64,000 nucleotides of DNA from a virus. Lineage: Duplodnaviria; Heunggongvirae; Uroviricota; Caudoviricetes. The notes under the pieces were generated by a model. That model was not told the origin of the DNA and did not search any database. It saw only the letters and a program-made list of their open reading frames with translations. The stretch spans positions 64,001 to 128,000 of the IMG/VR virus record IMGVR_UViG_3300021387_000529; one strand, written 5' to 3'. A program made the position numbers and the translations under genes. Below are positions 1 through 64,000 of this stretch, piece by piece (positions within the stretch are counted from its first letter, which is position 1; the number at the start of each line of letters is the position of its first letter).

Positions 1-180
1 CGCCCGGAAGAGTTCTCACATTCGCGTGGAACAAAACCAATCGAGCAGAAGCAGTTTGACGAAATACATGTTTTCCAGTATCTTGAGCTCGCTAAGAGAG
101 CTAAGAACAAGAAAGAGTTTGGTGAGATTATGAAAAATCTTACTGAGTCTCTTACAAAGCTCAATAAAAACTTGAAATAG
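1..180 (+). CDS. 3' end of a hypothetical protein (partial)
   Basis: Frame 1 is open from the window start to TAG at 178-180 (RPEEFSHSRG...LNKNLK*) and is followed by a terminator. Confidence 0.6.
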   Translation, partial: RPEEFSHSRGTKPIEQKQFDEIHVFQYLELAKRAKNKKEFGEIMKNLTESLTKLNKNLK

Positions 181-189
181 AAGTTTACG

Positions 190-220
190 AATGCCACTTT
201 TTCAAGTGGCATTTTTTTTT
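190..220 (+). terminator. Rho-independent terminator
   Basis: AATGCCACTT/AAGTGGCATT stem followed by a T-run. Confidence 0.8.
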
Positions 221-247
221 GAACTTCAGCAGCTTTTTTCATATATT
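219..247 (+). promoter_or_regulatory. Class I (sigma70-like, probably early) promoter TTGAAC-N17-TATATT
   Basis: One of 11 copies with identical spacing, followed by ATATACGTAAATC. Confidence 0.8.
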
Positions 248-281
248 ATATACGTAAATCACACTTAAAATAAGAGGTAAC

Positions 282-533
282 ATGATGACAAAATCAGTTG
301 CAAAATACACATATGAAGTTGCTAAAGACGGTTCAAGAGTTGATGCCTTGGAATTAAAAGGTTCAAAAGGCAAAGCAATGACTGTTTCTGAATTGCGTGA
401 CTTCTTGAACGAACTGGTTGAAGCTGGTTACGGAGACTATGATGTTGAAGCTGACACGCAGGATGGAGAATCATACTCAGTTCGAGATGAGGTTTTGGCT
501 TTTGGTGTATCAAAAACAGTAAGAATATTCTAA
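282..533 (+). CDS. hypothetical protein
   Basis: ORF with GAGGT SD directly after a class I promoter. Confidence 0.7.
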   Translation: MMTKSVAKYTYEVAKDGSRVDALELKGSKGKAMTVSELRDFLNELVEAGYGDYDVEADTQDGESYSVRDEVLAFGVSKTVRIF

Positions 534-541
534 GTGAAAGT

Positions 542-570
542 TTGAACTTCCTGTAAAATTTTCATATATT
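542..570 (+). promoter_or_regulatory. Class I promoter TTGAAC-N17-TATATT
   Basis: Exact motif and spacing. Confidence 0.8.
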
Positions 571-640
571 ATATACGTAAATCAAACTTATGAAAAACTA
601 TTTTGGAGAAGCATAAATAAAATAAAAAGGGGGCCCGATT

Positions 641-1063
641 ATGGGAATGACACATGTTTATGGAGTTGAGGGACTTGATGACCTTCTCGAAACAATCTTT
701 GGAGCAAAAGAGAAAATTGCTCATGAAAATCTTGACATTGATGCTGAGAAAATCAGAAGTCATGTTCGTAAACAGCAGCCTGAGAGAGAATATGCTGACT
801 CAGATGAGCAGCTTCTCGAAACAGCAGCTAAGTATGAGGAACTCGCAAAAGGACTTCGCCAGAAAGTTGAAGACAGACGTAAAAAGCCGCTGAAAGCTCA
901 GTTTGATGCGGATCCTGTAAAAATCTACAAGATGGGTGAAACTTTCCTTGTTGTTCCGAGACAGTATGTTGCTGATTATGACCGCTTCCTCACAGAGAAC
1001 GGCATCACACCAATTGTTTATTCAGGAAGTCTTTTGACAGACCTTACACTTACAAGGGAGTAA
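641..1063 (+). CDS. hypothetical protein
   Basis: 140 aa ORF in a co-directional run. Confidence 0.7.
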   Translation: MGMTHVYGVEGLDDLLETIFGAKEKIAHENLDIDAEKIRSHVRKQQPEREYADSDEQLLETAAKYEELAKGLRQKVEDRRKKPLKAQFDADPVKIYKMGETFLVVPRQYVADYDRFLTENGITPIVYSGSLLTDLTLTRE

Positions 1064-1070
1064 AACCAGT

Positions 1071-1328
1071 ATGGAAGCTTGGGTAGTTGAGTTCACAGGC
1101 CGTGATAAAGGCGGCTATGCTTATGAAACAGAAAATTTCAGTTTGGTTTTTGCAAATGAAAAAGAAGCTGACCAATTTTTCGAAGACCTTCCAAAATGGT
1201 TTGAAAAGAATTGGGGCTCATTCTACGAACTTGAGAACCGCTACCCAGCTAAGAAACTTGGTTCAGCAATTTACCGTTACAATCGTGAAACAATGAAAGT
1301 TGAGCCAATTGAAGGAGACATAAAATGA
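1071..1328 (+). CDS. hypothetical protein
   Basis: ORF with GGAG SD; stop abuts the next start. Confidence 0.65.
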   Translation: MEAWVVEFTGRDKGGYAYETENFSLVFANEKEADQFFEDLPKWFEKNWGSFYELENRYPAKKLGSAIYRYNRETMKVEPIEGDIK

Positions 1329-1876
1329 AAATTGGAATTTTCGGTGGTACTTTTGACCCTTGGCATCTCGGACATTCTGCAATCGTGAAGAAAGCTCTTG
1401 AAAAAGTTGATAAGGTTATCATCGTTCCAACAACTGTCAACTATTACCGTGAAGACAAACGCTACCTTTTCACATTTGACGAGAAATGTGAAATCATTGA
1501 AGAGTTCCTCACAGGAATAGATGGTGCTGTTGAGATTGACACTATTGAAAAAAACAAAGATGCATCTTGGCGCACTGTTCATCTTTTGGAATATTTCAAA
1601 GAAAAATTTCCAAATGACGAATTGTATTACATCATTGGCGAAGACTCTTACAAGAACTTCAAAACCTGGTTCAGATATGAAGATATTCTTCGCTTAGCAA
1701 AATTGCTTGTTGCAAACCGCGGTTATGATGTCGTTGACCCAGAAATTCCATTTGAGCCTTTGATGCTTGGTTCAGAATTTGTTGAAAGCTCAGCTTCAAA
1801 AGTCAGACAAATGTTGATGGAAGAGCTTCGTGATATGTACATGTCTGATAAGGAATGGTATAACAGGTTAATATAA
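1325..1876 (+). CDS. nadD: nicotinate/nicotinamide-nucleotide adenylyltransferase (NadD-like)
   Basis: IGIFGGTFDPWHLGH (HxGH), YIIGEDS, W..Y and SAS motifs. Confidence 0.85.
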   Translation: MKIGIFGGTFDPWHLGHSAIVKKALEKVDKVIIVPTTVNYYREDKRYLFTFDEKCEIIEEFLTGIDGAVEIDTIEKNKDASWRTVHLLEYFKEKFPNDELYYIIGEDSYKNFKTWFRYEDILRLAKLLVANRGYDVVDPEIPFEPLMLGSEFVESSASKVRQMLMEELRDMYMSDKEWYNRLI

Positions 1877-1892
1877 TAAGCAGGAGATTAGA

Positions 1893-2153
1893 ATGGAAGC
1901 ATTTTATATAGATGGTTGGGCTATTCAAAATGGCGTTAATGGCGACACAAACGGAAGACGTACACTTGCTTCTAAAACCTTTGGAAAAAGCACTGCTGTT
2001 ATCGTTGAAGAAGGCAAAGATAACTATGCAGCTATAAAAGCATCAACTGACTTCAATGGAAAAGTTGATGAATACACAGTGCACTTTACACATTTTGCTG
2101 AAGCTCTGCACAGTTGTGATGAATGGCTCTACAGAAAACATAATTTGGGATAA
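1893..2153 (+). CDS. hypothetical protein
   Basis: ORF with AGGAG SD. Confidence 0.65.
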   Translation: MEAFYIDGWAIQNGVNGDTNGRRTLASKTFGKSTAVIVEEGKDNYAAIKASTDFNGKVDEYTVHFTHFAEALHSCDEWLYRKHNLG

Positions 2154-2158
2154 CTAAC

Positions 2159-2434
2159 ATGGCAAATTATTTTATTTTATATCAGTACAGATATACTGAA
2201 GTTTGTCCAAAAAGAGAACGCTTTGCCCATGATGAGCATGGCATTAGTCAATTTACGCGTACATTTGAAGGTTTTGCCAAAAAGGTTGTGTATTTCGGCG
2301 AAGATAGAAGCGCAACTGAATGGGAAGAACTTCTTGAGCGTCTTGAAGATGACATTGCAAAGTCTATTCTTGAAAAAGATATAGAACACCGCGACAATGT
2401 AGATGTCCAAATTATCGGAGTGTCAAAACTATAG
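2159..2434 (+). CDS. hypothetical protein
   Basis: ORF in a tight co-directional run. Confidence 0.6.
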   Translation: MANYFILYQYRYTEVCPKRERFAHDEHGISQFTRTFEGFAKKVVYFGEDRSATEWEELLERLEDDIAKSILEKDIEHRDNVDVQIIGVSKL

Positions 2435-2446
2435 CAGGAGAATAAA

Positions 2447-2980
2447 ATGAAAAAACTTAAAGAAGAGCAGCTTTTGCATACACCTGTTTTTACAGTTGTT
2501 CGAAAAGAATTTGAAGGTGTAAACTTTTCGCCGGTTGGCCTAAACTGCAATGATTGGGTTATGGTGATTGTTGTTGATAAAAATTTCAGAACTTTGGTTG
2601 TAAGGCAGACACGTTGGGGCCTTGAAGACAAGACTATCGAGTTTCCTTGTGGAACTGTTGAAGCAAATGAGCCACCTGTAACTGCTGCTATTCGTGAGTT
2701 GATGGAAGAGACTGGAATTGAGAATGTTGACACATCTGCACTTCGTGAGATTGCATGTTTCAATCCTAACCCAGCATACTTCAACAACAAGATGCACATT
2801 TACCGCTATGACATTGATGAGATGCCTTTAAAGTTTGGCGAGCAGAAACTTGACGAACATGAAGATTGCGAGCCTTTTGTTGTAAAATTGGGTCCATCTT
2901 TGTATGAGCAGCTTTCAAAACATGCAATGGGACTTGCTGCTATTGGTGCAATCACAATGAGCGGTCTTGTTGAGGTTTGA
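2447..2980 (+). CDS. Nudix hydrolase (ADP-ribose pyrophosphatase-like)
   Basis: Nudix box GTVEANEPPVTAAIRELMEETG, preceded by VRQTR...IEFPCG; Q.LDE.E loop as in NudF-type enzymes. Confidence 0.85.
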   Translation: MKKLKEEQLLHTPVFTVVRKEFEGVNFSPVGLNCNDWVMVIVVDKNFRTLVVRQTRWGLEDKTIEFPCGTVEANEPPVTAAIRELMEETGIENVDTSALREIACFNPNPAYFNNKMHIYRYDIDEMPLKFGEQKLDEHEDCEPFVVKLGPSLYEQLSKHAMGLAAIGAITMSGLVEV

Positions 2981-3429
2981 TAACAATGTTTGTTCTATCT
3001 TCAATTGCATTTATTATCTTTGGTGTGATTTTCTTTTGTTATGGTCTGACTGGTCCAGTTTGCCAAATCCATGGAGATGAAGGACCTGTTTTTATGGCAG
3101 CCGGTGCTGTAAACATATTGTTTGGAACTATCATCGCTTTCATTGGTATTGCGTATTGCAATCATCGTGAGGAAAAAGAGACAAGCATAACCGAAGCATT
3201 TGAAGAAATTGGACAAGAAGACCCAGTTGAAGAGAAGGATGACGAATACTTCTATAACATGCTTATGGAAGATGATGAAGCTTACGAAAAATGTGTTAAA
3301 GGCTGGCAAAATCATGCTAAAACATATATACCAGTTGATGGAGAAACACTGCAAATTCCAGATGCTGTTATAGAAGATGTTATGTCTGAGCGTGAAATTG
3401 TATTTCCAAAACGAGTTGGTGAGTCTTAA
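2977..3429 (+). CDS. hypothetical membrane protein
   Basis: Two N-terminal hydrophobic segments and an acidic tail. Confidence 0.6.
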   Translation: MITMFVLSSIAFIIFGVIFFCYGLTGPVCQIHGDEGPVFMAAGAVNILFGTIIAFIGIAYCNHREEKETSITEAFEEIGQEDPVEEKDDEYFYNMLMEDDEAYEKCVKGWQNHAKTYIPVDGETLQIPDAVIEDVMSEREIVFPKRVGES

Positions 3430-3851
3430 CAACAAAGCGCTGCTTTTTTGAGAGGACAGAAACCTATAACAAGTTTTCCGTCTTCTTCAAATTGTACAGC
3501 ATATTCGCCATTCAACTGTCCATTATCAAGTGCTTCAAGAAGATAGTCAAATGCTTCTTGAGCATGCTCACCTTTCAAATAGAAAATATTGCTAATTCCA
3601 GTCCAGCGAAGTGGCTCATCATTCTTTCCCTTAAACCAACCACGTGGCTCACCGTCTTTTACATAAGGTGCTAACACATGACGCAATATTTTTACTTGGT
3701 GAAATTTGGCTTTGTCACCAATGTAAAGATACTCATGAAAGTCATCATTGATACGAACTGAAATCCAGCCATCAAAGTTTATTGTATAGCTTTTTGCAAC
3801 TTGTGTAATTTCGTCTCGTGTAAACTTGAGCCAATTATGCTTTCTTTCCAC
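3426..3851 (-). CDS. hypothetical protein
   Basis: ORF with a likely GTG start at 3851 after GGAG. Confidence 0.6.
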   Translation of the reverse strand: MERKHNWLKFTRDEITQVAKSYTINFDGWISVRINDDFHEYLYIGDKAKFHQVKILRHVLAPYVKDGEPRGWFKGKNDEPLRWTGISNIFYLKGEHAQEAFDYLLEALDNGQLNGEYAVQFEEDGKLVIGFCPLKKAALCC

Positions 3852-4665
3852 TGTGTAATCTCCCAAACCATGTTGTTATTTTTAGATAATTTTTCTTATA
3901 GTTATCGTAGTCAAACTTAGAAATCCAATTTTGTGCTTTCTCATACATGTCGCTTTCAAGCTCACAACCAATGAAATTGCGTTCAGCTAATTGTGAAGCT
4001 ATAGCACAACTTCCACTTCCAGCGAAACCATCAAAAACAGTGTCACCTTTCTGTGATGAATTCATGATGAGAGCATATAAAAGCAAAATTGATTTTTGGC
4101 AGCTGTGTATCTGCTTCTCAGTTTTTGACAGATAATATGGCATTTTGAAATTGTATATCGTATCACTAAACTTAAATGGTGGGCGCTCAACCTCACCAGA
4201 GTAATAGTTTAAGATGTTTGTGATGTTTTCTTTGTAGTTGAATAAATCATCTATATTGTTCAACACGAAGTTGGTTGGATGTTTGGTTACCAAGATGAAG
4301 TCTTCTCTTTGGCTCTTAAACTTATTCTGTGCTCCCCTTCCTTTTTGACGACATATCGATTTCCATTGGTCAAAATGAATGTACATACCAGAGTTTTTTA
4401 CAGCTTCGATTAATTCTAATAACATAGACGGGCCAAAGAAAATCCAAGCGCTTCCATTTGATGTGAGAACACGTTTGCATTCAGTAAGATAATTTGTTAT
4501 GAGTTCAATATATTCTTTTTTAGACATTTTGTCCCAATCTGAATTTTTCATATGTGGTGAAGCATCAAAAGAAATCGCGTATGGAGGGTCTGAAACGACA
4601 AGGTTTATGCTGTTATTTGGAAGCTTTTTGAGCCTATCGAAACAGTTTTCATTATAAAATTCCAT
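3835..4665 (-). CDS. DNA methyltransferase, N4-C/N6-A beta class
   Basis: SDPPY (motif IV) precedes H..QK and VFDGFAGSGS (motif I), then GCELE. Confidence 0.9.
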   Translation of the reverse strand: MEFYNENCFDRLKKLPNNSINLVVSDPPYAISFDASPHMKNSDWDKMSKKEYIELITNYLTECKRVLTSNGSAWIFFGPSMLLELIEAVKNSGMYIHFDQWKSICRQKGRGAQNKFKSQREDFILVTKHPTNFVLNNIDDLFNYKENITNILNYYSGEVERPPFKFSDTIYNFKMPYYLSKTEKQIHSCQKSILLLYALIMNSSQKGDTVFDGFAGSGSCAIASQLAERNFIGCELESDMYEKAQNWISKFDYDNYKKNYLKITTWFGRLHSGKKA

Positions 4666-4683
4666 AGTAATTTAGTTTAAAGT

Positions 4684-4712
4684 TTGAACTTTCACTGTAT
4701 TTTTCATATATT
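4684..4712 (+). promoter_or_regulatory. Class I promoter
   Basis: TTGAAC-N17-TATATT. Confidence 0.8.
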
Positions 4713-4735
4713 ATACATGTAAAGAGGAAAATAAA

Positions 4736-4981
4736 ATGGCAAAACCAATCACTGATGAAGAAAGAATAATCATCAAAAATTATATTGTCGACTATTCAAA
4801 AGCTTGTCCTGAAGATGACTTCAGCATCAAGCAGTTTCCAAACTTCGGTGAGCTCGATTGGTATGTTAAAAGATTTCCAGAGCTCATGGACCGCTGTATG
4901 GAAGGAGATGACGAAGTCGATAAAGTCATCGTTGAAGAAATTCAGAAATTTTTGGACGCGAGAAAAAATGGCGATATTTAA
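4736..4981 (+). CDS. hypothetical protein
   Basis: ORF with GAGG SD after a promoter. Confidence 0.65.
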   Translation: MAKPITDEERIIIKNYIVDYSKACPEDDFSIKQFPNFGELDWYVKRFPELMDRCMEGDDEVDKVIVEEIQKFLDARKNGDI

Positions 4982-5168
4982 CCCACCTTACTGGTACAAC
5001 CTTTCTTGTGAGAAATGTAAACATTATGTGCCGCCTAAAATTGATGAAAACCTCAATGTTGTTCAAGGTTTTTGTAAACGTAAGTATGATGAAAAATGTC
5101 CTACTGTAGTTTACAGACTGCATAAAGTTGAAAATGATGAACTTCAAAGCTTGGGAATAAAGATATGA
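4968..5168 (+). CDS. small Cys-rich hypothetical protein
   Basis: ATG at 4968 overlaps the previous gene; CxxC...C...C. Confidence 0.5.
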   Translation: MAIFNPPYWYNLSCEKCKHYVPPKIDENLNVVQGFCKRKYDEKCPTVVYRLHKVENDELQSLGIKI

Positions 5169-5298
5169 AAGAATGGACATCAGTTATAAATGAAGAAAAT
5201 CTTAAAAATCCTAAATGGAACATTTATTTATATTCATTTTCTGATAGCAATGGCAACGGTTTGAGAAGGAGAAGTCATTCATTAATCTATTAAAGAAC

Positions 5299-6114
5299 AT
5301 GAAATTTGACCATATTATAATGAACCCACCTTATTCTGGTTCATTGCATCTTAAAATCCTCAGAGAAGCTATAAAACATAGTGATGATATAGTGAATTTG
5401 AGCCCAGTGGAATGGATGCTTCGTCCATTTTCTAAGAAAACATGGACTTCGCTCTTTAATAACTATTCTGTGGATATTGGCGCGCATTTGAGCACTTTGA
5501 GTATTATAACTAAAGATGACGCTGCCAAAGCATTTGATATTGGTATTGAAAGTGATCTTGGAATATATTATCTTACTAAAGAAGGCGGTTTTGACTATGC
5601 GAACTATTATAAAGAGTTTTCTAAAGAAGAACTCAAGAATATAGACCGTTTTGGAAATGGCGACAACTTAGCAGCTCATATTGTGAAATATGATGGAACA
5701 CAGAAACATTTTGTTCCACTAAGGAAAGACGCCATTATGGAAAGATGGTGGAAATATCAGCTCATAAATTATTTGGATATTATTGAGAACGGTAAAGTTT
5801 ATTCAGGCGACTATGTTGGAAAGACTATTATTGAAGCTCGTGAAGCAAATCCCCATGAAAATGGCCGCAACAATGATAGAGATACATTTGGTATTGCGTT
5901 TAATTCATTAGAAGAAGCTATAAACTTTAGAAATTGTGTGAAGTCACGGCCATATATTTGGATAATTTCATTATTTAAGAAGAGCAAACGTTTTCCAATG
6001 GAAAGGCTGCCATATTTAGGCGACTACACCCATCCATGGACAAATGACATGCTATACAAATATTTTGGCCTGACTGATGACGAAGTGAAGACTATTGAGA
6101 ATGAGGTAGAATAA
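5299..6114 (+). CDS. N6-adenine methyltransferase, C-terminal half (catalytic NPPY plus putative target-recognition region)
   Basis: Starts MKFDHIIMNPPY; contains no SAM-binding motif I. Confidence 0.75.
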   Translation: MKFDHIIMNPPYSGSLHLKILREAIKHSDDIVNLSPVEWMLRPFSKKTWTSLFNNYSVDIGAHLSTLSIITKDDAAKAFDIGIESDLGIYYLTKEGGFDYANYYKEFSKEELKNIDRFGNGDNLAAHIVKYDGTQKHFVPLRKDAIMERWWKYQLINYLDIIENGKVYSGDYVGKTIIEAREANPHENGRNNDRDTFGIAFNSLEEAINFRNCVKSRPYIWIISLFKKSKRFPMERLPYLGDYTHPWTNDMLYKYFGLTDDEVKTIENEVE

Positions 6115-6115
6115 A

Positions 6116-6295
6116 ATGACAGTGAATGAAAAACCAAGACATAATGCTAAAGTGCGAATCCAATATATTGATAAAGGAAGAACATTTGAAGCAATAGGAT
6201 ATTACATGTTTTGTGGCGCAGACTATGGATTTGTTGCTGCAGGATTTTATATTCCAGATGAACAAATTACAAATTGGGAATATGTTACTATTTAA
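6116..6295 (+). CDS. hypothetical protein (59 aa, not in the ORF track)
   Basis: MTVNEKPRHN...WEYVTI*; GAGG SD; fills the gap between genes. Confidence 0.5.
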   Translation: MTVNEKPRHNAKVRIQYIDKGRTFEAIGYYMFCGADYGFVAAGFYIPDEQITNWEYVTI

Positions 6296-6310
6296 ATGGA
6301 GGAAAAAGAA

Positions 6311-6577
6311 ATGAAAAATCACATTACGATTGAAGACATTAACGCAAAAATTGTTGACAAGAAATTCACAGTTCTTGAAGATGGCCGCACAACTATCTGC
6401 AACCTCTATCTTCAGAATGGCTTTACTGTTCGTGGTGAGAGCGCATGTGTTGCCATTGAAAACTACAACAAAGAGATTGGAGAAAAGATTGCATATGAAA
6501 ATGCAGTTGACAAAGTTTGGGAATTGGAAGGCTATCTCTTAGCTGAAGACAGGTATCGCGAGAAAGTTAATGTATAA
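6311..6577 (+). CDS. N4 gp49/Sf6 gp66 family protein (possible Acb4-type nucleotide sponge)
   Basis: TTIC.L.LQNGFTVRGESACV..ENYN.EIG.KIA..NA..KVWELEGYLL signature; GGAGG SD. Confidence 0.8.
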   Translation: MKNHITIEDINAKIVDKKFTVLEDGRTTICNLYLQNGFTVRGESACVAIENYNKEIGEKIAYENAVDKVWELEGYLLAEDRYREKVNV

Positions 6578-6582
6578 TATGT

Positions 6583-6714
6583 ATGACAATTGAAGAAGAA
6601 TACAATTCCTTTGTTGAAGAGCAGTATGCTGGAAAGTCTTTAGAAGAGCGCCAAAAATTAGGGCAGTTTTATACTCTTATTTTTAATAACTTACTAATTT
6701 TATATGAATTATAG
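6583..6714 (+). pseudogene. Truncated 5' remnant of the methyltransferase N-terminal half, interrupted by the HNH insertion
   Basis: MTIEEEYNSFVEEQYAGKSLEERQKLGQFYT matches the start of 7326-7796 (EYENWKKEQYADKTIKERQDLGAYFT); similarity stops at 6675. Confidence 0.8.
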
Positions 6715-7342
6715 AAAACTTTATTTAAGAATTATTAAAAATGCAAAGTATGAAGAGTCCTTAAACAAAAGGAACAGAAAAAACGGAATTTATTATGAGT
6801 CACATCATATATTGCCAAAGTCTATGTTTCCACTTTGGAAACATAGAAATAGTAATATTGTCTTACTTACTGCACGAGAGCATTTCTTTTGTCATCAGCT
6901 TCTTGTAAAAATTTATGACAACAAAGAAATGAATAATGCTTTATGGTTTATGACAATTTCAAAAAATAAACGTTTAGTTATTTCTTCAAAGGAATACGAA
7001 AAGATTAGAAAGAGCGTATGTTTAAGAGGAAAAAATAATGGATTTTTTGGAAAACACCATACTGAAGAAACATTAAGAAAAAATGCAGAATGGCATCATT
7101 TACATCCAAACTCAAAAGACACTATGGATAAAATCCATAAGAAAAATATTGGCAAGCATAGAACACTTGAACAACGAGAAAGACAGTCTAAAGCTGCCTT
7201 AAAAAGAGATAATACTAAAAATAATGAAAGAATTAAAAAAGTTAAGTTTCTTTATGAAAAATATAAAAATACTGGAGGCAAGCTCGTATGGAACGAGTTC
7301 CAAAAACATTATAAGGAGTTTGAGAATGGTACTTTCAGATGA
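6704..7342 (+). mobile_element. Free-standing MobE-like HNH homing endonuclease with NUMOD3-type repeats
   Basis: MNYRK.Y..II, YESHHILPKS, N.VLLTAREHFFCHQLL.KIY; N.FFGKHHTEET and GKHRTLEQR. Confidence 0.88.
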
Positions 7343-7796
7343 AATGAAAAATGAGCTTAGAGACGAATATGAGAATTGGAAAAAAGAACAATACGCCGAT
7401 AAAACTATAAAAGAAAGACAAGATTTAGGTGCTTATTTCACACCACCTGAATTGACATTGAAGATGCTCGAAAAGCTTGATATAAAAAAGAATGATACTC
7501 TTTTGGACCCATGCCTTGGAGCTGGTGGGCTTTTAGCTGCTGCTATCATCATGAAAAAAGTGAAGCCTGAAAACTGCTATGGAATTGAATTGGATGCTGA
7601 TATTTTGAAGATTGCACAAAAACGTCTTTCAAAATTAGGCGTGCCTTTAGCAAACTTACATCATGGAAACGCTCTAAATTCACAATGTTATGAGTTCAAA
7701 GATGGTTATAAATATGATGCAGAAAATGACACGGTTACAACTATGCAGTTTTCTAAAAGTTGTTCTAGATTTGGACAATTACGAGCAAGAGGTTAA
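7326..7796 (+). CDS. N6-adenine methyltransferase, N-terminal (SAM-binding) half
   Basis: GAYFTP (motif X), LLDPCLGAGG (I), YGIELD (II), GNAL (III); no NPPY; AAGGAG SD before ATG 7326. Confidence 0.8.
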   Translation: MVLSDEMKNELRDEYENWKKEQYADKTIKERQDLGAYFTPPELTLKMLEKLDIKKNDTLLDPCLGAGGLLAAAIIMKKVKPENCYGIELDADILKIAQKRLSKLGVPLANLHHGNALNSQCYEFKDGYKYDAENDTVTTMQFSKSCSRFGQLRARG

Positions 7797-7805
7797 TATA
7801 AAAAT

Positions 7806-8180
7806 ATGGGCTTGAAAATTACAAAAAATAAAAATCGTTCAGATTGGCTTCTTGTTGACGCCGACTTCCGTTCACTCCAAATGTGTCTCGCAATGGCAGA
7901 CTGCGGTCTTAATGATAAAGGAATAGACCAGGTCTGCTATGACATTTATGGTCCTGGGGGCAGCAATGACGCTCACAGTGTTACTGGTTTTAATACATTT
8001 ATCTCTCCAATTCATGGTAAAATCATTGAGATTGAAGACTTAGAGACTGGTAAGAAAACAGTTTTCGGACACAAACAGAAGATTGCAATTGAAAGAAAAG
8101 ACTTCACAGGAAAATACAACAAGATTGAAATTCTTGGTGAAGAATTCCGAGAAGATGACAAGTTTGTATCATATGTTTAA
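7806..8180 (+). CDS. polA: Family A DNA polymerase fragment carrying motif A
   Basis: WLLVDADFRSLQMCLA aligns with IVSADYSQIELRIMA; DAHSVTG..TF matches D.H..TA..F. Confidence 0.75.
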   Translation: MGLKITKNKNRSDWLLVDADFRSLQMCLAMADCGLNDKGIDQVCYDIYGPGGSNDAHSVTGFNTFISPIHGKIIEIEDLETGKKTVFGHKQKIAIERKDFTGKYNKIEILGEEFREDDKFVSYV

Positions 8181-8195
8181 CACTAATTAAACATC

Positions 8196-9311
8196 ATGAA
8201 AAATTTAGTTCAAAAACTCGGATATGCAGCTGGTGACTTTGGCTGCAATTTTATCTTTGCAACATTAGCAACTTGGTTTATTCCATTTTGTGTTTCTAAA
8301 GGCTTGTCTGTTTATGAGGCAGGCCTTATTATTTTCATATCTAAATTTATTGATGCGCTTGTAGACTTCTTTCTTGGTTACATCATCGATAAAAGACAAT
8401 ACAGAATTAAAAAATTTATGTTAGTTGGAGCGCCTTTAGTTATCCTGTCACTTTTGGCGCTTCAGCTCTCATCAGACTTCCTTTCTCTTTTTGTTTCATT
8501 TACATTATTAAATTCAATCAGTTACAACATTGTAAATATTCCATACAGCACATTAAACTTACGTATGACAGATGACCCAAACGAAAAAGTGTCATTAAAT
8601 TGCTGGCGTATGTTTGGCTCAATTTCATGCATGATTTTAGTAAATACTGTCACTCCAATCATTGGAAACATGCATATTGTAAATGGAATTTTATTTTTAG
8701 TCTTCACATATTTCTGTGCTCTAACATGTAAAGAAAATTATACTCCACAAGCACGCAGTGATATGGTTATTAAAGAAGTTGTTTGTGCAGTTGGCAGCTC
8801 ACTTTCTTTCTGGATTGCTTCAGTAATTTTCTTTATCATCAATTGTAAGCTTACATTGACATTCATAGACTTTGGACTTCATGGAGAAACAGCAGGCATA
8901 AACACACTTTTATTTATGGGGCCATCTCTTATAATGATGTTCATTCTTCCATCAATCTACAAACGCATTTCTAAAAAGCTGATATTAGCATGCGCATTTA
9001 TGGCATCAACTTTAATTGCTGTTTTGGACTTGACACAATATAAAAGCTGTATTTTGATTGATGGTTTTGCATTCTCAATTATGGCTTCACTTTTATATAA
9101 TCTTTATGCTGATGTTTCAGAACACATTGAATACAGAAATGGCCTTCAAATCCAAGCTTTCTTATTTGCAATGGCAAGTATTCTAACAAATCTCGCAAGC
9201 GGTATAACAGCTCTTACAGCTGAATACATCAGCACTGCTTCAATCTGCATCTTAAGCATTGGAACAATCGCTTCATTTATGAATTACATGCACAGTCTGA
9301 ATAAAAACTAA
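8196..9311 (+). CDS. MFS transporter, GPH/MelB-like family
   Basis: KLGYAAGDFG, DA..D...GY.ID, NIPY......T.DP.E...L...R motifs; many transmembrane segments. Confidence 0.85.
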   Translation: MKNLVQKLGYAAGDFGCNFIFATLATWFIPFCVSKGLSVYEAGLIIFISKFIDALVDFFLGYIIDKRQYRIKKFMLVGAPLVILSLLALQLSSDFLSLFVSFTLLNSISYNIVNIPYSTLNLRMTDDPNEKVSLNCWRMFGSISCMILVNTVTPIIGNMHIVNGILFLVFTYFCALTCKENYTPQARSDMVIKEVVCAVGSSLSFWIASVIFFIINCKLTLTFIDFGLHGETAGINTLLFMGPSLIMMFILPSIYKRISKKLILACAFMASTLIAVLDLTQYKSCILIDGFAFSIMASLLYNLYADVSEHIEYRNGLQIQAFLFAMASILTNLASGITALTAEYISTASICILSIGTIASFMNYMHSLNKN

Positions 9312-9321
9312 TTTTCTTATA

Positions 9322-9546
9322 ATGACAGTAGAAGAACGAGTTGAACATCTTAAGTCATCAATCAAGCATAATAAAAAAGTCGCTGATAGAACTCAGCGAC
9401 TTCTTGAAAAAGAAGAATCAGAATTAAAAAAGTTGGAAAAAAAGATTTGTGTCTGTCCAGCTTGCAATAAGACGCAAGAACTCAAATCTTTGAAAGCCAC
9501 TCATATTATTTGTAAATATTGTGGCTACCAAATCACAAAGTCTTAA
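9322..9546 (+). CDS. small coiled-coil plus Zn-ribbon protein
   Basis: CPAC...CKYCG. Confidence 0.6.
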   Translation: MTVEERVEHLKSSIKHNKKVADRTQRLLEKEESELKKLEKKICVCPACNKTQELKSLKATHIICKYCGYQITKS

Positions 9547-10304
9547 AACAGTCTTTCAGGCATCTGGTCCTCTGAAACTGTGTCGATATAATTGTCTTTA
9601 AATATCAACAATGCATCTTGTTTTTTAAGTTCACGTTGAACTAAATCTTGCAATGAATGACTGAACCCTTGAGACTCAATATCTTCAGGTAGCTTGTTCG
9701 AGATGAAAATGCATCCTTTGCCAGAGTTTATTCTTTCACGCAAAAATTCATCAATATATCCCAACTGATTTCCAGATGCCCATACATGGATTTTATCTTT
9801 GCTGAATGCTTCATCCAAAATTAAAACATCACAGTTAAGATAGTCTTCAGCTTTTTCTTTTGCTTCTTCATCTCTTTGAGAATTCCACAAAATATCAACC
9901 AAAGTCTTCATAAGAACATACCTGCAATCAATGCCTTTTCGCAATAAGTCTACGCCAATTGCTTGGACAAATGATGTTTTTTGTGTGCCATTGTCTCCAT
10001 AAACATAGATAAATGAAGACATTACTTTTTCCTTATTTGGGCCAATAAAACAATTATCATATGCAAGAAGACGCTCTGTTTCAGCTTTAGACTTTGTGCC
10101 AACATAGTCTGTTTCGAGAGTATATTCTATTGCATCTTTTGAGAAGCCGCGATTTAACGCTTTTCTTTCTAATTCTCTTTCGAGTCTCCAGACTTTGTGG
10201 TGGTGACACTCATTAATAAGTCCTTTTGGTCCAAGGAAATATCCTTCCGGAATAGACGAACCATCTTTTTTCTTACATTTTCTGCAAGGTATAAATTTCT
10301 CCAT
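9543..10304 (-). CDS. DnaC/IstB-like AAA+ ATPase (helicase loader)
   Basis: Walker A variant GDNGTQKT, Walker B LILDE, FISN; N-terminal CxxC. Confidence 0.75.
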   Translation of the reverse strand: MEKFIPCRKCKKKDGSSIPEGYFLGPKGLINECHHHKVWRLERELERKALNRGFSKDAIEYTLETDYVGTKSKAETERLLAYDNCFIGPNKEKVMSSFIYVYGDNGTQKTSFVQAIGVDLLRKGIDCRYVLMKTLVDILWNSQRDEEAKEKAEDYLNCDVLILDEAFSKDKIHVWASGNQLGYIDEFLRERINSGKGCIFISNKLPEDIESQGFSHSLQDLVQRELKKQDALLIFKDNYIDTVSEDQMPERLF

Positions 10305-10846
10305 ATTTTATGTCCTTTTTCATTCTCAAGAAGCTTAAACCATCTTAATTTATAGCCTCTCTTATAAAAGTTTATAAGGTTGGAATAATTTTCATATTTA
10401 TCAACTGCTTTGAGCTTTGCAGAGTCAAACAAACAATATCTTTTTATCAGATTATCATAAACCACAATATCATTTTGAGTTGATATAACTGAATTAAGAT
10501 AATTTCCACAAATAACAGTGCCATCGTTTTGTTCTTTTTCAAGGAAACGCTTTAGAAATTTTTCTGAGTCTTTTATATCTAAAGAACCAACTCTTTCAAA
10601 GTCTTTTGAAAATTCTTCAAATAAAAGAAGATTTCCAAACTTTACAAGTCTACCAATATCAAACACAGGATAATTTGCATCAAAAAGATAATGTTGATTT
10701 CTCCAGATAATTGTAGTTACTTCTTTCCAAAAGTCATCTTGAACAGACATATCTTTTCCTGTATAGCCTTTTAAAATTCTGTCATTTAAGTCTATACGGA
10801 TAATTCTATAGCTATTCTTAATGTCATCATCAAGATTGGTAAACAT
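10169..10846 (-). CDS. hypothetical protein
   Basis: 225 aa ORF coupled to the upstream gene; 3' end overlaps the DnaC-like gene. Confidence 0.6.
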   Translation of the reverse strand: MFTNLDDDIKNSYRIIRIDLNDRILKGYTGKDMSVQDDFWKEVTTIIWRNQHYLFDANYPVFDIGRLVKFGNLLLFEEFSKDFERVGSLDIKDSEKFLKRFLEKEQNDGTVICGNYLNSVISTQNDIVVYDNLIKRYCLFDSAKLKAVDKYENYSNLINFYKRGYKLRWFKLLENEKGHKIWRNLYLAENVRKKMVRLFRKDISLDQKDLLMSVTTTKSGDSKEN

Positions 10847-11264
10847 AATTATATATTAATTCCTTGTAATCAACATTCTCATCATAATTGATAGACTTAT
10901 GCTGTGTTATTCTCCACCACCAATACCAGTGCTCATTATGGGAGCTCAAGTCTTCACCTGTCAATGGATTTTGAAAATTATCCATTCGTCTGTGAATAAA
11001 TCTTTGAAGCGTTACAACATTTTTTGGATTGTAAATGACTGTTGAGTCTACAGACGCTGAAATAACATGTGCTGGGTCAAGAGCTTTTTGAGAGCCATCT
11101 TTTAAAAGATAGGCTTCTTTCAATGATATACAAAATTGAAATTGGCAGCGCCCTTTATCCCTTTTTCTGACTTGCTCTTTACATTCAGTCCATTTAGGGT
11201 CTTCAGAAGAGCGTCTGCTAACTGAGACTTTATTTGTTTTCTTGCCGATATTTTCTATTGCCAT
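10830..11264 (-). CDS. HNH-like nuclease
   Basis: VRKRDKGRCQ..C, DPAHV, NVVTL...IH..MD. Confidence 0.55.
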   Translation of the reverse strand: MAIENIGKKTNKVSVSRRSSEDPKWTECKEQVRKRDKGRCQFQFCISLKEAYLLKDGSQKALDPAHVISASVDSTVIYNPKNVVTLQRFIHRRMDNFQNPLTGEDLSSHNEHWYWWWRITQHKSINYDENVDYKELIYNYVYQS

Positions 11265-11269
11265 AACAA

Positions 11270-12283
11270 TTAAATAGTCTCAAGGTCTTTTTCGTCAGCT
11301 ATATGAACTGTAATTTTATGTGGAATATATGGAACTCCAAGCTTTCGTTGACTATCAAGAACACCATGGCGAGGAATACATTCTTCAATAAGAGCACAAA
11401 CATCATCATATTTTATCTGATGGTTTGGAAGCATTTCATTCCATTTTTCAAGTTCATCTTTCAATGACATATTCTCAATATTGATTTCTTCACCTTCACG
11501 GAAAATCATTCCAGTGTCAGGGTCAGACTCTTCAATATCAATATGCATTGGAATATCAAAATAAGGCTGACGAGCAAAAGCAGCTATTTCTGTCAAAAAT
11601 GCATAAAAAATATCACGCTCAACTTTGTAAACGTAACATTCGAACGAATCATGCACTGTGTTAAAGACACGTGTGCGTAAACCAAATCGTGTTACAAAAT
11701 TCATAATTGCTGTCACGTCAGGCATTGCCTGATAAACTTCAGCAGTCTGAATTGGAGAGTTTGTTGCATCATTACAGAGGTGAGCAAACTCACTCTTATA
11801 AAGCAAAGCATCAGCCCCAACAACTTCGCCTTCTGCATTTTTCTTCATCCAACGCAATTCAGCAAGATGACGAACTGGTCCTACCCATGAGCGAACATAT
11901 CCATGGACTTTTCCAAATTTCTGTTCACGAGCAGTTCTTTCCAAAAGACATGGATAAATCTTAAAGAAGAGCTCACGAATTTTTGTACCAACGACTGAAT
12001 ATTTTACAGACAATGGGTCAACTTTCTTACCCTTACTTTGGTCAGACAAAATCTTTGCATTTACAGCATTTGCCAAACCAAAGTTATTCATAGCTGTTGT
12101 TACTTTATTTTCATCAAAACCATAACCCTTTAGTTGAACTCCAAGTGAAGGCCCAGAACAACCAAACAAGGCGCCAAAATTGATGCCTTTAGCATCAGCT
12201 CGTGTGCCTTTAAATGGTTTAATTTTCTTGAGCTTCAAGAAGTCATCAAGAGTCATTTCTCTTTCTACAATTTTATATGCCAT
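11270..12283 (-). CDS. polA: Family A DNA polymerase fragment carrying motifs B and C
   Basis: RADAKGINFGALFG (B), GYVRS..G..R, ATNSPIQ, NTVHDS (C); no motif A. Confidence 0.88.
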   Translation of the reverse strand: MAYKIVEREMTLDDFLKLKKIKPFKGTRADAKGINFGALFGCSGPSLGVQLKGYGFDENKVTTAMNNFGLANAVNAKILSDQSKGKKVDPLSVKYSVVGTKIRELFFKIYPCLLERTAREQKFGKVHGYVRSWVGPVRHLAELRWMKKNAEGEVVGADALLYKSEFAHLCNDATNSPIQTAEVYQAMPDVTAIMNFVTRFGLRTRVFNTVHDSFECYVYKVERDIFYAFLTEIAAFARQPYFDIPMHIDIEESDPDTGMIFREGEEINIENMSLKDELEKWNEMLPNHQIKYDDVCALIEECIPRHGVLDSQRKLGVPYIPHKITVHIADEKDLETI

Positions 12284-12294
12284 ATTTTATTAAA

Positions 12295-12672
12295 TTAATT
12301 GAACTTCATTCTCTTACCAAGACGTGCTTCACGCTGCTTTTCAGCTTCTTCTTCAGAAAGAATTGGTGCGCATTCATCAGTTGGAACGTAGTCTTCGCCC
12401 ATATATTCAGTCTCATAGTTTTTCCACTGAGGCTCTTTCATATTCTGAACATACTGGCTCAATTCATAGCAGCCCTGTTTCCAAAGAGCAATCTGCTTTG
12501 CAGCTGACTCAACCATCAAGCGTGAAATGTCAAAATGACAATCTTTATCATGGCGCATCTGTGAAATTCCAGAATCGCGCATAGACTCTCGCAGCATTCT
12601 GACATCATCAAAGTAAGATGATGTGATAACTTTTACTCCATTTTTCTTTGTACGTTTTACATAAACAGACAT
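12295..12672 (-). CDS. hypothetical protein
   Basis: GAGG SD; directly upstream of the polymerase B/C fragment. Confidence 0.65.
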   Translation of the reverse strand: MSVYVKRTKKNGVKVITSSYFDDVRMLRESMRDSGISQMRHDKDCHFDISRLMVESAAKQIALWKQGCYELSQYVQNMKEPQWKNYETEYMGEDYVPTDECAPILSEEEAEKQREARLGKRMKFN

Positions 12673-12742
12673 AGCTCGTGCCTCTCAATATTGTTATTTT
12701 ATTATAAATATAATATTAATAGCATTGATGGCATCTAAAAAT

Positions 12743-12825
12743 TTACTTACCTGTTTAAATAATCTTTAAAAGGGTAACTAAAAAGTTCCCTATAGATTTT
12801 AAATTATATAATAGTAATATGGAGA
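12743..12825 (+). repeat. Dispersed ~80 bp element, copy 1 (contains a hairpin)
   Basis: TTACTTACCTGTTTAAATAATCTTTAAAAGGGTAA and CCCTATAGATTTTAAATTATA also occur reverse-complemented at 38717-38797. Confidence 0.85.
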
Positions 12826-12925
12826 ATTTAAATTATCATAAAATAATATACTAACTAATTTATAATATAAAAATCAACATTACGTTTATATACGAAATCC
12901 AGTGTTGATATGTGGAGACTAGTAA

Positions 12926-14998
12926 ATGGAAAGACTACGTGAGAGCTGGACATTCGGCTCAGGTGATTTCCAGAATAAATGTACTAAGCTTGATGAGTCA
13001 GTTTATACTGCCCATTATAAGATTGTAAAGAAGCTTGATGAAAGCTGTGATACTGCAGCAATCTTAAAAGCAGGACAAAGACTCAAGGAAGCTCTCGGTG
13101 ATGATGATGCTTCTATTAAGCTTTTGGACTCTATTCTTGAAGCACTTAAAACAAATGGCGCTGACAATTCCTTCAAAGTTTGGCGCATTCCTGTCGCTAA
13201 GTATGACCATAAAAATCTAAATGGTCGCATCTACCCTCGACAACTTTGGCAAAATATCCTCGACAACCAGCAAGACACATGGAAAGGTTTGTGTGGACTT
13301 TCAGACCACCCAGAAGGCGATGACCCTGGACTTTTCAGAGACCAAGCTGTTGTATGGCACGATATGGAAATTGGTGATGATGGTGTAGTTTATGGTATTT
13401 GTTCTTTCGTTGGTCCTTTTGGACATCTTGCTCAGGAAATTCTTGAGCATGGTGGAAGAATTGGTACTTCATCATCAGGTTTTGGTGACGTTGACAAATT
13501 TACAAAAATTGTAGACCCAAATACATATCAAGTTGAAAGACTTGCCGACCTCGTTTTGAACCCGTCTCAGGGAACATATGGTTGCTCAGCAGACCCTCAT
13601 GTTTCACCTGAAGATTTTATGAAAGATGTAACTAAACCAGCAGTAATGGATTTTACAGGCAACAAACCTGTAAGAGAGTCAGTAGATAAAAATAATCAAC
13701 CAAGGAGTAAAATACTTATGAAAGCAAATGCAGCAGATACAAACACAAACATTGAAAATGGCGGAGCAACAACAGCAGCTCCAGTAACAAATAAACTTTC
13801 TAAAGTTGAAGAGAAAGCATTTAGACAGTATGTTGAGAAATTTATTGAGTCAGCAAATAACATTGACAATCCTTTGAAGAGATTGAATGAATGTGTTGAC
13901 ATTCTCAGCTGCTTCGAAGAAGGAAATTGTCCAGACCTTAAAGAAAAGGTTGAAGCACAGATTGTAGCTGAAAAAGATAATCTTGAAAAAATCGTTGAGT
14001 CAACAGCAACTATTCAGAATGAATATGGTATGACAGCAGCTGAGTTCAAAGAAGCAGCTGAAAGAAACACAAAACAAGGTATTCTTTTGAATGAGCAGGT
14101 AAAAGACTATAAAGCTCTTGTTGAAGAACTCGGCGAACGCAACAGAGCATTGAAAGAGTCTAACGAAGAGCTCAAGTCTAAAATTGACACACAGACAAAA
14201 ATCACTGAGTCTAAAGTAAAAGAAACAAACAAGTCTGTTGTTGAAGCTCTTACAGAAAATGACGCATTGAAAGAAAAAGTTGCAACACTTACAAAGAAAA
14301 ATGCTCTTCTTATGGAGAGAGTCTCACAGCTCAATCTTTCAAATGACAAGTTTGAAAAAGATAACGGCGTTCTTGAGACAAAATTGAGAGAAGCTGCTCA
14401 GATTATCAAAAATAACAAAAAGCTCAAAGAGTCTGATGAAGCTGACGTACAGAAAATTGCCAAATTGTACAATGATATGAAGACAACTCTTAAAGAAGCT
14501 AATGACAAACGTGAAACTGCTGAAGCTAATTTCAGAACAATTCAGGAAAAGTATTCAACACTTCTCAAAGAATATGCAGATTATAAAGAGCAAGTTAACG
14601 ACATGATGGACCCAACAAAACATGTTATGGAAAACGCTTCTAAGAGAATTGGTGGTTATCTTGGCGCTCTTCGTGAGAATGAAGGTTCTGAGATTGCTGA
14701 GTATATGGAGTCTCTTAAAGAGAAATATGGCGATGTTGTTGAATGCATCCGTGAAGACGTTTTGAAATCTAAGACTTTGAGAGAAGCAACAAATGTATTC
14801 TTGAAAAACCGCAACAAGATTTTCAAAGAGTTTGAAGGTACAACACCTGTAAACCAGGTTTGGCGTAATGAAGCTGATAGAGACAGACTTTATGAGCAAG
14901 CTGGTATGCTCAATCCAAAAGAGTCTTATAAAAATGCTTCAATTGATGAAAAGAACAGCGCATTCAGAGCTCAGCTCGATGCACAGGGACTTCTTTAA
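12926..14998 (+). CDS. Prohead core protease (T4 gp21-like) fused to a coiled-coil scaffold
   Basis: NLNGRIYPR, SDHP, GTSSSGFG and DLVLNPS motifs; long C-terminal coiled coil with LxE sites. Confidence 0.85.
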   Translation: MERLRESWTFGSGDFQNKCTKLDESVYTAHYKIVKKLDESCDTAAILKAGQRLKEALGDDDASIKLLDSILEALKTNGADNSFKVWRIPVAKYDHKNLNGRIYPRQLWQNILDNQQDTWKGLCGLSDHPEGDDPGLFRDQAVVWHDMEIGDDGVVYGICSFVGPFGHLAQEILEHGGRIGTSSSGFGDVDKFTKIVDPNTYQVERLADLVLNPSQGTYGCSADPHVSPEDFMKDVTKPAVMDFTGNKPVRESVDKNNQPRSKILMKANAADTNTNIENGGATTAAPVTNKLSKVEEKAFRQYVEKFIESANNIDNPLKRLNECVDILSCFEEGNCPDLKEKVEAQIVAEKDNLEKIVESTATIQNEYGMTAAEFKEAAERNTKQGILLNEQVKDYKALVEELGERNRALKESNEELKSKIDTQTKITESKVKETNKSVVEALTENDALKEKVATLTKKNALLMERVSQLNLSNDKFEKDNGVLETKLREAAQIIKNNKKLKESDEADVQKIAKLYNDMKTTLKEANDKRETAEANFRTIQEKYSTLLKEYADYKEQVNDMMDPTKHVMENASKRIGGYLGALRENEGSEIAEYMESLKEKYGDVVECIREDVLKSKTLREATNVFLKNRNKIFKEFEGTTPVNQVWRNEADRDRLYEQAGMLNPKESYKNASIDEKNSAFRAQLDAQGLL

Positions 14999-15067
14999 TA
15001 TAAGACAAATGCGTGTGCCTCACACTACAAAATGTGAGGCTCTTTAATCAATAATGGAGAATATAAG

Positions 15068-15871
15068 ATGAGATTGAATTTTGAAAACCAGAAGTTGAAT
15101 GAAGCTATCGGAGCTGATAAACTTTCTGCAGATATTACAAAAGCTCAAACAGAGCTTGAAAGAGCAATGGATGCTGTAACAAAAGCTGCAGCAGTTATGT
15201 ATGACATCATCGTTGATGCAACAGCTATTGGTGGTAAAGTCAAAGAGGTTGTTCCATCACATGTTGAGCAGTCTATTTCGAAGTTGACTGACATTGTAAA
15301 AAATCAGATGGCAGCAATGCTTGATGGTGACAGCCAAGGTTCTTTGAAAGCTTTGGATGAGCTTGTTGGTAATATGCCATCACGCGAATTCCGTGCTAAG
15401 ACTAATGAAGAAGAAATTGCTGAAATTTCTATGAAGCCAAATTTGGCAAATGGCCCACAGTCATCAGTTCTTGGTGGTGGTGCATCTCAACAGCAGCCAA
15501 TGCAGGAAAATGTAGTTCTTGATATGGCAACATTGCGTGAGTCGCTTGGTGGCGATGACTATGATGACATCGTGACTGGAAATGATGACCCATTCGCTGA
15601 GCTGAATGCTGGTCTTGCAAATGGCGGTGATGGTTATGTTTCACCAATTGAAAAAATGGATTTCGTTGAAAGAGGTGATCATCTCGTCGATGACTCTTTG
15701 ATTGCTGATGAGCCTGATGACGGTGAATTAAGCTTTGACAATATCAATATTCCAAAATCTGATGGTTTGGTATATGATGCGCTTAGTGATGACATCGGCG
15801 GAAGTGAAGATATGATGAGTGAGTTTGCAAATGCGCCAGTAACGCCTGATGAATTTGAAGGCCAGATTTAA
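15068..15871 (+). CDS. acidic putative prohead core/internal protein
   Basis: Follows the protease; LNEA and LRES motifs; Asp/Glu-rich. Confidence 0.55.
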   Translation: MRLNFENQKLNEAIGADKLSADITKAQTELERAMDAVTKAAAVMYDIIVDATAIGGKVKEVVPSHVEQSISKLTDIVKNQMAAMLDGDSQGSLKALDELVGNMPSREFRAKTNEEEIAEISMKPNLANGPQSSVLGGGASQQQPMQENVVLDMATLRESLGGDDYDDIVTGNDDPFAELNAGLANGGDGYVSPIEKMDFVERGDHLVDDSLIADEPDDGELSFDNINIPKSDGLVYDALSDDIGGSEDMMSEFANAPVTPDEFEGQI

Positions 15872-15882
15872 TAATAAAAAAT

Positions 15883-15910
15883 AAAACCCTCTCTTTCGAG
15901 AGGGTTTTTT
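15883..15910. terminator. bidirectional terminator
   Basis: AAAACCCTCTC-TTTC-GAGAGGGTTTT between convergent ORFs. Confidence 0.85.
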
Positions 15911-15914
15911 AATT

Positions 15915-16079
15915 TTAACGGATATTTAATTTCCGCTTTAAGAAGAATATGCTTGAGTCAATCGCATCAAGTTCAACCTTACAATCCTCAATTTCTTTAG
16001 GATTTTTTGCTACTGCAAGTCGCTTTCGCCACTTCTCAGCCTCAGTCTCGTAATAATTAAGTTTTTCAATATCATTCAT
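15915..16079 (-). CDS. hypothetical protein (54 aa, not in the ORF track)
   Basis: MNDIEKLNYY...KLNIR*; lies directly after a minus-strand class I promoter. Confidence 0.6.
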   Translation of the reverse strand: MNDIEKLNYYETEAEKWRKRLAVAKNPKEIEDCKVELDAIDSSIFFLKRKLNIR

Positions 16080-16088
16080 ACGCAATAT

Positions 16089-16117
16089 AATATATGAAAA
16101 ACTCTAAAAATATTCAT
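16089..16117 (-). promoter_or_regulatory. Class I promoter variant ATGAAT-N17-TATATT
   Basis: Reverse strand reads ATGAAT...TTTTCATATATTATATTGCGTATG. Confidence 0.65.
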
Positions 16118-16158
16118 TAATCTTTTAAAAAATTAAATTTTTAGAGGTGTTATCTAAA

Positions 16159-16803
16159 ATGGCAAAAAACGCAAAAGAATTACTTGAAGAGTCTATCCAG
16201 GTTTTGGATGAAAAGAAGCAGGCACAAAAAGCTATGAATGGTCTTGCGAAAGATTGTGAAGAGTCTTTGAACATCGACGCGGCTACTGTTAAGTTCTGTA
16301 AAAATGTGTATTGGACAAAAGGAAAGGCATGGGAGCACGGAAGCCCACTTGTCTTGAACAAAGATGAGAAAATTAAAGATAAAACTTCTCAGCTCATGAT
16401 TAAGCTTCGTGACCTCATCTTGAACTTGCGCCGCATCGGACATACAGATTGGCTTACAGATTATTTCTCAGCTCTTGATGGTTGTGGCATCCATATTACA
16501 GTTGATGAGCAGGCTCCTGATGTTTCATCTCCAGATGAAATTGAAGAAGTCATCAAGTCTATGTGTGGCTACCAGCTTGTTGTTGATGAGAATGCTGACA
16601 AAATTAAAGAAGACCATGGACAGCAATCTGAAGACTTAAACTTCGCACCAAAGAAAAATTATGCCGAAGTTCTTGGACTTTACAATAAAATCCAGAATGG
16701 AAAAGATGTTGATGATGAATTCCAAGATAAAATCACACAGCTTGAGATGCTTGAAACAGCATTGAACCTCGTTTATGATGAGGCTCCATCGGAGACTAAC
16801 TAA
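16159..16803 (+). CDS. hypothetical protein (weak resemblance to T4 DsbA/GapR-type dsDNA-binding proteins)
   Basis: GAGGTG SD; helical protein; the resemblance is by eye only. Confidence 0.5.
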   Translation: MAKNAKELLEESIQVLDEKKQAQKAMNGLAKDCEESLNIDAATVKFCKNVYWTKGKAWEHGSPLVLNKDEKIKDKTSQLMIKLRDLILNLRRIGHTDWLTDYFSALDGCGIHITVDEQAPDVSSPDEIEEVIKSMCGYQLVVDENADKIKEDHGQQSEDLNFAPKKNYAEVLGLYNKIQNGKDVDDEFQDKITQLEMLETALNLVYDEAPSETN

Positions 16804-16805
16804 AA

Positions 16806-17024
16806 ATGATGAGCACTGAGTATATTAACAAGCAGCTAGACTTAGTGCTCTCTGATGAGAGCCTAAGTTTAAGCAGTAAGAAAACAATGATAATGTCTTT
16901 AATGAGTGCTTATACTGAAGAAGCAATTGATGACTTTATCAGCAGAAATACAAAAGCATCAAAAGAAGACTTTGAAAAAATATCTGGGTCTATTTTTGAT
17001 GATGAGAAACATCAAAATGGCTAG
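16806..17024 (+). CDS. hypothetical protein
   Basis: ORF coupled to its neighbours. Confidence 0.6.
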   Translation: MMSTEYINKQLDLVLSDESLSLSSKKTMIMSLMSAYTEEAIDDFISRNTKASKEDFEKISGSIFDDEKHQNG

Positions 17025-17853
17025 CCTACTAACTGAAGAAGCACTTTTTCTTAAAAACAAGTATGACTACAATATGCGGCATCTTGCTGTAAATATAACA
17101 GATAGATGCAATATGCATTGTGCATGCTGTTATAAAGACTCAGGAAATACAGACTTAGACATCACAAAAGAGCTAATTGATAAAGCATTATCTTTTATAG
17201 ATAAGAATTGGTGTGTTGACATCACTGGTGGTGAACCAACCTTAAGAATGGACTTAGTTGAATATACAGTTAAACAAGCAAAGAAAATAGGTTGTGCTGT
17301 ACGTTTAGCATCAAATGGTCTTTTTCTAAAAGATATTAAGAAAGTCTTAAAATTAAAAATTGACTATATCTCAATTGGTGTTAATAAATACCATACATAT
17401 TGTGATGAAGTTCAAAAAGTCATAAAAATTTTAGAAAAATCTAGAAAAACAAAAATATTTTTAAATGGAATTTTGGATGACCCAATTTTATATGACCACG
17501 ACTATAGGACTTTTGTTATAAAAGACTATTTAAGCGCTGTTGGTCGTGAAAAAGTAGGAAATCCATACAGATTTAAAGACATTTCATGCACATGTCAAGG
17601 AATTGCGGTTTATCCAAATGGAATAATTTCGCCATTTTGTAACAATGGAAAATGCACATGTGTTTATTGGAATATTGATGATTTTTCTAAAGAACTGGCA
17701 TATAAATATTTCAATGCAGAAAATCGTAGATATTATCATCATGAAAATGAAGACATGAAAGACATCTATTGTGAGTTTAATCTAATACCTGAAAATGAGG
17801 AAAATGATGCCAAAGAAAAAACAAAAAGAAGTAAAGGGCTGCCGATTGTGTAA
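17017..17853 (+). CDS. radical SAM protein
   Basis: CNMHCACC (CxxxCxxC), TGGEP, SNG; C-terminal Cys cluster. Confidence 0.85.
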   Translation: MASLLTEEALFLKNKYDYNMRHLAVNITDRCNMHCACCYKDSGNTDLDITKELIDKALSFIDKNWCVDITGGEPTLRMDLVEYTVKQAKKIGCAVRLASNGLFLKDIKKVLKLKIDYISIGVNKYHTYCDEVQKVIKILEKSRKTKIFLNGILDDPILYDHDYRTFVIKDYLSAVGREKVGNPYRFKDISCTCQGIAVYPNGIISPFCNNGKCTCVYWNIDDFSKELAYKYFNAENRRYYHHENEDMKDIYCEFNLIPENEENDAKEKTKRSKGLPIV

Positions 17854-18013
17854 ATACCGAGTAAATGTTCCAATAAATCAAAATGACCAAACTGGACCTC
17901 GAAAACCTTCATGTTGTTTTGGTTATACAGTCAACGATGAAGTGAGACCAACTGAGTGTGATGGACTTTTTACTAAAACAGACTTTTATATTAAGCATCC
18001 AGAGGAAGTGTAA
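17795..18013 (+). CDS. small Cys-rich protein
   Basis: CxxC...CC...C. Confidence 0.5.
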   Translation: MRKMMPKKKQKEVKGCRLCKYRVNVPINQNDQTGPRKPSCCFGYTVNDEVRPTECDGLFTKTDFYIKHPEEV

Positions 18014-18015
18014 AA

Positions 18016-18657
18016 ATGGCAAAGAAGAAGGAAAGTGAAGATGGAACAAATTTGGGAAGACGGAACGGAAACATATCTGGTAAATCTGAAACACCCAAGT
18101 CTAAAAGAAAGACTAAAGCGGAAATTGCTGAAGCTAAAAGAATACGTGAGCAGCTTAAAGCTGAAAGAGAAAGAAAAAAGGCAATGAAAGCCGCTGAGGC
18201 TGAAGCCAAAGCAAAAAAGAAAGCTGAAAGAGAAGCGAAAAAAGCAGCAAAAGAAGCTGCCAAAATCGAGAAAGAAAACGCTAAAATTCAAGCTGAGAAG
18301 AATGCAAAAGACATTGCAACTATCACAAAGAAAATGAAAATTGCTTCGGATGCGGCATTCTATCCTGATAAAAAAGAAGTTGAAGTTATTCACTCATTGT
18401 TTAATGAAAAAACAACTGAGAAAGTTGACATCTCAAAAAGAATTGTTTTACAGTATTACAAAAACCGTGAATTTATGATTTATGAGATGAAAGGCGATGA
18501 ATATACTTTTAGACTTGAGTCTGATGTATATTTCTTCAATAAGAAAACAAACTTTATAGTATGCTTTGGACCAGTTTTTACAAGTGCTCTTACCAAAGAA
18601 AATACACCATGGAATTATGAAAAACTTCTAACAGTTAGAAAGAAGAAGACAAATTAG
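18016..18657 (+). CDS. Lys/Ala/Glu-rich hypothetical protein
   Basis: GAGG SD; charged helical repeat region. Confidence 0.65.
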   Translation: MAKKKESEDGTNLGRRNGNISGKSETPKSKRKTKAEIAEAKRIREQLKAERERKKAMKAAEAEAKAKKKAEREAKKAAKEAAKIEKENAKIQAEKNAKDIATITKKMKIASDAAFYPDKKEVEVIHSLFNEKTTEKVDISKRIVLQYYKNREFMIYEMKGDEYTFRLESDVYFFNKKTNFIVCFGPVFTSALTKENTPWNYEKLLTVRKKKTN

Positions 18658-20146
18658 ACTCATACATGTTTACGAGCTTCTCAGCGATTTCTTCTGAATA
18701 TCCTGTCAAGCTCGCAATTTTTTCTACATCACCTTCAATAATCAATTTACGTATCATTGTTCCAGACACATTATTTTCGCCTCTATCTGTAAGAACATTT
18801 TTCTCAGGGAAAGTTGTGTTTAAGTCTGTGTTAAAGTCTGGGTATTTACTGAGCATATCAGCTCTGTCAGGACCAACTACGAAAACTGGACGAATTTTAT
18901 TTCCAAATGTGCTAACAGCTGCTTTCAAGACTGAAACGCACATTCTGCTTGGAGAGTCTGGGCGAATAAGAACAGCTTTTCCTTCAAACTCATTTTCTTT
19001 CATAAAGTCATTGATAATTTCAACGCGCTGCTGAGGCGTGAACATATTTCTGTCTTTATCGAAAGGCTGTTTGCTATCTGGAACTCCAACTATGAATTTG
19101 TTTGTTAGGCCAGTCATTGCTGTAAACATTCTTCCATGTCCTTTTGGACCAGTGAATGGCGCAAAATGTCCCATCAAACATGCAACTGGCTTGCAATCTG
19201 GGCCAATATGGTTTACTAAAATTTCACGTGCCATATGTTGAACAGGCCAAACACCAGTTTTTTCAGGAATAGGAACATCATCACCTTTTGAATTAAACTC
19301 AGCAAACTTTTCCTTAAACTTTTCAGAAGTCATTTTGAAAGTCATTCCATTTTTGCAGCTTACGACTAGGCCTTCATAAAAGTCGCCATATTTTGATGAT
19401 GTAAAATGGTCTGTCAAATATGCTTGCAAAGCTTGCTGCTTTTCTCGAAGAAAGGCAATAATTTCTTTATTTTTTGGGTTAATGATGCCAACTTCATCTG
19501 TGTAATTTTTGAGCTCACTGTCAAACTCACTGATAAATCCATTTAAGTTGATTGGCTCAAAATCAATTTTAGTGTCTGTGATAGGACGAACAATAAACTC
19601 ATTTGTGTCAAGACATGCACAGCATTCTTTCAAAAGCTCAGCTTGGTTTGGAAGTGGCTGCAAGTCATCACCAATAACACGAACAATAAATGCTCCACCT
19701 TTTGAGCCAAACATTTCTTTTTTATATGGAACTAAAATAACTTGTAAGTCTTTTGAAGAGCGTGAAAACTCAGCAAGAAGCATTTCAATCTGAACACGAA
19801 TGCAATTTTGCTTATATTTCTTTCTAAGCTCATCAAGATAGGCTGGAAAAGTGCCATTGTCAACAATCTCTAAAAACGCAGCAGCTTTTCCATTTACGCC
19901 TTCTGCATCATTTTTTCTAAAGTTTTGACTGTAACCACATTTGCTTACGAAAATGCCTTCATCATCATAGCCAACAACAGTTGTTGAGCCATCAATTTTT
20001 TCAGATACATTGAATGCGTCTTCTGAAAAAATATTTCCATTTTCTTTGATGTAGTCTATCAGCTCAAGAAACTCAACTGGCTTCATCTGTGTAGACTTAT
20101 TGAAATTAAACAAATGTGAAAGATGTGTTTTTCCAGCTGTAGCCAT
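18635..20146 (-). CDS. Ligase-like nucleotidyltransferase fused to a cytidyltransferase-like domain
   Basis: KTHLSHL, SEKIDGS (KxDG), EGLVV, FKM; then GHFAPFTGPKGHG, GPDR, VSGTMIR. Confidence 0.7.
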   Translation of the reverse strand: MATAGKTHLSHLFNFNKSTQMKPVEFLELIDYIKENGNIFSEDAFNVSEKIDGSTTVVGYDDEGIFVSKCGYSQNFRKNDAEGVNGKAAAFLEIVDNGTFPAYLDELRKKYKQNCIRVQIEMLLAEFSRSSKDLQVILVPYKKEMFGSKGGAFIVRVIGDDLQPLPNQAELLKECCACLDTNEFIVRPITDTKIDFEPINLNGFISEFDSELKNYTDEVGIINPKNKEIIAFLREKQQALQAYLTDHFTSSKYGDFYEGLVVSCKNGMTFKMTSEKFKEKFAEFNSKGDDVPIPEKTGVWPVQHMAREILVNHIGPDCKPVACLMGHFAPFTGPKGHGRMFTAMTGLTNKFIVGVPDSKQPFDKDRNMFTPQQRVEIINDFMKENEFEGKAVLIRPDSPSRMCVSVLKAAVSTFGNKIRPVFVVGPDRADMLSKYPDFNTDLNTTFPEKNVLTDRGENNVSGTMIRKLIIEGDVEKIASLTGYSEEIAEKLVNMYESNLSSSF

Positions 20147-20147
20147 A

Positions 20148-21593
20148 TTATTCGTCGTCCTCCATAAACTTCATAATTCTATCAGCATGAGCTGCCCAAT
20201 CAGCTTGTCGTCTTTCATTACGAGCGCGTTCTCTTTCTTCTTTTTCTTTTGCTTTTGCTTCAGCTCGTGCAATAGCATCTGGATTTTTTAATTGACGTTT
20301 TGCTTTTGGAGCTGGCTTTTCAGTTAAAACAGTTTCCCACCAATGTTGGCCGTGATAGACTGGAGAAAGCCTTTCATATGTAGCAAGGTCTGGAGTCCAA
20401 GATGGTTTTTTCTCATCAGTTGTAACATCAAAACCTTGTAAACAATCATCTTGAATTTCGCAGCCAATTACACGAGCTGTGCCATCAAATTTTGTATGAA
20501 TATGTGACATTTCTTCATCATTCAAAATAAGGCCAGCAAGCTTAATGCCGCTTGTACATTCATTTGGATAGAAATCTGCAGGAATATCATGCAATTGGTA
20601 TGAGCTTCCAGCTTCAGAACCAATTTTTACGCCAGCATCAAGTTTGTTGATTTTGAAACCAATTCGTGTCAAAGCCTTCAAGAATGGGTCATTTGGTGTA
20701 AGACGCAAGAAGTGCTTGTAACCATCAACTTGTGGCAAATTAGAACGGAAACGGCAATCAACTGTCTTATCATCATGAATAACAACATTACTGAATACGC
20801 CACCAGACATGCCTTCTGAACCATCATCAGCTGATGAGAATTTTGTAAACATACGATAGATGTATTCTTTTGCTTTTGTTTTGTGGCCGTCAAAAATATC
20901 TTCAGCATCATCACGATTGTCATCGACTCTTGCAATATAGTCTTTATATTCTGGCGAATTTTTATCAACTTCTTTCCAAGTTTTTCCTTCATCATTTGTG
21001 AAACGATTTGGAATAAGCGCATAAGAGTCCCAACCAACGTAAGTACGGCCGTCATTTTTTCCTTTGTAAACAAAACCAGCACATGGGCAGTTGATTGAAC
21101 CACGAGCATTTTGGTAATAAATGCGGCTCATAAAACGATAGAAAGCTTGAGCTGAACGAGATGAGAAACCTTCATCTTCTTTTGGTGTCAATTCAACAAG
21201 CTGCTCTTCTGTCAAAAATTTATCAATTCCGAATTCTTGGAGTTGTTCACGAATAAACCACTCACGAGATGCACCTTTTCCACGTTCAGTTTTAATGTAG
21301 TCATCATATTCGAAGAATAAAACTTTATCAGTTGGAATAATAAACTCGAAACAGTTTGAGCCATACAAATTGTTACGAACGCCATCTGAATAACCAATCT
21401 CTGCGGCGTCTTTATTATCAAAAGGATTTGACAATATTGCATAAGTTCCGAAACCATAAGCAGAGCCTGCATTCAATCCATATTTGATTTCACGATTGAA
21501 ATAGTATTTAAAAATGTCTTGTTCTTTAGAAGATGAATAAACATACAAGTATTTTCCATCTCCTGAAACTTCTTCTCTTAATTTTGTAGCCAT
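20148..21593 (-). CDS. hypothetical, probable virion-internal protein (possible ADP-ribosyltransferase-like N-terminal domain)
   Basis: N-terminal KLREE; G.AYG.G.Y...YG pattern; ACTAA-N6-ATG start. Confidence 0.5.
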   Translation of the reverse strand: MATKLREEVSGDGKYLYVYSSSKEQDIFKYYFNREIKYGLNAGSAYGFGTYAILSNPFDNKDAAEIGYSDGVRNNLYGSNCFEFIIPTDKVLFFEYDDYIKTERGKGASREWFIREQLQEFGIDKFLTEEQLVELTPKEDEGFSSRSAQAFYRFMSRIYYQNARGSINCPCAGFVYKGKNDGRTYVGWDSYALIPNRFTNDEGKTWKEVDKNSPEYKDYIARVDDNRDDAEDIFDGHKTKAKEYIYRMFTKFSSADDGSEGMSGGVFSNVVIHDDKTVDCRFRSNLPQVDGYKHFLRLTPNDPFLKALTRIGFKINKLDAGVKIGSEAGSSYQLHDIPADFYPNECTSGIKLAGLILNDEEMSHIHTKFDGTARVIGCEIQDDCLQGFDVTTDEKKPSWTPDLATYERLSPVYHGQHWWETVLTEKPAPKAKRQLKNPDAIARAEAKAKEKEERERARNERRQADWAAHADRIMKFMEDDE

Positions 21594-21627
21594 ATTAAAT
21601 TAGTAATTGTTCATTAATATTATATCC

Positions 21628-22140
21628 ATGGTAGAACATAATATTTATGATAAAGAACATTTAGGCAGATTTTGTTATCTGTCATCAGGTTGGTTTAAGG
21701 ACAAAACTCCAAACTCACAGGATGTTAACGCTCAGGAAAGAACACGTTTAACAGTTTATGCAGCTCTTGCAAAACACAAGATTAACATTTTCAGCCCAAA
21801 AGACGAAGCTGTTGTTGGTGAACCTGGAGCTCCACTTGGTAAAAAGATTCTCGACGCAAATGTCAAAGCAATCGATGGCGCGACTTTCTGTATTGTAAAT
21901 ACTGAAGGCAAAGACATGGGAACTCTTTTTGAAGCTGGTTATGCGTACGCAAAGCACGTTCCAATTATCTATTATTGGGAACATGCCAATCCAGATGATA
22001 AGTTTAATCTTATGTTGGCTTTTAGTGGCGTTACTGTTTGCTCATCTGAGAAAGAGCTGAATGAGTTCTTGGATTTGCTCGTTAAAGAAAACTTTAACTT
22101 TAAAAAATGCGAAAAAGAATTCGAAGGAAATATTGAATAA
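21628..22140 (+). CDS. nucleoside 2-deoxyribosyltransferase / nucleotide N-glycosidase family
   Basis: YLSSGWF, FSP, D.GT.FEAGYAYA..VPI, NLML. Confidence 0.85.
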   Translation: MVEHNIYDKEHLGRFCYLSSGWFKDKTPNSQDVNAQERTRLTVYAALAKHKINIFSPKDEAVVGEPGAPLGKKILDANVKAIDGATFCIVNTEGKDMGTLFEAGYAYAKHVPIIYYWEHANPDDKFNLMLAFSGVTVCSSEKELNEFLDLLVKENFNFKKCEKEFEGNIE

Positions 22141-22146
22141 ATATTT

Positions 22147-22175
22147 TTGAACTTCTCTGAATGTTTTCATATATT
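22147..22175 (+). promoter_or_regulatory. Class I promoter
   Basis: TTGAAC-N17-TATATT. Confidence 0.8.
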
Positions 22176-22211
22176 ATATATGTAAAAAATATTCAGAGAG
22201 GTAATCTACAC

Positions 22212-23024
22212 ATGAGTACAGTTACAGAATTTGAAATTGCAGAATGCAGACTTAGTAAAATCATTTCTAAAAATACAGCAGCGCCAGTTTCTTGGTACCA
22301 GGCACCATATTATGGTGACGCTTCAGTTGACACTGCAGGTGGTTACAATGGCATGTGTAAGATTGCATACAATTTCCGTATGCCAATGAAGAAAGGCTTT
22401 TATACAAAAGCAACAAACCTTCTCATCCACATTGCCTCAAACCATGGTGAAACACCTTCAGAAATTCGCAAAGCTCTTCAAATCGAAGAAAATTACTGCT
22501 CATCGTTGTTTACAAATGCCAAACTTTGGATGCTCATCAAATCAGAAAAAGGTAAATACTACATCACAAGTACAGGCCTTAAATATCTCGAAAAAATGGT
22601 TGGCATCAAATACTACAAAGTAAGATATTATAGTTGGAAAGATGGTCATGTTTGTACACGTTTCCATACAAATCTTGACACACCAGGAAAGGAAGTTCGA
22701 TACACTTATGATGATGGCCGCGTGTCATTTTATGTAAATAAAGATAACAGCATGTCATTTAACGCAAAAGCAGCTAAAAATGACAAGAAAGTTCAAACTG
22801 CAATTGCTGATATGACTTCCGTTGACACTAAAGCGAAACAAAGATACGAAGAAATTGGCAATGAAATTAGTGATCTTCATAAGCAGATTGCTATGCTCCA
22901 GAAACAGCGTGAAGACATCACTGAAGAGCTGAAACGCGGCCGTTACATCAAGTTGAACCTTGATGGCCGCTACAAAAAAGAAGAACTCACAAAAATCTTC
23001 AACGAGATTTTGGATAATTATTAA
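22212..23024 (+). CDS. winged-helix domain protein with a C-terminal coiled coil
   Basis: IA..HG.T..EI...L...NY.S..F...Y.IT..G pattern shared with 37214-37834. Confidence 0.6.
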   Translation: MSTVTEFEIAECRLSKIISKNTAAPVSWYQAPYYGDASVDTAGGYNGMCKIAYNFRMPMKKGFYTKATNLLIHIASNHGETPSEIRKALQIEENYCSSLFTNAKLWMLIKSEKGKYYITSTGLKYLEKMVGIKYYKVRYYSWKDGHVCTRFHTNLDTPGKEVRYTYDDGRVSFYVNKDNSMSFNAKAAKNDKKVQTAIADMTSVDTKAKQRYEEIGNEISDLHKQIAMLQKQREDITEELKRGRYIKLNLDGRYKKEELTKIFNEILDNY

Positions 23025-23054
23025 TCTAAAATACATAAAATGAGTTTCATTTTC

Positions 23055-23077
23055 AGCACGGAATTATTTTCCGTGCT
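23055..23077 (+). terminator. intergenic hairpin (possible terminator)
   Basis: AGCACGGAA/TTCCGTGCT; weak U-tract. Confidence 0.45.
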
Positions 23078-23116
23078 ACTTCTATCTTAAAACATCAAAA
23101 AGGACTCTTCAAAGAT

Positions 23117-23746
23117 ATGGAAAGAGAAGTTATTGAAAAATTACTCGCCAATGAAGACCTTACACATTTTGCAAAATCAATTGACAAATTGCGATTTATT
23201 ACTCGTTATGCAACAGCTCCACGTTCTTCTCGTGAGTCAGTTGCTGAGCATTCATACTATGTCGCAGCTTATGTCTTGAAACTTGCGCAGTATTACAACT
23301 TTGATGTAACAAAAGCGCTTGCACTTGCTTTGATGCATGATTATTCTGAAGCTTACATTTCAGATGTTCCTCATCCTATTAAAGCACAAAATCCAGACTT
23401 AGCACTTGCACTTGAGAAAGCAGAAGAAAAGGTCGTGAAAGGTCATCTCAGCGATATGATGGCAGAAATCCTCGGTGAGTTTAATGCACTTTCTGGACCA
23501 GAAGGTTTGGTTTGCGTATTAGCTGATGTAATGTCAGTTGTATCATACGCAAAATATGAGATGGAGCTTGGAAATAGTTCTTACATGAAACAGGTTTATG
23601 AAAGAACAAAACCTCGTTATGAGTCTATTCTCAAACAACTATCAGAATATGCAAAAGGCGAAACAGAAGCAAAAAAGAGAGAAATAAGCATCTATATTCG
23701 CAGCCAAATTGATGATATTTTCATCTCAAGAATTGAAAATAATTAG
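23117..23746 (+). CDS. HD-domain deoxynucleotide phosphohydrolase (YfbR/DatZ-like)
   Basis: RY, ESVAEHSY, LMHDYSEAYISDVP.PIK, AD. Confidence 0.85.
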   Translation: MEREVIEKLLANEDLTHFAKSIDKLRFITRYATAPRSSRESVAEHSYYVAAYVLKLAQYYNFDVTKALALALMHDYSEAYISDVPHPIKAQNPDLALALEKAEEKVVKGHLSDMMAEILGEFNALSGPEGLVCVLADVMSVVSYAKYEMELGNSSYMKQVYERTKPRYESILKQLSEYAKGETEAKKREISIYIRSQIDDIFISRIENN

Positions 23747-23797
23747 GCTTCGTTGAAGTCTAAAAGATATTTACATAGCAAAGGAGAAAAATGCTAT

Positions 23798-24103
23798 ATG
23801 GTTATGTACGAAAGTGATGGTTCAACACTTAATTTGAATTACGGTGAAACAGTTCCTGGAGCAGCAGAGGTTATTCGTGATATTCTTAATGCTCCAATCG
23901 ACCATGAGATAAAGGCTTCTCGTAAGAGAGTTTCTTTGAATGAAACTACATTGACAATTTCGGCCAAACTTGGAAAGAAAGCTCTTGAAGAGGTTATTGA
24001 AGCTGTTGCTCCAAAAGGTTTTAAGAAGATTGAAAAGGCAAAAGTCTTGTCGTTCTCAACGCCTGATGTTGAAACTTCAGAGCAGGCATCTTTGATGCGT
24101 TAA
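23798..24103 (+). CDS. hypothetical protein
   Basis: AAGGAG SD upstream. Confidence 0.6.
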   Translation: MVMYESDGSTLNLNYGETVPGAAEVIRDILNAPIDHEIKASRKRVSLNETTLTISAKLGKKALEEVIEAVAPKGFKKIEKAKVLSFSTPDVETSEQASLMR

Positions 24104-24125
24104 TATAAAATAAAAGGAGAATTTT

Positions 24126-25124
24126 ATGGGAAAATTTGTACCTGGTTATGAAAGCATCAAAGTTAAGCTTTTGTCATATGCTGGAAATGACCTTGGCCGC
24201 CAATGTTGTGAGTTTGGCCAGAATGCAGAGTTTTATGTTCCATTGAAAAATGGTTATTCACCAGATGACCCTCAGTGTAAGAAAATTGCACGTCAGATTA
24301 CTGAAGGAATGACATTCCCTAAGTATGCTTTTGAGGGCACTAACATTTCATTCCAGATTGAAGGAATCTCACGTGTCAATCTTGCTCAGCTTACTCGTGA
24401 AAAAGGCTTCTTCTGTTCTGCTTCAGGTGGTGTTCGTCCTCTTACGCAGGAATTTGTCACACCTCGCTTTATCTACAATCATCCTGAATGGATGAAACGT
24501 CTTGAAAAAATTGAAGATGAAATCGAAAGTCTTTACGTTGACATGATTCAGGGCGGCACTTCATACGTTGATGCACGTTATTTTGGTTTTCATGCACAGA
24601 CAATCAACATCACATACTGCTCAACCTTGAAAGATTTCTTGATGTGTGTAAACAAGCGCACTGAAAACAACTTCGCTGATGAAATCAATTACTTGTATCG
24701 TTTGATGTTCAAAGCACTTCGTGATGCAATTGCAAAAGATGTTACAGACCCACTTTCAAAGCAGCTTTGGGATTGGCTCATTAAAATCTTCGCAATGCCA
24801 AAACGCATGTGTAAAAACTTTACATACAATAATGACTTCAAGCTCGTTCCTGAGCCTGAAGGATTTAAGTTTGAAGAGCCAGCACACAATGATTGGACAA
24901 CATCATCTTGGAAACTTGAGCTTGAAAGGATGTACAAAGAAGAGCCAGATTTACTTTTCCCTGGCGAAAAAGAGATGATTGAAAAATGGATGGAAGCTGA
25001 AAAGAGAGGCGAGAAATTGCCAACAACTTATGACCCTAAGTTTGAGCTTTCACCAGTACAGCTCATCAAGAAAGCTGACTACTTTGACAAAGGCACTGTA
25101 AAAGAAAATATTTACGGCGTATAA
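24126..25124 (+). CDS. divergent ThyX-fold (flavin-dependent thymidylate synthase-like) protein
   Basis: FE..N..F.IEGISR...AQL.R, G....DARY, F....R; the canonical RHR-x7-S motif is replaced by REKGFFCSASGGVR. Confidence 0.7.
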   Translation: MGKFVPGYESIKVKLLSYAGNDLGRQCCEFGQNAEFYVPLKNGYSPDDPQCKKIARQITEGMTFPKYAFEGTNISFQIEGISRVNLAQLTREKGFFCSASGGVRPLTQEFVTPRFIYNHPEWMKRLEKIEDEIESLYVDMIQGGTSYVDARYFGFHAQTINITYCSTLKDFLMCVNKRTENNFADEINYLYRLMFKALRDAIAKDVTDPLSKQLWDWLIKIFAMPKRMCKNFTYNNDFKLVPEPEGFKFEEPAHNDWTTSSWKLELERMYKEEPDLLFPGEKEMIEKWMEAEKRGEKLPTTYDPKFELSPVQLIKKADYFDKGTVKENIYGV

Positions 25125-25131
25125 ATGAAAG

Positions 25132-25151
25132 ATGGGAGCTTCGGCTCCCAT
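25132..25151. terminator. hairpin between convergent genes
   Basis: ATGGGAGC-TTCG-GCTCCCAT (UUCG loop). Confidence 0.75.
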
Positions 25152-25158
25152 TACTATT

Positions 25159-25299
25159 TTATAGTGTATATGGCACAAAAATAAGTTGAATTAAAAACTT
25201 CAATAATTCAAAACCGAACATAACTGTAGCAGCTATCAAAGAAAGAATTCCAACAACAATTCCAGAAATTATCAAAATTTTCTTTTTAGTCTTGGTCAT
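25159..25299 (-). CDS. small membrane peptide
   Basis: MTKTKKK followed by a hydrophobic helix. Confidence 0.45.
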   Translation of the reverse strand: MTKTKKKILIISGIVVGILSLIAATVMFGFELLKFLIQLIFVPYTL

Positions 25300-25498
25300 A
25301 AACAGCACCTTCATACAAGTCACGAGCTGCATCCCAAGCTGCCTCATCAGCTGCTTCTTCACTCATATTTTTATCAAAATATTCTTCAGCAGTGTTTGAA
25401 TATCCATCTTGTATTTCTACGTCCTCAGCATCCATTTCATCAACTAAGTCATAAAAATGGTCTTTAACTAAGTCACAAAAAGTATTAAAATCAAGCAT
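25286..25498 (-). CDS. small acidic hypothetical protein
   Basis: ATG at 25498 in an ACTAT-N6-ATG context. Confidence 0.55.
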   Translation of the reverse strand: MLDFNTFCDLVKDHFYDLVDEMDAEDVEIQDGYSNTAEEYFDKNMSEEAADEAAWDAARDLYEGAVYDQD

Positions 25499-25513
25499 AT
25501 TAATATAGTATAT

Positions 25514-25942
25514 ATGAAGAAGTATTATACTGTTATTTTTGAAGGAATAGACAAAACTGGTAAAGACCAGCTTGCTCGTTATGTTGATGAAATTTGTGGA
25601 CATGATATGTGTCTTCCACGAAGAGGAATTGTATCAAATGTTGCATACGCAAAATTGTATGGCCGTGAAGCTCCAGAATATGATTTGAGCAACCATAAAC
25701 ATGAGATTTATGTTCTTTTACGTTGCTCAGATAAAACTGACTGGAAAATGAGATGCAAGCTTACAAATGAGCCAGCAATTGATTATGAAAAAAATGTTGA
25801 AGTTTTTGAAACAACTTGGGATTGGTTTAAGACAGTACATGACCCAAAACTTTGTTTTGAATATGATACATGCAAAATGACACCAATTCAGATTGCACGT
25901 GATATTGTTGCTCGTGTAAATATGCTTAACGGCAATAATTAA
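25514..25942 (+). CDS. dNMP kinase (thymidylate kinase-like)
   Basis: VIFEGIDKTGKD P-loop; R...SN.AY..LY.R. Confidence 0.75.
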   Translation: MKKYYTVIFEGIDKTGKDQLARYVDEICGHDMCLPRRGIVSNVAYAKLYGREAPEYDLSNHKHEIYVLLRCSDKTDWKMRCKLTNEPAIDYEKNVEVFETTWDWFKTVHDPKLCFEYDTCKMTPIQIARDIVARVNMLNGNN

Positions 25943-26549
25943 GAATACTTTCGAAAAGTTTAGACTCTTTTACAGGCTGCTGCGGATTTTTCTGGCAGCC
26001 TAATTTCTGCAATATTTCTGGTATAAAGTTTTTCAAATTAGAAGCCGCATTCCAGATATGCTTACACATTTGCTGACCAATTTTTCCACCTGCATTTGCA
26101 TGGCGAGCTTGCCATGTTCCTTTTCCATGCGTACCAATGAAGTCGAAATATGAAGTCTTTTTATAGTCATCGCCTTCATGCATTCCTTGCCAATAAAAAG
26201 CTGGACAGTCACAAAAAACTTTTACATCACAATTTTTGAAAATTTGTGACATATATTGTTGGCCTTTCTGAAGACCTTGAGTTTTCCAATCTTTTGGCAA
26301 TATTTTATCTATATTTAAGAATGAGAGACGAACGACATATTCTCTTTTCAAGAATGGCTGAGGATTACCCTTCAAGTCTACGTGTTTATTTTCATTTTTA
26401 GATGACTGTACACCAATAATCAAATCAAGCTGTTTTCCATTTTCTGATGCTGAAACTAAAAAAGCACCTCCAAGTCCATATTTATTCATAGCACCCATTG
26501 TGATGCCTGAAATGCTCATTTGATTTAATGTATATTCACGTAAAGTCAT
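25926..26549 (-). CDS. SWIM-type Zn-finger protein
   Basis: VKVFCDCPAFYW...CKH. Confidence 0.65.
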   Translation of the reverse strand: MTLREYTLNQMSISGITMGAMNKYGLGGAFLVSASENGKQLDLIIGVQSSKNENKHVDLKGNPQPFLKREYVVRLSFLNIDKILPKDWKTQGLQKGQQYMSQIFKNCDVKVFCDCPAFYWQGMHEGDDYKKTSYFDFIGTHGKGTWQARHANAGGKIGQQMCKHIWNAASNLKNFIPEILQKLGCQKNPQQPVKESKLFESILNYCR

Positions 26550-26630
26550 AAATATTTAGTTTCGTCATGCTATTACTATTTATAATGACAACAGCTATTA
26601 AATGCTGTTACATAGGAGAAACATGCATAT

Positions 26631-27245
26631 ATGTTGGCAGACGACATGATTACCACTGATATGTGGGAAAAAACCTTCCAGAAAAAATTTTCTAATTTCT
26701 GTACAAAATCCCCAGTTTTATTAAAAATGTCTATTAGAATTCAAGATGGAAATAAGGGCGTGCTCTTAAACCATGTTAATTCAGATAGGACATATTTCTT
26801 CCCATTTGACTATGACGCAAATGTAAAAGACTTTATTGCGAATATCAAACGTCTTTTAGTTGAAAATCACTATCCACGCTTAGTTCAAACTTTGTATGAA
26901 AATCACAAAAAGACTAATGAAGAACTAGCACAAGAACTTGAAAATGGCGAAAAAGTTGACTCTTTGACGCAATATTGTGTAAAGAAAACAGGTGAAAGAT
27001 TGTATCGTATCGACAAAGTTTTACCTTGGAAAAATATTGCAATTATCGTTCTTGAGCAAAGTTCTGTTCCTGGTGACAATGTCGGAACAGTTCTAAAATA
27101 TTCATATCAAAAGTCTTTGGTTTTATACCTGAAAAATTACCGCACTGGAGTTTTCAAAAATATTGACGAAGCTTCTGATGACTTCTTCAACAACAGTCTT
27201 TTAGTTTCTGAAATTACTGTTAATCCTAATAATAAAGAGGACTAA
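26631..27245 (+). CDS. hypothetical protein
   Basis: AGGAG SD; 204 aa ORF. Confidence 0.7.
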   Translation: MLADDMITTDMWEKTFQKKFSNFCTKSPVLLKMSIRIQDGNKGVLLNHVNSDRTYFFPFDYDANVKDFIANIKRLLVENHYPRLVQTLYENHKKTNEELAQELENGEKVDSLTQYCVKKTGERLYRIDKVLPWKNIAIIVLEQSSVPGDNVGTVLKYSYQKSLVLYLKNYRTGVFKNIDEASDDFFNNSLLVSEITVNPNNKED

Positions 27246-27246
27246 A

Positions 27247-27648
27247 ATGGAAACCATTATTTCTTTTATATTTTTTGTTATTATTGGGATTTCATGCTTT
27301 TTAATTTTGAGAAAACAATCAAAACTTGAAGACATGCTCAAAAAGCTCACAGTTGCTGGTGAAGAAATCTTCAACGATAATGAGTTGAATACAGTTTTCA
27401 TTCAAAAAGCTTTGGACACTTTATCTGAAGCCGGGTATGAACCTGATATTAGTGTTGATGAAAATGGCCAACGTTGGATTACAGCTAAAGTTGCTGAAAA
27501 CACAAATGTAAACACAATCAAACTTTCAAAAGAATTATTTCAGTCTAAAAACTTTGGCCCGATTGAGAAGATTTTGAAAAATGAAATCAATGAAGTTTTG
27601 CCTTCATTTGTAGAAAAAATTAAAGGAGAACAAAATGCTAAAAATTAA
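27247..27648 (+). CDS. membrane-anchored hypothetical protein
   Basis: N-terminal transmembrane helix. Confidence 0.65.
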   Translation: METIISFIFFVIIGISCFLILRKQSKLEDMLKKLTVAGEEIFNDNELNTVFIQKALDTLSEAGYEPDISVDENGQRWITAKVAENTNVNTIKLSKELFQSKNFGPIEKILKNEINEVLPSFVEKIKGEQNAKN

Positions 27649-28288
27649 GAGTGTCACATATGACATAATGGACCATGGTCCTGCAATTGCACACCCAGTT
27701 ATCACAATTGACTTTGAGCCTGTTGAGTCTTATGACGGAGATCTTTTTGAAGACTTGAAGAAAAAGATTACTGAAGCCAAACTTGATGATGTTTATGCTG
27801 AAGCAATCAACTACAAACAGATTGTTTATTTCTTGTTTAAAGGCCGCATTTTCCAGAAAGAAAATATTCCAGTTTATCAAGACTTGTTTGATAAAATTTC
27901 ACGTGAAGCTGCGAACATGCAGAAGCCTCTTTTGGAGTCACATACAATCACTGTCAACCAGATGAAGCCACCATTTTTCATGTGGGAAGGTTTGCCACAA
28001 GACTTCACTGGGATAGAAAGCGCATACAATGACTTCAATGTTCCATATGCAATTCTTGACGGAAGTTCAGAATACTCACCAATTGCTCTTCAGCAGATTA
28101 TGAACCACCCTTATGGAACTGTTTTCATCGAATGGAACAGCAAAGCAAAAGAGCTTTACAAAGAAATTGAAGAGACTTTCCATGGTCTTAAGAGCTTCTT
28201 GATTGCAAGAGCTGGTTATGACTATAATGAAGCTAAGAAGTTTGCACTTGAAAATAAATGCTGCTTGTATATGAAAAATAATTATTAA
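27635..28288 (+). CDS. hypothetical protein
   Basis: AAGGAG SD; coupled to the previous gene. Confidence 0.7.
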   Translation: MLKIKSVTYDIMDHGPAIAHPVITIDFEPVESYDGDLFEDLKKKITEAKLDDVYAEAINYKQIVYFLFKGRIFQKENIPVYQDLFDKISREAANMQKPLLESHTITVNQMKPPFFMWEGLPQDFTGIESAYNDFNVPYAILDGSSEYSPIALQQIMNHPYGTVFIEWNSKAKELYKEIEETFHGLKSFLIARAGYDYNEAKKFALENKCCLYMKNNY

Positions 28289-28294
28289 AAAAAT

Positions 28295-28322
28295 AAAGGG
28301 ACGCTTAAGCGTCCCTTTTTTA
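28295..28322. terminator. bidirectional terminator
   Basis: AAAGGGACGC-TTAA-GCGTCCCTTT between convergent genes. Confidence 0.85.
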
Positions 28323-28336
28323 TGCTCTTTTATACG

Positions 28337-29281
28337 TTAGTTTGCATAAGAGTTTGGATCATTTGTCCATCTAAGTGAGAATACTTCACCTTGTGCAATA
28401 CCGTATGGATTGTCAATTGAGCAATTTTCTACTGTCATGTTCAAACCAACATTTGAAGGTCTAACTGAAACAGAGAATTCCCACTGTCTGTCAGCAGGCT
28501 GAGAAACTGCTGGGTCAGGAATAAATGTAATTACGCCTTCACCTGTAGACTCATCAATAGTCTTTGACTGCATTACAAAGTAATACTCACCAATGTTAGA
28601 AGCAACAAGAACAAGACGGCCTGGGTACATAGAATATTCATCAAATGTGAGGTCGAATGTCCAACCACGATAAGAGTCAATGTAGCGACCATTTCTGATT
28701 TCAGGATTGAACTCATATTTAGCATAGTAAGAAACTAATGTTGAGTATGGGTCGTAAACATCAATTGTTGACTGGAGTGACTTAGAAACAAGCTGACCAC
28801 CATTGTCAGGGTCACCTTTATACCAACCAACAAATCTCCAACCAAATGGCTCAAATGCTGTGAAGATTACGTCTGTTCCGTTCTGAACTTCACTATGAAC
28901 TGGAGTTGCATAAGCACCTGAGTCAATGGCTCCAGATGGAGTAATGAATGTGTTGAAACCAACATTGTGAACTGGAACTGAAACAGCAACCATGCCTTTT
29001 ACATATTTGATAGTTGTTGGCTCTTGTGAGTCTTGACCAAATACGCCAGGCATTGTGAGGATTTTTGCAGCTTCTTTGATTGAGTTTGCTACAACTGAAA
29101 CAGGATAGTCTCCCTCATCTGTTGAGAAATAACCTGTATACTGATTTAAAGTTCTAACTTCCTGGCCGCGTGGACGTCTACGTGCCATATCAATATCACG
29201 CATTGTTACGTCAACTTTTCCGTCACCGTTAACGTCCCAACCTGCAGGATTGTAAGAACCTGGAATGAATTGTGGTCCCAT
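28337..29281 (-). CDS. probable virion structural protein with an Ig/InlB-B-repeat-like domain
   Basis: AGGAG SD before ATG 29281; G..V.FTA....GW.F.GWY...AKY; WDVNGDGKVD calcium-loop-like motif. Confidence 0.6.
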   Translation of the reverse strand: MGPQFIPGSYNPAGWDVNGDGKVDVTMRDIDMARRRPRGQEVRTLNQYTGYFSTDEGDYPVSVVANSIKEAAKILTMPGVFGQDSQEPTTIKYVKGMVAVSVPVHNVGFNTFITPSGAIDSGAYATPVHSEVQNGTDVIFTAFEPFGWRFVGWYKGDPDNGGQLVSKSLQSTIDVYDPYSTLVSYYAKYEFNPEIRNGRYIDSYRGWTFDLTFDEYSMYPGRLVLVASNIGEYYFVMQSKTIDESTGEGVITFIPDPAVSQPADRQWEFSVSVRPSNVGLNMTVENCSIDNPYGIAQGEVFSLRWTNDPNSYAN

Positions 29282-29335
29282 ATTAAAATCTCCTATAGAT
29301 ATTAAAATAGTCGCTATATTCAAAAAGACAAAAGT

Positions 29336-29385
29336 TTATTGTAAAATTACCTTTTATTAGATTTCTTATTGTAAATTTACCTTTT
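29336..29385. promoter_or_regulatory. tandem palindromic operator-like sites
   Basis: TTATTGTAAAATTACCTTTT and TTATTGTAAATTTACCTTTT with a 30 bp period. Confidence 0.6.
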
Positions 29386-29416
29386 TTCGATGCCTACTAA
29401 ATAATTACTAAATATT

Positions 29417-29692
29417 ATGAAACAAAGGAGACTACGAAGTGAAATTATTGACCTGAATACTGGCCAAAAATATCACAATGAAACAGAAGCTGCTGATGCA
29501 ACTGGAGTTTCTCGCTATTTGATACACAAGAGCATTGAGAAACATAAGATTTGTAAAGGTGTTGCTTTTGCGGCATATTATTATGGAATTGACATTGAAT
29601 TCATGAAAAATATGTACAATGTTGATATTAGAAAGAAAAGAGACTTCGAAGCTGAAGTGAAAAATAGAAAGGAGAAAAAATTGAATGGCTGA
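29417..29692 (+). CDS. small NUMOD1-like HTH DNA-binding protein
   Basis: IIDLNTGQKY.N..EAA..TGVS...I. Confidence 0.6.
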   Translation: MKQRRLRSEIIDLNTGQKYHNETEAADATGVSRYLIHKSIEKHKICKGVAFAAYYYGIDIEFMKNMYNVDIRKKRDFEAEVKNRKEKKLNG

Positions 29693-30797
29693 TGAATACT
29701 CACCAATAGCGCTCAACCCAAATATGGTTGAAAAAATGAATGAAGCAAATACTACTCTTAATGAGGTTAAAAATGCACCTCCAGGATATGTAAATATTAA
29801 ATTATCAACACGTGGAAAAGTTGGAGCACCAGAAAGCTTTTGGATTCGTAACTTTATTCCTGAAGATTTAGCAGTTCTTGCAACTACACCTGAAAATGAC
29901 ATGCCAATCAAAGTTGTTGAAATTCTTGATAGCATGGTTTGGAATCCAGACCCAAATAACATAATTTCTGTTAAAAACTTCCATGAGAAAGAAGTTATTG
30001 AGACATTGCTCGATATTTATGAAATCTTCTATACTTCTGTTTTTCCTGACCAAACGTGGGTTCCAACTGAAGAAGATGTTGCATTCCTTGAAAAGCAGTA
30101 TGGTGGAAAAGACTCTGATGCTTTCCGTAAACAAATGAAAGCTCTTGAGAACGGAGATTGGAAGCCTAAATTTGACCTTGATATTTCAAAGCTTGACTAT
30201 TATGAAATTCCAGATGATTTCAAAACATCAGTTCGTGTTAAAAAACGCATCGCTGGTGAAGATGTCTCTATTAAATTTTCACTTCCAAAATATGGTGACT
30301 TCGTTACATTGAAATTTTTCATCGATGAAATGTACAAGAAAGAAGATAGCCGCTACAGACGTATCGGTGAAATTATCAAGTTCCGTGAAGATGCAAAAGA
30401 ACGCATTAGACAAGGTGAAAATGTAAACTTAGCAGGAATTCCAGATGTTCCACAAAATGAGTATGATGAATATAAGAAATATGAGCAGGAAAAAGTAATC
30501 TTCACAATGACTGCAACAAAAGCTCTCTATATTGAAGAGTTTCAAGGTGTTTCTTATGTTGGCAAATCTCTTGCTGAGAAGTTGGAAGTTGCCCGTGATC
30601 CTCGTATTACATATACATTATTCCAGCAAGCTCAGAAGTTGTTTGACACATTAAAATTCGGCTATAAAGAGGAAATTACTGTTTTCGACCCGATTATGCA
30701 AAAAGTCGTTACCAGAAACTATACATTTCAACTCTCTGATTTACTTCAAGCCATTTCAAATCCAAGAGATATTGAGGCTGATCTATCTTTTGAGTGA
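29685..30797 (+). CDS. baseplate hub / tail assembly chaperone-like protein
   Basis: IKLSTRGK near the N-terminus, F.LPK..D, and a short downstream partner ORF, as in T4 gp26/gp51-type pairs. Confidence 0.5.
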   Translation: MADEYSPIALNPNMVEKMNEANTTLNEVKNAPPGYVNIKLSTRGKVGAPESFWIRNFIPEDLAVLATTPENDMPIKVVEILDSMVWNPDPNNIISVKNFHEKEVIETLLDIYEIFYTSVFPDQTWVPTEEDVAFLEKQYGGKDSDAFRKQMKALENGDWKPKFDLDISKLDYYEIPDDFKTSVRVKKRIAGEDVSIKFSLPKYGDFVTLKFFIDEMYKKEDSRYRRIGEIIKFREDAKERIRQGENVNLAGIPDVPQNEYDEYKKYEQEKVIFTMTATKALYIEEFQGVSYVGKSLAEKLEVARDPRITYTLFQQAQKLFDTLKFGYKEEITVFDPIMQKVVTRNYTFQLSDLLQAISNPRDIEADLSFE

Positions 30798-31029
30798 GGA
30801 TACGGGCTTCACATTTGATGAGCTTTTTCACATGAGAATGGACTACTTGATGATGTTGAAAGATGTCAAAGACCAAATCATTGAAGAGCGCAACAAAGCT
30901 CAAGAAGAAGCTGAAGCTAAACAGTCTGGAGCAGGAACTAAACTTTCAAGTAATTCATTCAGTGCTTCATCGATTAAGTCTTTGGCTTCTAAGTATGGCG
31001 TTTCGATGCCTTCAGGTTTACATCTATAA
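30772..31029 (+). CDS. short partner ORF (gp51-like); start uncertain
   Basis: F.F.EL..M...YL......IEERN; overlaps the previous gene in the +1 frame. Confidence 0.5.
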   Translation: MRLIYLLSEDTGFTFDELFHMRMDYLMMLKDVKDQIIEERNKAQEEAEAKQSGAGTKLSSNSFSASSIKSLASKYGVSMPSGLHL

Positions 31030-31054
31030 AAATTATTAAAAGGTTCAATTATTT

Positions 31055-31083
31055 TTGAACCTTTTTTTATTTTCTCATATATT
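31055..31083 (+). promoter_or_regulatory. Class I promoter, with -35 inside a terminator-like hairpin
   Basis: TTGAAC-N17-TATATT; AAAAGGTTCAA/TTGAACCTTTT inverted repeat. Confidence 0.8.
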
Positions 31084-31121
31084 ATGTACGTAAATCGACA
31101 ATAAAAACAGGAGATACACAG

Positions 31122-32171
31122 ATGATAAACCAGGTAGAACAATCACAGGTTGAAAACAATGTTGGAAAATCACAGAGCTTCTCAATTGCTCAGAACATGA
31201 ACATTCTCGACATTCTTTCAAACAAGATGTATGAGCAGCCGATTGAAGCTATTGTTCGAGAGGTTTACAGTAACGCAATTGATGCGAACATCGAAGGTAA
31301 AACTTCTGGCAAAATTGATGTTGTCCTTCCGACTGAACAAAATCCTGTCTTCAGGGTAACAGACCATGGAATTGGTATGACTGATGAAAAAGTCAGAAAG
31401 GTTTACTGTGAGTATGGTAACTCAACTAAAGGTGACGACAACTCACAGATTGGTGGTTTTGGAATTGGTTGTAAAACACCTTTCGCTTACACTGACCAGT
31501 TCACTGTAACAACTTCTAAGAATGGAAAGAAAAACTCATATGTTGCCTTCAAAGGTGACACTGGCTATGAGCTCGTTCCTGCTTCAAGTTCAGACTGCAA
31601 TGAAAGCGGAACTACAGTTGAAGTTCCAGTAAAACCTGAAGACATGGAAGACTTTATCGTAGCTGCTGTTAAAGTTTTCTTCTTCGCAAAAGAATTCCCG
31701 AATATGGATGAAGTTTCACTTGAAGCTTTTAAGTCATGGGTTCAAAGATGCCTTTTCCTTGAAAATAAAGATGAAGCAATGAAAGTCTATATGATTGAGC
31801 GTGTCAGAATACAGAATGGCTCATCATATTTCAAGAAGCTTCAGTTTGGAAACAATCTTCTTGCTGAAATTGGTGGTGTTGCATACGGTATTGACAGCAA
31901 TGTTCTGAAAAATAACTTCTTCTCAGGAACAATTGTAATGCACATTCCTGTTGGTGAGGTTTCAGTTCAGGCATCTCGTGAAAAACTGAACTACAACAAA
32001 GACACAATTGCAAAGCTGAAGAAATACTTCTTGGAGTCACTCAGAAAGTTTGAAAAAGAGGTTGATGACATTCTTGAAGACAAGTCACTCAACTACATTG
32101 AAAAACACAACTTCTGCAGACTCATCAATATTGGGCATTATGAAGATGCTGTAGACTTCTGCTGCAGATAA
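31122..32171 (+). CDS. rIIA-like GHKL ATPase (short)
   Basis: ILS.KMY....AIVRE..SNAIDA, DHGIG, YG.STK, IGGFGIGCK.PFAY, GT.V, SREKL.Y. Confidence 0.8.
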   Translation: MINQVEQSQVENNVGKSQSFSIAQNMNILDILSNKMYEQPIEAIVREVYSNAIDANIEGKTSGKIDVVLPTEQNPVFRVTDHGIGMTDEKVRKVYCEYGNSTKGDDNSQIGGFGIGCKTPFAYTDQFTVTTSKNGKKNSYVAFKGDTGYELVPASSSDCNESGTTVEVPVKPEDMEDFIVAAVKVFFFAKEFPNMDEVSLEAFKSWVQRCLFLENKDEAMKVYMIERVRIQNGSSYFKKLQFGNNLLAEIGGVAYGIDSNVLKNNFFSGTIVMHIPVGEVSVQASREKLNYNKDTIAKLKKYFLESLRKFEKEVDDILEDKSLNYIEKHNFCRLINIGHYEDAVDFCCR

Positions 32172-32210
32172 CGAAATAAAAGCTGGTTGCCATATGTTAA
32201 TCTATTTTAT

Positions 32211-32420
32211 ATGGCAAACCAGATTTTAATAAAAACAAACGAGAAGGGCGAAAAAGAAATAAACATTAAACTTGAAAAAACAATTGATGCTTTCGACTTT
32301 CGCCGCGTGCTTGAATTGGTTCGAAACTCATGTGTAAACTTTGAAGCAGGAACTTATACTTTTAGCTATAATTTAAAAAACAGTGATTTAAATATTGACT
32401 CTTACACAGGAGCATATTGA
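32211..32420 (+). CDS. hypothetical protein
   Basis: Short ORF coupled to the next gene. Confidence 0.5.
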   Translation: MANQILIKTNEKGEKEINIKLEKTIDAFDFRRVLELVRNSCVNFEAGTYTFSYNLKNSDLNIDSYTGAY

Positions 32421-32803
32421 TGGCTGACACAAAAACTAATGATGAGCGTACAAAGACAATCACCATTCTTGGTGAAGAGTGGCTCATTATTTACAAAAAA
32501 GATGACCCTGCATTTGAGCATGCATTAGGTTATACAGTTGATGTTGACAGGACAATTATTGTTCAAGACATTGATGAAAACTTTGATGAAACAAATGCTG
32601 AGTTTAATGTTGTTCAGCAACATGCCAACCTCAAACGTGTTTTGAGGCATGAGATTGTACATGCATTTTTGATGGAAAGCGGTCTTGATGAAGACTCACA
32701 CACTTATGAGAATGGTTGGGCCACAAATGAAGAGATGGTTGACTGGTTTGCGCGTCAAGCACCAAAAATCTATAAAGTTTACAAAGAACTTAAAATCATA
32801 TAA
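32417..32803 (+). CDS. phage HExxH metallopeptidase-like protein
   Basis: VLRHEIVHAFL.ESGL...NEEMVDWFA. Confidence 0.7.
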   Translation: MMADTKTNDERTKTITILGEEWLIIYKKDDPAFEHALGYTVDVDRTIIVQDIDENFDETNAEFNVVQQHANLKRVLRHEIVHAFLMESGLDEDSHTYENGWATNEEMVDWFARQAPKIYKVYKELKII

Positions 32804-32819
32804 TCTTGGGGGTTGTGTT

Positions 32820-33290
32820 ATGCAGAGCAATGAAGAACTTCTCAACATTGAGTTTGAGAAATATTGGAATGTCGTAAAAAATGAAATTCCAACCAACAGC
32901 ATTAAAGAAATCGCAAAAATGTTTTTCATGCAGGGGCATGTTTGTAATGTTCCAGCTAGCAAAGAACTTTCAAAGAAAGAGTTCGAAGATTTCTGTTTCA
33001 TGTCATTTGTTAAGGATTGTATTGAGCATCCTGAAGATATGGTAAACCAAACTGAGCAAACCGACTTTGTTGAAGTTACAGCGCCTTGTGGCGAGAAAGA
33101 AAAATGTGTTGCTTTCCCAGACCGCTGTGAAGATGCTGGCTGTGAAGCTCCAGGCGTATGCCGTCGTTACATCAATATCTCTAAACTTTGTGGAGTTGAG
33201 GATGCAGTTGTAGTAAATCGAAAAGACATTCTTTCTAAAAAAGAAATTGATGCACTTGCTGAAGCGCTTGCAAAAGCTCGAGGTGAATAA
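32820..33290 (+). CDS. hypothetical protein
   Basis: ORF in a run; Cys-rich C-terminal half. Confidence 0.6.
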   Translation: MQSNEELLNIEFEKYWNVVKNEIPTNSIKEIAKMFFMQGHVCNVPASKELSKKEFEDFCFMSFVKDCIEHPEDMVNQTEQTDFVEVTAPCGEKEKCVAFPDRCEDAGCEAPGVCRRYINISKLCGVEDAVVVNRKDILSKKEIDALAEALAKARGE

Positions 33291-33291
33291 A

Positions 33292-34062
33292 ATGAAATTT
33301 GATAACCAGATAATTTATGGCGCTATTCTTGGTGATATTGCCGGCTCAACTTTGGAAAATAAGTTTCCAGACAAAACTGAGCCTTTCCGTGAAATGGTTA
33401 AAAAAGGACATTTTACAGATGACACAGTTTTGACAATTGCTGTCCTTGATGCCCTCAAACATAAAAGAAAAATGGATGAAGCTTTCAAAGATTGGGGCTC
33501 ACGCTATTTTAATGCTGGTTTTTCAACAAACTTCAAAGAAAACATAATCTATCCAGAAGTTCCAAAGACTGGTGAATGCCATAGCAATTCAAATGGCGCT
33601 TTGATGATGCTTTCGCCTTTTATTGCAGCTCATAAAAATGACAATGACTACAGGCAGCTTATTGACCGAATGCATGAAGCAGTTAAAGTTACACATAACT
33701 GCACTGAATGTAATGAACTTGCATATGAGCTTATTCAACTCGCACGAGGTCAAGCTTATGGTTTTGCTTATGCATGCAGTATGCGGTATGCTAGTATTGG
33801 AGTTTATGAAGAAATGCTCAAAACACGAAAGTTTGACATTTCAGCATATGGAACTATGCGCGAAGCAATTATCATAAGGTTTATTTCAAAAAGTTTTGGT
33901 GAAGCAATTGAAAAATCTCTCATTCTTGGCGGTGACACTGACACTCGAACTTGTTTGGTTGGCATGTTGGCGGCTGGAGCATGGGGAATTGATGAAGAAG
34001 ATATTGAGCTCGTTCGTGATAAAATTCCTGGAGAAATGTTAAAAATTATTGAACTTCCTTAA
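33292..34062 (+). CDS. ADP-ribosylglycohydrolase (DraG/ARH family)
   Basis: GAILGDIAGS, FTDDT, SNGALM, TH, GGDTDT. Confidence 0.88.
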   Translation: MKFDNQIIYGAILGDIAGSTLENKFPDKTEPFREMVKKGHFTDDTVLTIAVLDALKHKRKMDEAFKDWGSRYFNAGFSTNFKENIIYPEVPKTGECHSNSNGALMMLSPFIAAHKNDNDYRQLIDRMHEAVKVTHNCTECNELAYELIQLARGQAYGFAYACSMRYASIGVYEEMLKTRKFDISAYGTMREAIIIRFISKSFGEAIEKSLILGGDTDTRTCLVGMLAAGAWGIDEEDIELVRDKIPGEMLKIIELP

Positions 34063-34077
34063 AACTTTTCATATATT
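34049..34077 (+). promoter_or_regulatory. Class I promoter
   Basis: TTGAAC-N17-TATATT overlapping the end of the ARH gene. Confidence 0.8.
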
Positions 34078-34097
34078 ATTTCCGTAAAGAGGTGAAT

Positions 34098-34919
34098 ATG
34101 AACTTGATTGAACTTTCAAAAGCACATAACTGGGGTCTTCCAACTGTTTGTCCAAAATGTGGTGGAGCTCTGGTTCTTTCAGAAAATCATAAACAGCTTT
34201 ATTGTGGAAACACAAACTGCAAATCTTACATCAGTGGTCGTTTGACGAAGTTTACCAACACTCTTGAAATCAAAGAGTTTGGAACAGCCACTGTTGAAAA
34301 AATCGCTGAAAAATTTGATAGTGTCAGCTGCATTTACAAAGATGATGTTTATGACTACCTCAAAACTCTTGATGGTTATGGTGAGCGCTCAATCGCTAAA
34401 ATGCGAAAAGAAGTTGCTGCTCACAATGAAATGACTCTTGCAAAGTTTATCGCAGCTTTCAATATTGAAGACATTGGTGAAAAAGTTGCTCAGAAAATTA
34501 TCGACAATGTTGCAGCCACAAGTCTTGAAGACCTGACTATTGCTGATGCTTCAAAATACATTGGTGATGGTGTAAAAGAAAAAACTGCTCAAAAACTTCG
34601 TGATGGCCTTGATGCTCTCAAAGATGACATGAAAGAAGTTTTGAAGTATGTCAAAATTGTTGGTGTTGAAGAACCAGTTCAGGGTAATCTCGGTGGTAAG
34701 TCATTCTGTTTCACTGGAGCTGCTTCTCGCCCACGTAAAGAACTTCAGCAGATGGTAAAAGATAATGGTGGTATTGTATTCGATTCTTGTAAAAAAGGTC
34801 TTGACTACCTCGTTCTTGCTGACCCGAACTCAACTTCTACGAAAGCTGTAAAAGCTCGCAAAGATGGCGTAAATCTCATCAGTGAAGAAGACTTCGTAAA
34901 AATGTGTGGAGGAAACTAA
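34098..34919 (+). CDS. ligA: NAD-dependent DNA ligase, C-terminal half only (Zn finger, HhH, BRCT)
   Basis: PTVCPKCG...LYC.N..C, HhH repeats (GYGERS, I.DIGEK.A), BRCT GKSFCFTG...K..KA...GV..ISE; no adenylation KxDG domain. Confidence 0.85.
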   Translation: MNLIELSKAHNWGLPTVCPKCGGALVLSENHKQLYCGNTNCKSYISGRLTKFTNTLEIKEFGTATVEKIAEKFDSVSCIYKDDVYDYLKTLDGYGERSIAKMRKEVAAHNEMTLAKFIAAFNIEDIGEKVAQKIIDNVAATSLEDLTIADASKYIGDGVKEKTAQKLRDGLDALKDDMKEVLKYVKIVGVEEPVQGNLGGKSFCFTGAASRPRKELQQMVKDNGGIVFDSCKKGLDYLVLADPNSTSTKAVKARKDGVNLISEEDFVKMCGGN

Positions 34920-34922
34920 AAG

Positions 34923-35144
34923 ATGACACGAAACAATACAAATTTTCCAATTCGACCTTTGCGGAATAATTATGGTATTTCTGCAATTGTTGCTCCGGTC
35001 ATCTATCTTGTTATATGTGCATTGAGTTCTGGAACACCAAATGATAAGTTTTCTACTTTCATCATGACGACTGGAGTTGTTGAGCTCTTCTTTTGGTTCA
35101 TGTTTAATTTCTTTGGTGACTGGAGTAAGAAAAATGGACATTGA
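34923..35144 (+). CDS. small membrane protein
   Basis: GGAGG SD; two hydrophobic segments. Confidence 0.55.
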   Translation: MTRNNTNFPIRPLRNNYGISAIVAPVIYLVICALSSGTPNDKFSTFIMTTGVVELFFWFMFNFFGDWSKKNGH

Positions 35145-35469
35145 TTGGGGAGATATTCTAAACGAAAAAGAAGAGCATGAAAAGCTTCTTGCAGATTGCG
35201 AAAAAGCTGTTAGAAATGAGCCTGAACTTGAACACGATATGGTTGTGCGAAAGACTTGGGCAGAATATGCAAAAGACATCAACAGAATGCGTGCTCAACT
35301 TCGTTACATGAAAAAGTCTGTTGGCTACCGTGGTGGTTGTTATTCACCATATGAAAATCAAAGAGACATCATTGACTGCGAAAAAGAAATCAAACGGCTG
35401 TGCAAACTTCGAGACACTGCTAAAGCGATGGAAAAAGCATCTGGCAATAAAATGGGAGAGATGAAATAA
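35134..35469 (+). CDS. hypothetical protein
   Basis: GGAG SD before ATG 35134. Confidence 0.6.
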   Translation: MDIDWGDILNEKEEHEKLLADCEKAVRNEPELEHDMVVRKTWAEYAKDINRMRAQLRYMKKSVGYRGGCYSPYENQRDIIDCEKEIKRLCKLRDTAKAMEKASGNKMGEMK

Positions 35470-35636
35470 TGAAATTTCCATTCAAAATCAGCACAAAGAA
35501 AAAGGAAGATTGCAGTAAGCTTTTACTCTCAACGTTCAGCTTTATCGCAAATTCTTCTAGTGACGGTAAGCCACAAGAAGTTTCATTAGACATTGATGGA
35601 ATGCCAAAAACTTTTACTGTAAGAATAGTAAAATAA
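35469..35636 (+). CDS. hypothetical protein (55 aa, not in the ORF track)
   Basis: TAATG coupling; MKFPFKIS...VRIVK*. Confidence 0.45.
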   Translation: MKFPFKISTKKKEDCSKLLLSTFSFIANSSSDGKPQEVSLDIDGMPKTFTVRIVK

Positions 35637-35640
35637 AAAA

Positions 35641-35661
35641 ATGGGAGCTTCAAGCTCCCAT
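35641..35661. terminator. bidirectional terminator
   Basis: ATGGGAGC-TTCAA-GCTCCCAT, same stem as 25132. Confidence 0.75.
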
Positions 35662-35668
35662 AACTTTT

Positions 35669-35959
35669 TTACCATCTTTTTGTTTTTTGCAATAGGACAA
35701 AGAAATAGTCTAAACCATCTTCTTCTTCCACAGGTTTGAATGTTCCTAAAAGCCGCGATTCAGCAGTTTCTTTAAGCTGTCTTACAAGCTCATCAGAATA
35801 CTTAATTTTCCTGTCTTCAGAATAATTGCTTGCAACATCCTTTGCAACTTTCAAGAGAACTTCTTCATTTTTAAGGTCTTTACGAGCAGCAACAATCACA
35901 ACAGCAATGTTACCAACTTCATTAAAGAATTTGAATTTAAATAAATTAAACTCATTCAT
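35669..35959 (-). CDS. hypothetical protein
   Basis: AAGGAG SD. Confidence 0.65.
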   Translation of the reverse strand: MNEFNLFKFKFFNEVGNIAVVIVAARKDLKNEEVLLKVAKDVASNYSEDRKIKYSDELVRQLKETAESRLLGTFKPVEEEDGLDYFFVLLQKTKRW

Positions 35960-36010
35960 AGGCTGTTCTCCTTATCTATAAAAATAGATTAACACAATCA
36001 ATATATTAGT

Positions 36011-36037
36011 AAAAAAGGGGACCAAACGGTCCCCTTT
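36011..36037 (-). terminator. terminator of the flagellin gene
   Basis: AAAGGGGACC-GTTT-GGTCCCCTTTTTT on the minus strand. Confidence 0.8.
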
Positions 36038-36089
36038 GACAATTTTTAATTTAAGCTATCTGATAGAAACCCACCCTCGAAACTATCAG

Positions 36090-36941
36090 CTACCGAAGTA
36101 AGGCCAAAACATTCTGTGACTGTGAGTTTGCATTTGCAAGCATTGCAGTTGCAGACTGCTGCAAAATCTGGTTTTTAGTGTATTCAACCATTGATTTTGC
36201 CATATCTTCATCACGAATGATAGACTCAGAAGATGTAATATTTTCGGCTGCGACATCAATTCCTTTCTTAGCTGTTTCCATTCTGTTTTGTACAGCACCT
36301 AAATCAGCACGTTGTTTGTTTACAGCTTTCAATGCTTCATCAATTGTTGCAATTGTTGAATTAGCTTCGTCTGCAGACGCAATTGAAATTGTGTTTCCTT
36401 CTTCGCCCTGAATACCAGTTAAACCAAGAGCTGAAGCAGTTGCTGATGCTACATTGATTGAAATATTCTGGTCAACATTTGCACCAATCTGGAAACTCAT
36501 TGCAATACCACCTTCTTTTGCAAAGCGGCCTGTAAGCATGTTCATACCATTGAATTGAGCTGAAGAAGCAATACGGTCAACTTCTGAAACAAGCTGTGAT
36601 ACTTCTACTTGAATCTGCATTCTGTCTTCATCTGTATACAAACCATTTGCTGACTGAACAGCAAGCTCACGAATACGCTGAAGAATATCACCAGTTTCTG
36701 CAAGATAACCTTCTGTTGTCTGAATAAATGAAACACCATTTTGCACATTTCTTGAAGCCTGATTAAGACCACGAATTTGTGAACGCATCTTTTCCGAAAT
36801 GGCAAGACCCGCAGCATCATCACCAGCTTTATTGATTTTCTGTCCTGATGAAAGTTTTTCCATTGATGACTGAAGAGCATTTGTGTTCAAGTTTTCCATT
36901 CTTGAAGCGAAAATGCTGCTCATATTATGATTGATAATCAT
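36090..36941 (-). CDS. flaB: flagellin, spirochaete FlaB type
   Basis: [86 protein letters not shown]; 283 aa. Confidence 0.95.
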
Positions 36942-36943
36942 TA

Positions 36944-36980
36944 AATCCTTCCTTGGAATTTTTCTGACTTTCCATTGTCT
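36944..36980 (-). promoter_or_regulatory. two CsrA-type GGA sites in the flaB leader
   Basis: Leader reads GAC-AATGGAAA-GTC (GGA in a small hairpin loop), then CAAGGAAGGA over the SD. Confidence 0.6.
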
Positions 36981-36988
36981 ATATTATA

Positions 36989-37016
36989 TTATCGGCATAA
37001 TTTAGCATAAAGTTTA
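36989..37016 (-). promoter_or_regulatory. sigma28 (FliA) promoter
   Basis: TAAA-N16-GCCGATAA on the minus strand upstream of flaB. Confidence 0.88.
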
Positions 37017-37023
37017 ATGTTTT

Positions 37024-37188
37024 TTAAACTAATAAATCAATTTTACTTTGTGCCTCTTCTTGTGGAGTTTGGATGTTTTCGATAGCCTCAGTTGCGCGTT
37101 CTTCTGTACGTTCTTTTATAGCTTCCTGAGGCTTTCCTTCTAACTGTGAAGCCAAAGATTGTGGCTTTACAATAGCTGAAACTTCCAT
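37024..37188 (-). CDS. 54 aa protein with a C-terminal IDLLV motif (YjfB-like motility-associated tail; not in the ORF track)
   Basis: GAGGT SD; MEVSAIVKPQ...QSKIDLLV*. Confidence 0.5.
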   Translation of the reverse strand: MEVSAIVKPQSLASQLEGKPQEAIKERTEERATEAIENIQTPQEEAQSKIDLLV

Positions 37189-37213
37189 AAGCAATACCTC
37201 TAAATAAGATTAA

Positions 37214-37834
37214 TTACATTCCAAATTTATCCAAAATTCTTTTTCCAAGATAATAAAGGAAATCACTATCGAGCCTTGACTTAAAGAGAGCATTAACAAT
37301 TGTCTTTGCCATTGTAGCATAAGCGCCATCTTGCTCAACTTCATTAAAAATACTAGTAAGATTTTTGCGAAGCTCATTCAATCGTTCTGTAGAGCAATTT
37401 CCTTCATTCAAAGTAGACTCATGCAATGGTGAGTTAAAAATATCATCAACAAGAGCCTCACCTTTTTTAGTAAGCTTATAGCTGTTTCTTTCGCTCATCG
37501 TTGTGTCAAGAAGGTCTGTTTTCTTCAATGCTGTAAAGAAATTGCTAAAATAGTTTGGTGGCAAACCAATGCCATCAAGAATTTCTCTACGTGTGCATCC
37601 TGGATGCTCAGCAATAAATTTCAAAGCTTTTGCGCCACGCATGTTTGGTTTCATGTTTGTAAAGTGGTATGCTTGTGTGGCCCAAGCTCCACCTAATGCA
37701 AGTTTACTATCATTCGCACGAGAAAAATTTTTTGGATGTCCAATAGACTTTACTTTTCCATATTTTGCAACTGTTCCCCATTGTGTATAACCAACATTGT
37801 GATGTTCATCATCATATAACTGTTCAGGTGTCAT
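37214..37834 (-). CDS. winged-helix domain protein (paralog of 22212-23024)
   Basis: FIAEHPGCTRREIL..IG...NYFS.FF...YKLTKKG; AGGAG SD. Confidence 0.65.
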   Translation of the reverse strand: MTPEQLYDDEHHNVGYTQWGTVAKYGKVKSIGHPKNFSRANDSKLALGGAWATQAYHFTNMKPNMRGAKALKFIAEHPGCTRREILDGIGLPPNYFSNFFTALKKTDLLDTTMSERNSYKLTKKGEALVDDIFNSPLHESTLNEGNCSTERLNELRKNLTSIFNEVEQDGAYATMAKTIVNALFKSRLDSDFLYYLGKRILDKFGM

Positions 37835-37865
37835 TCTAATTTCTCCTATATGTATTTAAATTAGT

Positions 37866-37899
37866 AAAAGACACCTGAAAATAAACAGGTGTCTTTTTT
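37866..37899. terminator. terminator hairpin
   Basis: AAAAGACACCTG/CAGGTGTCTTTT. Confidence 0.75.
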
Positions 37900-37901
37900 A
37901 A

Positions 37902-38657
37902 TTATTCTGCTGCGTCAGGAGTAACTGCAGGTTTATCTTCTACAGGCTTTGACTTATTATTTTTTGTCTTTTTTGTTGATTTCACAATTGTAGGCGCATT
38001 CTCAATTTTCTTGAATTCTTCGCTCATCAATTTCTGATATTTATCAACAATTTCATTCATTGCATCCTGTTTTGCCATAGCATCTGCCTGGAAATTGTTA
38101 AGACGCTGAACTGTCTCTTCAGATGAGAACCAAAAGTCTTTGCCATCAAGACATTGTTGGATTTCAGCTTCAGTCAAGAAATTCTTATAAATTTCTCTAA
38201 ATTGAGGTTCCCAAACTTTTTCGTCAAATTTAAGCTGTTCTTTCAATTCATTCCATTTTCCATAAGTCCAAGATGTCCAAGCATGTATCATAACACGACA
38301 ATGAGGGAAAACTTTCCAAGTGTCAGCAGCAAGCATAATCATAGTCGCAGCTGAAGCACACATTCCTTCAATCCAGAATTCAACATATGCATCTGACAAA
38401 TGAAGCGCATCAAAAATGTTCAATGCAACATTTACATCACCACCATAGCAATTGCAATGTACACGAATTGTATCATCAGCACGAGCGCTTGAAACTTCAC
38501 GTAAAAAGTCAATATAGTCTTCAACTGAGTCAATTTCTTCAGTTAAGAAAAAGTCGACTAGTTTTCCTTTATCTGTCTCAGATACACGAAGAACATCATT
38601 TTTGACATATTCTTCATCAGATTTCATCTTTTTACAATTGTTATGAATAATTCCCAC
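37902..38657 (-). CDS. ClpP-family serine protease
   Basis: NCYGGDV, GMCASAAT (catalytic Ser), MIH (His), D.WFS.EE; AAGGAG SD with a GTG start. Confidence 0.85.
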   Translation of the reverse strand: MGIIHNNCKKMKSDEEYVKNDVLRVSETDKGKLVDFFLTEEIDSVEDYIDFLREVSSARADDTIRVHCNCYGGDVNVALNIFDALHLSDAYVEFWIEGMCASAATMIMLAADTWKVFPHCRVMIHAWTSWTYGKWNELKEQLKFDEKVWEPQFREIYKNFLTEAEIQQCLDGKDFWFSSEETVQRLNNFQADAMAKQDAMNEIVDKYQKLMSEEFKKIENAPTIVKSTKKTKNNKSKPVEDKPAVTPDAAE

Positions 38658-38716
38658 TACTATTATCTCCTTTAGTGTATATATTATAATATATTAATAT
38701 TGAGAATTTCAGTATG

Positions 38717-38797
38717 TCTCTATATTACTATAATTTAAAATCTATAGGGTTTTCAAGTTTACTTACCCTTTTAAAGATTATTTAAACAGGTAAGTAA
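38717..38797 (-). repeat. Dispersed ~80 bp element, copy 2
   Basis: Reverse complement of 12743-12825 (35 bp and 21 bp identical blocks). Confidence 0.85.
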
Positions 38798-39223
38798 CCA
38801 TGTTTTCAATTCATCATAATTTTCTCTATTATATAAAAAATCATTTTTAGGACTATATTCAGTATTCCAATTTTGGAACATATTATTATAAATGCCTAAT
38901 TTTTTAAGTAAATCAATTCTCTCATAATTTGTAAATTTTTCGTCAATGTAAATTTTTATGTATAAGTCTTTTTCAAAATTTATAAACTTATCTGAGTATG
39001 AATTCACAATAATTATCTTATCATTATGTGATTTTTCTTGGTTCAAAATTGATGTAGCCATAAATTCATAATGTTTTTCAAAAGTTTTTCCATTTGACAT
39101 TTTTATATTTTTATCGATGTCTTCATAATGAAATACATTTGGAAAATCTTTTAATAGCTGATTTGATAAAGTTGATTTACCACTTCCAGAAGGACCAATG
39201 ATAATTAAAAATCTTGTGTTCAT
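38771..39223 (-). CDS. P-loop kinase-like protein
   Basis: IIGPSGSGKST. Confidence 0.6.
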   Translation of the reverse strand: MNTRFLIIIGPSGSGKSTLSNQLLKDFPNVFHYEDIDKNIKMSNGKTFEKHYEFMATSILNQEKSHNDKIIIVNSYSDKFINFEKDLYIKIYIDEKFTNYERIDLLKKLGIYNNMFQNWNTEYSPKNDFLYNRENYDELKTWLLTCLNNL

Positions 39224-39241
39224 TGTTAATATAGTTATATT

Positions 39242-39805
39242 ATGGGAAGAAGCAAACCAGTCTTTTATGAAGACACTCCAGACGAATTATATACAGTTGA
39301 AAAAACATACTCAGAAGCAGAAGAGACACTCATAAAATTTGTTGAGAAGAAAATTGCTCAAATGAATGAGTCTCTTTTATTCAATGGTGATGACACGCCT
39401 GGTTTTGGAAAATTAAATCAGGCTTTGATGGAATATGAAAGTGTCATGCTTGGTCTTTTGACGTTGCATCAAGAAGCTCGTTTTAAGGCATCAGTCGCTC
39501 AGGAAAAATACGATAATTTTTATGCTGAGAAATTTATTGAAGTTAAGACACGTGATGCGACATTAAATCCAAAGAAAATGATGGCTGCAAAAGAAATTGA
39601 AATGGCTGTTCGTAAAGAGAACATGACACAGCTTGCAAAATTGAAAGCAGATGTCCTTGAAACTGAAAATGAATACAATTTTATCAACCATCTTGTTGAA
39701 AGTTGGAAAGGCTATCAGTTTATCCTTGGAACATTGTCACGCAATTCACAAGCTGAAGCAGCAGCAACTGGCGTAGCATATCAAAATCCTTATGATGGAA
39801 ACTAA
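39242..39805 (+). CDS. helical protein, possibly a UvsY-like recombination mediator
   Basis: Coiled-coil; resemblance by eye only. Confidence 0.45.
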   Translation: MGRSKPVFYEDTPDELYTVEKTYSEAEETLIKFVEKKIAQMNESLLFNGDDTPGFGKLNQALMEYESVMLGLLTLHQEARFKASVAQEKYDNFYAEKFIEVKTRDATLNPKKMMAAKEIEMAVRKENMTQLAKLKADVLETENEYNFINHLVESWKGYQFILGTLSRNSQAEAAATGVAYQNPYDGN

Positions 39806-39813
39806 TAAAATAT

Positions 39814-40623
39814 ATGTTAGTTCCAAATAGTTTTTTTAGCTCAGACTTAGCGCAAAAGTATTTTATGACAAATAATATGATTGCGCTCAAAATTACAAAT
39901 GAATGCCCTTTAGCATGCGCACACTGTCGTGAAAATGCATCTATGGACAATAAAGGCGTTGTCTCAAAAGAAGTTATTGACACAGTCATAAAACAAATTG
40001 TTGATGGTGGCGATGCTGATAAATGGGTTGTTTGTTTACAAGGTGGTGACCCATTATTATATCCAGACATTTGTGAGTATGTAGTTAAAGAATGTCAAAA
40101 ACATAACATTGCAACAAATGTTTATACATCTGGTTGGTGGTGGAAAGAACATAAAAAATATGTGCCAATGATTTTAAATTGGAAGCCAACAATTGTTACA
40201 ATTTCTGTGAATGATTGGACAATTGAAAAGAATAACTGCGGTTTACAATATGTTGATACGATTGCAGAATATTTTCAAAGTAATGACACACCTATTTTGT
40301 TATATTCAGAGGTAAATTTAGACGGCGCAAAGTGGGGCCAACAATGTAAGTATAAAACATGCACAATTGCATATGAACTTGCAAAAGTTGGTCGTGCAAA
40401 AAATCTCGTTGGAACATATAAAGCACAAGGTAAAATAGAACGATGGATGGATACGTCTATTTGTGTATTAAGTGGTTTTGAAATAGGGATTGATGGAACA
40501 ATATATCCAAATTGTTGTGCAGCTTCTGGTGGCCCATGCAGATTTGGAAATGTTCTAAATGGCGACAATGTTTCAAAATTACGTGAGATAAACAGACATT
40601 CTAAAAAATGTAATATCTCATAA
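39814..40623 (+). CDS. radical SAM protein
   Basis: CPLACAHC, QGGDP, SGWW, VGRA; C-terminal C..G.EI..DG.IYP.CC. Confidence 0.85.
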   Translation: MLVPNSFFSSDLAQKYFMTNNMIALKITNECPLACAHCRENASMDNKGVVSKEVIDTVIKQIVDGGDADKWVVCLQGGDPLLYPDICEYVVKECQKHNIATNVYTSGWWWKEHKKYVPMILNWKPTIVTISVNDWTIEKNNCGLQYVDTIAEYFQSNDTPILLYSEVNLDGAKWGQQCKYKTCTIAYELAKVGRAKNLVGTYKAQGKIERWMDTSICVLSGFEIGIDGTIYPNCCAASGGPCRFGNVLNGDNVSKLREINRHSKKCNIS

Positions 40624-41544
40624 ATATAAGTCTGAATAGTCTAAATTAGAACAACTAAAATGCTTACTTGGAGCATATTGAAATTTTTTCACACCAGGTG
40701 GCAATTTGTCATCACTGCAACAGTTGAAGTCTGGATGTTCATCACACCACCACTCATTTGGAAAAACGTGAAAATATTCAAAGTTTTTTCCACAAGTAGT
40801 CAAATCATAATTTTTGTCAAATACTGACGCAAAATTACAACTTATTTTTGAGTCATGACAACAATCAAATCCAATATCTCCATTTGGTTTTATAGAACAT
40901 GCTACTTTGTGGCAACTTCCATAGTTAATTCTTTCTACATTTTTATCTTTATCATAGTCTGCTCTTCCCATTTCAAGAATTCCATCTTCATGAACTCTTA
41001 AATTTGGATATAGACTTTTTAGTCTTTCAACTTTCGGATTTCCAATGAAAGAGCATGGAACAATATGTGTGTCATTTTGGAATTCATCTATGATTGGAAT
41101 TATGTCCCTATCTACATCATTATCATGGTAATTATCAACTGATAAGAAAATTAAATATGGCTTTACATTTTCATGTATACGTTTTCTTATCTCAGGGTTT
41201 GAGCCCCACCAACCATTTGAAAAAAGACTGACATCAAAATTTAATTCATGAACTTTTTTCGCCAAATATTCACATTTATCTAATTCAAGTGTTGGCTCAC
41301 CTCCATATAGACAAACAACAGGTTTTATTTTAGTCTTCTTAAAATCTTTAAGTTTTTCGACAAATGCGTCAATTACTTTATAAGAAATATTCCAACTATC
41401 ATCACATGTGTGTTGAGCAGAATATGAACAAATTGAACATGAATAATTGCATCTGATTGTCATTAAAACATAGAAACCATAGCCTTTAATTGAACGTGCA
41501 AAATGGTATCTATAAGCTTCCTGATTTTCTTCATAAGAAAACAT
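40618..41544 (-). CDS. radical SAM protein
   Basis: CNYSCSIC, YGGEP, SNGWW, SVD.YH, GRA. Confidence 0.85.
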   Translation of the reverse strand: MFSYEENQEAYRYHFARSIKGYGFYVLMTIRCNYSCSICSYSAQHTCDDSWNISYKVIDAFVEKLKDFKKTKIKPVVCLYGGEPTLELDKCEYLAKKVHELNFDVSLFSNGWWGSNPEIRKRIHENVKPYLIFLSVDNYHDNDVDRDIIPIIDEFQNDTHIVPCSFIGNPKVERLKSLYPNLRVHEDGILEMGRADYDKDKNVERINYGSCHKVACSIKPNGDIGFDCCHDSKISCNFASVFDKNYDLTTCGKNFEYFHVFPNEWWCDEHPDFNCCSDDKLPPGVKKFQYAPSKHFSCSNLDYSDLYL

Positions 41545-41550
41545 ATAAAA

Positions 41551-41561
41551 TTAGTAACTAA
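41551..41561. promoter_or_regulatory. back-to-back class II (ACTAA-N6-ATG) promoters
   Basis: TTAGT-A-ACTAA; each half lies exactly 6 nt from the ATG of a divergent radical SAM gene. Confidence 0.7.
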
Positions 41562-41567
41562 ATCAAT

Positions 41568-42464
41568 ATGATTAAATTTGACTTCAATGACTTGGCTGAC
41601 CTTGCGATGAATGACTATAATAGACTTACATTTGAAATTATTATCACAAAAAAGTGCAATAGTAATTGTCCTCATTGCTTTATGGAAGGAAGCCAAGATG
41701 GAGTTATTACAAAAGATATAATTGATATTGCTCTTGAAAAATGTAAAAAATTGAAAGATGATAATTGGATTGAGTTATTCGGTGGTGAGCCTATGCTTGA
41801 GCCAGAACTATGTGCGTATACTTCTCAAAAAGCACATGAGCTTGGATTGAAAGTTTCATTATACACAAATGGATATTGGGGCAATTCACAGAAATTGATG
41901 GAATATGTTTGTAATGAAATAAAACCAGACTTTATTTTGATGTCAATAGATGACTTCCATACAATTCCAGACAGTTCTATAATGAGTATCTTAGAATTTT
42001 TTAATAATGGCAATACACCAAAAATTGGAATTTCTGCAGTAAAAGACCATTGCTCTAAATTAGAGACAAAATTTTTGCCAGCTTTTCCAGACTTAAATGT
42101 GTATTATATACGTCTTCATGAAGTTGGAAAAAGCGTAAAATATGAGAATAATGAAAAAGACTATTGTAGAATAGAAGGTTGGATTATTTGCCCAGACGGA
42201 GATGTCAGAATGGCATGTGAAAAAGGATATAAAGCATGCCGAGCTGGAAATATAAAAACATTAGATATTGTTAAGGCATATGATACTATAAAAGACATGT
42301 TTTTAGCATTTATGAGTGGCACACATTTATATGATTTTTGTAATAAAAATACAATAAATATTTTTGACAAGTCAACATTGTTAAGAAAAGACATTAAAAT
42401 AATGTCATTAGCAGAAATAACTGCAAAAAAGTCGAATCTTAGAAAAGCTGTACTTACTGATTAA
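41568..42464 (+). CDS. radical SAM protein
   Basis: CNSNCPHC, FGGEP, TNGYW, SID.FH, ICPDG.V..AC. Confidence 0.85.
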   Translation: MIKFDFNDLADLAMNDYNRLTFEIIITKKCNSNCPHCFMEGSQDGVITKDIIDIALEKCKKLKDDNWIELFGGEPMLEPELCAYTSQKAHELGLKVSLYTNGYWGNSQKLMEYVCNEIKPDFILMSIDDFHTIPDSSIMSILEFFNNGNTPKIGISAVKDHCSKLETKFLPAFPDLNVYYIRLHEVGKSVKYENNEKDYCRIEGWIICPDGDVRMACEKGYKACRAGNIKTLDIVKAYDTIKDMFLAFMSGTHLYDFCNKNTINIFDKSTLLRKDIKIMSLAEITAKKSNLRKAVLTD

Positions 42465-42539
42465 TATAAATAACTAGATAATTTATATTATGTGGGAGAA
42501 TAAAGCTCACCTTTAATGGTGAGCATTTTTATCTAAAAG

Positions 42540-43307
42540 ATGAGTAAAAAAGTTTATAGAATTTTAATTGCAAGTGTTGTAGGAATTTGGGTGTTAGTTG
42601 TTATTGCTTTAGCATCATGCATGCGTTTATCAGCAAAAGAAGCAAACTTAGCGAGACAGGAAAATGCAATATATGTTCCATTACCAGAAAGATACAGACT
42701 TGAGCATGAGCATTTGAAAACAACTGAAATGGCAGAATACGCATCAAAAATTGTAAATATTCGCGCTATTAGATGTGAAGATATAGAATTCACATTCGAA
42801 GATGCATATGACATTTTATACAAAATCGCATTTTATTCTGACAAGTATGACTTGTCATTAGTTGATGGTTTAATTATAGTTCATGTTGAGAGTGACTTCA
42901 AAGCTGATGCATATAATCGATGGGGAAAAGCATATGGACTATGCCAAGTTACTAAGCCTTGTTTAGAAGAATACAACTGGAAACATGGAACCGACTACAC
43001 TCTTGAAGACATGTATGATGTTAGCCTTAATTTAGAGGTTGGCTTTTGGTATTACAATAGAATTTTAACAAACTATGACAACCGCTATAATTATATAACA
43101 ACAACATCAGATGATAAGAAAATACGTGATGCTTATATTGCATACAATATTGGCGTTACAGTTTTTGATAAAGTTGGACGAGATGGAAGAAATATGCTTC
43201 GCAATGGAAAATTTCCAATGAACGCATATGGTTATAGAAAAGGTGAAACTTATAGGCCAGTTCTTCGCCTATATGAAGTTTTAGATGATTGGGATTACTA
43301 TTCATGA
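42540..43307 (+). CDS. membrane-anchored lytic transglycosylase (SLT domain)
   Basis: N-terminal transmembrane helix; VESDF, AYGLCQV, N..VG.WY, AYNIG. Confidence 0.85.
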   Translation: MSKKVYRILIASVVGIWVLVVIALASCMRLSAKEANLARQENAIYVPLPERYRLEHEHLKTTEMAEYASKIVNIRAIRCEDIEFTFEDAYDILYKIAFYSDKYDLSLVDGLIIVHVESDFKADAYNRWGKAYGLCQVTKPCLEEYNWKHGTDYTLEDMYDVSLNLEVGFWYYNRILTNYDNRYNYITTTSDDKKIRDAYIAYNIGVTVFDKVGRDGRNMLRNGKFPMNAYGYRKGETYRPVLRLYEVLDDWDYYS

Positions 43308-43756
43308 AAAAGCCTGACTTGACAGAAATTGTCTGTAAAATTACTGGTGAAAAAGCTTTAATGTTTGTATCACATTGGGCAACAGATGATGATGTTTATA
43401 ATGTCTCTTTTGTAAAAGAAAAATACGCGCATATAGAAAAACTTCAAAAACTTGATACTTTAATTCTAGATGGCTGGAAATTACGTGATCTTTGTAAATG
43501 GGTTCTCAATCTTAAAAAAGGCGAATGGGACTCAAATGACTTCTTTTCTTCTAAAGGCAGCTTAGTTCTCGAATGCAATTGCCATAATGAAATGCTCATC
43601 ACATATTATGACTATGAAAGCGACATTATATATTTTGAGATTTTTGACAATTATTGGCTAAAACGAAAATATCGTAAAAAGATTACATCTGAGTTTTCAA
43701 TTTGTAGAGAGGACGCACAAAAATCATTTAAGCTTCTTTTGAACATTTTTAAATAG
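43304..43756 (+). CDS. hypothetical protein
   Basis: ATGA coupling. Confidence 0.6.
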   Translation: MKKPDLTEIVCKITGEKALMFVSHWATDDDVYNVSFVKEKYAHIEKLQKLDTLILDGWKLRDLCKWVLNLKKGEWDSNDFFSSKGSLVLECNCHNEMLITYYDYESDIIYFEIFDNYWLKRKYRKKITSEFSICREDAQKSFKLLLNIFK

Positions 43757-43767
43757 TTTCATATATT
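43739..43767 (+). promoter_or_regulatory. Class I promoter (ATG only 9 nt after -10)
   Basis: TTGAAC-N17-TATATT. Confidence 0.75.
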
Positions 43768-43775
43768 ATTTACGT

Positions 43776-44165
43776 ATGATAACAGCTGAAAAGAAAGCAG
43801 AATTATTGAAAAGAGCACGAAAAAATGGTTTCATAAAAGTTTCAGTAAAATATGAAAGGGATGTTTCAGGCGGAACAGCTAAAAGAAAGCTCAACGGTGA
43901 AGCAACCTTCATTATCAAAAAATCTGATAAAATTGAGACTGTGTGCCGTGCACTTATCAAAAAGTTTAGAGCAAAATTTGGACCAGGCTGTATAATTTGG
44001 TTTAAGCAGAATGATGTCAATATTGAGCCAGCTGTTGAAGGAGTAGACTATGAATTGGCAATCACGAGCAGAGCAAAACGCTTCAAAGCTCGCAATCCGA
44101 AGGTTAAAAAACCGCAGACAAATTATGAAGTAGTTGCAAAAAAAATTGCCAAGGAGCAGGCATAA
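43776..44165 (+). CDS. basic hypothetical protein
   Basis: Lys/Arg-rich ORF after a promoter. Confidence 0.65.
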   Translation: MITAEKKAELLKRARKNGFIKVSVKYERDVSGGTAKRKLNGEATFIIKKSDKIETVCRALIKKFRAKFGPGCIIWFKQNDVNIEPAVEGVDYELAITSRAKRFKARNPKVKKPQTNYEVVAKKIAKEQA

Positions 44166-44166
44166 A

Positions 44167-44541
44167 ATGTATTTCAGGAAAAAAAGAAAGACGCTGAAAG
44201 AACAGTTGCGAAATTATTATTCTGAAGAAGCTCGACAAAAACGTAAGCCCATGAAAGTGCCGTTTTATATTCTTATTGACGACACTGATGGAAAAGTAAT
44301 GACATTCCATAGTCAATTTTACAATCATTATGCGAATGACAAAGAATTCCATGCTCCTCGCAGAATGAAGTATATTGAAACAGCAATCAGGTTTAAGGAT
44401 GAAGTTTCAGAAGCTGAAAAGAAATACAAAAACATCAAAATCGTTCGTGTTACGACAACGATAAAAGCAACTCTTGAAGCTGCGTCACAAGGTTTGTTGA
44501 AGCAGAACAGCATTCAGGAAATTTTTTGGGAGTTTAATTAA
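44167..44541 (+). CDS. hypothetical protein
   Basis: ORF in a run. Confidence 0.6.
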   Translation: MYFRKKRKTLKEQLRNYYSEEARQKRKPMKVPFYILIDDTDGKVMTFHSQFYNHYANDKEFHAPRRMKYIETAIRFKDEVSEAEKKYKNIKIVRVTTTIKATLEAASQGLLKQNSIQEIFWEFN

Positions 44542-44556
44542 TCTATCTATAATATT

Positions 44557-44940
44557 ATGGAAGAACTTAAGTTTTACGGTTGGACCGACTTTGACAATTA
44601 CAACTATCCAGACTTTGAGAAAGAAAACTTTCCAAACTTGAGTATGAGCCAATTCATGGAATTAAGCGAAAAAATTCGCCGTGTAGTTGTTGACCATATC
44701 CGTGAGAAAGGAATTAAGTTTGAAGGTGGCTATCATCAAAATGGAGATGATGGTTGTCCTCTTGTTCAGGTTGGTAATAAAATTGTTCGTGAAACATGTT
44801 CTTTTAGATTTTGGGGTGGAATTATAGCAGATGCAGGTTATGGTGAGTCTTATATTGATTGGGCGTGGAGTGATGCAGAAGATCCAGTTTATCCGCATTG
44901 CGTTAAAGGAGAGAATATCATTGTTCGGGAAGACTTGTAA
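44557..44940 (+). CDS. hypothetical phage protein
   Basis: F.G.YHQ....G.P......S.R.WG.I.A motif. Confidence 0.65.
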   Translation: MEELKFYGWTDFDNYNYPDFEKENFPNLSMSQFMELSEKIRRVVVDHIREKGIKFEGGYHQNGDDGCPLVQVGNKIVRETCSFRFWGGIIADAGYGESYIDWAWSDAEDPVYPHCVKGENIIVREDL

Positions 44941-44947
44941 AAGAAGA

Positions 44948-45205
44948 ATGACAATCTTTGAGAGGATTACTAAAACTAACCTCTATCGTATTTATTGTCC
45001 AGAATGCTCTGTTAAAAATGATAAACCAACTGCGTCATTACATCATGTGTATGATAAAGTTTATAAGAAAGATAAATTTTATTTGAAGTGCAATAAATGT
45101 AAATTAGCAACTCCAGCATATGAAAATGACAAAGAAATCTTTGAACATTGGGACTATTACTTCACTAAGAAAGAAGACAAGCTCTTTGATGATGATGAGG
45201 ACTAA
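44948..45205 (+). CDS. Zn-ribbon protein
   Basis: CPEC...CNKC. Confidence 0.55.
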   Translation: MTIFERITKTNLYRIYCPECSVKNDKPTASLHHVYDKVYKKDKFYLKCNKCKLATPAYENDKEIFEHWDYYFTKKEDKLFDDDED

Positions 45206-45207
45206 CT

Positions 45208-45957
45208 ATGGAAGATGAGACAATTTTAGAAGCATCACTTGAAAAAATCAAAAACTCAGAAGGTTGGGCTCGTGCTGATGAAATTGCCTACCTTATCAAG
45301 GTGATTGACGAACATCCAGGTATTCTTAGAAGAGCTATGAAGCGCTATCCTTATTTGGAATTAAGGAATGTTTTCAGTGATGAATTGTGCTATCCAGAAG
45401 ACTCTGAGGAATATCTGAGAGCAAACCATTGGACTTCTTGGAATGACAGTGGCTGGGAATACATTTGGAAACGTCTTATGATTGAGACGATGATTGTATA
45501 CGATAACATGCCTGATGGGGCAAAAGAGTCTTTCAGAATTCTTGATACTAAAGAAAAGTATGGCTCTTTACGTATTTCATTTAGTGGTTACAATGAAGAG
45601 CTCAATACGCTTGAAACAGAAGCATCATTGCTTTCACAAATAACTTGTTTGAATTGTGGAAAAGTTTCACATGACAGCAAAGGAAACGCTCTCATCTACA
45701 CAACTCGCGGTTGGATTGTTCCATATTGCCGCAAATGTTTCGATAATGATTGGAGCAGATCTCAAAAGAATATGACAAAAAAAGAGAAGCACGAATTACG
45801 AGAGCATCGTGCTTTATGTAGAGAAGTCTATAAGCAGTTCAGAACAGAACATTGGTCGCGTGATGACCATCATTATACAATTTGGAAATATCAATATGGC
45901 TGGGTCTATCCAGTAAAAACAGTTCCAATTATTGATGATAACAAAAAGGAAAGCTAA
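45208..45957 (+). CDS. hypothetical phage protein (KEKYGxLR motif plus Zn ribbon)
   Basis: KEKYGSLR, S..TC..CG, GW...C..C. Confidence 0.65.
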   Translation: MEDETILEASLEKIKNSEGWARADEIAYLIKVIDEHPGILRRAMKRYPYLELRNVFSDELCYPEDSEEYLRANHWTSWNDSGWEYIWKRLMIETMIVYDNMPDGAKESFRILDTKEKYGSLRISFSGYNEELNTLETEASLLSQITCLNCGKVSHDSKGNALIYTTRGWIVPYCRKCFDNDWSRSQKNMTKKEKHELREHRALCREVYKQFRTEHWSRDDHHYTIWKYQYGWVYPVKTVPIIDDNKKES

Positions 45958-45959
45958 AA

Positions 45960-46436
45960 ATGAATGAAATTATCACTATTAAAGACGAGCCTTTTAGAAA
46001 AGGTTTTGCAATCAAAATGTCAAATGCTCAGACTGCATCAGAGTATTTTTCATATTATTTGGAGAATGTTATTACAAATGTTGGAAAAGTAGTTGAGTTC
46101 CCAAAAGAAGACCCTCGAACATTGGTCTATGTTGCTGAAGCTCGCGATTGTAAAGACCGGCTTGAAAATTTCAAAGGTCTCTTTTTTGACAACAAGATGG
46201 ACGCTGAAGACTTGATTGAACTTGTAAATGTCTACCAAAACTATGACGAAAAACTTTGTGGTCCATTCAAAGAAGGCTGCCGTTTCAATTTTGAAATTGT
46301 TGAAACTGAAGCTCAGGTTGATAAATACACAGATTTGAAAGAAGACTTCTTAGACAAAAACAACCATATGGATTTCAATGTCGACCAAGATTTAACGAAA
46401 GCTCTGATTGATAAAGAAATGAAGGTTGAAGGCTAG
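45960..46436 (+). CDS. hypothetical protein
   Basis: ORF in a run. Confidence 0.65.
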   Translation: MNEIITIKDEPFRKGFAIKMSNAQTASEYFSYYLENVITNVGKVVEFPKEDPRTLVYVAEARDCKDRLENFKGLFFDNKMDAEDLIELVNVYQNYDEKLCGPFKEGCRFNFEIVETEAQVDKYTDLKEDFLDKNNHMDFNVDQDLTKALIDKEMKVEG

Positions 46437-46652
46437 ATGTTACGAGCATTAGTTGGATTTGTTTTAGGCTTTATCTCAGGCATGATGGTGATGGTCTCAA
46501 TAATTGCATCATCAGCACAAGTTAGAGCAATGACATTAATCTTTTCAGTAATAATGTTGCTGTTAAGTGTAACATTTGCACATTTACATCACAAACGAAA
46601 AAGAAATGAATATTATAATAAATTTAAAGGTGGTAAAATATGGCGTACTTAG
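46437..46652 (+). CDS. small two-transmembrane protein
   Basis: Hydrophobic segments and a basic tail. Confidence 0.55.
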   Translation: MLRALVGFVLGFISGMMVMVSIIASSAQVRAMTLIFSVIMLLLSVTFAHLHHKRKRNEYYNKFKGGKIWRT

Positions 46653-47776
46653 TAGGTAAAACATCAATTGACATTATTGATGAAGATGCAATTGACATTC
46701 GTAAAAAATTGCCAATTGGTATTTACAAACTTCAAGTTGCACAAATGCGTGGTTTTTTCCTTGAGAAAGCAGAATACAAAACTGAGCATGGAAAAATTTA
46801 TGGTAAAGCTGACAACATTGCTTCGCATATTGTTGAGGCATACAATCGAAGCAGCGACAATCTCGGAGTCTTGCTTTCAGGTGGAAAAGGCCTTGGTAAG
46901 TCATTGACATCGCGTTTGGTTGTTGAAAAGTTGGCAAAAGACCACCCAATTATCATCATCGACCAATTTATCAATGGAATGTTTGACTTCTTGTCAGGTA
47001 TTTCAGATGCAGTCTATCTTTTTGATGAATTTGAAAAAATTATGGCCGGAAACATCGACGGAAGTGACAACAACACAAAAGCAACGTCTAAACAGGACGC
47101 AATGCTTTCATTCCTTGACGGAACAGCAGTTGGAAGCCATAACTTGTATCTTTTAACATGTAATGAAACTCGTAGCCTCAACGATTGTTTGATGAGCCGT
47201 CCAGGTCGTATTCGCTATCATTATCGTTATGAAAGCTGCGATGCTGAAACAATCAAAAAATATTGTGCAGACAACCTTGACAGAAAAGAACTTGAAAAAG
47301 AGGTTATTGAAGGATTGCTCGCAACACGTTATGTTTCAATTGACATTGTTAAAGCTCTTGTTGATGAACTTAACGCATTCGATGTGTCAGTTGAAGAAGC
47401 GCTTGATTATCTCAATATTGAAAGTGAAAGAATCAATATCATGGCAAAAATCACTTGGAGGATTGGTGATACTGAAAAGACTTACACAGAATATCCAGGA
47501 ACTTTCATACCAGGAAGCAGCTCATTCGACATCTATCTTGAAAGTGATGAAGTTGAAGACAAAAATAAAATGGAATTCTGCGCAAACTTGCATGTTGACA
47601 TGTCTGGAAAGACTATTCCAATGTATGGCGCTGTTGATGTTACAGACTCAACATATATGGAATACCATTATGGTGATGAAGAGCCAGAAATTGTCAAAGT
47701 TGAGTTGAGCGACCGTGAAAATGCAAAATACGACAATTACAAAAAAATTAGCCGTGTAGACGGCTTAGACTTCTAA
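46640..47776 (+). CDS. AAA+ ATPase
   Basis: GGKGLGKS, LFDEFEK, LTCN, SRPGRIRY. Confidence 0.88.
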   Translation: MAYLVGKTSIDIIDEDAIDIRKKLPIGIYKLQVAQMRGFFLEKAEYKTEHGKIYGKADNIASHIVEAYNRSSDNLGVLLSGGKGLGKSLTSRLVVEKLAKDHPIIIIDQFINGMFDFLSGISDAVYLFDEFEKIMAGNIDGSDNNTKATSKQDAMLSFLDGTAVGSHNLYLLTCNETRSLNDCLMSRPGRIRYHYRYESCDAETIKKYCADNLDRKELEKEVIEGLLATRYVSIDIVKALVDELNAFDVSVEEALDYLNIESERINIMAKITWRIGDTEKTYTEYPGTFIPGSSSFDIYLESDEVEDKNKMEFCANLHVDMSGKTIPMYGAVDVTDSTYMEYHYGDEEPEIVKVELSDRENAKYDNYKKISRVDGLDF

Positions 47777-47782
47777 AGGAGA

Positions 47783-48226
47783 TTGAAGATGGTATCTTAC
47801 AAGATTTTTATTTTTATCACAATGATTTTTATGCATATTCTTGAGGATTTCCATCTTCAAGGCTGCTTGGCGAATTTGAAGCAGAAAGATTGGTGGGAGA
47901 AAAATGTCGCTAACTTAAAAGACACAATTTATGCTCGTGACTATGCAGTTGCGCTAATTACCCACTCAATTGAAAATTCTATTTTTGTCATAATGCCAAT
48001 TGTCATTGATAATTTAATTTACATGTGCAAAAATGGAATAGACACAAATGCTTGGAAATTGTGGGCAATCTTTATTTTGCTCAATACAGCTTTTCATACA
48101 TTTGTGGACAGCGCAAAATGCAATAAGAAAATAATCAATCTGGTTGTTGACCAAGTGCTTCATTTTGCTATGCTTATCATGATATTTGTTGTAAGTTGGA
48201 AGTATCTCGGCCTCTGGTTAATATAG
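47783..48226 (+). CDS. DUF3307-like membrane protein
   Basis: H...DF.LQG..A..K, H..VD..K, DQ.LH. Confidence 0.7.
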   Translation: MKMVSYKIFIFITMIFMHILEDFHLQGCLANLKQKDWWEKNVANLKDTIYARDYAVALITHSIENSIFVIMPIVIDNLIYMCKNGIDTNAWKLWAIFILLNTAFHTFVDSAKCNKKIINLVVDQVLHFAMLIMIFVVSWKYLGLWLI

Positions 48227-48243
48227 TCTATAACTAATTTTTT

Positions 48244-48306
48244 AGAGGACAGCAAGATTCCACCTTGTTGAGGGAAGTTTTCATCGAGCTTCCCTCTAAC
48301 TCTTTT
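48244..48306 (+). ncRNA. predicted two-loop small RNA complementary to the HNH mRNA leader
   Basis: Starts 6 nt after ACTAA (48233-48237); two hairpins plus a U-tract; loops complementary to 48329-48334 and 48356-48363. Confidence 0.6.
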
Positions 48307-48358
48307 ATACTAATTATTTTATAGTGCCGTGGAAAGCACTTAAAAGGAGAAAATATCG

Positions 48359-49159
48359 ATGAATTACAGACACATCTATATGTGTATAATTACACATGCA
48401 AAGACTTCTAATCGTAAACGTGGTGATGGGAATTATTATGAAAAACATCACATCCTTCCAAGAAGTTTATTTCCAAATTGGATAACAAAAGAATCAAATA
48501 CAGTCTTATTAACAGCTAGAGAGCATTTCTTCTGCCATCAACTTTTAACTAAAATTTATCCTTCATTTGAAATGGAAAAGGCTCTAAGCATATTTTGTAA
48601 ATTTAAACAAGATAAAAGAGCTTTGACTTCAAGACAATATGAAATTTGTAGAAAAGCTGCACATAGAGCAAATTTATTATGGTGGTCTGATGACTCAAAC
48701 AGAGAACGAATGAGAAAAAATTTACATGAAGCTCTGAAAACTAGAAAAATTGTTTTTAGTGAAAAAACCAAGCAACAAATGAGTGAAAGAAGCTCCAAGA
48801 GTCGTTGGTATAATAATGGAGAACGAGAAACTTTTTCAGTTAAATGTCCTGATGGGTTTATTCCAGGTAGATTAAAACTAACGAAAGAACAAAAACAGCA
48901 TAAATTAGAAGCTCTAAGAAAAAACAGAGCAAATAGAACTGAAGAAGAAAAACAGTTGGAATTTGAAAGACGATCTTTAGCTAATAAAAAGCGGCCTAAA
49001 AAACAAAAGAAAAATATTAATATAAGAAAATATACACTTGACGAATGGAATAATATACAGAAAAAGGCTAAGCTAACAGCTTTTGAAACTGGAAAGTCTT
49101 ATTCAGAGTGTATTAATTTAATTAAAAAGGAGGTATGCCCATGTCGAAAATATGTATAA
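48359..49159 (+). mobile_element. Free-standing MobE-like HNH homing endonuclease
   Basis: MNYRH.Y, YEKHHILPRS, N.VLLTAREHFFCHQLL.KIY; WYNNG...G.I.GR module. Confidence 0.88.
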
Positions 49160-50184
49160 TTCCTGATATTCATGGTTCTCATGAGTGGGAAAAAGCTAAA
49201 GATTTAAAAGCTGACTATTATGTATTTCTCGGCGATCTTTGACTCGTTGATGCATGGAACAATAAATGGCCAGACCAAGGTGAAAACATTGCTGCTTTTG
49301 CTGCTTGGGTTCGGGAAGACCCTGAACATCGTATTTGGCTTTTAGGAAATCATGACTGGAGCTATCTTTCACAATCAAGAAATGGCGGAAATTGCAGTGG
49401 CCATCAAAATGGAAAAGCTGGCGAAATCCGTTCTCTTTTACTTGCAAATAAAGACTTGATTAAATTGGCTTGGGAATGTGATGGTTGGGTATTTTCACAT
49501 GCTGGTTTTACAAATCATGCTATTGGTTACATGAAGAAAGTTATGCACAATCTTTTTGAAGTGCATCCAAAAGCTGAGAAAACCAATTTTGAAAGTCAAG
49601 AAGAATATAAAGCTTATATGGACGAATTGTATAAAGACTTCAAAGAATGGGATGAGTCTGAATACAGTATTGGCCTATTGAATAAAACTTTTGCAGAAAG
49701 AATGGCTGAATATCCAGAAAATGCACATAAGTGGCTCGCTTTTGATGAGAAACTTGATTGGGACGGATGCTTTTCTGGAAGTGGTGATGAAGTGTCACAG
49801 TTCTGTTTATGGGTTCGTCCCCATTCATTACTTGAAGATGCAGCTTATCCAAAACAGGTAGTTGGACATACTGAATATTGTTTCTGGAATAAACCTGAAG
49901 TTTTGACAAAAGGTGAGAATGTAGCTATTCTTATGGATAGCCGCGATCATCACATCATGATGTTTGATACACAAGACGTGCCAAAAGGCAGAACTGAACT
50001 TGACTTCAATCGTGCTATTAAACAACTTGATAAACAGGTTTGTAATTTGAAGTCTGTTTTTGGTATGTTCACAATGGGTGATGACACACTTTCAGACGAA
50101 GAAAAACATGCTAAAGTTTTGGAAGAGTTTCCAGAAAATGGTGAGTTTATCTGGAAAAGTTTTTTCAAAAGTGAGGAATTGTAA
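49141..50184 (+). pseudogene. calcineurin-like metallophosphoesterase with an in-frame TGA at codon 34
   Basis: PDIHG, FLGDL*LVD, LLGNHD, FSHAG, LWVRP, VVGHT all in one frame; AGGAGG SD; TGA at 49240-49242. Confidence 0.8.
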
Positions 50185-50888
50185 TGGCAACACTTAAAAC
50201 TGACATTTTGAACAAATATATCAATGCTAAGAATGAAGCAAAACAAATGCAGAATTTATATCTTTTGCAAATATCTTCTGTTAAATGTTTAGCTCGTTAT
50301 CAAAATCAAAGCCTCGAAACTCAGAAAGAATTCAAGCAATTTGAAGATTGCAAAACTGATGAAGAAGCTATTAAACGATGGGATGAAACAACTCCTCATA
50401 CGCGTCGACTTCGTAGCATGAAAGCTGAGTCATGTCGTAAAGCCAAATATGCTGCTCGTGATGCTCAGAGAAAAATGGCGAAAGCATATGAAGAGCTCAC
50501 TCATTATTATGAAAAACGCCCAGTTTGGTTTGTAGCATCTGTTCGTGACCATGATGAGATTGTCCCAAAAATTGAAGGCAAAGAAGAGCTTGCAGGAACT
50601 GTTTATCACAATCATGATAGCAGATGTTGGGGTTTCTTCTATGACCTTGAAACTGCAATGGAAGCAATCCGCAACAATGTGACTGATTTAAATGAAGCTG
50701 GTTACTATGCTTATGCCGTGATTGAGCCAAAGGAACAAGGTTTGTGTTGTGTTGAGCCTTCATGCCTTAACAGATGGTTTAAGGCAAAATATGGCACAGA
50801 CAAAGATGGCAATAAAATATGCACAGGCTATGTTGACTGTGAAGAGCCTGAATGGGCAAAACAAATTGTAGGATGGACAATATCATGA
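50184..50888 (+). CDS. hypothetical protein
   Basis: TAATG coupling; RCWGF...D..E..YY.YAVIE motif. Confidence 0.65.
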   Translation: MATLKTDILNKYINAKNEAKQMQNLYLLQISSVKCLARYQNQSLETQKEFKQFEDCKTDEEAIKRWDETTPHTRRLRSMKAESCRKAKYAARDAQRKMAKAYEELTHYYEKRPVWFVASVRDHDEIVPKIEGKEELAGTVYHNHDSRCWGFFYDLETAMEAIRNNVTDLNEAGYYAYAVIEPKEQGLCCVEPSCLNRWFKAKYGTDKDGNKICTGYVDCEEPEWAKQIVGWTIS

Positions 50889-51418
50889 CACGAAAAGAAG
50901 CAAAAAAGTTTAAGAAAATTGCAGAACTTGTAAACAAAGTTTGGAAAGTTGAAGAAGCAAACTATGATGAAGACATCAAGTCTAAGGTTTATGGTGACTG
51001 GGATAAAACTGGTGAAGGTCATGTTCATGTTTCTTCAGACATCATAAACATTTGTTTCAAACAAGGTGGAATAGTTTTTTATTCTGACAATTGGAAAAAC
51101 TCAAGAGGTGAGCAGATTGTTGGTATAGTTGGCTACATTCCTGAGCACAAATTGGAAGTTTGGTTTGGTTGGCAGAAACGCTATAAGAAATTTTGCTGGA
51201 GTACAATTGTTGGATATAGCGGTTGCCATAGCTACCATGATGCTATTGTTGATGCGTATCTCTATAAAGTTCAAGATGCTGTCCTCCATTACATTATTGA
51301 AAACTTTGACTATGAAAAAGTTGCGCTCTCATTATGTGGAGTAATGTCTGAAATAAGAAGAAAAGAATTTGGCCTCAATATAGCTGGCGATTCATATTTC
51401 AATAAGAAAAAAGATTAA
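50885..51418 (+). CDS. hypothetical protein
   Basis: ATGA coupling. Confidence 0.6.
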   Translation: MTRKEAKKFKKIAELVNKVWKVEEANYDEDIKSKVYGDWDKTGEGHVHVSSDIINICFKQGGIVFYSDNWKNSRGEQIVGIVGYIPEHKLEVWFGWQKRYKKFCWSTIVGYSGCHSYHDAIVDAYLYKVQDAVLHYIIENFDYEKVALSLCGVMSEIRRKEFGLNIAGDSYFNKKKD

Positions 51419-51425
51419 AAAATTT

Positions 51426-51454
51426 TTGAACTATCTCTTGGGTTTTCATATATT
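51426..51454 (+). promoter_or_regulatory. Class I promoter
   Basis: TTGAAC-N17-TATATT plus a GTAAATCAAACTTAAGAGG leader. Confidence 0.8.
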
Positions 51455-51488
51455 ATATTCGTAAATCAAACTTAAGAGGTAGTTAACC

Positions 51489-51815
51489 ATGGCAAGAACA
51501 AAAGAAGAAAAGCTCGCTATTGCTGAAAAGAAGACATATTACACATACACTTACGACTATGTCCGCCACAATCCACAAACCGGAACATATCATGCATCAT
51601 CAACAGTAATCGCATCAAGCGACAAGGAAGCTGAAAAGCTTGCTCGCAAAAACTGCGACAATGTACTTTATGGCTCAAATGTTTTTGACCATATCGAAAA
51701 AAGAAGCGATGCTTTGGTTCGTGATGTTGACTACATCCTCAAAGCTATTTCACGCCGTGACCGTTATGGTTACCCAACCGGTGTATATGACATTATTGCT
51801 CAGGAAATCTATTAA
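51489..51815 (+). CDS. hypothetical protein
   Basis: GAGGT SD after a promoter. Confidence 0.7.
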   Translation: MARTKEEKLAIAEKKTYYTYTYDYVRHNPQTGTYHASSTVIASSDKEAEKLARKNCDNVLYGSNVFDHIEKRSDALVRDVDYILKAISRRDRYGYPTGVYDIIAQEIY

Positions 51816-52013
51816 GGAGATAAACTAATGGAACAGAAATCATTATTTGACGGAATACGCGATGGCAAGCCAATTCCAAATCAACCTATCGCAACAGTCG
51901 TTCTTCCACGAAGTCAAGTATCTGGCTTTAATCTTCCAATAGTTGAAGGACTTCCGCCTAAGAAAATTGAAAAGTTGTTATCTAACTCGATCTAACATAA
52001 CGGGAGCAAAATA

Positions 52014-52442
52014 ATGAAAGTTAAGACTAAGGTAATTTACGTTGCGCACGACGGAAAGGAATTCGAAACAGAAGAAATGTGCAAAGTCTATGAAGCAAAC
52101 AACACAATTCCTGGTTTGCGCAATGTCATCAACAATGAAGAATTGCATCGTAGAAATTCTGTGAGCCGCAAAAATCATCTTAAAAACTGCAAACTTCCTC
52201 AGCTTGAAAAAGACATCAAGCTTTATTCGAGTGAGATTGATAAAGCTCTGTTAAAAGGCGCATACAAACTTAAACCAAAAGAGATTATCAGAATCAGAAA
52301 TTTGATGAACAAACTTGAAGAAGCAAAGTCTTCACAGGCAGCTCACATCAGAGCTTTGCAGTCATGCAGAGAAGATATTCGCAATCGTCGTAAAACAATT
52401 CTCAAAATCCAGAACAAGATTAACGAGTTGGAGGGAAAGTAA
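52014..52442 (+). CDS. coiled-coil hypothetical protein
   Basis: Y.A.DG.EF.TEE.C..YE N-terminal motif. Confidence 0.65.
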   Translation: MKVKTKVIYVAHDGKEFETEEMCKVYEANNTIPGLRNVINNEELHRRNSVSRKNHLKNCKLPQLEKDIKLYSSEIDKALLKGAYKLKPKEIIRIRNLMNKLEEAKSSQAAHIRALQSCREDIRNRRKTILKIQNKINELEGK

Positions 52443-52446
52443 AAAA

Positions 52447-52475
52447 TTGAACTTCTTGTAAAACTTCCATATATT
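52447..52475 (+). promoter_or_regulatory. Class I promoter
   Basis: TTGAAC-N17-TATATT plus a GTAAATCAAACTTAAGAG leader. Confidence 0.8.
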
Positions 52476-52509
52476 ATGTATGTAAATCAAACTTAAGAGA
52501 GGTCCTAAA

Positions 52510-52794
52510 ATGAAGAAGAGCGAAGCTTACGTTAATCTTTTAGCGAAAGAATTTGGCATTCCAGTTGAAACGGCTGAAGCTATCTATAAAGCCATCAACA
52601 AATTCGACTGGGAAGTTTTCTGCTCTTACATGGCGGATGACAGGGACCATCCTGAAGAGCGTAAAGCTGCCAGAAAAAAGCTGATTTCAATCAGAGAAAA
52701 ATATGACACTGAGCTTTTCGATAAAATCGAAGCTTATATGTCAGACGATAATAATTACAGCATTCATCACATGGAGGAAGAAGTAGATGAGTAA
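52510..52794 (+). CDS. hypothetical protein
   Basis: GAGG SD. Confidence 0.65.
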   Translation: MKKSEAYVNLLAKEFGIPVETAEAIYKAINKFDWEVFCSYMADDRDHPEERKAARKKLISIREKYDTELFDKIEAYMSDDNNYSIHHMEEEVDE

Positions 52795-53377
52795 AGCAGG
52801 CACAATTGTCATTACAATTGCAGCAGTTGTTCTTGTAACACTTGCTGTTGTGGTTGGAGTGTTCACAACACAGAACACAGCACTTTCAAAAGAACAGGCG
52901 GTAACTGAGCAGCTTGATGTGATTGCAGTTTCTCAGAATGAGATGTTCAATTCACTTGAAGCTTTGGTTGCGTCGGTAAAAGACTACAAGAACTATGAGG
53001 GTGAAGCTCTCGAAAAGATTGTGGCCGCACGTGTTGGTGGAAATTCATCAGCAGCAATTTCTAAGAACAGCGAAACATTGGCAAAGGCAAATGAACAGGC
53101 GAAGATTTATATCAATGCAGTACATGAAGCTTATCCAGAACTTAAAGCAGCAGAACTATACAAAGAATATATGACAGCTGTACAGCGATACAATTCAAAA
53201 GTTGCGCAAAGTCATAAAGCATATGCACGAGCAAAAGCAGACTATCGAAGATGCACACGAGCTTGGCCTCGCCGCAATTTCCTCGAAATGGTTGGTTATG
53301 AAATCATCGAGTTTGAAGACCTCTATGATGGTTCATCAGTAAAACTTCCAAACCAGGGTAAACCTACAACACTTTAA
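52787..53377 (+). CDS. LemA family protein
   Basis: N-terminal transmembrane helix; LV..VK.Y..YE...L..IV.AR, EAYPELKA, Y......WP. Confidence 0.8.
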   Translation: MSKAGTIVITIAAVVLVTLAVVVGVFTTQNTALSKEQAVTEQLDVIAVSQNEMFNSLEALVASVKDYKNYEGEALEKIVAARVGGNSSAAISKNSETLAKANEQAKIYINAVHEAYPELKAAELYKEYMTAVQRYNSKVAQSHKAYARAKADYRRCTRAWPRRNFLEMVGYEIIEFEDLYDGSSVKLPNQGKPTTL

Positions 53378-53388
53378 GGAGACATAAA

Positions 53389-54219
53389 ATGAATAAACAT
53401 CCGACTGTTTTGTTCTATCTTCCAGGTTATGGCGAAATTACAGCACGAGAACTGATTTTCGGAATTGGTATTCTCGCCATCTACATAATCTTGGGAATGT
53501 TCATTCACGGAAAGATTGTGACTTCGATTGACAAGCACAACTTGAAGTATATGAATGCCTACGTAATCCAAGACAATGACACATTCAAACAGGCCTACGA
53601 GACGGAACAGGGAGCGGATGTTTTCGCTTATGGAAAGCTCGAAGCTGTTGGATATGTAACTGCTGAAAGTTGGGTAAACCATTACAACAAAAATGAGAGC
53701 GGTATGAGAGCTGCTGTTAACCAGGCAAATGGCAAATACTCAGTCATCGGCATCGAGAAAGAACATTACACACGCCATACACGAATTGTGCATTATACAG
53801 TCAATGGAAAAACACATACACGTACTGAAGTCTATTACACATGGGACACTGTTTGGAACAATTGGCTCCATGTTGGAAAAACAAAGTTTGCAGGTATAGA
53901 ATTTCCATACGGCACATTCAAGTTCAATGGCTGCCATCAAGTTGGTTACAATCGTTCTGGAAGCGACAGATGGACAATTCGAGCTTATCCGCTTGAGTGT
54001 TCAGGAATTACGTTCATAAACATCAACAACAAAGATGTTGGAACTGACAACGCAATCTATAATAAAAATAACACACCAGAAGACTTTGAAGCACTTCGTG
54101 AAGACATGCTTATGGGAAATGGCTGGTTAGTCTTCTTCTGGATAACATTCATCGTGGTTGGTATTGCTCTCATCTTCTTATGGGCAATGCTTGATAACAG
54201 TTGGCTCAACGAATTGTAA
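53389..54219 (+). CDS. membrane protein adjacent to LemA
   Basis: N- and C-terminal transmembrane helices; EHYTRHTR...TEVYYTWD. Confidence 0.65.
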   Translation: MNKHPTVLFYLPGYGEITARELIFGIGILAIYIILGMFIHGKIVTSIDKHNLKYMNAYVIQDNDTFKQAYETEQGADVFAYGKLEAVGYVTAESWVNHYNKNESGMRAAVNQANGKYSVIGIEKEHYTRHTRIVHYTVNGKTHTRTEVYYTWDTVWNNWLHVGKTKFAGIEFPYGTFKFNGCHQVGYNRSGSDRWTIRAYPLECSGITFININNKDVGTDNAIYNKNNTPEDFEALREDMLMGNGWLVFFWITFIVVGIALIFLWAMLDNSWLNEL

Positions 54220-54395
54220 TGGAAGGAGAAAAAGATGGAAATGTCAATGATTGAAAGAGCACGTGAAATTGCCGACTTGGCGAGCAGCGAGTATGCTTCA
54301 GACAAAGAGCTCGCTGTTCTCAGTGAGAAGTTTTTTGCCGACTTTGGTTGTCATTGGACAGAAATTCTTAATTAATCTTTTAAAAGGAGGTTATT

Positions 54396-54986
54396 ATGAT
54401 ACATCCAAATGGTTCACTTTCTTTGTACCAACTCTCTAACATGCTCAAGTCAGATGAATATGTCATCTATTTTGAGCCAAATGACGAGCCAGAAGATTGG
54501 GATTGGAGACATAAAGGTTTTTGGCGTTCGCCAAATCGTGTCCAGCTTACGAATATCAATAAGCTTCTTTGGGCACTTGAAAGTGAGTACAACAAACAAG
54601 GTTCAATCATTTATGACATGACAGAAAACTACTTCAAAAATCATCCATATGAAGGTGAAGAAGTTTCACATGTTGACACAACTTTCAATTGGCAATACAG
54701 TTCGCCATACGGTAAGAAATACTGCTATAAGATTTGCCCATGCACCTATCTTGGTGAAGCTCCAAAACATATTCCACTTGAGATTGTATGCTATGATAAC
54801 GGTTTCAAAGGAAGCTGCTTCCAGATTGGTTCTTGGAAACGTGACAAAGAAGGTTATGAATTCCATTCTTGTGGAAATCGCCTTTGGAAATACGTTGACG
54901 AAAAAGACATTCCAGTCATTTGGAACATTTTGAAAGAAGTTGACGAGTTTCTTGCAAAAAAATTTATTGATGAAGGAGACGACTAA
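54396..54986 (+). CDS. hypothetical protein
   Basis: AGGAGG SD. Confidence 0.65.
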   Translation: MIHPNGSLSLYQLSNMLKSDEYVIYFEPNDEPEDWDWRHKGFWRSPNRVQLTNINKLLWALESEYNKQGSIIYDMTENYFKNHPYEGEEVSHVDTTFNWQYSSPYGKKYCYKICPCTYLGEAPKHIPLEIVCYDNGFKGSCFQIGSWKRDKEGYEFHSCGNRLWKYVDEKDIPVIWNILKEVDEFLAKKFIDEGDD

Positions 54987-54991
54987 CACAT

Positions 54992-55591
54992 ATGTTTTTC
55001 CATAAACAAAAGAAAATCATTAGAAAAGTAATGTACGTCATTACTGACTATGATGACAAAATTATCAAAAGCTTTGAAAGCGATACAGACCTTAAAGACT
55101 ATGTTGATGCACATTACACTCGCATTCGACAAAGAGACAACTTCGACTTTGCCAAAGATGAAATGTTCTTTTCGCATAAATACACATATGAGAATGACGA
55201 GCTTGTAAGCGACCGAAGCGTTTTTGGCGAAATGTTTGTTAAAGATGATTTTCTTAAATCGCATGGTTTTGTTGAAGTTGATGACTCAGAACTTTATAAT
55301 TTTGCAAGAGACTTTGGTTTCAGAACACTTCAAACAGGAAACTTTGGCTGCGCAGTTCATAAAGAAGACCTCGAAAAAGTCAAAAACATCGCTCAAGCTG
55401 ATTACAAACCTTTTGTTTTGAAAGGAAGTGACTGGCCGTATTGGTTCAAGGTAGACGGTAAGCTTATTAAGAGCAGAACTTCTTCTTGGAAAAACCACAT
55501 TTACACAATGTATGGTTACATCACTGAAGAATCTCTTGAGGAATATAATGGCCCAGATAAATGCAAGGAGCACGTAAATGATAGCCTATAG
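54992..55591 (+). CDS. hypothetical protein
   Basis: ORF in a run. Confidence 0.65.
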   Translation: MFFHKQKKIIRKVMYVITDYDDKIIKSFESDTDLKDYVDAHYTRIRQRDNFDFAKDEMFFSHKYTYENDELVSDRSVFGEMFVKDDFLKSHGFVEVDDSELYNFARDFGFRTLQTGNFGCAVHKEDLEKVKNIAQADYKPFVLKGSDWPYWFKVDGKLIKSRTSSWKNHIYTMYGYITEESLEEYNGPDKCKEHVNDSL

Positions 55592-55871
55592 TCTTCTTAA
55601 AATTGTTGGTATATCATTCGCTTACATTTTTTGTGCTGTTGCTTCTTTCTATTGTGGAATGTTCATAACCTATCTTATTCGTGATAAAGAATATTCTTTG
55701 TACAATTTCAAGAAATGGAAAGAAGACAATCCAACTGGCTGCATCTTTGAGGTGATGATTATATCACTTGTATGGCCAGTAACTGTTCCACTTACATTGG
55801 CTGTATTAGCTGTTTGGGGTTCAATCAAACTTTGCAGCTGGCCATTTCAAAAAATATTGTACAGGTTTTAA
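55578..55871 (+). CDS. membrane protein
   Basis: Two transmembrane segments; SL.WP motif. Confidence 0.6.
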   Translation: MIAYSLLKIVGISFAYIFCAVASFYCGMFITYLIRDKEYSLYNFKKWKEDNPTGCIFEVMIISLVWPVTVPLTLAVLAVWGSIKLCSWPFQKILYRF

Positions 55872-55872
55872 T

Positions 55873-56511
55873 ATGAAATCAAATTGGAACGCAAATAAGA
55901 ATTATCTCATGTACTCTGGAGCTGACTTTCTAGGTTTTGTTAAGCCAGTAGTTGGCTTACATGGTTTAGAATACATCGCATGGCTCGCAAAAGATGATCA
56001 AAGAACTTGTATATTGCACAGAAATTCTCTTAAAGAATGCATTGATAAAGTTGAGAGCTTTTTCGCAATGCCAATCAGTGAGCAGCGTTTCATTTTTGAA
56101 GCAAGAAAGAAGGATGACACTAAAGTTGCGCATCTTCTTATTGGTGAGCCAAACTATGGCTGGATTAAAAGATATGACATTCAGCGATTTAGTCCAGATT
56201 ACATAAGATGTGATGTGACATATGATAAAAGCATTATTGTTTGTGATGCATTTACAAAAGTTGTAGATGCTGTAGTACTTTGTCATAGGCTTAGACAGCT
56301 TGGTTTCAGCATCTATGTTCATCATGTGTTCCGTCTTACATTTGATGAGAGCTTTAAGCCAGTGATTGACCCAGATGAATGGAAAAAAATCAACATGTTT
56401 CTTTTGAATGAATATGAAGCCGACAAAATCGACTATGAGCATATTTGTTGTGGAAAAGATGAATATTCATTCCATGATGCTGAAGAACTTTTATATGGAG
56501 AGTTAATCTAA
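55873..56511 (+). CDS. hypothetical protein
   Basis: ORF in a run. Confidence 0.6.
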   Translation: MKSNWNANKNYLMYSGADFLGFVKPVVGLHGLEYIAWLAKDDQRTCILHRNSLKECIDKVESFFAMPISEQRFIFEARKKDDTKVAHLLIGEPNYGWIKRYDIQRFSPDYIRCDVTYDKSIIVCDAFTKVVDAVVLCHRLRQLGFSIYVHHVFRLTFDESFKPVIDPDEWKKINMFLLNEYEADKIDYEHICCGKDEYSFHDAEELLYGELI

Positions 56512-56516
56512 TCATT

Positions 56517-57158
56517 ATGGAAGTAGAAATGAAAGCGAAAATTTCCATGCAGCAGGTTTTTGACTTGTTAGATGGAAAGTTTGAAAAATTTAGAATCTCA
56601 CGTGGTGGTGGCTGGCATGCTATCCACAAAGTTGATGCGTATTACTCATTCGGAGGAATTGCACCAAAAAAACCAAAAGACATTATTCGTGTCCGTTCTG
56701 AAGCTCTAGTTGACCCATCATATCCAGTTGAAGACATCGTTCGGCAGCATTACAATTTTAAGATTGATGAAAACTTCAAGAGTTTCCTCACTGTTAAAGC
56801 AAAAAACACAGAAGCAGATGGAACTGAAGTCAATGAAGAATATGAAGGCGAATTGAACATTGACGCAACTAACGCATTTTTGCGTGCTATGGAAGTCACC
56901 AATTTCAAACAGTGGTTTAGAAAAGTTAAAACTTCAATTTCATTCTATGTTGAAGAAAATTCAACAAACAGAGAAATTCACTGTGAAATTGTTACAGTTA
57001 ATGAGATTGGCCCATTCCTTGAAGTTGAATGTGTTATTGATGACCCGAACGCAGCAAAAGCAGCTTCATCAACAATCAAGAAGTTCTTTAAGACAGCTCT
57101 TGGAATAACTGACTTCGAAAAGAGAGATTGGCCAACAATTATTGAGCAAGGTTCATGA
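56517..57158 (+). CDS. CYTH-domain protein (class IV adenylyl cyclase / triphosphatase fold)
   Basis: MEVEMKAK (ExExK), D.YY, RVR, LT.K, EEYE, K.K, GPFLEVE. Confidence 0.8.
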   Translation: MEVEMKAKISMQQVFDLLDGKFEKFRISRGGGWHAIHKVDAYYSFGGIAPKKPKDIIRVRSEALVDPSYPVEDIVRQHYNFKIDENFKSFLTVKAKNTEADGTEVNEEYEGELNIDATNAFLRAMEVTNFKQWFRKVKTSISFYVEENSTNREIHCEIVTVNEIGPFLEVECVIDDPNAAKAASSTIKKFFKTALGITDFEKRDWPTIIEQGS

Positions 57159-57403
57159 TTATGAGAAGCGGACATACATTGCCTCGGCTCTATACAACAT
57201 TTAGAGCTGAGATGTTCCAAGTTGGCGAGCATGACTTTATTACCATCTATGATGCGGATGATGAGGTTTTGTGCCGACTTGCGAAAGAAAAAGGAATATT
57301 CTTCTGGAAATACCAGATAAAACATATTACAAAGCTTGAGCTCATAAATGAGATTTATGCTTATTTAAAAGAACAAGGAATTCGATATGCAAAAATTCGA
57401 TAG
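57155..57403 (+). CDS. hypothetical protein
   Basis: ATGA coupling. Confidence 0.55.
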   Translation: MIMRSGHTLPRLYTTFRAEMFQVGEHDFITIYDADDEVLCRLAKEKGIFFWKYQIKHITKLELINEIYAYLKEQGIRYAKIR

Positions 57404-57722
57404 TCAGATGATTGACACCATATGCAAAAAATATCCAAGTGTTTTTGGTATGCAGCCAACAAGCTATATCAGTGAAATGGCATGCGAAATTGCATTTCTT
57501 GACTCTTTGGATGAAGATTTCTATTGTAAGCATAAATGTAAAGACGTTTGTGAAATGATGGATAAAATTGAAGACATTGTCGAAGATGACTATAAAAAAT
57601 TCTGTAATGGGCTTTTTGACAGTCATGTTTTCAATTGTGTCAACCAAGATGAATTCGCAGATTTCATGCGTGATAAGTTTGGCTGGCAATTCCATGAAGT
57701 AACAACACTTTATTTTTGGTAG
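57387..57722 (+). CDS. hypothetical protein
   Basis: ORF in a run. Confidence 0.6.
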   Translation: MQKFDSQMIDTICKKYPSVFGMQPTSYISEMACEIAFLDSLDEDFYCKHKCKDVCEMMDKIEDIVEDDYKKFCNGLFDSHVFNCVNQDEFADFMRDKFGWQFHEVTTLYFW

Positions 57723-57734
57723 GAGATTAAAAAG

Positions 57735-58427
57735 ATGGATTGTGCTGTTGTATTCAACTCTAGTATTGTTTCTCTACATGAGTGTGGTGCAGATGTTAAA
57801 CATTATCCTTATGCAATTTACAAAGATTGTGATAATGAACTTCATTTTTGTACAGGCGAAACTATTGTAAGTGATTGGCATTTTATCGCTCGTTGTGACT
57901 CAAAAGAAACTGCAATGCGGTACATGGATTGTCTTGAAAATAAGCCAGGTCCTTGGCACATTTATGAAGACTTAACTAAAAGTCCACATACAACATTTGC
58001 TATGGCTCAACAAGTAGTTGATTGTATTTCGCAGTCTTGCTATATTTTACGTTTTATAGTTTTCGACTATGATGCAGCTAAGGAAATTGTGGACAGACTC
58101 AATACAAATAAGCGTGTATTTTATAATATTGTGTACGATAAATTAACTGTTTTCAAGTGGTTATCAGAGGGAAAAACTATTCTTCGAAGACTATGTCACC
58201 CTGGAATTTCAAACGAAGAAATGGGAAATGAAGGCTGGGAGACTTATGACCCAACAGAAGACTTATTCAGTGAAGACTTTGAATATATGAGAGAAGACGA
58301 GCTTTGGCCAGCAAAAAAGCATATTTCGTTCGATGCTAATTTTAAGACTAAGGAAGAGCTTGAAGAATTTCTTGAAAAAATTGAAGATGTTGCTGTACAA
58401 GGCACTGTAAATGTTTTGAGGATTTAA
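57735..58427 (+). CDS. hypothetical protein
   Basis: AGGAG SD. Confidence 0.65.
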   Translation: MDCAVVFNSSIVSLHECGADVKHYPYAIYKDCDNELHFCTGETIVSDWHFIARCDSKETAMRYMDCLENKPGPWHIYEDLTKSPHTTFAMAQQVVDCISQSCYILRFIVFDYDAAKEIVDRLNTNKRVFYNIVYDKLTVFKWLSEGKTILRRLCHPGISNEEMGNEGWETYDPTEDLFSEDFEYMREDELWPAKKHISFDANFKTKEELEEFLEKIEDVAVQGTVNVLRI

Positions 58428-58505
58428 AAATGGCGCCCGTAATTTTTACATGCATTATGATTGCGATATTAATCTGTTTAATGACATGCTAAAGAGGTAG
58501 TTTTT

Positions 58506-58790
58506 ATGAACTTTGAAGAATGGCTAGAAGCAAATGGATTGGAGACAGGAATAACTATGAGCCCATCCTCAATCATAACTCGAAAAGATGGTAAACCAGC
58601 TTGGAGTAAAAACGGACATGATTTCATTGCATATTCAGATAAGATGATTTATGAAGCTGGTCAGAAAAATGCCTTTACAAAAGAAGAGCTTTCAAGATTG
58701 TTGCTTCATCTTGGTCCAAGAAATATAGACCATCCAAACGAGCATGATAGTCTTGTTGACAAAATAAGAAACTTATTGGAGGAAAAATAA
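58506..58790 (+). CDS. hypothetical protein
   Basis: GAGGT SD. Confidence 0.6.
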   Translation: MNFEEWLEANGLETGITMSPSSIITRKDGKPAWSKNGHDFIAYSDKMIYEAGQKNAFTKEELSRLLLHLGPRNIDHPNEHDSLVDKIRNLLEEK

Positions 58791-58793
58791 ATT

Positions 58794-58997
58794 ATGGAAT
58801 TTTATATTCGCAATACAAAATTGAATGAAATTCAGGAAGAGCCATTCAAGACAAAAGAAGATGCTGAGAAAACTATTGCTGAGTTGAAAGAAATGTTCGG
58901 TGACTATTTTGAGGTTACAACTGAAAAATATGTTGAGCCTGTAAAACCTGAAAGAAAAGAAATTTTCATTCCAAAATCTAAGAAAGAAGACGAATAA
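58794..58997 (+). CDS. hypothetical protein
   Basis: GGAGG SD. Confidence 0.6.
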   Translation: MEFYIRNTKLNEIQEEPFKTKEDAEKTIAELKEMFGDYFEVTTEKYVEPVKPERKEIFIPKSKKEDE

Positions 58998-59045
58998 AAT
59001 AAAATATTCCATTACTGCAATCTTGTAATTGCAAAGGAGAAAATT

Positions 59046-59738
59046 ATGACAGAAAGACACAGAAACTTCACTGGTAAGAGTGACTTTTTTGACTGGTGTA
59101 ACATGCACAATAGACCAGAAGAAGTCATTTCTAAAGCAAAAGTCTATCTTGGTGATGCAAAAATTGAGCTCAAAAAGCCAGAAGACTTAATTCCTTACTA
59201 CACACATTTGGTTGCTTCAGCAGCTTGTAATGGGACATCACAAACAATCAATCTTACACGAAAATCATACATCAACATAGAAGAAGCTGAACATATTGGC
59301 AATCATGTTTACGATGCAATTTATTGGTACAGAAAAGCAAAAAGAGAGAAAGTTCCATTTAACTATGCTTTTGCTCAACGCCAGAAAAACTTTTGGTGTC
59401 CAGAAAAACCTGTTATGGAGTCTATAATCGCAATCATCAATAAAAACCCAAACATTACAAAATTTCATCTTGATAGTGACTACAGAAAAGCACTCGACTT
59501 CATTACTGAGTATATAATTCCACATTATTTCTCTAAAGTTCATGATGCTATGCATACTCGACAGCGAGAAGAGTTTGTAAAATACGCTTCAGAAAATGGA
59601 TATTGTGCATTTTCTTGGAATTTTGAAACTGGTGAAGTTGGCTATCAAAATCAAGGTGAGTGGCATCCAGTTATTCGCGATATGTGTTTCGATATTGCTG
59701 ACTATCATAAAATGGTGAAGGAAGGAAAAATATCATGA
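59046..59738 (+). CDS. hypothetical phage protein
   Basis: F.GK.DF.D and DLIPYY.H motifs; AAGGAG SD. Confidence 0.7.
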   Translation: MTERHRNFTGKSDFFDWCNMHNRPEEVISKAKVYLGDAKIELKKPEDLIPYYTHLVASAACNGTSQTINLTRKSYINIEEAEHIGNHVYDAIYWYRKAKREKVPFNYAFAQRQKNFWCPEKPVMESIIAIINKNPNITKFHLDSDYRKALDFITEYIIPHYFSKVHDAMHTRQREEFVKYASENGYCAFSWNFETGEVGYQNQGEWHPVIRDMCFDIADYHKMVKEGKIS

Positions 59739-60079
59739 TTGGAATGGATTGGTGTTACGCTTGTGCAGAGCATTACTGTGAAAAAACAGTTGACAAACTT
59801 TTTGCATGGATTTTAATCGACAACTTCAGAAGATTTCCAAACTACTACCTTGTTGAAGAAGCAAAAGATGGAAATAGTGCTACGTTGACAATTTTTTTGT
59901 CATATTTTAATGAGCATCCAGTCGCTAAAATTATGCATGACAGTGAAAGGTATTGGTGGCTTGCTGAAATTTTCAGAAACAGTTTAGTTCTTTCTGGAAA
60001 AGGTGATGTTTCGATTGATGACATAACTTGTGATGTTGATGAAACTCAGGTTATCGTAAAATGGAAGAGAGGAAAATAA
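59735..60079 (+). CDS. hypothetical protein
   Basis: ATGA coupling. Confidence 0.6.
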   Translation: MIGMDWCYACAEHYCEKTVDKLFAWILIDNFRRFPNYYLVEEAKDGNSATLTIFLSYFNEHPVAKIMHDSERYWWLAEIFRNSLVLSGKGDVSIDDITCDVDETQVIVKWKRGK

Positions 60080-60651
60080 TGATGGCATTCTTTGATGACT
60101 TAATGGCTATTCCACTTAATGTTGCCGACTTCGAATATGTTCGTAAAACTGCTGATGATTTTAATTCTAATGTATCAGAAATGTTTAAAGACATCGATAA
60201 ACTTTTAGTAAAGCAGAATAAACTACTTCGGTTATTGCTATGCTTGCGCAATCTCAATCTTTTATTTGCAAGCATTTGTTGTGGTTCTGCAATTGCTGTT
60301 TTTGCAACACAGAGCATGGTTTGGCGCATTATCAATATCGTTTCTTGTCTTGTTGTTGTTGTATTTTTTATTATAATTGGATGCACTGACAGCAAACAAA
60401 AATCTGTTGAATATAAACGTGAAAAACTTGAGTATGAAGTCAAACTTCTACAATTAAGAGCTTCACTTATTGTGGCTGAACGAAAAAACTATACATTGAA
60501 CAATGTTTATAGTGACGTGCATAAAGTTATTGACAAGCTTTGTGAAACTCCTGGAATTGAAGAGAAAATTAATCTTATAAAGAAAGAGCTTGGAATAGAC
60601 TTCAGCTATCTTGACAAAGAAATTAAAGAAATGGAGGACCTTATAAAATGA
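60079..60651 (+). CDS. two-transmembrane membrane protein
   Basis: TAATG coupling; two hydrophobic helices. Confidence 0.6.
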   Translation: MMAFFDDLMAIPLNVADFEYVRKTADDFNSNVSEMFKDIDKLLVKQNKLLRLLLCLRNLNLLFASICCGSAIAVFATQSMVWRIINIVSCLVVVVFFIIIGCTDSKQKSVEYKREKLEYEVKLLQLRASLIVAERKNYTLNNVYSDVHKVIDKLCETPGIEEKINLIKKELGIDFSYLDKEIKEMEDLIK

Positions 60652-61199
60652 TACTTGAAAACAGAATATGCAATCTTGAAGGTAAGGTTAAAAAACTCAG
60701 TGGAAGCGTTGAAGAACTCACTAAGCAGGTTCAAGAACTTGTAAGCCGCCTCTCTAAAGAAGAGACTACTGAGACTAAGGTAATAGACCTCCGTGAGATG
60801 ATTTGTCGTATTGTCATCGATGGGATTTATTCTTATTTTTACCAGGCTGTTTATCAAGACTTTGGCGGAAAAGGACACGACACAACTGAGCAAGCAATCT
60901 ACAAAGCAAATGACTTGATTGCACGAGTTGGAATTGTTTCAGTCCAAACAGAAAATTATGATAAAGCATTTATCTATGCTTTAAATCCATATCTTTTAAT
61001 AGACTATGATAAAGGCAAACTTTGGGATTTTCTGTGTGACCGTGTAAAGAACTACCATTATCATATGCTTCTTGCAATTGGAGTATATAAATTTGGCGAT
61101 GGCGATGAAGATGATTTCTATGGAAAATACATGAATATTCTTGCAAGAGAATACTGCGAAAAACAAGATGAAAAACTCCGACAGTTAGAGGACTCATAA
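60648..61199 (+). CDS. hypothetical protein
   Basis: GGAGG SD; N-terminal coiled coil. Confidence 0.65.
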   Translation: MILENRICNLEGKVKKLSGSVEELTKQVQELVSRLSKEETTETKVIDLREMICRIVIDGIYSYFYQAVYQDFGGKGHDTTEQAIYKANDLIARVGIVSVQTENYDKAFIYALNPYLLIDYDKGKLWDFLCDRVKNYHYHMLLAIGVYKFGDGDEDDFYGKYMNILAREYCEKQDEKLRQLEDS

Positions 61200-62470
61200 T
61201 GAAAGCAAATGTTTTTTATATTGATGATAATAAAATAATCTTTAATTTTAGCGCCGACAGAAAAATCTTACGACAACATGTTTTTACTAAAATTGATGGT
61301 GGAAAAAAATACGCAATTATTGTCAATTATTGTTCTGCAACTAAAGAGTATCATGTTTTCGCTAGGCTGAATGACGGCGTAAGATTTCATACGCTTTGGT
61401 CTTGGGACGTTCCTTATGTCTGCAATAGGCAACAATATGAATTTCGTTATGACATTAAAAAAGGAATTCAACCTATTATTGAAGCTTATGATATTGATGC
61501 TGCTGTTGAAACACAAAAAAGAAATACAACTGAGATTTCAGTTGATGGTGGTCATCTTAAAATTACGATTTTCATGAGTCCAAAAAATGCTAAGTATGTA
61601 TATACAGACATTAAGAGACACCACTATGTTTCACCAATGTATTGGGACCGCTGGATTGACTGGTTTGACTGTAAATGCAAAGCATGTGAAGGAAAAGAAC
61701 ATCATTCTTGGCTCAGCAATCCAGATATAGGCTATGTTCGAAATCCAATAACTGGTGGAAATATAAGTTTCAGAACATTTATCTATCGTGACAGCGCTTA
61801 TACACCAATTGATGACAATGAATACGAAACTTTAGTATTCTACAATCGTGACGAATATCAAAGAGATGTTTTAGACTATTATTATCCAGAGCTTGAGTAT
61901 TGTAAATGGTACAGCAGGAAAGAACTTAATGTTAAAATTAAGAACAATCCAAAATGGGCTGATATGTATGTTGGTACAGACACATTTGACTCTCTTTGGA
62001 ATGCTCAAAAGATGTATCGTTTCGTAAATGGCAATCTTCGTGGAAAGGTCTATAAAGAAGGTGAGATTTCTGAAGAAGATAAAAAACTCATGACAGAAAG
62101 CACAATGTCTGAAAAAGTTGTGACATTGGCATATAAGCAATATGAGAAAACTTACATGCCATTTGATGAACTTTGGAAAACTTCTGTTCCACAAGAAGAT
62201 ATTGATGAAAACGCAAATGCATTTGGTGGAGCTTGGAGGCATATTCATAACAAGAAAAATGTTTTGCAAAAAGATGATGCTTATCAGTTTGAGAAAAATG
62301 ACTTTGAAAAAGTTGTGACACTCGGTTATCATCGAACACAAGTTGATGATGCAATTGAGTGCCCAGTTTGCCGTGACTTATATGATATTATGAGAAGCGG
62401 TTATGAAATGGTTCCTTGGTACAAGCGTCTTATTGTGCCATATTATAGATGGAAATATAGGGATAAGTAA
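61199..62470 (+). CDS. hypothetical protein
   Basis: 423 aa ORF; TAATG coupling. Confidence 0.7.
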   Translation: MKANVFYIDDNKIIFNFSADRKILRQHVFTKIDGGKKYAIIVNYCSATKEYHVFARLNDGVRFHTLWSWDVPYVCNRQQYEFRYDIKKGIQPIIEAYDIDAAVETQKRNTTEISVDGGHLKITIFMSPKNAKYVYTDIKRHHYVSPMYWDRWIDWFDCKCKACEGKEHHSWLSNPDIGYVRNPITGGNISFRTFIYRDSAYTPIDDNEYETLVFYNRDEYQRDVLDYYYPELEYCKWYSRKELNVKIKNNPKWADMYVGTDTFDSLWNAQKMYRFVNGNLRGKVYKEGEISEEDKKLMTESTMSEKVVTLAYKQYEKTYMPFDELWKTSVPQEDIDENANAFGGAWRHIHNKKNVLQKDDAYQFEKNDFEKVVTLGYHRTQVDDAIECPVCRDLYDIMRSGYEMVPWYKRLIVPYYRWKYRDK

Positions 62471-62472
62471 AA

Positions 62473-62823
62473 ATGGCTATAATGACTGAAGAAGGCGATA
62501 TTCGAGCGCGTCAAGCTTATATTTCATCATTTGAAGACTTAGAGATGCGAAAAGTCGCTATCAATGGATTTGAACATGGTTTTACGCAAGCCCGAAAATC
62601 TTATAAATGGATTTTTAATGATGACTTTACTATTGGCTATTATGAGCCGATTGAGAGACATGGCTTCGATACATTTTTGATACGAAAAGTTTCAGAACAA
62701 AAATGGGCAGTCATTGTGATGTTTGAAGCTAATCAATATCATTATGAAGTTGTTCATGGAATGGATAAAGCTATGAAAACTTTGGTTAATTTATTTAATG
62801 AGGTTAGGAAGATAAATGGATGA
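62473..62823 (+). CDS. hypothetical protein
   Basis: ORF in a run. Confidence 0.6.
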   Translation: MAIMTEEGDIRARQAYISSFEDLEMRKVAINGFEHGFTQARKSYKWIFNDDFTIGYYEPIERHGFDTFLIRKVSEQKWAVIVMFEANQYHYEVVHGMDKAMKTLVNLFNEVRKING

Positions 62824-63019
62824 TAAACAGCTTACAGTTGCAGACTTGTGCTCACAATTGCAGTCTATTGCGCATGAAGGTTACGCTATTCATGCAATTG
62901 AGCTTTTAGTTGAATGCGATAAATGTTCTTCAGACTTAACGTTAGACAATCCTCGATTAGAAATTTTGAAGTCTGAGAATAATCATTCTGTAAAACTATT
63001 ATTTAGGAATAAGGACTAA
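62816..63019 (+). CDS. hypothetical protein
   Basis: ORF in a run. Confidence 0.55.
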   Translation: MDDKQLTVADLCSQLQSIAHEGYAIHAIELLVECDKCSSDLTLDNPRLEILKSENNHSVKLLFRNKD

Positions 63020-63026
63020 ATTTAAA

Positions 63027-63905
63027 ATGAAACATCCTTTACGCGAAATAAAAAGAGTAATTTCTCAGTGGATAGAACGCAGATATTGGTATGATTTTCG
63101 TGCTTATAAAACTTTTTGGTTCAATGATGAAACTAATAAATATGAAGAACGAAAAGACCGTGGCTATGAAAAGTTGAATATCACTTGGGACGGCGAAAAC
63201 GATATTCTTGGTATAATGCTTATGAAAATTGAGCACATGTACCATAATCTTAAACATTATGGTGTTCAATGTGACTTCTATCTTGACTCACATAATGTTA
63301 TCAAATACGGAAATGAAAAAGACATCAATTGGGCATTCCATGCAGTTATGAATGATAATGACCCATTCAAAGAAGAGAATAAAAAAGATTGGCTTCTTGG
63401 ACAATTTAATTATCTGAATGAAGATGGCTCAAAAGAAAGCCGTTTCATCTATGGCTGGGATAATAATGAGCATTCATTAAAAGTTGTCATGAAATGGGTC
63501 GCAAAAGGCTGCTTTAAATGTTATACATATGATGCAGACGGAAATGAAGTTGAATTTCATGGTGATGTAGTTTCTACTTTTGGAAAAGGCATTGTTGAGA
63601 ATGTATATTCTATCACAGTTCCAGTTACAGAATATAAAGATTTGAGTGATGCGCTCAAACCTCATGTTCGTGGAAACAGAAGAACTTTGACCCAGCTTTT
63701 ACATCTTCGCCATCTTGTAAAAAGATTGTACTGTTTGGAAGATACAGATGACAAATATTTTAACATGTGGAAAGACATTCAAGATAAAGACTTACAGTAT
63801 GAGAAAATGATTGAAGCTGAAAAACTTTATGAAAGTGACAGAAGAAAGCTTTATCTTGAAATTGCTGAATTTATGGCAGAACATGGTAGAGGCTGGTGGG
63901 ATTAA
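63027..63905 (+). CDS. hypothetical phage protein (C-terminal GWWD)
   Basis: 292 aa ORF. Confidence 0.7.
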   Translation: MKHPLREIKRVISQWIERRYWYDFRAYKTFWFNDETNKYEERKDRGYEKLNITWDGENDILGIMLMKIEHMYHNLKHYGVQCDFYLDSHNVIKYGNEKDINWAFHAVMNDNDPFKEENKKDWLLGQFNYLNEDGSKESRFIYGWDNNEHSLKVVMKWVAKGCFKCYTYDADGNEVEFHGDVVSTFGKGIVENVYSITVPVTEYKDLSDALKPHVRGNRRTLTQLLHLRHLVKRLYCLEDTDDKYFNMWKDIQDKDLQYEKMIEAEKLYESDRRKLYLEIAEFMAEHGRGWWD

Positions 63906-63910
63906 AATTT

Positions 63911-63939
63911 TTGAACTTTATATCACTTCTTCATATATT
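63911..63939 (+). promoter_or_regulatory. Class I promoter
   Basis: TTGAAC-N17-TATATT, then GAGGTG SD and ATG at 63962. Confidence 0.8.
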
Positions 63940-64000
63940 ATATATGTAACGAGGTGATTGAATGTCAAAATACAAGTTTACTTGGCAAAAAGAAGAAGAC

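Follow-up and report, generated by a model that had tools for sequence, protein, structure and literature searches.

Background

Split inteins at fractured genes have been described in phage-like DNA for gp41-1, NrdJ-1, IMPDH-1, NrdA-2 and DnaE (Dassa et al. 2009, PMC2677866), and the family A DNA polymerase, PolA, is missing from the hosts listed there. In these systems an essential replication or nucleotide enzyme is broken at an intein, with the N-intein on the upstream and the C-intein on the downstream piece, homing endonucleases are involved, and the inteins keep six splicing motifs and five catalytic residues and ligate the pieces. Replicative polymerases are likewise assembled from distant genes through intein halves in cyanobacterial DnaE and Nanoarchaeum equitans PolB, where the inteins are complete and splicing-competent and yield one covalent product. 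The association of split inteins is electrostatic and follows a 'capture and collapse' course, with a charge zipper known in gp41-1 and Npu DnaE (bioRxiv 10.1101/546465).

Other phage enzymes are divided without intein involvement. NrdA of Aeromonas phage Aeh1 and T4-like gp43 PolB function as non-covalently joined pieces after insertion of a mobile element (cited in PMC2677866); each consists of two pieces, adjacent on one strand, with no intein-derived docking module. The family A polymerases of uncultured marine cyanophages and OM43 phages are encoded by more than one gene (bioRxiv 10.1101/325100; PMC10580990); compared by description, the portions of these reports that treat them place two genes near other conserved genes and describe no intein-like tails. 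In jumbo phages, the genes for split minimal PolIII-alpha and for multi-piece RNA polymerases, which are different enzymes, lie far apart (Iyer et al. 2021, PMC7824862), and the sections of that work devoted to them mention no intein-derived ends.

Here we analyze a 64,000-nucleotide stretch of viral DNA (the window) from a 301-kb phage, whose complete record of 300,878 bp contains three scattered family A DNA polymerase genes. This polymerase resembles the fractured-gene systems in being a replication enzyme broken at intein-derived sequence, N-intein part upstream and C-intein part downstream, and in having a homing endonuclease gene nearby, but its remnants keep no catalytic residue, the one enzyme is broken twice, and its pieces lie scattered over the two strands. 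It shares with DnaE and N. equitans PolB the origin of a replicative polymerase from distant genes bearing intein halves, whereas its modules are truncated. With Aeh1 NrdA and gp43 it would share the non-covalent union of pieces, with the cyanophage and OM43 enzymes a coding sequence spread over more than one gene, and with the jumbo-phage polymerases the distance between genes.

Results

An earlier note on the window had read a split family A polymerase in two genes, and its open reading frames are exact: fragment 1 (124 aa) lies at 7806..8180 on the plus strand and fragment 2 (337 aa) at 11270..12283 on the minus strand. Fragment 1, assigned by alignment with relatives, contains motif A of the palm (LLVDADFRSLQ) together with the DAHS fingers helix, as the note had it; it aligns without gaps to the corresponding stretch of unsplit relatives (P0043 and P0137, the latter with a Pfam DNA_pol_A match spanning 7-213), its counterpart in relatives unsplit at the first site being residues ~578-695. 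Motif B of the fingers O-helix (RADAKGINFGALFG) and palm motif C (VHDS) do fall in fragment 2, within its Pfam DNA_pol_A match (E 4.4e-6; positions 204-231 and 238-374 of 381). The third piece that the note had implied is encoded outside the window, 122 kb from the 337-aa gene: fragment 0 (638 aa; G000:C1:197920-199836, equivalent to L001:1333-3249, minus strand) comprises the exonuclease (PF01612), the thumb and the start of the palm (PF00476 positions 5-155; 68.3 bits, over the cut-off), with the 3'-5' exonuclease preceding the polymerase domain. Since this exonuclease/thumb gene exists alongside the two window genes, the enzyme is in exactly three pieces, which cover DNA_pol_A from 5 to 155, over the motif A stretch and from 204 to 374. 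In place of a single polypeptide there are thus three genes on two strands, 122 kb apart, with one break just before motif A (site 1) and the other just before motif B (site 2).

The motif residues expected of the family (the Asp of motif A, the Arg, Lys and Phe of motif B, the His-Asp of motif C) are all present, VDADF, RADAKGINFGALFG and VHDS being invariant in alignments A5 and A6, as are the catalytic Asp, Lys and Arg. The active site departs from the usual pattern in that Gln replaces the steric-gate Glu, Phe replaces Tyr766 and Ser replaces Glu883 (E. coli numbering), the last giving HDS in place of HDE. No second PolA, PolB or PolIII-alpha was found in the complete 300,878-bp phage record.

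The surroundings of the two window genes are rich in mobile-element functions. An HNH/NUMOD3 homing endonuclease gene (6704..7342, plus strand; phrog_655 E 6.7e-34, NUMOD3) lies 460 nt upstream of fragment 1, and a 144-aa gene that is weakly HNH-endonuclease-like (10830..11264, minus strand; phrog_119 E 3.4e-4, no Pfam match) abuts fragment 2. Unrelated genes separate them, as previously noted, including an MFS_2-type transporter (8196..9311, plus strand; Pfam MFS_2 E 4.8e-27). A DnaC/IstB-like helicase loader identified by profile matches (9543..10304, minus strand), a 225-aa gene and the 144-aa gene form a block that travels with fragment 2: the loader block is placed after fragment 2 in contigs L008 and L012, and after the fused polymerase P0063 in L011. 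In L004 a GIY-YIG gene adjoins fragment 2, and in L005 and L006 the ORFs between polymerase pieces gave no endonuclease match. Contigs from other samples (L004, L013 and L014) show identical gene order and strands, ruling out a misassembly between the pieces.

Relatives of the three pieces number over 50, 45 and 30, and fragment 0 is present on 15 contigs. The clade contains fused, two-piece and three-piece polymerases side by side, and the same breakpoints are retained across a deep clade of large phages, being shared, on the point that the note had proposed to check, by over 50 relatives. Type B relatives have no break, or no module, at site 1, both modules are absent from P0054, and P0063 and P0064 are fused at site 2; from the type B and fused forms it follows that the module is dispensable for the fold. 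Among 50,697 phage records, tblastn with fragment 2 returned only a 22%-identical Streptomyces phage polymerase, and therefore no cultured relative.

Both breaks share one module, composed of a C-terminal tail of ~50 aa and, on the next piece, an N-terminal strand (head) of 9-11 aa. The extension at the end of the exonuclease/thumb gene that the note had proposed to look for exists: fragment 0 ends in a C-terminal extension of ~60 aa (tail 1, residues 579-638), whose core is followed by 17 extra residues that fall outside the clasp account given below. The ~57-aa tail of fragment 1 (tail 2, residues 68-124; 8007..8177, plus strand) is, by profiles and models, truncated and N-intein-like, and occupies site 2, where the DAHS helix precedes the break and motif B follows it. 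Like the M-x-x-K-I heads with which it had been reported, it is real and kept in dozens of relatives. On conservation and modeling, the heads of fragment 1 (MGLKITKNKNR; 7806..7838, plus strand) and fragment 2 (MAYKIVERE; 12257..12283, minus strand) are C-intein-like first strands, the former a putative partner of the fragment 0 tail and the latter a putative completion of tail 2.

The two tails are related to each other (hhalign probability 94%, E 1.2e-7) and evolve under purifying selection (dN/dS 0.13 for tail 1 and 0.24 for tail 2). Fragment 1 heads conserve the motif M-x-LKI-x-K in stand-alone relatives, and the fragment 2 head, conserved as MYKITKR in relatives, corresponds to VVLSERE, the strand with which the continuous module ends in fused P0063; in fused P0063/P0064 the head-equivalent segment makes up strand six of the module. 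The extein motif PP or FxxP lies within 3-5 residues of the tail start, and exteins resume 9-11 residues past the start codon. At site 1 the net charges are -11 (tail 1) and +4 (fragment 1 head), opposite charges that resemble the charge zipper of gp41-1 and Npu DnaE (bioRxiv 10.1101/546465); at site 2 they are -1 (tail 2) and 0 (fragment 2 head), with no complementarity. HMMs of both tails found no further module copy among the 4,782 open frames of the phage's own genome, and its other fragmented genes are therefore without the module.

Searched against 1.84 billion proteins, the tail profile gave 68 hits to proteins ending in this module, and it matched genuine split-intein N-fragments located at the C-terminal ends of ribonucleotide reductase (RNR) pieces, with a Cys at their start and Pfam Intein_splicing positions ~5-93. 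The tails align with these N-inteins with an hhalign probability of 98.4% (E 4.8e-15) over 48 columns, which are the last 48 IntN residues and run to the protein C-terminus, and the break coincides with the canonical split site, where endonucleases insert. In contig L015 an RNR piece with IntN is followed by a 457-aa ORF and by an IntC with the second RNR piece. This genuine partner C-intein begins MRIKRITRLEE, the strand that the fragment 2 head resembles, and continues with blocks F and G, both absent from the PolA heads.

Structure models, for which MAFFT alignments A1-A3 were left out of folding because they set heads on heads or on an inner tail strand, point the same way. The AF2 model of the continuous P0063 module (pLDDT 71) retrieved only inteins or hedgehog proteins among the best 21 rows of a wide structure search, led by 5bkh_A (Z 6.2, rmsd 2.9 A over 65 residues), while its top Foldseek match was the AceL NrdHF split intein and its ESM Atlas rows were mostly intein-bearing proteins. 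With the AF2 model of tail 1 from the phage's own genome (pLDDT 69), 20 of 48,161 chains reached a Z of 2 or more, every one of them an intein or hedgehog protein, and the top Foldseek match was residues 49-96 of the Npu DnaE N-intein. A pLDDT of 69-71 is moderate and a single Z of at most 6.2 unremarkable, so the weight of these models lies in their near-exclusive retrieval of inteins. Pfam searches of the tails and of the continuous P0055 inserts matched neither a Hint nor an intein family, although E values up to 10 were admitted, the tail profile matched PDB sequences at chance level only, a language-model feature search of the ESM Atlas with the module yielded no usable match, and Pfam Intein_splicing was not detected in the phage's own genome. 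Profile homology and the two models bear out the Hint likeness that the note had seen in the fragment 1 tail and support derivation of the tails from split inteins; the heads, which the note had likened to split-intein C-halves, resemble the first strand of a genuine partner C-intein.

What remains of the intein falls far short of a complete HINT domain (~125-150 residues with blocks A, B, F and G). Some 48 plus 10 residues are left, or ~58 of ~146, and the first ~65 N-intein residues are gone, including block A and Cys1. Among relatives, no conserved Cys or Ser nucleophile was found at the junction, nor a conserved TxxH or His-Asn, in agreement with the note's failure to see Cys1 or a His-Asn junction. 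The FTxNH of genuine block B aligns with a non-conserved F-G-E/H-x-Q or N-S-x-Y in the tails; and the C-terminal His-Asn, seen in the genuine RNR partner C-intein junction (...CASHN|T), is absent from MGLKITKNKNR and MAYKIVERE, where junction residues vary among relatives. With blocks A, B, F and G and all splicing residues missing, splicing is therefore not expected, and on sequence grounds we consider it very unlikely.

In a predicted three-chain complex the heads are set against the tails, in keeping with the docking that the note had proposed to check. The model reaches an ipSAE of 0.85 (runs 0.84-0.86) against 0.09 for the best control, a score to which likeness to solved or intact PolA folds may contribute. 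Of 80 solved complexes 58 came up to that mark, as did 2 of 110 mismatched pairs. At least 96% of contacts agree between runs, with partner pLDDT of at least 87. The predicted interface involves residues 579-588 and 611-619 of tail 1, residues 1-22, 66-80 and 114-124 of fragment 1, and residues 1-12 of fragment 2. The contacts of lowest predicted error belong to the core palm, outside the module (fragment 2 217-220 with fragment 1 13-17).

Discussion

Taken together, these results make it probable that three separately translated chains, clasped non-covalently by dead split-intein remnants, make up the phage polymerase. The assembly from three or more chains that the note had put forward, through intein-derived modules that would not splice, is supported, in agreement with the third, similarly tailed piece and the loss of every catalytic block. 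Each break sits inside a ~60-residue module that corresponds to a split intein's middle part: the last ~48 N-intein residues end the upstream chain, the first ~10 C-intein residues begin the downstream chain, and the gene break marks the canonical split-intein (homing-endonuclease insertion) site. With the catalytic blocks, Cys1, His-Asn and the +1 nucleophile gone, no peptide bond would form; the head strand may instead zip onto the tail, much as in the 'capture' step of split-intein assembly, and the completed small beta module would stay in the mature enzyme as a clasp that helps unite the two catalytic Asp residues in one active site. The ancestral polymerase may have had intein-derived inserts at both sites, its genes fracturing at the intein split sites and the pieces dispersing later; the opposite-strand layout in the window would fit inversion of the block 'fragment 2 - 144 aa - 225 aa - loader'. 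Binding of the chains, lack of splicing in vivo and the clasp's role in assembly are what we infer from these data, and the most likely reading is that dead intein remnants simply clip the polymerase pieces together.

The chains might instead be held mainly by native core interfaces of the polymerase, leaving the remnants vestigial or employed otherwise, for instance to bind DNA or an accessory factor. The palm-to-palm location of the lowest-error contacts, the lack of the site-1 module in type B and of both modules in P0054, and the weak charge complementarity at site 2 all speak for this, as do Aeh1 NrdA and T4-like gp43, which work split without inteins according to the passages of PMC2677866 that cite them. 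We nevertheless regard it as unlikely: every split form conserves the tails and heads, which are under purifying selection, the part retained is exactly the association stretch of a split intein, with the break at the split site, and the same truncated module ends pieces of unrelated enzymes.

Very little probability attaches to the modules being still-active minimal split inteins that ligate the chains by protein trans-splicing. Homology to split inteins, the existence of inteins with unusual chemistry (class 3, cysteine-less) and a Ser after the PP motif in many fragment 0 relatives could be cited for it, but that Ser is not conserved in deeper relatives, only ~58 of ~146 residues are left, and block A, the Thr and His of block B, blocks F and G, the terminal Asn and a conserved +1 nucleophile are absent or variable. 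It is hardly credible, too, that the pieces are decaying remnants in a phage replicated by a host or unrecognized enzyme. Dispersal, a locus rich in mobile elements and the departures in the active site (Gln in place of the steric-gate Glu, HDS in place of HDE) would suit decay, but the three frames are open with dN/dS of 0.03-0.24, the breakpoints are kept in a deep clade of large phages with no other polymerase found, and the catalytic Asp, Lys and Arg are invariant. RNA-level joining by trans-splicing, or an assembly artefact, is of negligible probability, odd gaps within these genes in relatives notwithstanding, given pieces on opposite strands 122 kb apart, each with its own start codon, tails conserved as protein and independent assemblies that agree. 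We thus reject the pseudogene, RNA-joining, misassembly and canonical trans-splicing readings.

To our knowledge, inteins are thought either to splice or to get lost. Under the preferred reading of a non-covalent clasp, the association half of a split intein seemingly survives alone to dock the pieces of an essential enzyme, at two places in the one protein and throughout a deep clade of large phages, and the case most likely illustrates a protein-splicing element decaying to a simple docking tag. The tail profile search also placed truncated modules on pieces of PolIII-alpha (P0181, P0195), PolB and RNA ligase on other contigs, which inclines us, by a narrow balance, towards a widespread exaptation of truncated, dead split-intein halves as a portable non-covalent clasp that keeps fractured, scattered phage enzymes working. 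If so, exaptation would be a new fate in the intein/homing-endonuclease cycle and a missing end-stage of the intein life cycle, and it would account for replication genes broken beside catalytic residues and dispersed without functional loss. The modules would also offer protein engineering compact natural heterodimerization pairs (~50 aa plus ~10 aa), small tags that are possibly orthogonal. Pieces of this kind are routinely annotated as hypothetical proteins or pseudogenes.

As a separate observation, the corresponding polymerase genes of close relatives contain gaps of a gene-60-like kind, putative sites of ribosomal bypass, as in L004, L012, L013 and L014.

A family A DNA polymerase encoded by three dispersed genes

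The phage record analyzed here (300,878 bp, with direct terminal repeats and a completeness rating of 100%; the window covers its bases 64,001-128,000) encodes its family A DNA polymerase (PolA) in separate pieces. Both ORFs described in the earlier note were confirmed: fragment 1 (7806-8180, plus strand, 124 aa) contains LLVDADFRSLQ and DAHS, and fragment 2 (11270-12283, minus strand, 337 aa) contains motifs B (RADAKGINFGALFG) and C (VHDS) and covers positions 204-231 and 238-374 of the 381 in Pfam DNA_pol_A. At 124 aa, fragment 1 is too short to be matched by Pfam; in alignment it is colinear with the matching stretch of relatives in which that stretch is fused to the upstream part, and one such fusion, P0137, has a Pfam match at 7-213. 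The third piece predicted in the note, carrying the exonuclease and thumb, was found by whole-genome search outside the window, as a 638-aa gene (fragment 0; G000:C1:197920-199836, minus strand) combining a 3'-5' exonuclease with Pfam DNA_pol_A positions 5-155. With the missing part in hand, a single family A polymerase is thus tiled by three genes, which lie on two strands with 122 kb from the first piece to the third. Active-site deviations at 7842-7895 and 11630-11660 (Gln replaces the steric-gate Glu of motif A, the xYG of motif B reads LFG, and motif C has HDS instead of HDE) are kept across the clade.

Fragments 1 and 2 are separated by genes for an MFS transporter, a 74-aa protein, a DnaC-like loader, a 225-aa protein and a weakly HNH-like 144-aa protein. 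The transporter, an MFS_2 sugar-type protein of 371 aa (8196-9311; Pfam E 4.8e-27), is unusual phage cargo; it sits within the replication-gene cluster and is kept in the close relatives L004, L013 and L014.

Gene order and strands are identical in these three contigs, which come from other samples, and a misassembly at 8180-12283 is thereby discounted. The exact fragment 0 protein occurs on 15 contigs, the longest of 305 kb. The complete genome yielded no second PolA, no PolB and no PolIII-alpha, and a DnaB-type helicase gene adjoins fragment 0, so the split PolA is the phage's only recognisable DNA polymerase. Measured against relatives at 82-87% protein identity, where dS (~0.9) is near saturation, dN/dS was 0.09 and 0.03 for the cores, 0.13 for the fragment 0 tail and 0.24 for the fragment 1 tail.

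Tails and heads at the two breaks

At each break, a C-terminal module of ~50 aa (tail) ends one piece and a 9-11-aa strand (head) begins the next. At site 1, before motif A, polymerase homology in fragment 0 ends at FFVAPP and is followed by tail 1, SHEFIEVEDDKGNKW...VITQRGSVRFEDLVETDEILEY, plus 17 further residues; the 638-aa gene ends in an extension similar to that noticed earlier on fragment 1. Fragment 1 opens with the head MGLKITKNKNR, and extein sequence resumes at SDWLL. At site 2, before motif B, homology ends at FISP, followed by tail 2, IHGKIIEIEDLETGKK...EILGEEFREDDKFVSYV, and the head of fragment 2, MAYKIVERE, precedes MTLDDF. hhalign relates the two tail families to each other (probability 94%, E 1.2e-7, 49 columns), and the head consensus among relatives is M-x-LKI-x-K and MYKITKR. 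No further copy of the module was found in the phage's own genome.

The last 17 residues of fragment 0 (G000:C1:197923-197973, outside the window) form a conserved YDKxxSIYDxxFxxWCY segment past the intein-like core, modeled with low confidence. A C-terminal hairpin of fragment 2 (HIDIEESDPDTGMIFREGEEINIE; 11474-11545, minus strand) resembles the first hairpin of the tails (IIEIEDLETGKKTVFGHKQKIAIE), with which MAFFT aligned it; this likeness may be chance among charged beta-hairpins.

Intein ancestry of the modules

The tails match nothing in Pfam or PDB sequences. A 50-position profile of both tails (A10), searched in 1.84 billion representatives, gave 68 matches at E of 1e-3 or below, nearly all at the extreme C-terminus of the matched protein and including pieces of ribonucleotide reductase (RNR) as well as of PolA. 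Six RNR matches (P0166, P0182, P0184, P0163, P0191 and P0160) end in genuine split-intein N-fragments, with Pfam Intein_splicing at ~5-93, a Cys start and a block B FTxNH. In profile-profile comparison the PolA tails match these N-inteins with a probability of 98.4% (E 4.8e-15), upholding the intein kinship inferred in the earlier note; the alignment spans 48 columns, corresponding to the final 48 of ~115 N-intein residues, and reaches the protein C-terminus. On contig L015, a textbook fractured gene comprises an RNR piece with its N-intein, a 457-aa ORF, and then MRIKRITRLEEKMPTYDFEVKTHHHYFLGNGCASHN/T with the remaining RNR; the resemblance of the PolA heads to its C-intein is limited to the first ~10 residues.

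The same truncated module ends pieces of PolIII-alpha (P0181, P0195), PolB (P0189) and RNA ligase (P0170), in every case at the extreme C-terminus and with no Cys1, first intein half or Pfam intein match. In the two PolIII-alpha pieces it directly follows FERFL, just before the expected catalytic aspartates.

Structure searches for Hint likeness, proposed as a check in the note, retrieved almost only inteins and hedgehog proteins with two models. The AF2 model (pLDDT 71) of the continuous module of P0063, a relative in which fragments 1 and 2 are fused, shows six strands, of which the sixth is the head equivalent VVLSERE. Its best Foldseek matches in the PDB are split and mini-inteins (AceL NrdHF: E 0.39, probability 0.89, TM 0.48), the first 21 rows of a Foldseek-independent search are all inteins or hedgehog (best row 5bkh_A: Z 6.2, rmsd 2.9 A, 65 residues), and an ESM Atlas search returned mostly phage proteins bearing inteins (TM 0.52-0.58). 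A second, independent AF2 model, of the phage's own tail 1 (pLDDT 69), retrieved 20 of 48,161 chains at Z of at least 2, every one intein or hedgehog, with the Npu DnaE N-intein as top Foldseek match (aligned to IntN 49-96 of 101). No single Z-score is remarkable; what counts is that two models and three search methods retrieved one fold almost exclusively. The mapped region (~residues 40-111 of gp41-1) corresponds approximately to the second of the pseudo-symmetric units in the HINT fold, where both the natural split site and the 'charge zipper' of beta3/beta6 are located (bioRxiv 10.1101/546465).

What would be needed for splicing is absent or unconserved in the PolA modules: the N-terminal ~65 residues of the N-intein with Cys1, the Thr and His of block B, blocks F and G, and the terminal Asn. 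There is no conserved +1 nucleophile at the PolA junctions, and Pfam Intein_splicing has no match in the phage's own genome. The lack of Cys1 and of a His-Asn C-terminal junction, remarked on from the single sequence, extends to the alignments of relatives.

Predicted assembly

Fragment 0 residues 380-638, fragment 1 and fragment 2 were modeled together with a separate alignment for each chain. The prediction had an ipSAE of 0.85 (runs 0.84-0.86; best of three controls 0.09), with contact agreement of at least 96% among runs and partner pLDDT of at least 87. Of 80 solved complexes, 58 attained that mark, as did 2 of 110 mismatched pairs. The predicted interface comprises tail 1 residues 579-588 and 611-619, fragment 1 residues 1-22, 66-80 and 114-124, and fragment 2 residues 1-12, so that the heads are placed on the tails. 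Tail 1 is strongly acidic, with a charge of -11, and its partner head is basic, with +4; at site 2, tail and head are both close to neutral. Halves of split enzymes tend to pass such docking tests through their likeness to solved PolA structures, and the multimer model suggested in the note therefore demonstrates compatibility, not binding. The main rival explanation, which we consider unlikely, is that core polymerase interfaces suffice for assembly and the intein remnants are passengers. In the reading we prefer, each head would supply the strand that completes a half-HINT sheet begun by the tail before it, much as split inteins do in their capture step, and the module would persist as a clasp beside the active site, with no chemistry following capture.

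Dispersed DnaE and PolB halves with active split inteins are known. PMC2677866 describes split inteins in fractured genes and cites endonuclease-split enzymes without inteins; other reports describe a two-gene PolA in some marine phages (bioRxiv 10.1101/325100; PMC10580990) and split polymerases in jumbo phages (PMC7824862). Searches of an incomplete set of full texts for natural intein remnants that are degenerate or do not splice turned up no such docking module.

Breakpoints and gene order across relatives

Among ~5.8 billion clustered proteins, fragment 0 has 53 close relatives, fragment 2 has 45 and fragment 1 has 30 stand-alone relatives. Checking breakpoints in related phages, as the note had proposed, we found the site 2 break in all relatives except P0063 (469 aa) and P0064 (465 aa), in which fragments 1 and 2 are fused and the module is continuous. 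Site 1 is also broken in 'type A' proteins (613-677 aa), as in this phage; 'type B' proteins (685-701 aa) run continuously through it with no insert. Of two distant fused polymerases, P0055 has continuous ~60-aa inserts at sites 1 and 2 and P0054 has none at either. The PolA breakpoints are old and common to the relatives. In a tree of the fragment 0 core, a quick and not definitive one, site-1-split forms are basal with unsplit forms nested among them, and well-supported branches force at least two changes, which suggests clean loss and re-fusion. P0105 and P0064 are identical over their first 73 residues and diverge sharply exactly at the module start, one with a split tail and the other with a continuous fused module, a mosaic that suggests recombination or gene conversion at the module.

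Gene order varies. The pieces are adjacent on one strand with a 53-aa ORF between them in L005, and colinear with unrelated ORFs separating all three in L006; in L008 and L009, 6 kb separates fragments 0 and 2, which are encoded on opposite strands, and a different contig from that sample carries fragment 1. Downstream of the fused fragment 1+2 gene in L011 come the same 142-aa, 237-aa and loader genes as those after fragment 2 in the window, whose convergent layout is hence expected from inversion of that block plus insertion of the transporter.

Bypass-like gaps in polymerase genes of relatives

Near-identical relatives carry short gaps within their polymerase genes. In two samples, fragment 1 (L013:3800-4231, with an identical copy at L014:2971-3402, both ~99% identical to 7806-8180) has non-coding gaps of 35, 11 and 14 nt that shift the frame 1>3>2>1. 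A stop codon opens every gap, and the codon immediately before it returns, exactly or almost so, at the gap end (CTT...CTT, TAT...TAC, AGT...GGC); with the gaps skipped, the 123-aa product is identical to fragment 1 of the window at 109 of 110 positions. In L012 (1988-2386 and 2899-3918), fragments 1 and 2 have four shorter in-frame inserts, located close to those sites and in motif B: CAA[TAG ATG CAA], GCC[TAG GCT], TGT[TAA AAA CCA TGA] and GTT[TGA GTG]. In each, after the stop codon, the codon that precedes the insert is repeated or replaced by a synonym. That the motif B version is common is suggested by ORFs that begin with MNFASIFG (clusters P0069 and P0073, 20 member sequences).

The fragment 2 gene of L004, a 95% relative of 11270-12283, has a 39-nt insert within motif B (L004:1973-2017; GGC ATC TGA ...33 nt... 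ATC AAT), where the ATC codons match, a stop comes immediately and a strong hairpin (dG -33.8 kcal/mol, z -4.1) is equaled by none of 200 shuffles. A GIY-YIG endonuclease gene lies directly upstream (L004:1046-1855), an arrangement that we liken to the T4 mobA/gene 60 cassette; T4 gene 60 ribosomal bypass is part of a mobile cassette with a homing endonuclease. The gaps of these relatives bear the signature of that bypass, and in fragment 1 of L013 and L014 they resemble programmed bypassing at multiple sites within a single gene. The phage's own polymerase genes have no such gap.

Upstream of fragment 1, an N6-adenine methyltransferase region (5299-7796) is also broken up: it comprises an NPPY half (5299-6114), a 43-aa stub (6583-6714) whose sequence is a duplicate of the beginning of a 190-aa AdoMet-binding piece (7224-7796) and, between these last two, an HNH/NUMOD3 homing endonuclease gene (6704-7342). 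Its equivalent in L013 is one 148-aa gene, with the NPPY part within a 1077-aa ResIII-methylase.

Follow-up and report, generated by a model that had tools for sequence, protein, structure and literature searches.

An intact FlaB-type flagellin gene behind a sigma-28-type promoter in a jumbo phage that probably infects Treponema

We identified an intact flagellin gene of the spirochaete FlaB type that is resident in a phage genome and under selection. The gene (flaB, with product P0001 of 283 aa) occupies positions 36941..36090 on the minus strand of the analysed stretch of DNA (the window), which is 64,000 nucleotides long and corresponds to bases 64001-128000 of a virus record. We hold with moderate confidence that it forms a moron-like cassette, with its own promoter, leader, and terminator, and that the FlaB3-like core flagellin it encodes enters the host flagella; the phage probably supplies its own subunits to the flagella of the infected cell. 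A preliminary description of this locus had claimed an intact, phage-encoded FlaB-type flagellin of 283 aa and had proposed a phylogeny, a comparison of dN/dS across related phages, and a check of both junctions of the gene. The gene was present as described, and these three lines of evidence are given below.

Both flagellin domains of P0001 were matched well past their Pfam cut-offs (Flagellin_N, PF00669, 3.4e-41, 141 bits; Flagellin_C, PF00700, 8.4e-24, 84 bits), and nothing lies between them, as in the short spirochaete FlaB build without outer domains. The nearest solved structures were flagellin chains of 284-286 aa (E 1e-100 to 1e-105). Five Treponema genomes each carry three flaB genes, two of them in tandem and one on its own, and P0001 shared 63-72% identity with the three paralogues of each genome. 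The closest was the FlaB3 type (the second gene of the tandem pair), at 69-72% over the full length. P0001 is like Treponema FlaB3 (described with FlaB1 and FlaB2 in T. denticola, PMC9481697) in this identity, in its 283-286-aa two-domain build, and in an asparagine associated with FliW binding, but the phage gene falls in a separate clade (SH-aLRT 97), has a lower GC3, and has a flaB1-like sigma-28 promoter and short leader in place of the long leader conserved among host flaB3-type genes. The asparagine (N234, in the motif AAEN..SES.IRD) was invariant in 20 of 20 phage-clade sequences; it was matched by motif position, not by structure, to the residues that FliW binding requires in T. pallidum (N237), B. 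subtilis (N255), and B. burgdorferi (N287) (PMC12327847).

The record is a 300,878-bp virus genome with direct terminal repeats, rated 100% complete. Its genes include those for tail sheath, baseplate wedge, NrdD, DNA polymerase, helicase, SbcC, GroEL, RIIA, a homing endonuclease, and a DNA methylase; the replication genes and RIIA are T4-like. A genome-wide search for tyrosine integrases returned none, and the TnpB-type domain PF07282 was likewise without a match in the genome. The record is best explained as a jumbo myophage of virulent type that probably infects gut or rumen Treponema; this host is predicted from just two similarities, those of the flagellin and of the promoter.

Contigs from other runs bridge both flaB junctions. 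One contig of 3,678 nt from another sample spans 35106-38784 with 42 differences, and a 24.8-kb contig from a different study spans 34000-37573. The best DNA identity of flaB was 78% to another phage and 73% to a host, and when metagenomes were scanned with the flagellin, most matches were host-type genes of no more than 73% identity, with one locus reaching 85%. Because independent contigs bridge both sides and host DNA reaches at most 73%, we reject chimeric assembly and recent capture; near-identical host DNA, a mark of a chimera in the preliminary description, was not found, and the gene is phage-encoded as claimed. The GC3 of the phage flaB (25%) is below the 30-47% of host genes, shifted toward the phage's overall 35% G+C. 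The phage record collection held no DNA match, and the protein matches there were below 60% identity and lay in unannotated records, often short fragments.

The protein search recovered at least 120 clusters (90% identity) at 75-98% identity to P0001, many of them on contigs of 245-403 kb; many contigs of the clade are 250-400 kb in length and come from ruminant guts. The phage origin of most of these homologues (P0002-P0121) is assigned from the tree, the contig sizes, and the verified viral loci. In a FastTree phylogeny of 261 rows, all listed clusters and the verified phage copies formed one clade of 123 rows, within which no genome-derived Treponema row was found. IQ-TREE (92 rows) set 37 phage-clade rows off from all others by a branch with SH-aLRT 97; their neighbours are the FlaB3-type groups, and the FlaB1+FlaB2 clade lies elsewhere, so that the phage flagellins form one clade next to Treponema FlaB3-type proteins. 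Seven of the 37 rows have a verified phage context (this phage, the related loci L002, L101, L003, L004, and L006, and the 386-kb record G006), and four further viral contigs were placed within the clade. Among the best 80 matches in species-representative genomes, one fell in the phage clade, on a 306-kb contig in a Clostridia MAG. Genes for a tail sheath and for FlaA lie on this contig, and the MAG yielded no FliD, rod, or hook genes; we therefore regard it as a misbinned phage.

Between relatives, the flanking phage proteins are just 25-60% identical and gene order is not conserved, and the tail sheath is 40-51% identical between these phages. This divergence argues for long residence of the flagellin in the phage group. 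The flaB of G006 has a single frameshift near codon 44, and FlaA was not detected in this record, which suggests that the flaB/flaA module is dispensable.

Selection on the gene is purifying, with a dN/dS of about 0.15 across related phages. Pairwise values between phage flaB copies ranged from 0.11 to 0.18, the sole pair with unsaturated dS gave 0.147, and host FlaB3 pairs gave 0.05-0.15. When the strain in run X4 was compared with flaB, seven of seven among the differences listed were synonymous third-position transitions (P ~4e-4).

The flaB gene is preceded on the same strand by a sigma-28-type promoter, in which a -35 element TAAA (37016..37013) and a -10 element GCCGATAA (36996..36989) are separated by a 16-nt spacer. 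The preliminary description had called it near-consensus, and its layout, TAAA-N16-GCCGATAA, proved to be the form specific to the genus Treponema. A set of 14 Treponema flaB1-type genes has TAAA(G)-N16-GCCGATAW, and the elements and the N16 spacing of the phage promoter are alike to these and other Treponema sigma-28 promoters (PMC9481697), whereas its position differs: the host promoters lie nearly always 151-163 nt before the ATG and the phage promoter 45-47 nt from it (47 nt from the end of the -10 element by direct count, 45 nt from the end of the scoring window). Fifteen bases around the phage -10 element are identical to a promoter of a horse-gut Treponema, and the mapped sigma-28 promoter of T. 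denticola flaB2 has the -10 sequence CCGATAA (PMC9481697). A matrix built from the 14 flaB1 promoters scored the phage promoter at 25.1 bits, compared with 6.1 bits at the 99.9th percentile of random 250-nt genome windows. The -10 element was the sole strict match in the 301-kb genome, and the pattern TAAA-N14-17-GCCGATAW matched once in 300,878 bp on both strands, at the flaB site; by our own arithmetic, about 0.5 matches are expected by chance genome-wide and about 1e-4 within 100 nt of flaB.

The promoter looks ancestral to the phage flaB cassette, as intact or decayed copies occur at the same place in relatives. The homologous promoter of L228 is intact (TAAAG-N16-GTCGATAA, 19.6 bits), L227 has the same promoter elements with a spacer of N15 and was counted as intact, and decayed sigma-28 copies were found at the homologous position in L003, L006, and L004. 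This phage appears to have the best-preserved copy. No sigma-28 promoter was found upstream of flaB in L002, L223, and L234, so control by a host sigma factor is not essential across the clade. A different sequence upstream of flaB in L002-L004, GTTAATAT, was considered as a phage promoter and rejected, as it was not enriched in this genome (24 copies versus ~37 expected); in L003 it overlaps the -35 element of the decayed sigma-28 site. When viral contigs were scanned for the leader pattern, or for the promoter plus gene start, the record of L004 was the only one returned, or there was no match.

FliA was above its curated cut-off in six of six Treponema genomes, and FliW and CsrA were found in all six, with their genes adjacent (fliW-csrA). 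The promoter form and the presence of these three host proteins support the claimed connection of the phage to the host flagellar regulon; the further steps of this connection are put forward below as a proposal. We infer that host FliA uses the flaB promoter.

Downstream of flaB, a hairpin with a G-rich loop (GGGTGGGT) lies in the 3' UTR at 36089..36060 on the minus strand, with similar hairpins after flaB in L003 and L006. The claim that the gene has its own terminator was borne out by an intrinsic terminator at 36034..36011 (minus strand), with a 7-bp G+C stem, a 4-nt loop, and six T; the same hairpin is also listed on the plus strand. Upstream, an ORF of 56 aa (37024..37194, minus strand; no family match) directly precedes flaB with its stop abutting the -35 element. 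Ahead of this lies an ORF of 206 aa (37214..37834, minus strand) with a weak winged-helix/MarR-like match (phrog_1687, E 2.8e-4), a homologue of which was not found beside flaB in relatives. It is the first gene of an upstream phage unit, which consists of the phage motif ACTAATT (37865..37859, minus strand), the likely start of the unit, followed by the 206-aa and 56-aa ORFs; a terminator hairpin precedes the motif at 37897..37866. We found no terminator between this unit and flaB, which makes read-through from the upstream phage promoter possible. The frequent upstream motif of this phage, ACTAAWT, is absent at the flaB promoter, where a G-first variant alone occurs in the spacer; such G-first copies are rare upstream of genes (5 versus 66). 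The statement that flaB uses neither phage promoter class leaves out this possible read-through from the ACTAATT unit.

The 5' leader is short (36942..36981, minus strand) and holds three GGA sites, where two had been described (36973..36971, 36952..36950, and 36948..36946). The latter two fall within the Shine-Dalgarno region, and the sequence AAGGAAGGA, in which GGA overlaps the Shine-Dalgarno, ends 5 nt 5' of the flaB ATG. Ribosome sites often contain GGA. Such copies are nearly automatic, and GGA in the ribosome-binding site is therefore weak evidence of CsrA control. The stem around the first GGA is 3 bp here, which falls below a 4-bp threshold, versus 5 bp in L004, and the fold of this leader was no better than that of shuffles (z-score -0.9); the leader block itself is common to L004 and L234. 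Among phage leaders, a GGA in a hairpin loop occurred in five of seven (1.9 on average after shuffling), and the leaders of L002 and L003 each form two strong hairpins (z -3.0 and -2.8). In host flaB1-type leaders, GGA in a hairpin loop together with a ribosome-site GGA was found in 48 of 51 (shuffled mean 8.1), compared with 17 of 58 host FlaB3-type leaders (shuffled mean 13.9); the phage leaders resemble the flaB1 pattern, not the FlaB3-type. An Rfam search of the flaB region and of host flaB leaders returned no family.

For the clade as a whole, CsrA control is therefore plausible; in this phage it is uncertain, as the hairpin stem of just 3 bp makes the case weak. The CsrA-type control proposed in the preliminary description is thus among its weaker points. 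In a comparison with the flagellin/FliW/CsrA/FliS switch of B. subtilis hag and B. burgdorferi flaB (PMC12327847), the ribosome-site GGA, the upstream GGA, the asparagine, and the FliW and CsrA of the presumed host are alike, a likeness drawn from sequence, but the upstream GGA of the phage is outside a stable hairpin (3-bp stem) and the phage supplies the flagellin alone. Searches of the phage genome for CsrA, FliW, FliS, FliD, rod and hook proteins, and sigma-70 region 2 found none of these.

A second candidate flagellar gene was found outside the window. At genome position 48082-48915, 52 kb upstream of flaB, a gene matched the FlaA family (PF04620) at 33.4 bits, with 35-48 bits for its homologues in L002, L003, and L006 and a cut-off of 25. 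Its product opens with a hydrophobic (Sec-type) signal peptide and matched solved FlaA chains at E 7e-4. The top Foldseek match of its predicted model (pLDDT 70) was FlaA1 (E 1e-5), at a TM of just 0.33-0.44, and as a single query against six Treponema genomes the protein gave no direct FlaA match. We regard it as a putative FlaA sheath protein, an assignment made on weak scores. The earlier statement that no other flagellar structural genes are nearby holds within the 64-kb window but not for the genome, given this FlaA-family gene.

In L002, L003, L006, and L223-225, flaA lies directly 3' of flaB, and in L234 it lies 1.9 kb downstream. This adjacency in relatives points to an ancestral module of flaB followed by flaA. 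The gene preceding flaA in this genome precedes flaB in L234, so flaB appears to have split off as a separate cassette here. Co-carriage of FlaA favours a structural role in the filament over pure FliW titration, and the pairing of a secreted sheath protein with a core flagellin conserved throughout is best accounted for if both proteins enter the periplasmic filament.

We propose the following course of events, in which promoter use, the binding of CsrA, FliW, and FliS, export, incorporation, and the benefit to the phage are all inferred. Host RNA polymerase with host FliA (sigma-28) would transcribe flaB, to which upstream read-through may add. Host CsrA would probably still act on the short leader, and host FliW and FliS on the protein. 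Phage FlaB would then be delivered by the flagellar export machinery of the host to the periplasm and into the core of the periplasmic flagella, where the divergent, signal-peptide-bearing phage FlaA may join it. In this way the phage could maintain or retune the filament, and with it how the infected cell moves or is shaped. Through the sigma-28 promoter, synthesis of the viral flagellin would be coupled to the late class of host flagellar genes, and through FliW, CsrA, and FliS to export.

A broader proposal is more tentative, and we offer it as a possibility that we do not favour over its negation: during infection, virulent-type phages of 250-400 kb from gut and rumen Treponema would rebuild both layers of the periplasmic filament with their own FlaB core and FlaA sheath, and in this phage a stand-alone flaB would have kept the sigma-28 promoter and the FliW/CsrA checkpoints. 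If these are kept, the viral flagellin would be made only while flagellar export runs.

The first alternative is that the phage flagellin acts as a regulatory decoy. The flagellin or its GGA leader RNA would bind host FliW, FliS, or CsrA and shift CsrA-dependent translation, which we consider unlikely. Its variants, in which host flagellin synthesis is shut off or CsrA targets are reprogrammed and entry into the filament is not needed, appear similarly improbable. Several observations fit such a role, namely the invariance of the FliW-binding asparagine N234 (PMC12327847), the adjacent fliW-csrA pair in the presumed hosts of a phage that carries neither gene, the GGA leaders retained in several phage copies, and the precedent of Borrelia, in which cytoplasmic FlaB sequesters FliW and frees CsrA (PMC12327847). 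A decoy would, however, have no need of a sigma-28 promoter, titration leaves the co-carriage of a secreted FlaA unexplained, and conservation extends beyond the FliW site to the entire protein, including the polymerisation and export regions, as in host FlaB. Of the two effects raised in the preliminary description, FliW titration or altered motility, titration is thus disfavoured as the main role by the presence of FlaA, although it may still contribute.

A second alternative, which we judge less likely still, accepts that phage FlaB and FlaA enter the filament but has them act as a poison or brake that impairs or stops motility or changes cell shape. Its purpose, for example to hold the infected cell in place or to alter the envelope for lysis, is given the same low standing. 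P0001 departs from eight sites that are at least 97% invariant among 137 host FlaB sequences, including GTM-to-ASA at 165-167 and Y217V, the phage FlaA is highly divergent from host FlaA, and individual flagellin deletions alter filament homeostasis in T. denticola (PMC9481697). When the same 137 host FlaB sequences were compared with the entire phage FlaB clade, however, no diagnostic residue was found, so no position sets the whole clade apart from hosts. The conservation along phage FlaB equals the profile of the host sequences, and the termini of P0001 (the predicted export and polymerisation regions) are conserved at the host FlaB level; together with the dN/dS, this profile resembles that of a working flagellin.

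Use of the protein outside the flagellum, as a virion or decoration component or as bait for host defence or an animal immune receptor, is very unlikely. The existence of a flagellin-like family of unknown function in PHROGs (phrog_16088) could be cited in its favour. Against it, the gene bears host flagellar control signals, and the Sec-type signal peptide of the FlaA partner indicates action in the periplasm, away from the cytoplasmic site of virion assembly. Spirochaete flagellar filaments are periplasmic, which also limits their exposure to animal receptors.

An assembly artefact or passenger gene, whether fused to host DNA in assembly or captured recently and neutrally, is scarcely credible: flanking phage genes are indeed non-syntenic between relatives, but both junctions are bridged by contigs of separate origin (another sample and another study), the best host DNA reaches 73%, the phage copies group in one clade and evolve under purifying selection, and the composition is shifted toward that of the phage.

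Returning to the reading of flaB as a moron-like cassette for a filament subunit, documented phage flagellins so far come from temperate enterobacterial phages that pair the flagellin with an RNA-guided repressor (PMC13418256). In the Enterobacter prophage FR-phi, which encodes FliC-P with the RNA-guided repressor TldR, the phage flagellin isoform changes filament make-up and motility (PMC13418256). Both phages bring their own flagellin isoform to a flagellated host. The present phage differs in that no TldR/TnpB-type domain and no tyrosine integrase were found, and it is a 301-kb virulent-type myophage rather than a temperate phage. Its predicted host has periplasmic flagella, a sheath protein is carried as well, and control would be through a host sigma-28 promoter rather than through repression of the host gene.

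Phage morons offer a second comparison. Like them, the flaB cassette stands on its own between transcription units of the phage and has both a host-type promoter and an intrinsic terminator. It is mostly from temperate phages that morons have been described; here the carrier is a jumbo phage in which no tyrosine integrase was found, and the cargo is a structural subunit of an organelle. In the literature searched, which included two large surveys of gut jumbo phages, we met no account of phages that carry spirochaete filament genes.

Structural subunits of the spirochaete internal flagellum are carried here by an extensive jumbo-phage clade (at least 120 clusters). If these subunits enter the filament, lytic viruses would maintain or retune the motility organelle of the infected cell, and the phages would offer naturally occurring FlaB and FlaA variants with which to ask how the composition of spirochaete filaments determines their stiffness and helicity. 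If the reading with retained checkpoints is true, the virus would be exploiting a checkpoint in the assembly of an organelle.

The RNA run X20, in the form of contigs, gave nothing specific to flaB. Short pieces at 88-90% identity aligned over 36519-36740, the conserved flagellin core, which fits host genes. Among the contigs of the same run, one piece of 209 nt matched this phage exactly and lies on the gene downstream of flaB.

The sequences flanking the flagellin gene differ between the phage copies and the flaB3-type genes of Treponema, the second genes of the chromosomal flaB1-flaB3 tandem. The Treponema genes share a long conserved leader (TTCCTGCYG...GGTCTGAAAC...GGGGCGCA), found about 110 nt upstream of the gene in loci L007-L058 (e.g., L012:4890-5000). 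This leader is apparently structured, and a search of Rfam with it returned no match. The phage flaB copies, in contrast, lack the long leader. The two groups also differ downstream of the gene. In the host flaB3-type genes, the 3' UTR contains a hairpin 20-60 nt past the stop codon (e.g., L012:5870-5900) that is conserved (AAGAGAYTTCTGGATGTCATCTTTT; its loop includes GGA) and is followed by a terminator, whereas the phage copies have a different 3' hairpin with the loop GGGTGGGT.

One relative with a flagellin of the phage clade, L006, lies on a 306,108-bp contig (C130 of genome G010) that had been assigned to a 'Candidatus Fimenecus' MAG. This contig encodes flaB, flaA, and tail sheath genes, and no FliD, rod, or hook genes were found when we searched the MAG for them. 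Contig C130 is a misbinned jumbo phage. In another relative, the 385,934-bp IMG/VR record G006, the flaB copy (330945-331789) contains a single frameshift near codon 44, and the remainder is open over 240 aa. No FlaA gene was found in the complete G006 record. Either the module has recently been lost in G006 or the sequence contains an error.

More distant flagellins, with 60-63% identity, were found on four viral contigs (L229, L232, L230, and L005) and were placed outside the main phage clade. The flanks of these contigs encode homologues of proteins in the phage studied here, for example a Ro60-like protein at 64%. These flagellins may represent further phage lineages or separate acquisitions.

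Among the other genes near flaB in the window is a separate 275-aa ORF (34092-34919, + strand) that encodes the C-terminal region of NAD-dependent DNA ligase, with zinc finger, HhH, and BRCT domains; a homologue is also found near flaB in the relatives L003 and L006. Next to a ClpP-like protease gene (37902-38657), three radical SAM genes cluster with a P-loop kinase-like gene on alternating strands (38771-42464).

Across the whole phage genome there are 107 copies of the motif ACTAAWT, including one at 37865..37859 (- strand) in the window, and 66 of the 107 precede a gene and lie on its coding strand. In most upstream copies the C is exactly 10 or 13 nt from the start codon. The motif is either a -10-like promoter, whose mRNAs would be nearly leaderless, or a translation signal of a non-Shine-Dalgarno type. 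Many of the ACTAAWT genes among the examples listed have no AGGAG before the start, and one example in the window is the divergent pair around 41544/41568.

Follow-up and report, generated by a model that had tools for sequence, protein, structure and literature searches.

A covarying small RNA with a three-way junction accompanies unrelated phage homing nucleases and is predicted to clamp the start of their mRNAs through two loops

The DNA analysed here (the window) is a 64,000-nucleotide stretch of a complete phage genome of 300,878 bases (301 kb), which carries 42 tRNA genes and a tmRNA. On its + strand, the gene of a DUF3307 membrane protein (47783..48226; PF11750) is the upstream host gene of a mobile cassette of approximate extent 48223..49140, made of a small RNA, a leader, a nuclease gene and the ribosome-binding site (RBS) of the next gene, a metallophosphoesterase. 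The nuclease (48359..49159, +) is a protein of 266 aa with a MobE-like N-terminal nuclease domain. It matched the homing endonuclease family phrog_655 (E 5e-33), T4 mobE was among its tblastn matches, and residues H30, H31, N47, H56 and H60 were invariant among the aligned relatives; no solved structure matched it. The HNH motif, the lack of a flanking intron and the empty allele found in relatives identify it as a free-standing HNH homing endonuclease. In this empty allele, L160, the DUF3307 gene is joined directly to an intact metallophosphoesterase gene, and the match to the window stops near 48222. Since L160 is devoid of the RNA, the RNA belongs to the cassette and travels with the nuclease.

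The RNA is predicted to span 48244..48306 (+), about 63 nt, with a start deduced from a promoter-like word. The initial annotation had described two hairpins at this place, followed by a U-tract. Both hairpins are present, but they are enclosed by a closing helix that had been overlooked, which turns the fold into a three-way junction; the U-tract is there too, yet it is only 4 U long (48303-48306). The parts follow each other as the 4-bp closing helix P1 (48244-48247/48300-48303), the junction bases GA, hairpin P2 (48250-48270, with loop 1, ATTCCAC, at 48257-48263), hairpin P3 (48271-48295, with loop 2 at 48278-48288) joined to P2 without a linker, the junction bases CUAA and the short U-tract. 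The fold of 48244-48308 beat 200 of 200 shuffles (z -3.4). In the predicted free RNA, the mean unpaired probability is 0.99 for loop 1 versus 0.65 for the 8-nt word of loop 2, the ends of which are predicted to be weakly paired. A single copy of the RNA was found in its own genome of 300,878 bases, and no second one.

The leader of the nuclease mRNA contains a hairpin (48323..48340, +) with a 5-bp stem and an 8-nt loop, referred to below as the docking hairpin. Its loop holds the first target, GTGGAA (48329-48334), which is complementary to TTCCAC in loop 1 (48258-48263). The second target, TCGATGAA (48356..48363), runs from -3 to +5 of the ATG at 48359 and is complementary to TTCATCGA in loop 2 (48280-48287). 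The Shine-Dalgarno sequence AGGAG (48345..48349, +) lies outside the docking hairpin, the stem of which stops at 48340. Both loop/target matches, the hairpins of the RNA and of the leader, and two ACTAA words (48233-48237 and 48309-48313) were all found exactly where the initial annotation had placed them. Among 1078 candidate starts in the genome, the cognate one had the top score. Matches of 6 nt and 8 nt at one locus are weak evidence when taken singly, and proof beyond chance comes from covariation across relatives.

Relatives were gathered through look-ups of homologous proteins, DNA patterns in which both RNA loops were left open and a covariance model. They yielded 27 distinct RNA/target pairs, along with two variants of divergent arrangement and two orphan RNAs; L020, L021, L030, L154 and most matches of one pattern search were discarded on fold or model score. 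Conservation and covariation in homologs had been set beforehand as the test that could overturn the reading, and the outcome was clearly favourable, as both the helices and the loop/target pairs covary. All three helices of the RNA do so. On the model alignment, 97% of cells are paired, both sides have changed in 13 of the 19 pairs and 114 cells are compensated versus 29 in shuffles, a covariation count that leans favourable because this alignment was fitted to the covariance model. An independent subset aligned with plain MAFFT has 98.8% of cells pairing and both-side changes in 13 of 19 pairs, and the covariance model matches window 48242-48309 at 52 bits with the window absent from its training set. 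The nearest relative, L001, is preceded by a different gene; compensatory changes have occurred in each of its two hairpins, and its loop 2 and start region have changed in step. L014 is about 90% identical to the window, yet the words differ in both loops. The stem of the docking hairpin covaries too (GTGC/GCAC, GTGG/CCAC, GTGA/TCAC, GAGG/CCTC). A nearly invariant G-U at the third pair of P2 fixes the strand of the RNA, and about 14 junction bases (GGACAG, UUG, CUAAC) show little or no variation. The matches from an exact 16-mer search were for the most part due to chance, and blastn against 50,697 phage records gave chance matches only. No riboswitch, ribozyme, HEARO, sRNA or other family reached its gathering threshold in an Rfam 15 scan of the window, and scans of seven related loci returned nothing over the RNA element. 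Collectively, these data indicate that the RNA module is real, strongly covarying and apparently undescribed, its family being apparently absent from Rfam. The scan also gave a 19-bit match to SAM-V over the leader (threshold 41), which rests on the leader stem and the Shine-Dalgarno sequence and was rejected.

Across the 27 pairs, loop 1 carries 13 different hexamers (among them TTCCAC, TTCCGC, TCCTAC, TCTCAC, TACCAC, TGTCAC, TCCCCA, TAACGG and TTGCCG), each complementary to the loop of its own docking hairpin over 6-7 bp, as in L044 (TGTCAC/GTGACA). In 21 of the 27 pairs, loop 2 is complementary to the region of its own start codon over 6-11 bases. In five (L036, L037, L073, L077, L159) it matches the Shine-Dalgarno region, with a match of only 5-6 nt in L073, L077 and L159; in L024 alone the loop-2 match is lost. 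The mean run of complementarity to the cognate partner was 6.5 for loop 1 (4.4 for non-cognate partners) and 7.4 nt for loop 2 (4.6). For either loop, permuting the partners never gave a score as high as the cognate one (0 of 100000 with the 27 pairs, 0 of 200000 with the first 19), counts that are not strict probabilities because the loci are related to one another. With so many different words, cognate matching is not adequately explained by shared ancestry and, as the search patterns left both RNA loops unspecified, loop/target covariation was not selected for. The docking hairpin stands at -39 to -44 where loop 2 targets the Shine-Dalgarno sequence versus -27 to -30 otherwise, an upstream shift seen in four of the five loci concerned. 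That it shifts along with the loop-2 target fits both loops docking at once. No base of the target sequences is invariant across loci, which is more in keeping with pairing than with recognition by a protein or catalysis. Covariation bears out the predicted pairing of the RNA with the initiation region of its own element's nuclease mRNA, and we propose that the two loop words act as an address by which different cassettes would be largely insulated from each other.

The pairings are kept independently of the position and strand of the RNA. In 25 of the 27 pairs, it lies upstream of its nuclease gene on the same strand (tandem order). In L043 and L044, it is encoded on the strand opposite the nuclease mRNA, overlapping the 3' end of the gene, behind its own ACTAA; these two loci keep both pairings with different words in each, and loop 2 of L043 uses a G-U at a GTG start. 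Because a transcript of L043 or L044 cannot carry both parts, the pairing must be between molecules. The initial annotation had offered a separately transcribed RNA acting in trans or the same pairing in cis on a read-through transcript. The flipped loci favour the separate RNA; pairing in cis is possible in the tandem loci, the window included, and both modes may operate.

The two divergent variants, L099 (1399-1466, -) and L143 (3720-3783, +), encode the fold immediately ahead of the nuclease gene and on the other strand; their loop 1 matches the Shine-Dalgarno region and their loop 2 is closed down. Their assignment is less certain, and in them alone the RNA may overlap the nuclease 5' UTR. 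The two orphans, L052 (1501-1572, -) and L054 (1163-1228, -), have an intact fold and distinct loop words without an adjacent leader or nuclease; no target was found for L052 in the searched part of its assembly, or for L054 among the collected loci. They could be leftovers, or they could repress cassettes that are distant or incoming. An assembly labelled uncultured Treponema holds seven RNA copies on five contigs, three of which share many proteins with the window phage. Five of these seven copies have targets, which they address with four loop-1 words and five loop-2 words. The binning of contigs related to the window phage (L044-L046, G001) in this assembly is a hint at the host.

The initial annotation had tied the RNA to the neighbouring HNH endonuclease. 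This tie stands, but its scope was too narrow, several unrelated nuclease families being served: the module stands before genes for HNH, GIY-YIG and DUF7487/restriction-like nucleases, with partners of 210-340 aa. Recognition of the RNA by the nuclease itself is unlikely, since the partner proteins are unrelated. Only 4 of 80 HNH relatives carry the RNA, which is therefore dispensable for the HNH family. The window encodes an HNH paralog (6704-7342; 51% identical over 105 aa) that has an ACTAA and a leaderless start, and neither the RNA nor a docking hairpin was found there. In L159 (1202-1414 and 1501-1561), the RNA sits within a tRNA array, directly behind a match to a group I intron (49 bits), and the nuclease cassette is possibly inside or beside a tRNA intron.

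The word ACTAA(T/A)T stands ahead of both the RNA (promoter-like motif 1, 48233..48239, +) and the leader (promoter-like motif 2, 48309..48315, +). It occurs 107 times in the genome, and 47 of these occurrences sit 9-17 nt before a gene start with a mode at +11, versus 2 of 279, 1 of 330 and 0 of 232 for three non-overlapping control words. Many genes are headed by it without room for a Shine-Dalgarno sequence. The word also precedes leaders with a Shine-Dalgarno sequence, as well as the RNA, so a promoter fits better than a translation signal, and we infer that ACTAA(T/A)T acts as a promoter. With the +11 spacing, the RNA would begin with the first base of P1 (48244) and the mRNA at 48320 (predicted range 48320-48323), three bases ahead of the docking hairpin. 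Genes headed by the word include those of very large and holin-like proteins, which suggests a late promoter class; T4 capsid, portal and sigma profiles had no match in the genome. A promoter-like word was found upstream of the RNA in 19 of the 27 pairs and was absent in the other eight. Every tandem locus has one between the RNA and the leader when a loose pattern is used. L016 has GTTAAT at both promoter positions, and L073 and L077 have TATAAATA at the position of motif 2. In L050 (1501-1653, -) and L054, the RNA directly follows a tRNA gene, with no ACTAA in between, and may be released by tRNA processing. The terminator is weak across the pairs (4-bp stem, 3-7 U) and absent in L073 and L077.

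The antisense clamp put forward in the initial annotation is supported by the conservation of the RNA in homologs and by loop/target covariation, and we consider it likely that the RNA is a portable two-point clamp that would block initiation of nuclease translation. A phage promoter would produce the RNA of about 63 nt, and a second promoter would produce a nuclease mRNA opening with the docking hairpin. P2 and P3, joined without a linker, probably stack end to end and would expose one loop at each end. Loop 1 would kiss the docking loop (6-7 bp) and loop 2 would cover 7-11 bases at the AUG, or at the Shine-Dalgarno sequence in some loci, so that the 30S subunit and the initiator tRNA would be excluded. 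Trans pairing is implied by the flipped loci, and the RNA would block 30S binding in trans; in tandem loci, transcripts reading through from the upstream operon may also form the same clamp in cis, which would give a T4-like early block. Its purpose would be to limit the dose of a toxic nuclease. A reasonable guess, by analogy with IS10, is that a promoter class shared by repressor and target creates a dose threshold, which would become tighter as the genome copy number rises. We also lean, with only modest conviction, towards a broader reading, that of a new family of phage small RNAs. The rigid junction clamp of about 63 nt, with its two programmable loops and docking leader, would move between unrelated homing nucleases and repress them in trans, and its words would diversify as an addressing code, similarly to plasmid incompatibility groups, letting cassettes in the same or in co-infecting phages escape mutual silencing.

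Pairing in cis could instead be the sole mode here: early read-through would fold into a double pseudoknot hiding the AUG, and the inner promoter would later make a transcript without this fold. In agreement with this scheme, 25 of the 27 pairs are in tandem, the promoter-like word in tandem loci is always between fold and target, the terminator is weak, some copies have no promoter word of their own, and T4 provides a precedent with a less elaborate structure (PMC2988022); the flanking genes are adjacent in the empty allele, so read-through is likely. We nevertheless regard it as unlikely, as it is inapplicable to L043 and L044 with their opposite-strand RNAs, and as P1 opens precisely at the start predicted from its own promoter and closes at the U-tract.

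The invariance of the junction, with about 14 near-invariant bases, goes beyond what a passive scaffold might need and could mean that the docked RNA serves to bring in a protein (RNase or chaperone) or is itself a catalytic core that cuts the nuclease mRNA. A rigid structural motif would also have an invariant junction, however, no Rfam ribozyme or riboswitch matched, and the targets lack an invariant base for a cut site, making this reading quite improbable. An activating role, in which the RNA would open or stabilise the mRNA for translation, is barely credible. The Shine-Dalgarno sequence of the window is predicted to be partly paired with the coding sequence (unpaired probability 0.24), but this pairing is not conserved among 20 folded leaders, and it is the AUG or the Shine-Dalgarno sequence itself that loop 2 would pair with. 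Activation by unmasking was rejected since these leaders have no conserved self-masking of the RBS to relieve.

The antisense clamp was compared with known systems. IS10 RNA-OUT/RNA-IN and IS200 art200 rely on an antisense RNA that blocks 30S binding and acts in trans (PMC4513863). Similarly to these, the small RNA described here belongs to a mobile element and would pair, starting at a loop, with the initiation region of the mRNA of the element's own DNA-cutting enzyme. The IS10 and IS200 RNAs are transcribed opposite their target and fully complementary to it over 35-90 nt (PMC4513863), whereas most of the window RNA is encoded outside its target, to which it is complementary in just two words of 6-11 nt; it is built on a three-way junction and accompanies enzymes that are unrelated to each other. 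The opposite-strand origin with long perfect complementarity that defines cis-antisense RNAs was not found, the 25 tandem RNAs being same-strand and upstream, and those of L043 and L044 overlapping the 3' end of the gene.

T4-type genes (I-TevI, I-TevII, I-TevIII, segB and Aeh1 mobE) have RBS-sequestering hairpins (PMC2988022; PMC2677866). The kind of gene is the same and control would likewise be exerted at translation initiation; the T4-type late promoter lies between the repressing sequence and the RBS, a position held here by the promoter-like word, for which the genes that it heads suggest late timing. Unlike with the single cis hairpin of the T4 type, repression here would depend on a separate folded RNA, which is able to sit on the other strand. 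No Shine-Dalgarno sequence enclosed in one local hairpin stem and no conserved masking were found, and the leader hairpin leaves the Shine-Dalgarno sequence free, as noted for seg43(25).

RNAIII of Staphylococcus aureus is a long RNA. [quoted passage not shown] Trans-acting translational repression through two separate loops would be common to both. RNAIII acts as a global regulator of many targets, and its C-rich loops are fixed, whereas the window RNA is about 63 nt long, dedicated to its cassette and variable in its loop words, and its second target is an unstructured start region, unlike in rot. Type I toxin-antitoxin systems combine a small, usually membrane-active toxic peptide with an unstable antisense RNA; the partner here is a nuclease of 210-340 aa. 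In cyanophage S-PM2, the antisense RNA CfrI is located between psbA and F-CphI, and the role proposed for it concerns psbA (review PMC12197685). It is also a phage antisense RNA beside a homing endonuclease gene, and no two-loop scaffold or start-site pairing is described for it in that review. The GA opposite CUAA with two inserted helices is reminiscent of the UA_handle three-way junction and UAA/GA motifs (PMC2615604).

Among the literature covered, the described controls of phage homing endonucleases are cis hairpins and transcriptional autorepression. No description of two-loop RNA control of homing nucleases was found in the literature searched, and the structured-RNA catalogue PMC10690425 could still list it. 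If true, the proposed mechanism, readable from sequence, would add a dedicated trans-acting small RNA to these controls, and would open to testing how the dose of toxic nucleases is set in phages and whether selfish elements silence one another or escape such silencing. The roughly 25 natural loop/leader pairs would also be a resource for a very small reprogrammable translational repressor.

The metallophosphoesterase gene downstream of the cassette (49141..50184, +) has a 6-nt insertion that places an in-frame TGA (49240-49242) in its GDxVD motif, and is the probable target gene of the nuclease. Seven loci in which a metallophosphoesterase follows the HNH gene (window, L014, L015, L016, L036, L037, L038) are interrupted at this motif by insertions of 1, 2, 6 or 7 bases, in the order codon, stop and matching codon just downstream (CTT TGA CTC at window 49237-49245; GTT TGA A GTT; GTG TAG; TTT TGA). 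The gene is intact in three nuclease-free alleles, L160-L162. The HNH nuclease may cleave the nuclease-free allele and promote homing, and the alteration of the neighbouring gene at one motif in seven nuclease-bearing loci suggests that the interruption marks the cut site. The interruption is a candidate for immunity to the nuclease, the protein being possibly rescued by stop-hop, slippage or frameshift, a putative recoding that we liken to T4 gene 60 and mobA. Downstream of the interruption the frame is intact (48 synonymous and 17 non-synonymous changes), which is also expected from homing, and +1 or +2 insertions yield such stops automatically. In L037 (1083-1215) and L038 (about 2290-2385), a 5' fragment of the metallophosphoesterase is also present upstream of the cassette, which supplies a replacement 5' end downstream.

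Two further observations were made on the genome. ARAGORN identified, in the tRNA array, a tRNA with the anticodon TTA, ochre suppressor-like, at G000 143689-143761. A repeat of about 35 nt ending in TTATTTAAACAGGTAA was found in at least six intergenic regions, each time before an ACTAA, near G000 239610 and 270245 (+) and near 283400, 201060, 165700 and 16750 (-).
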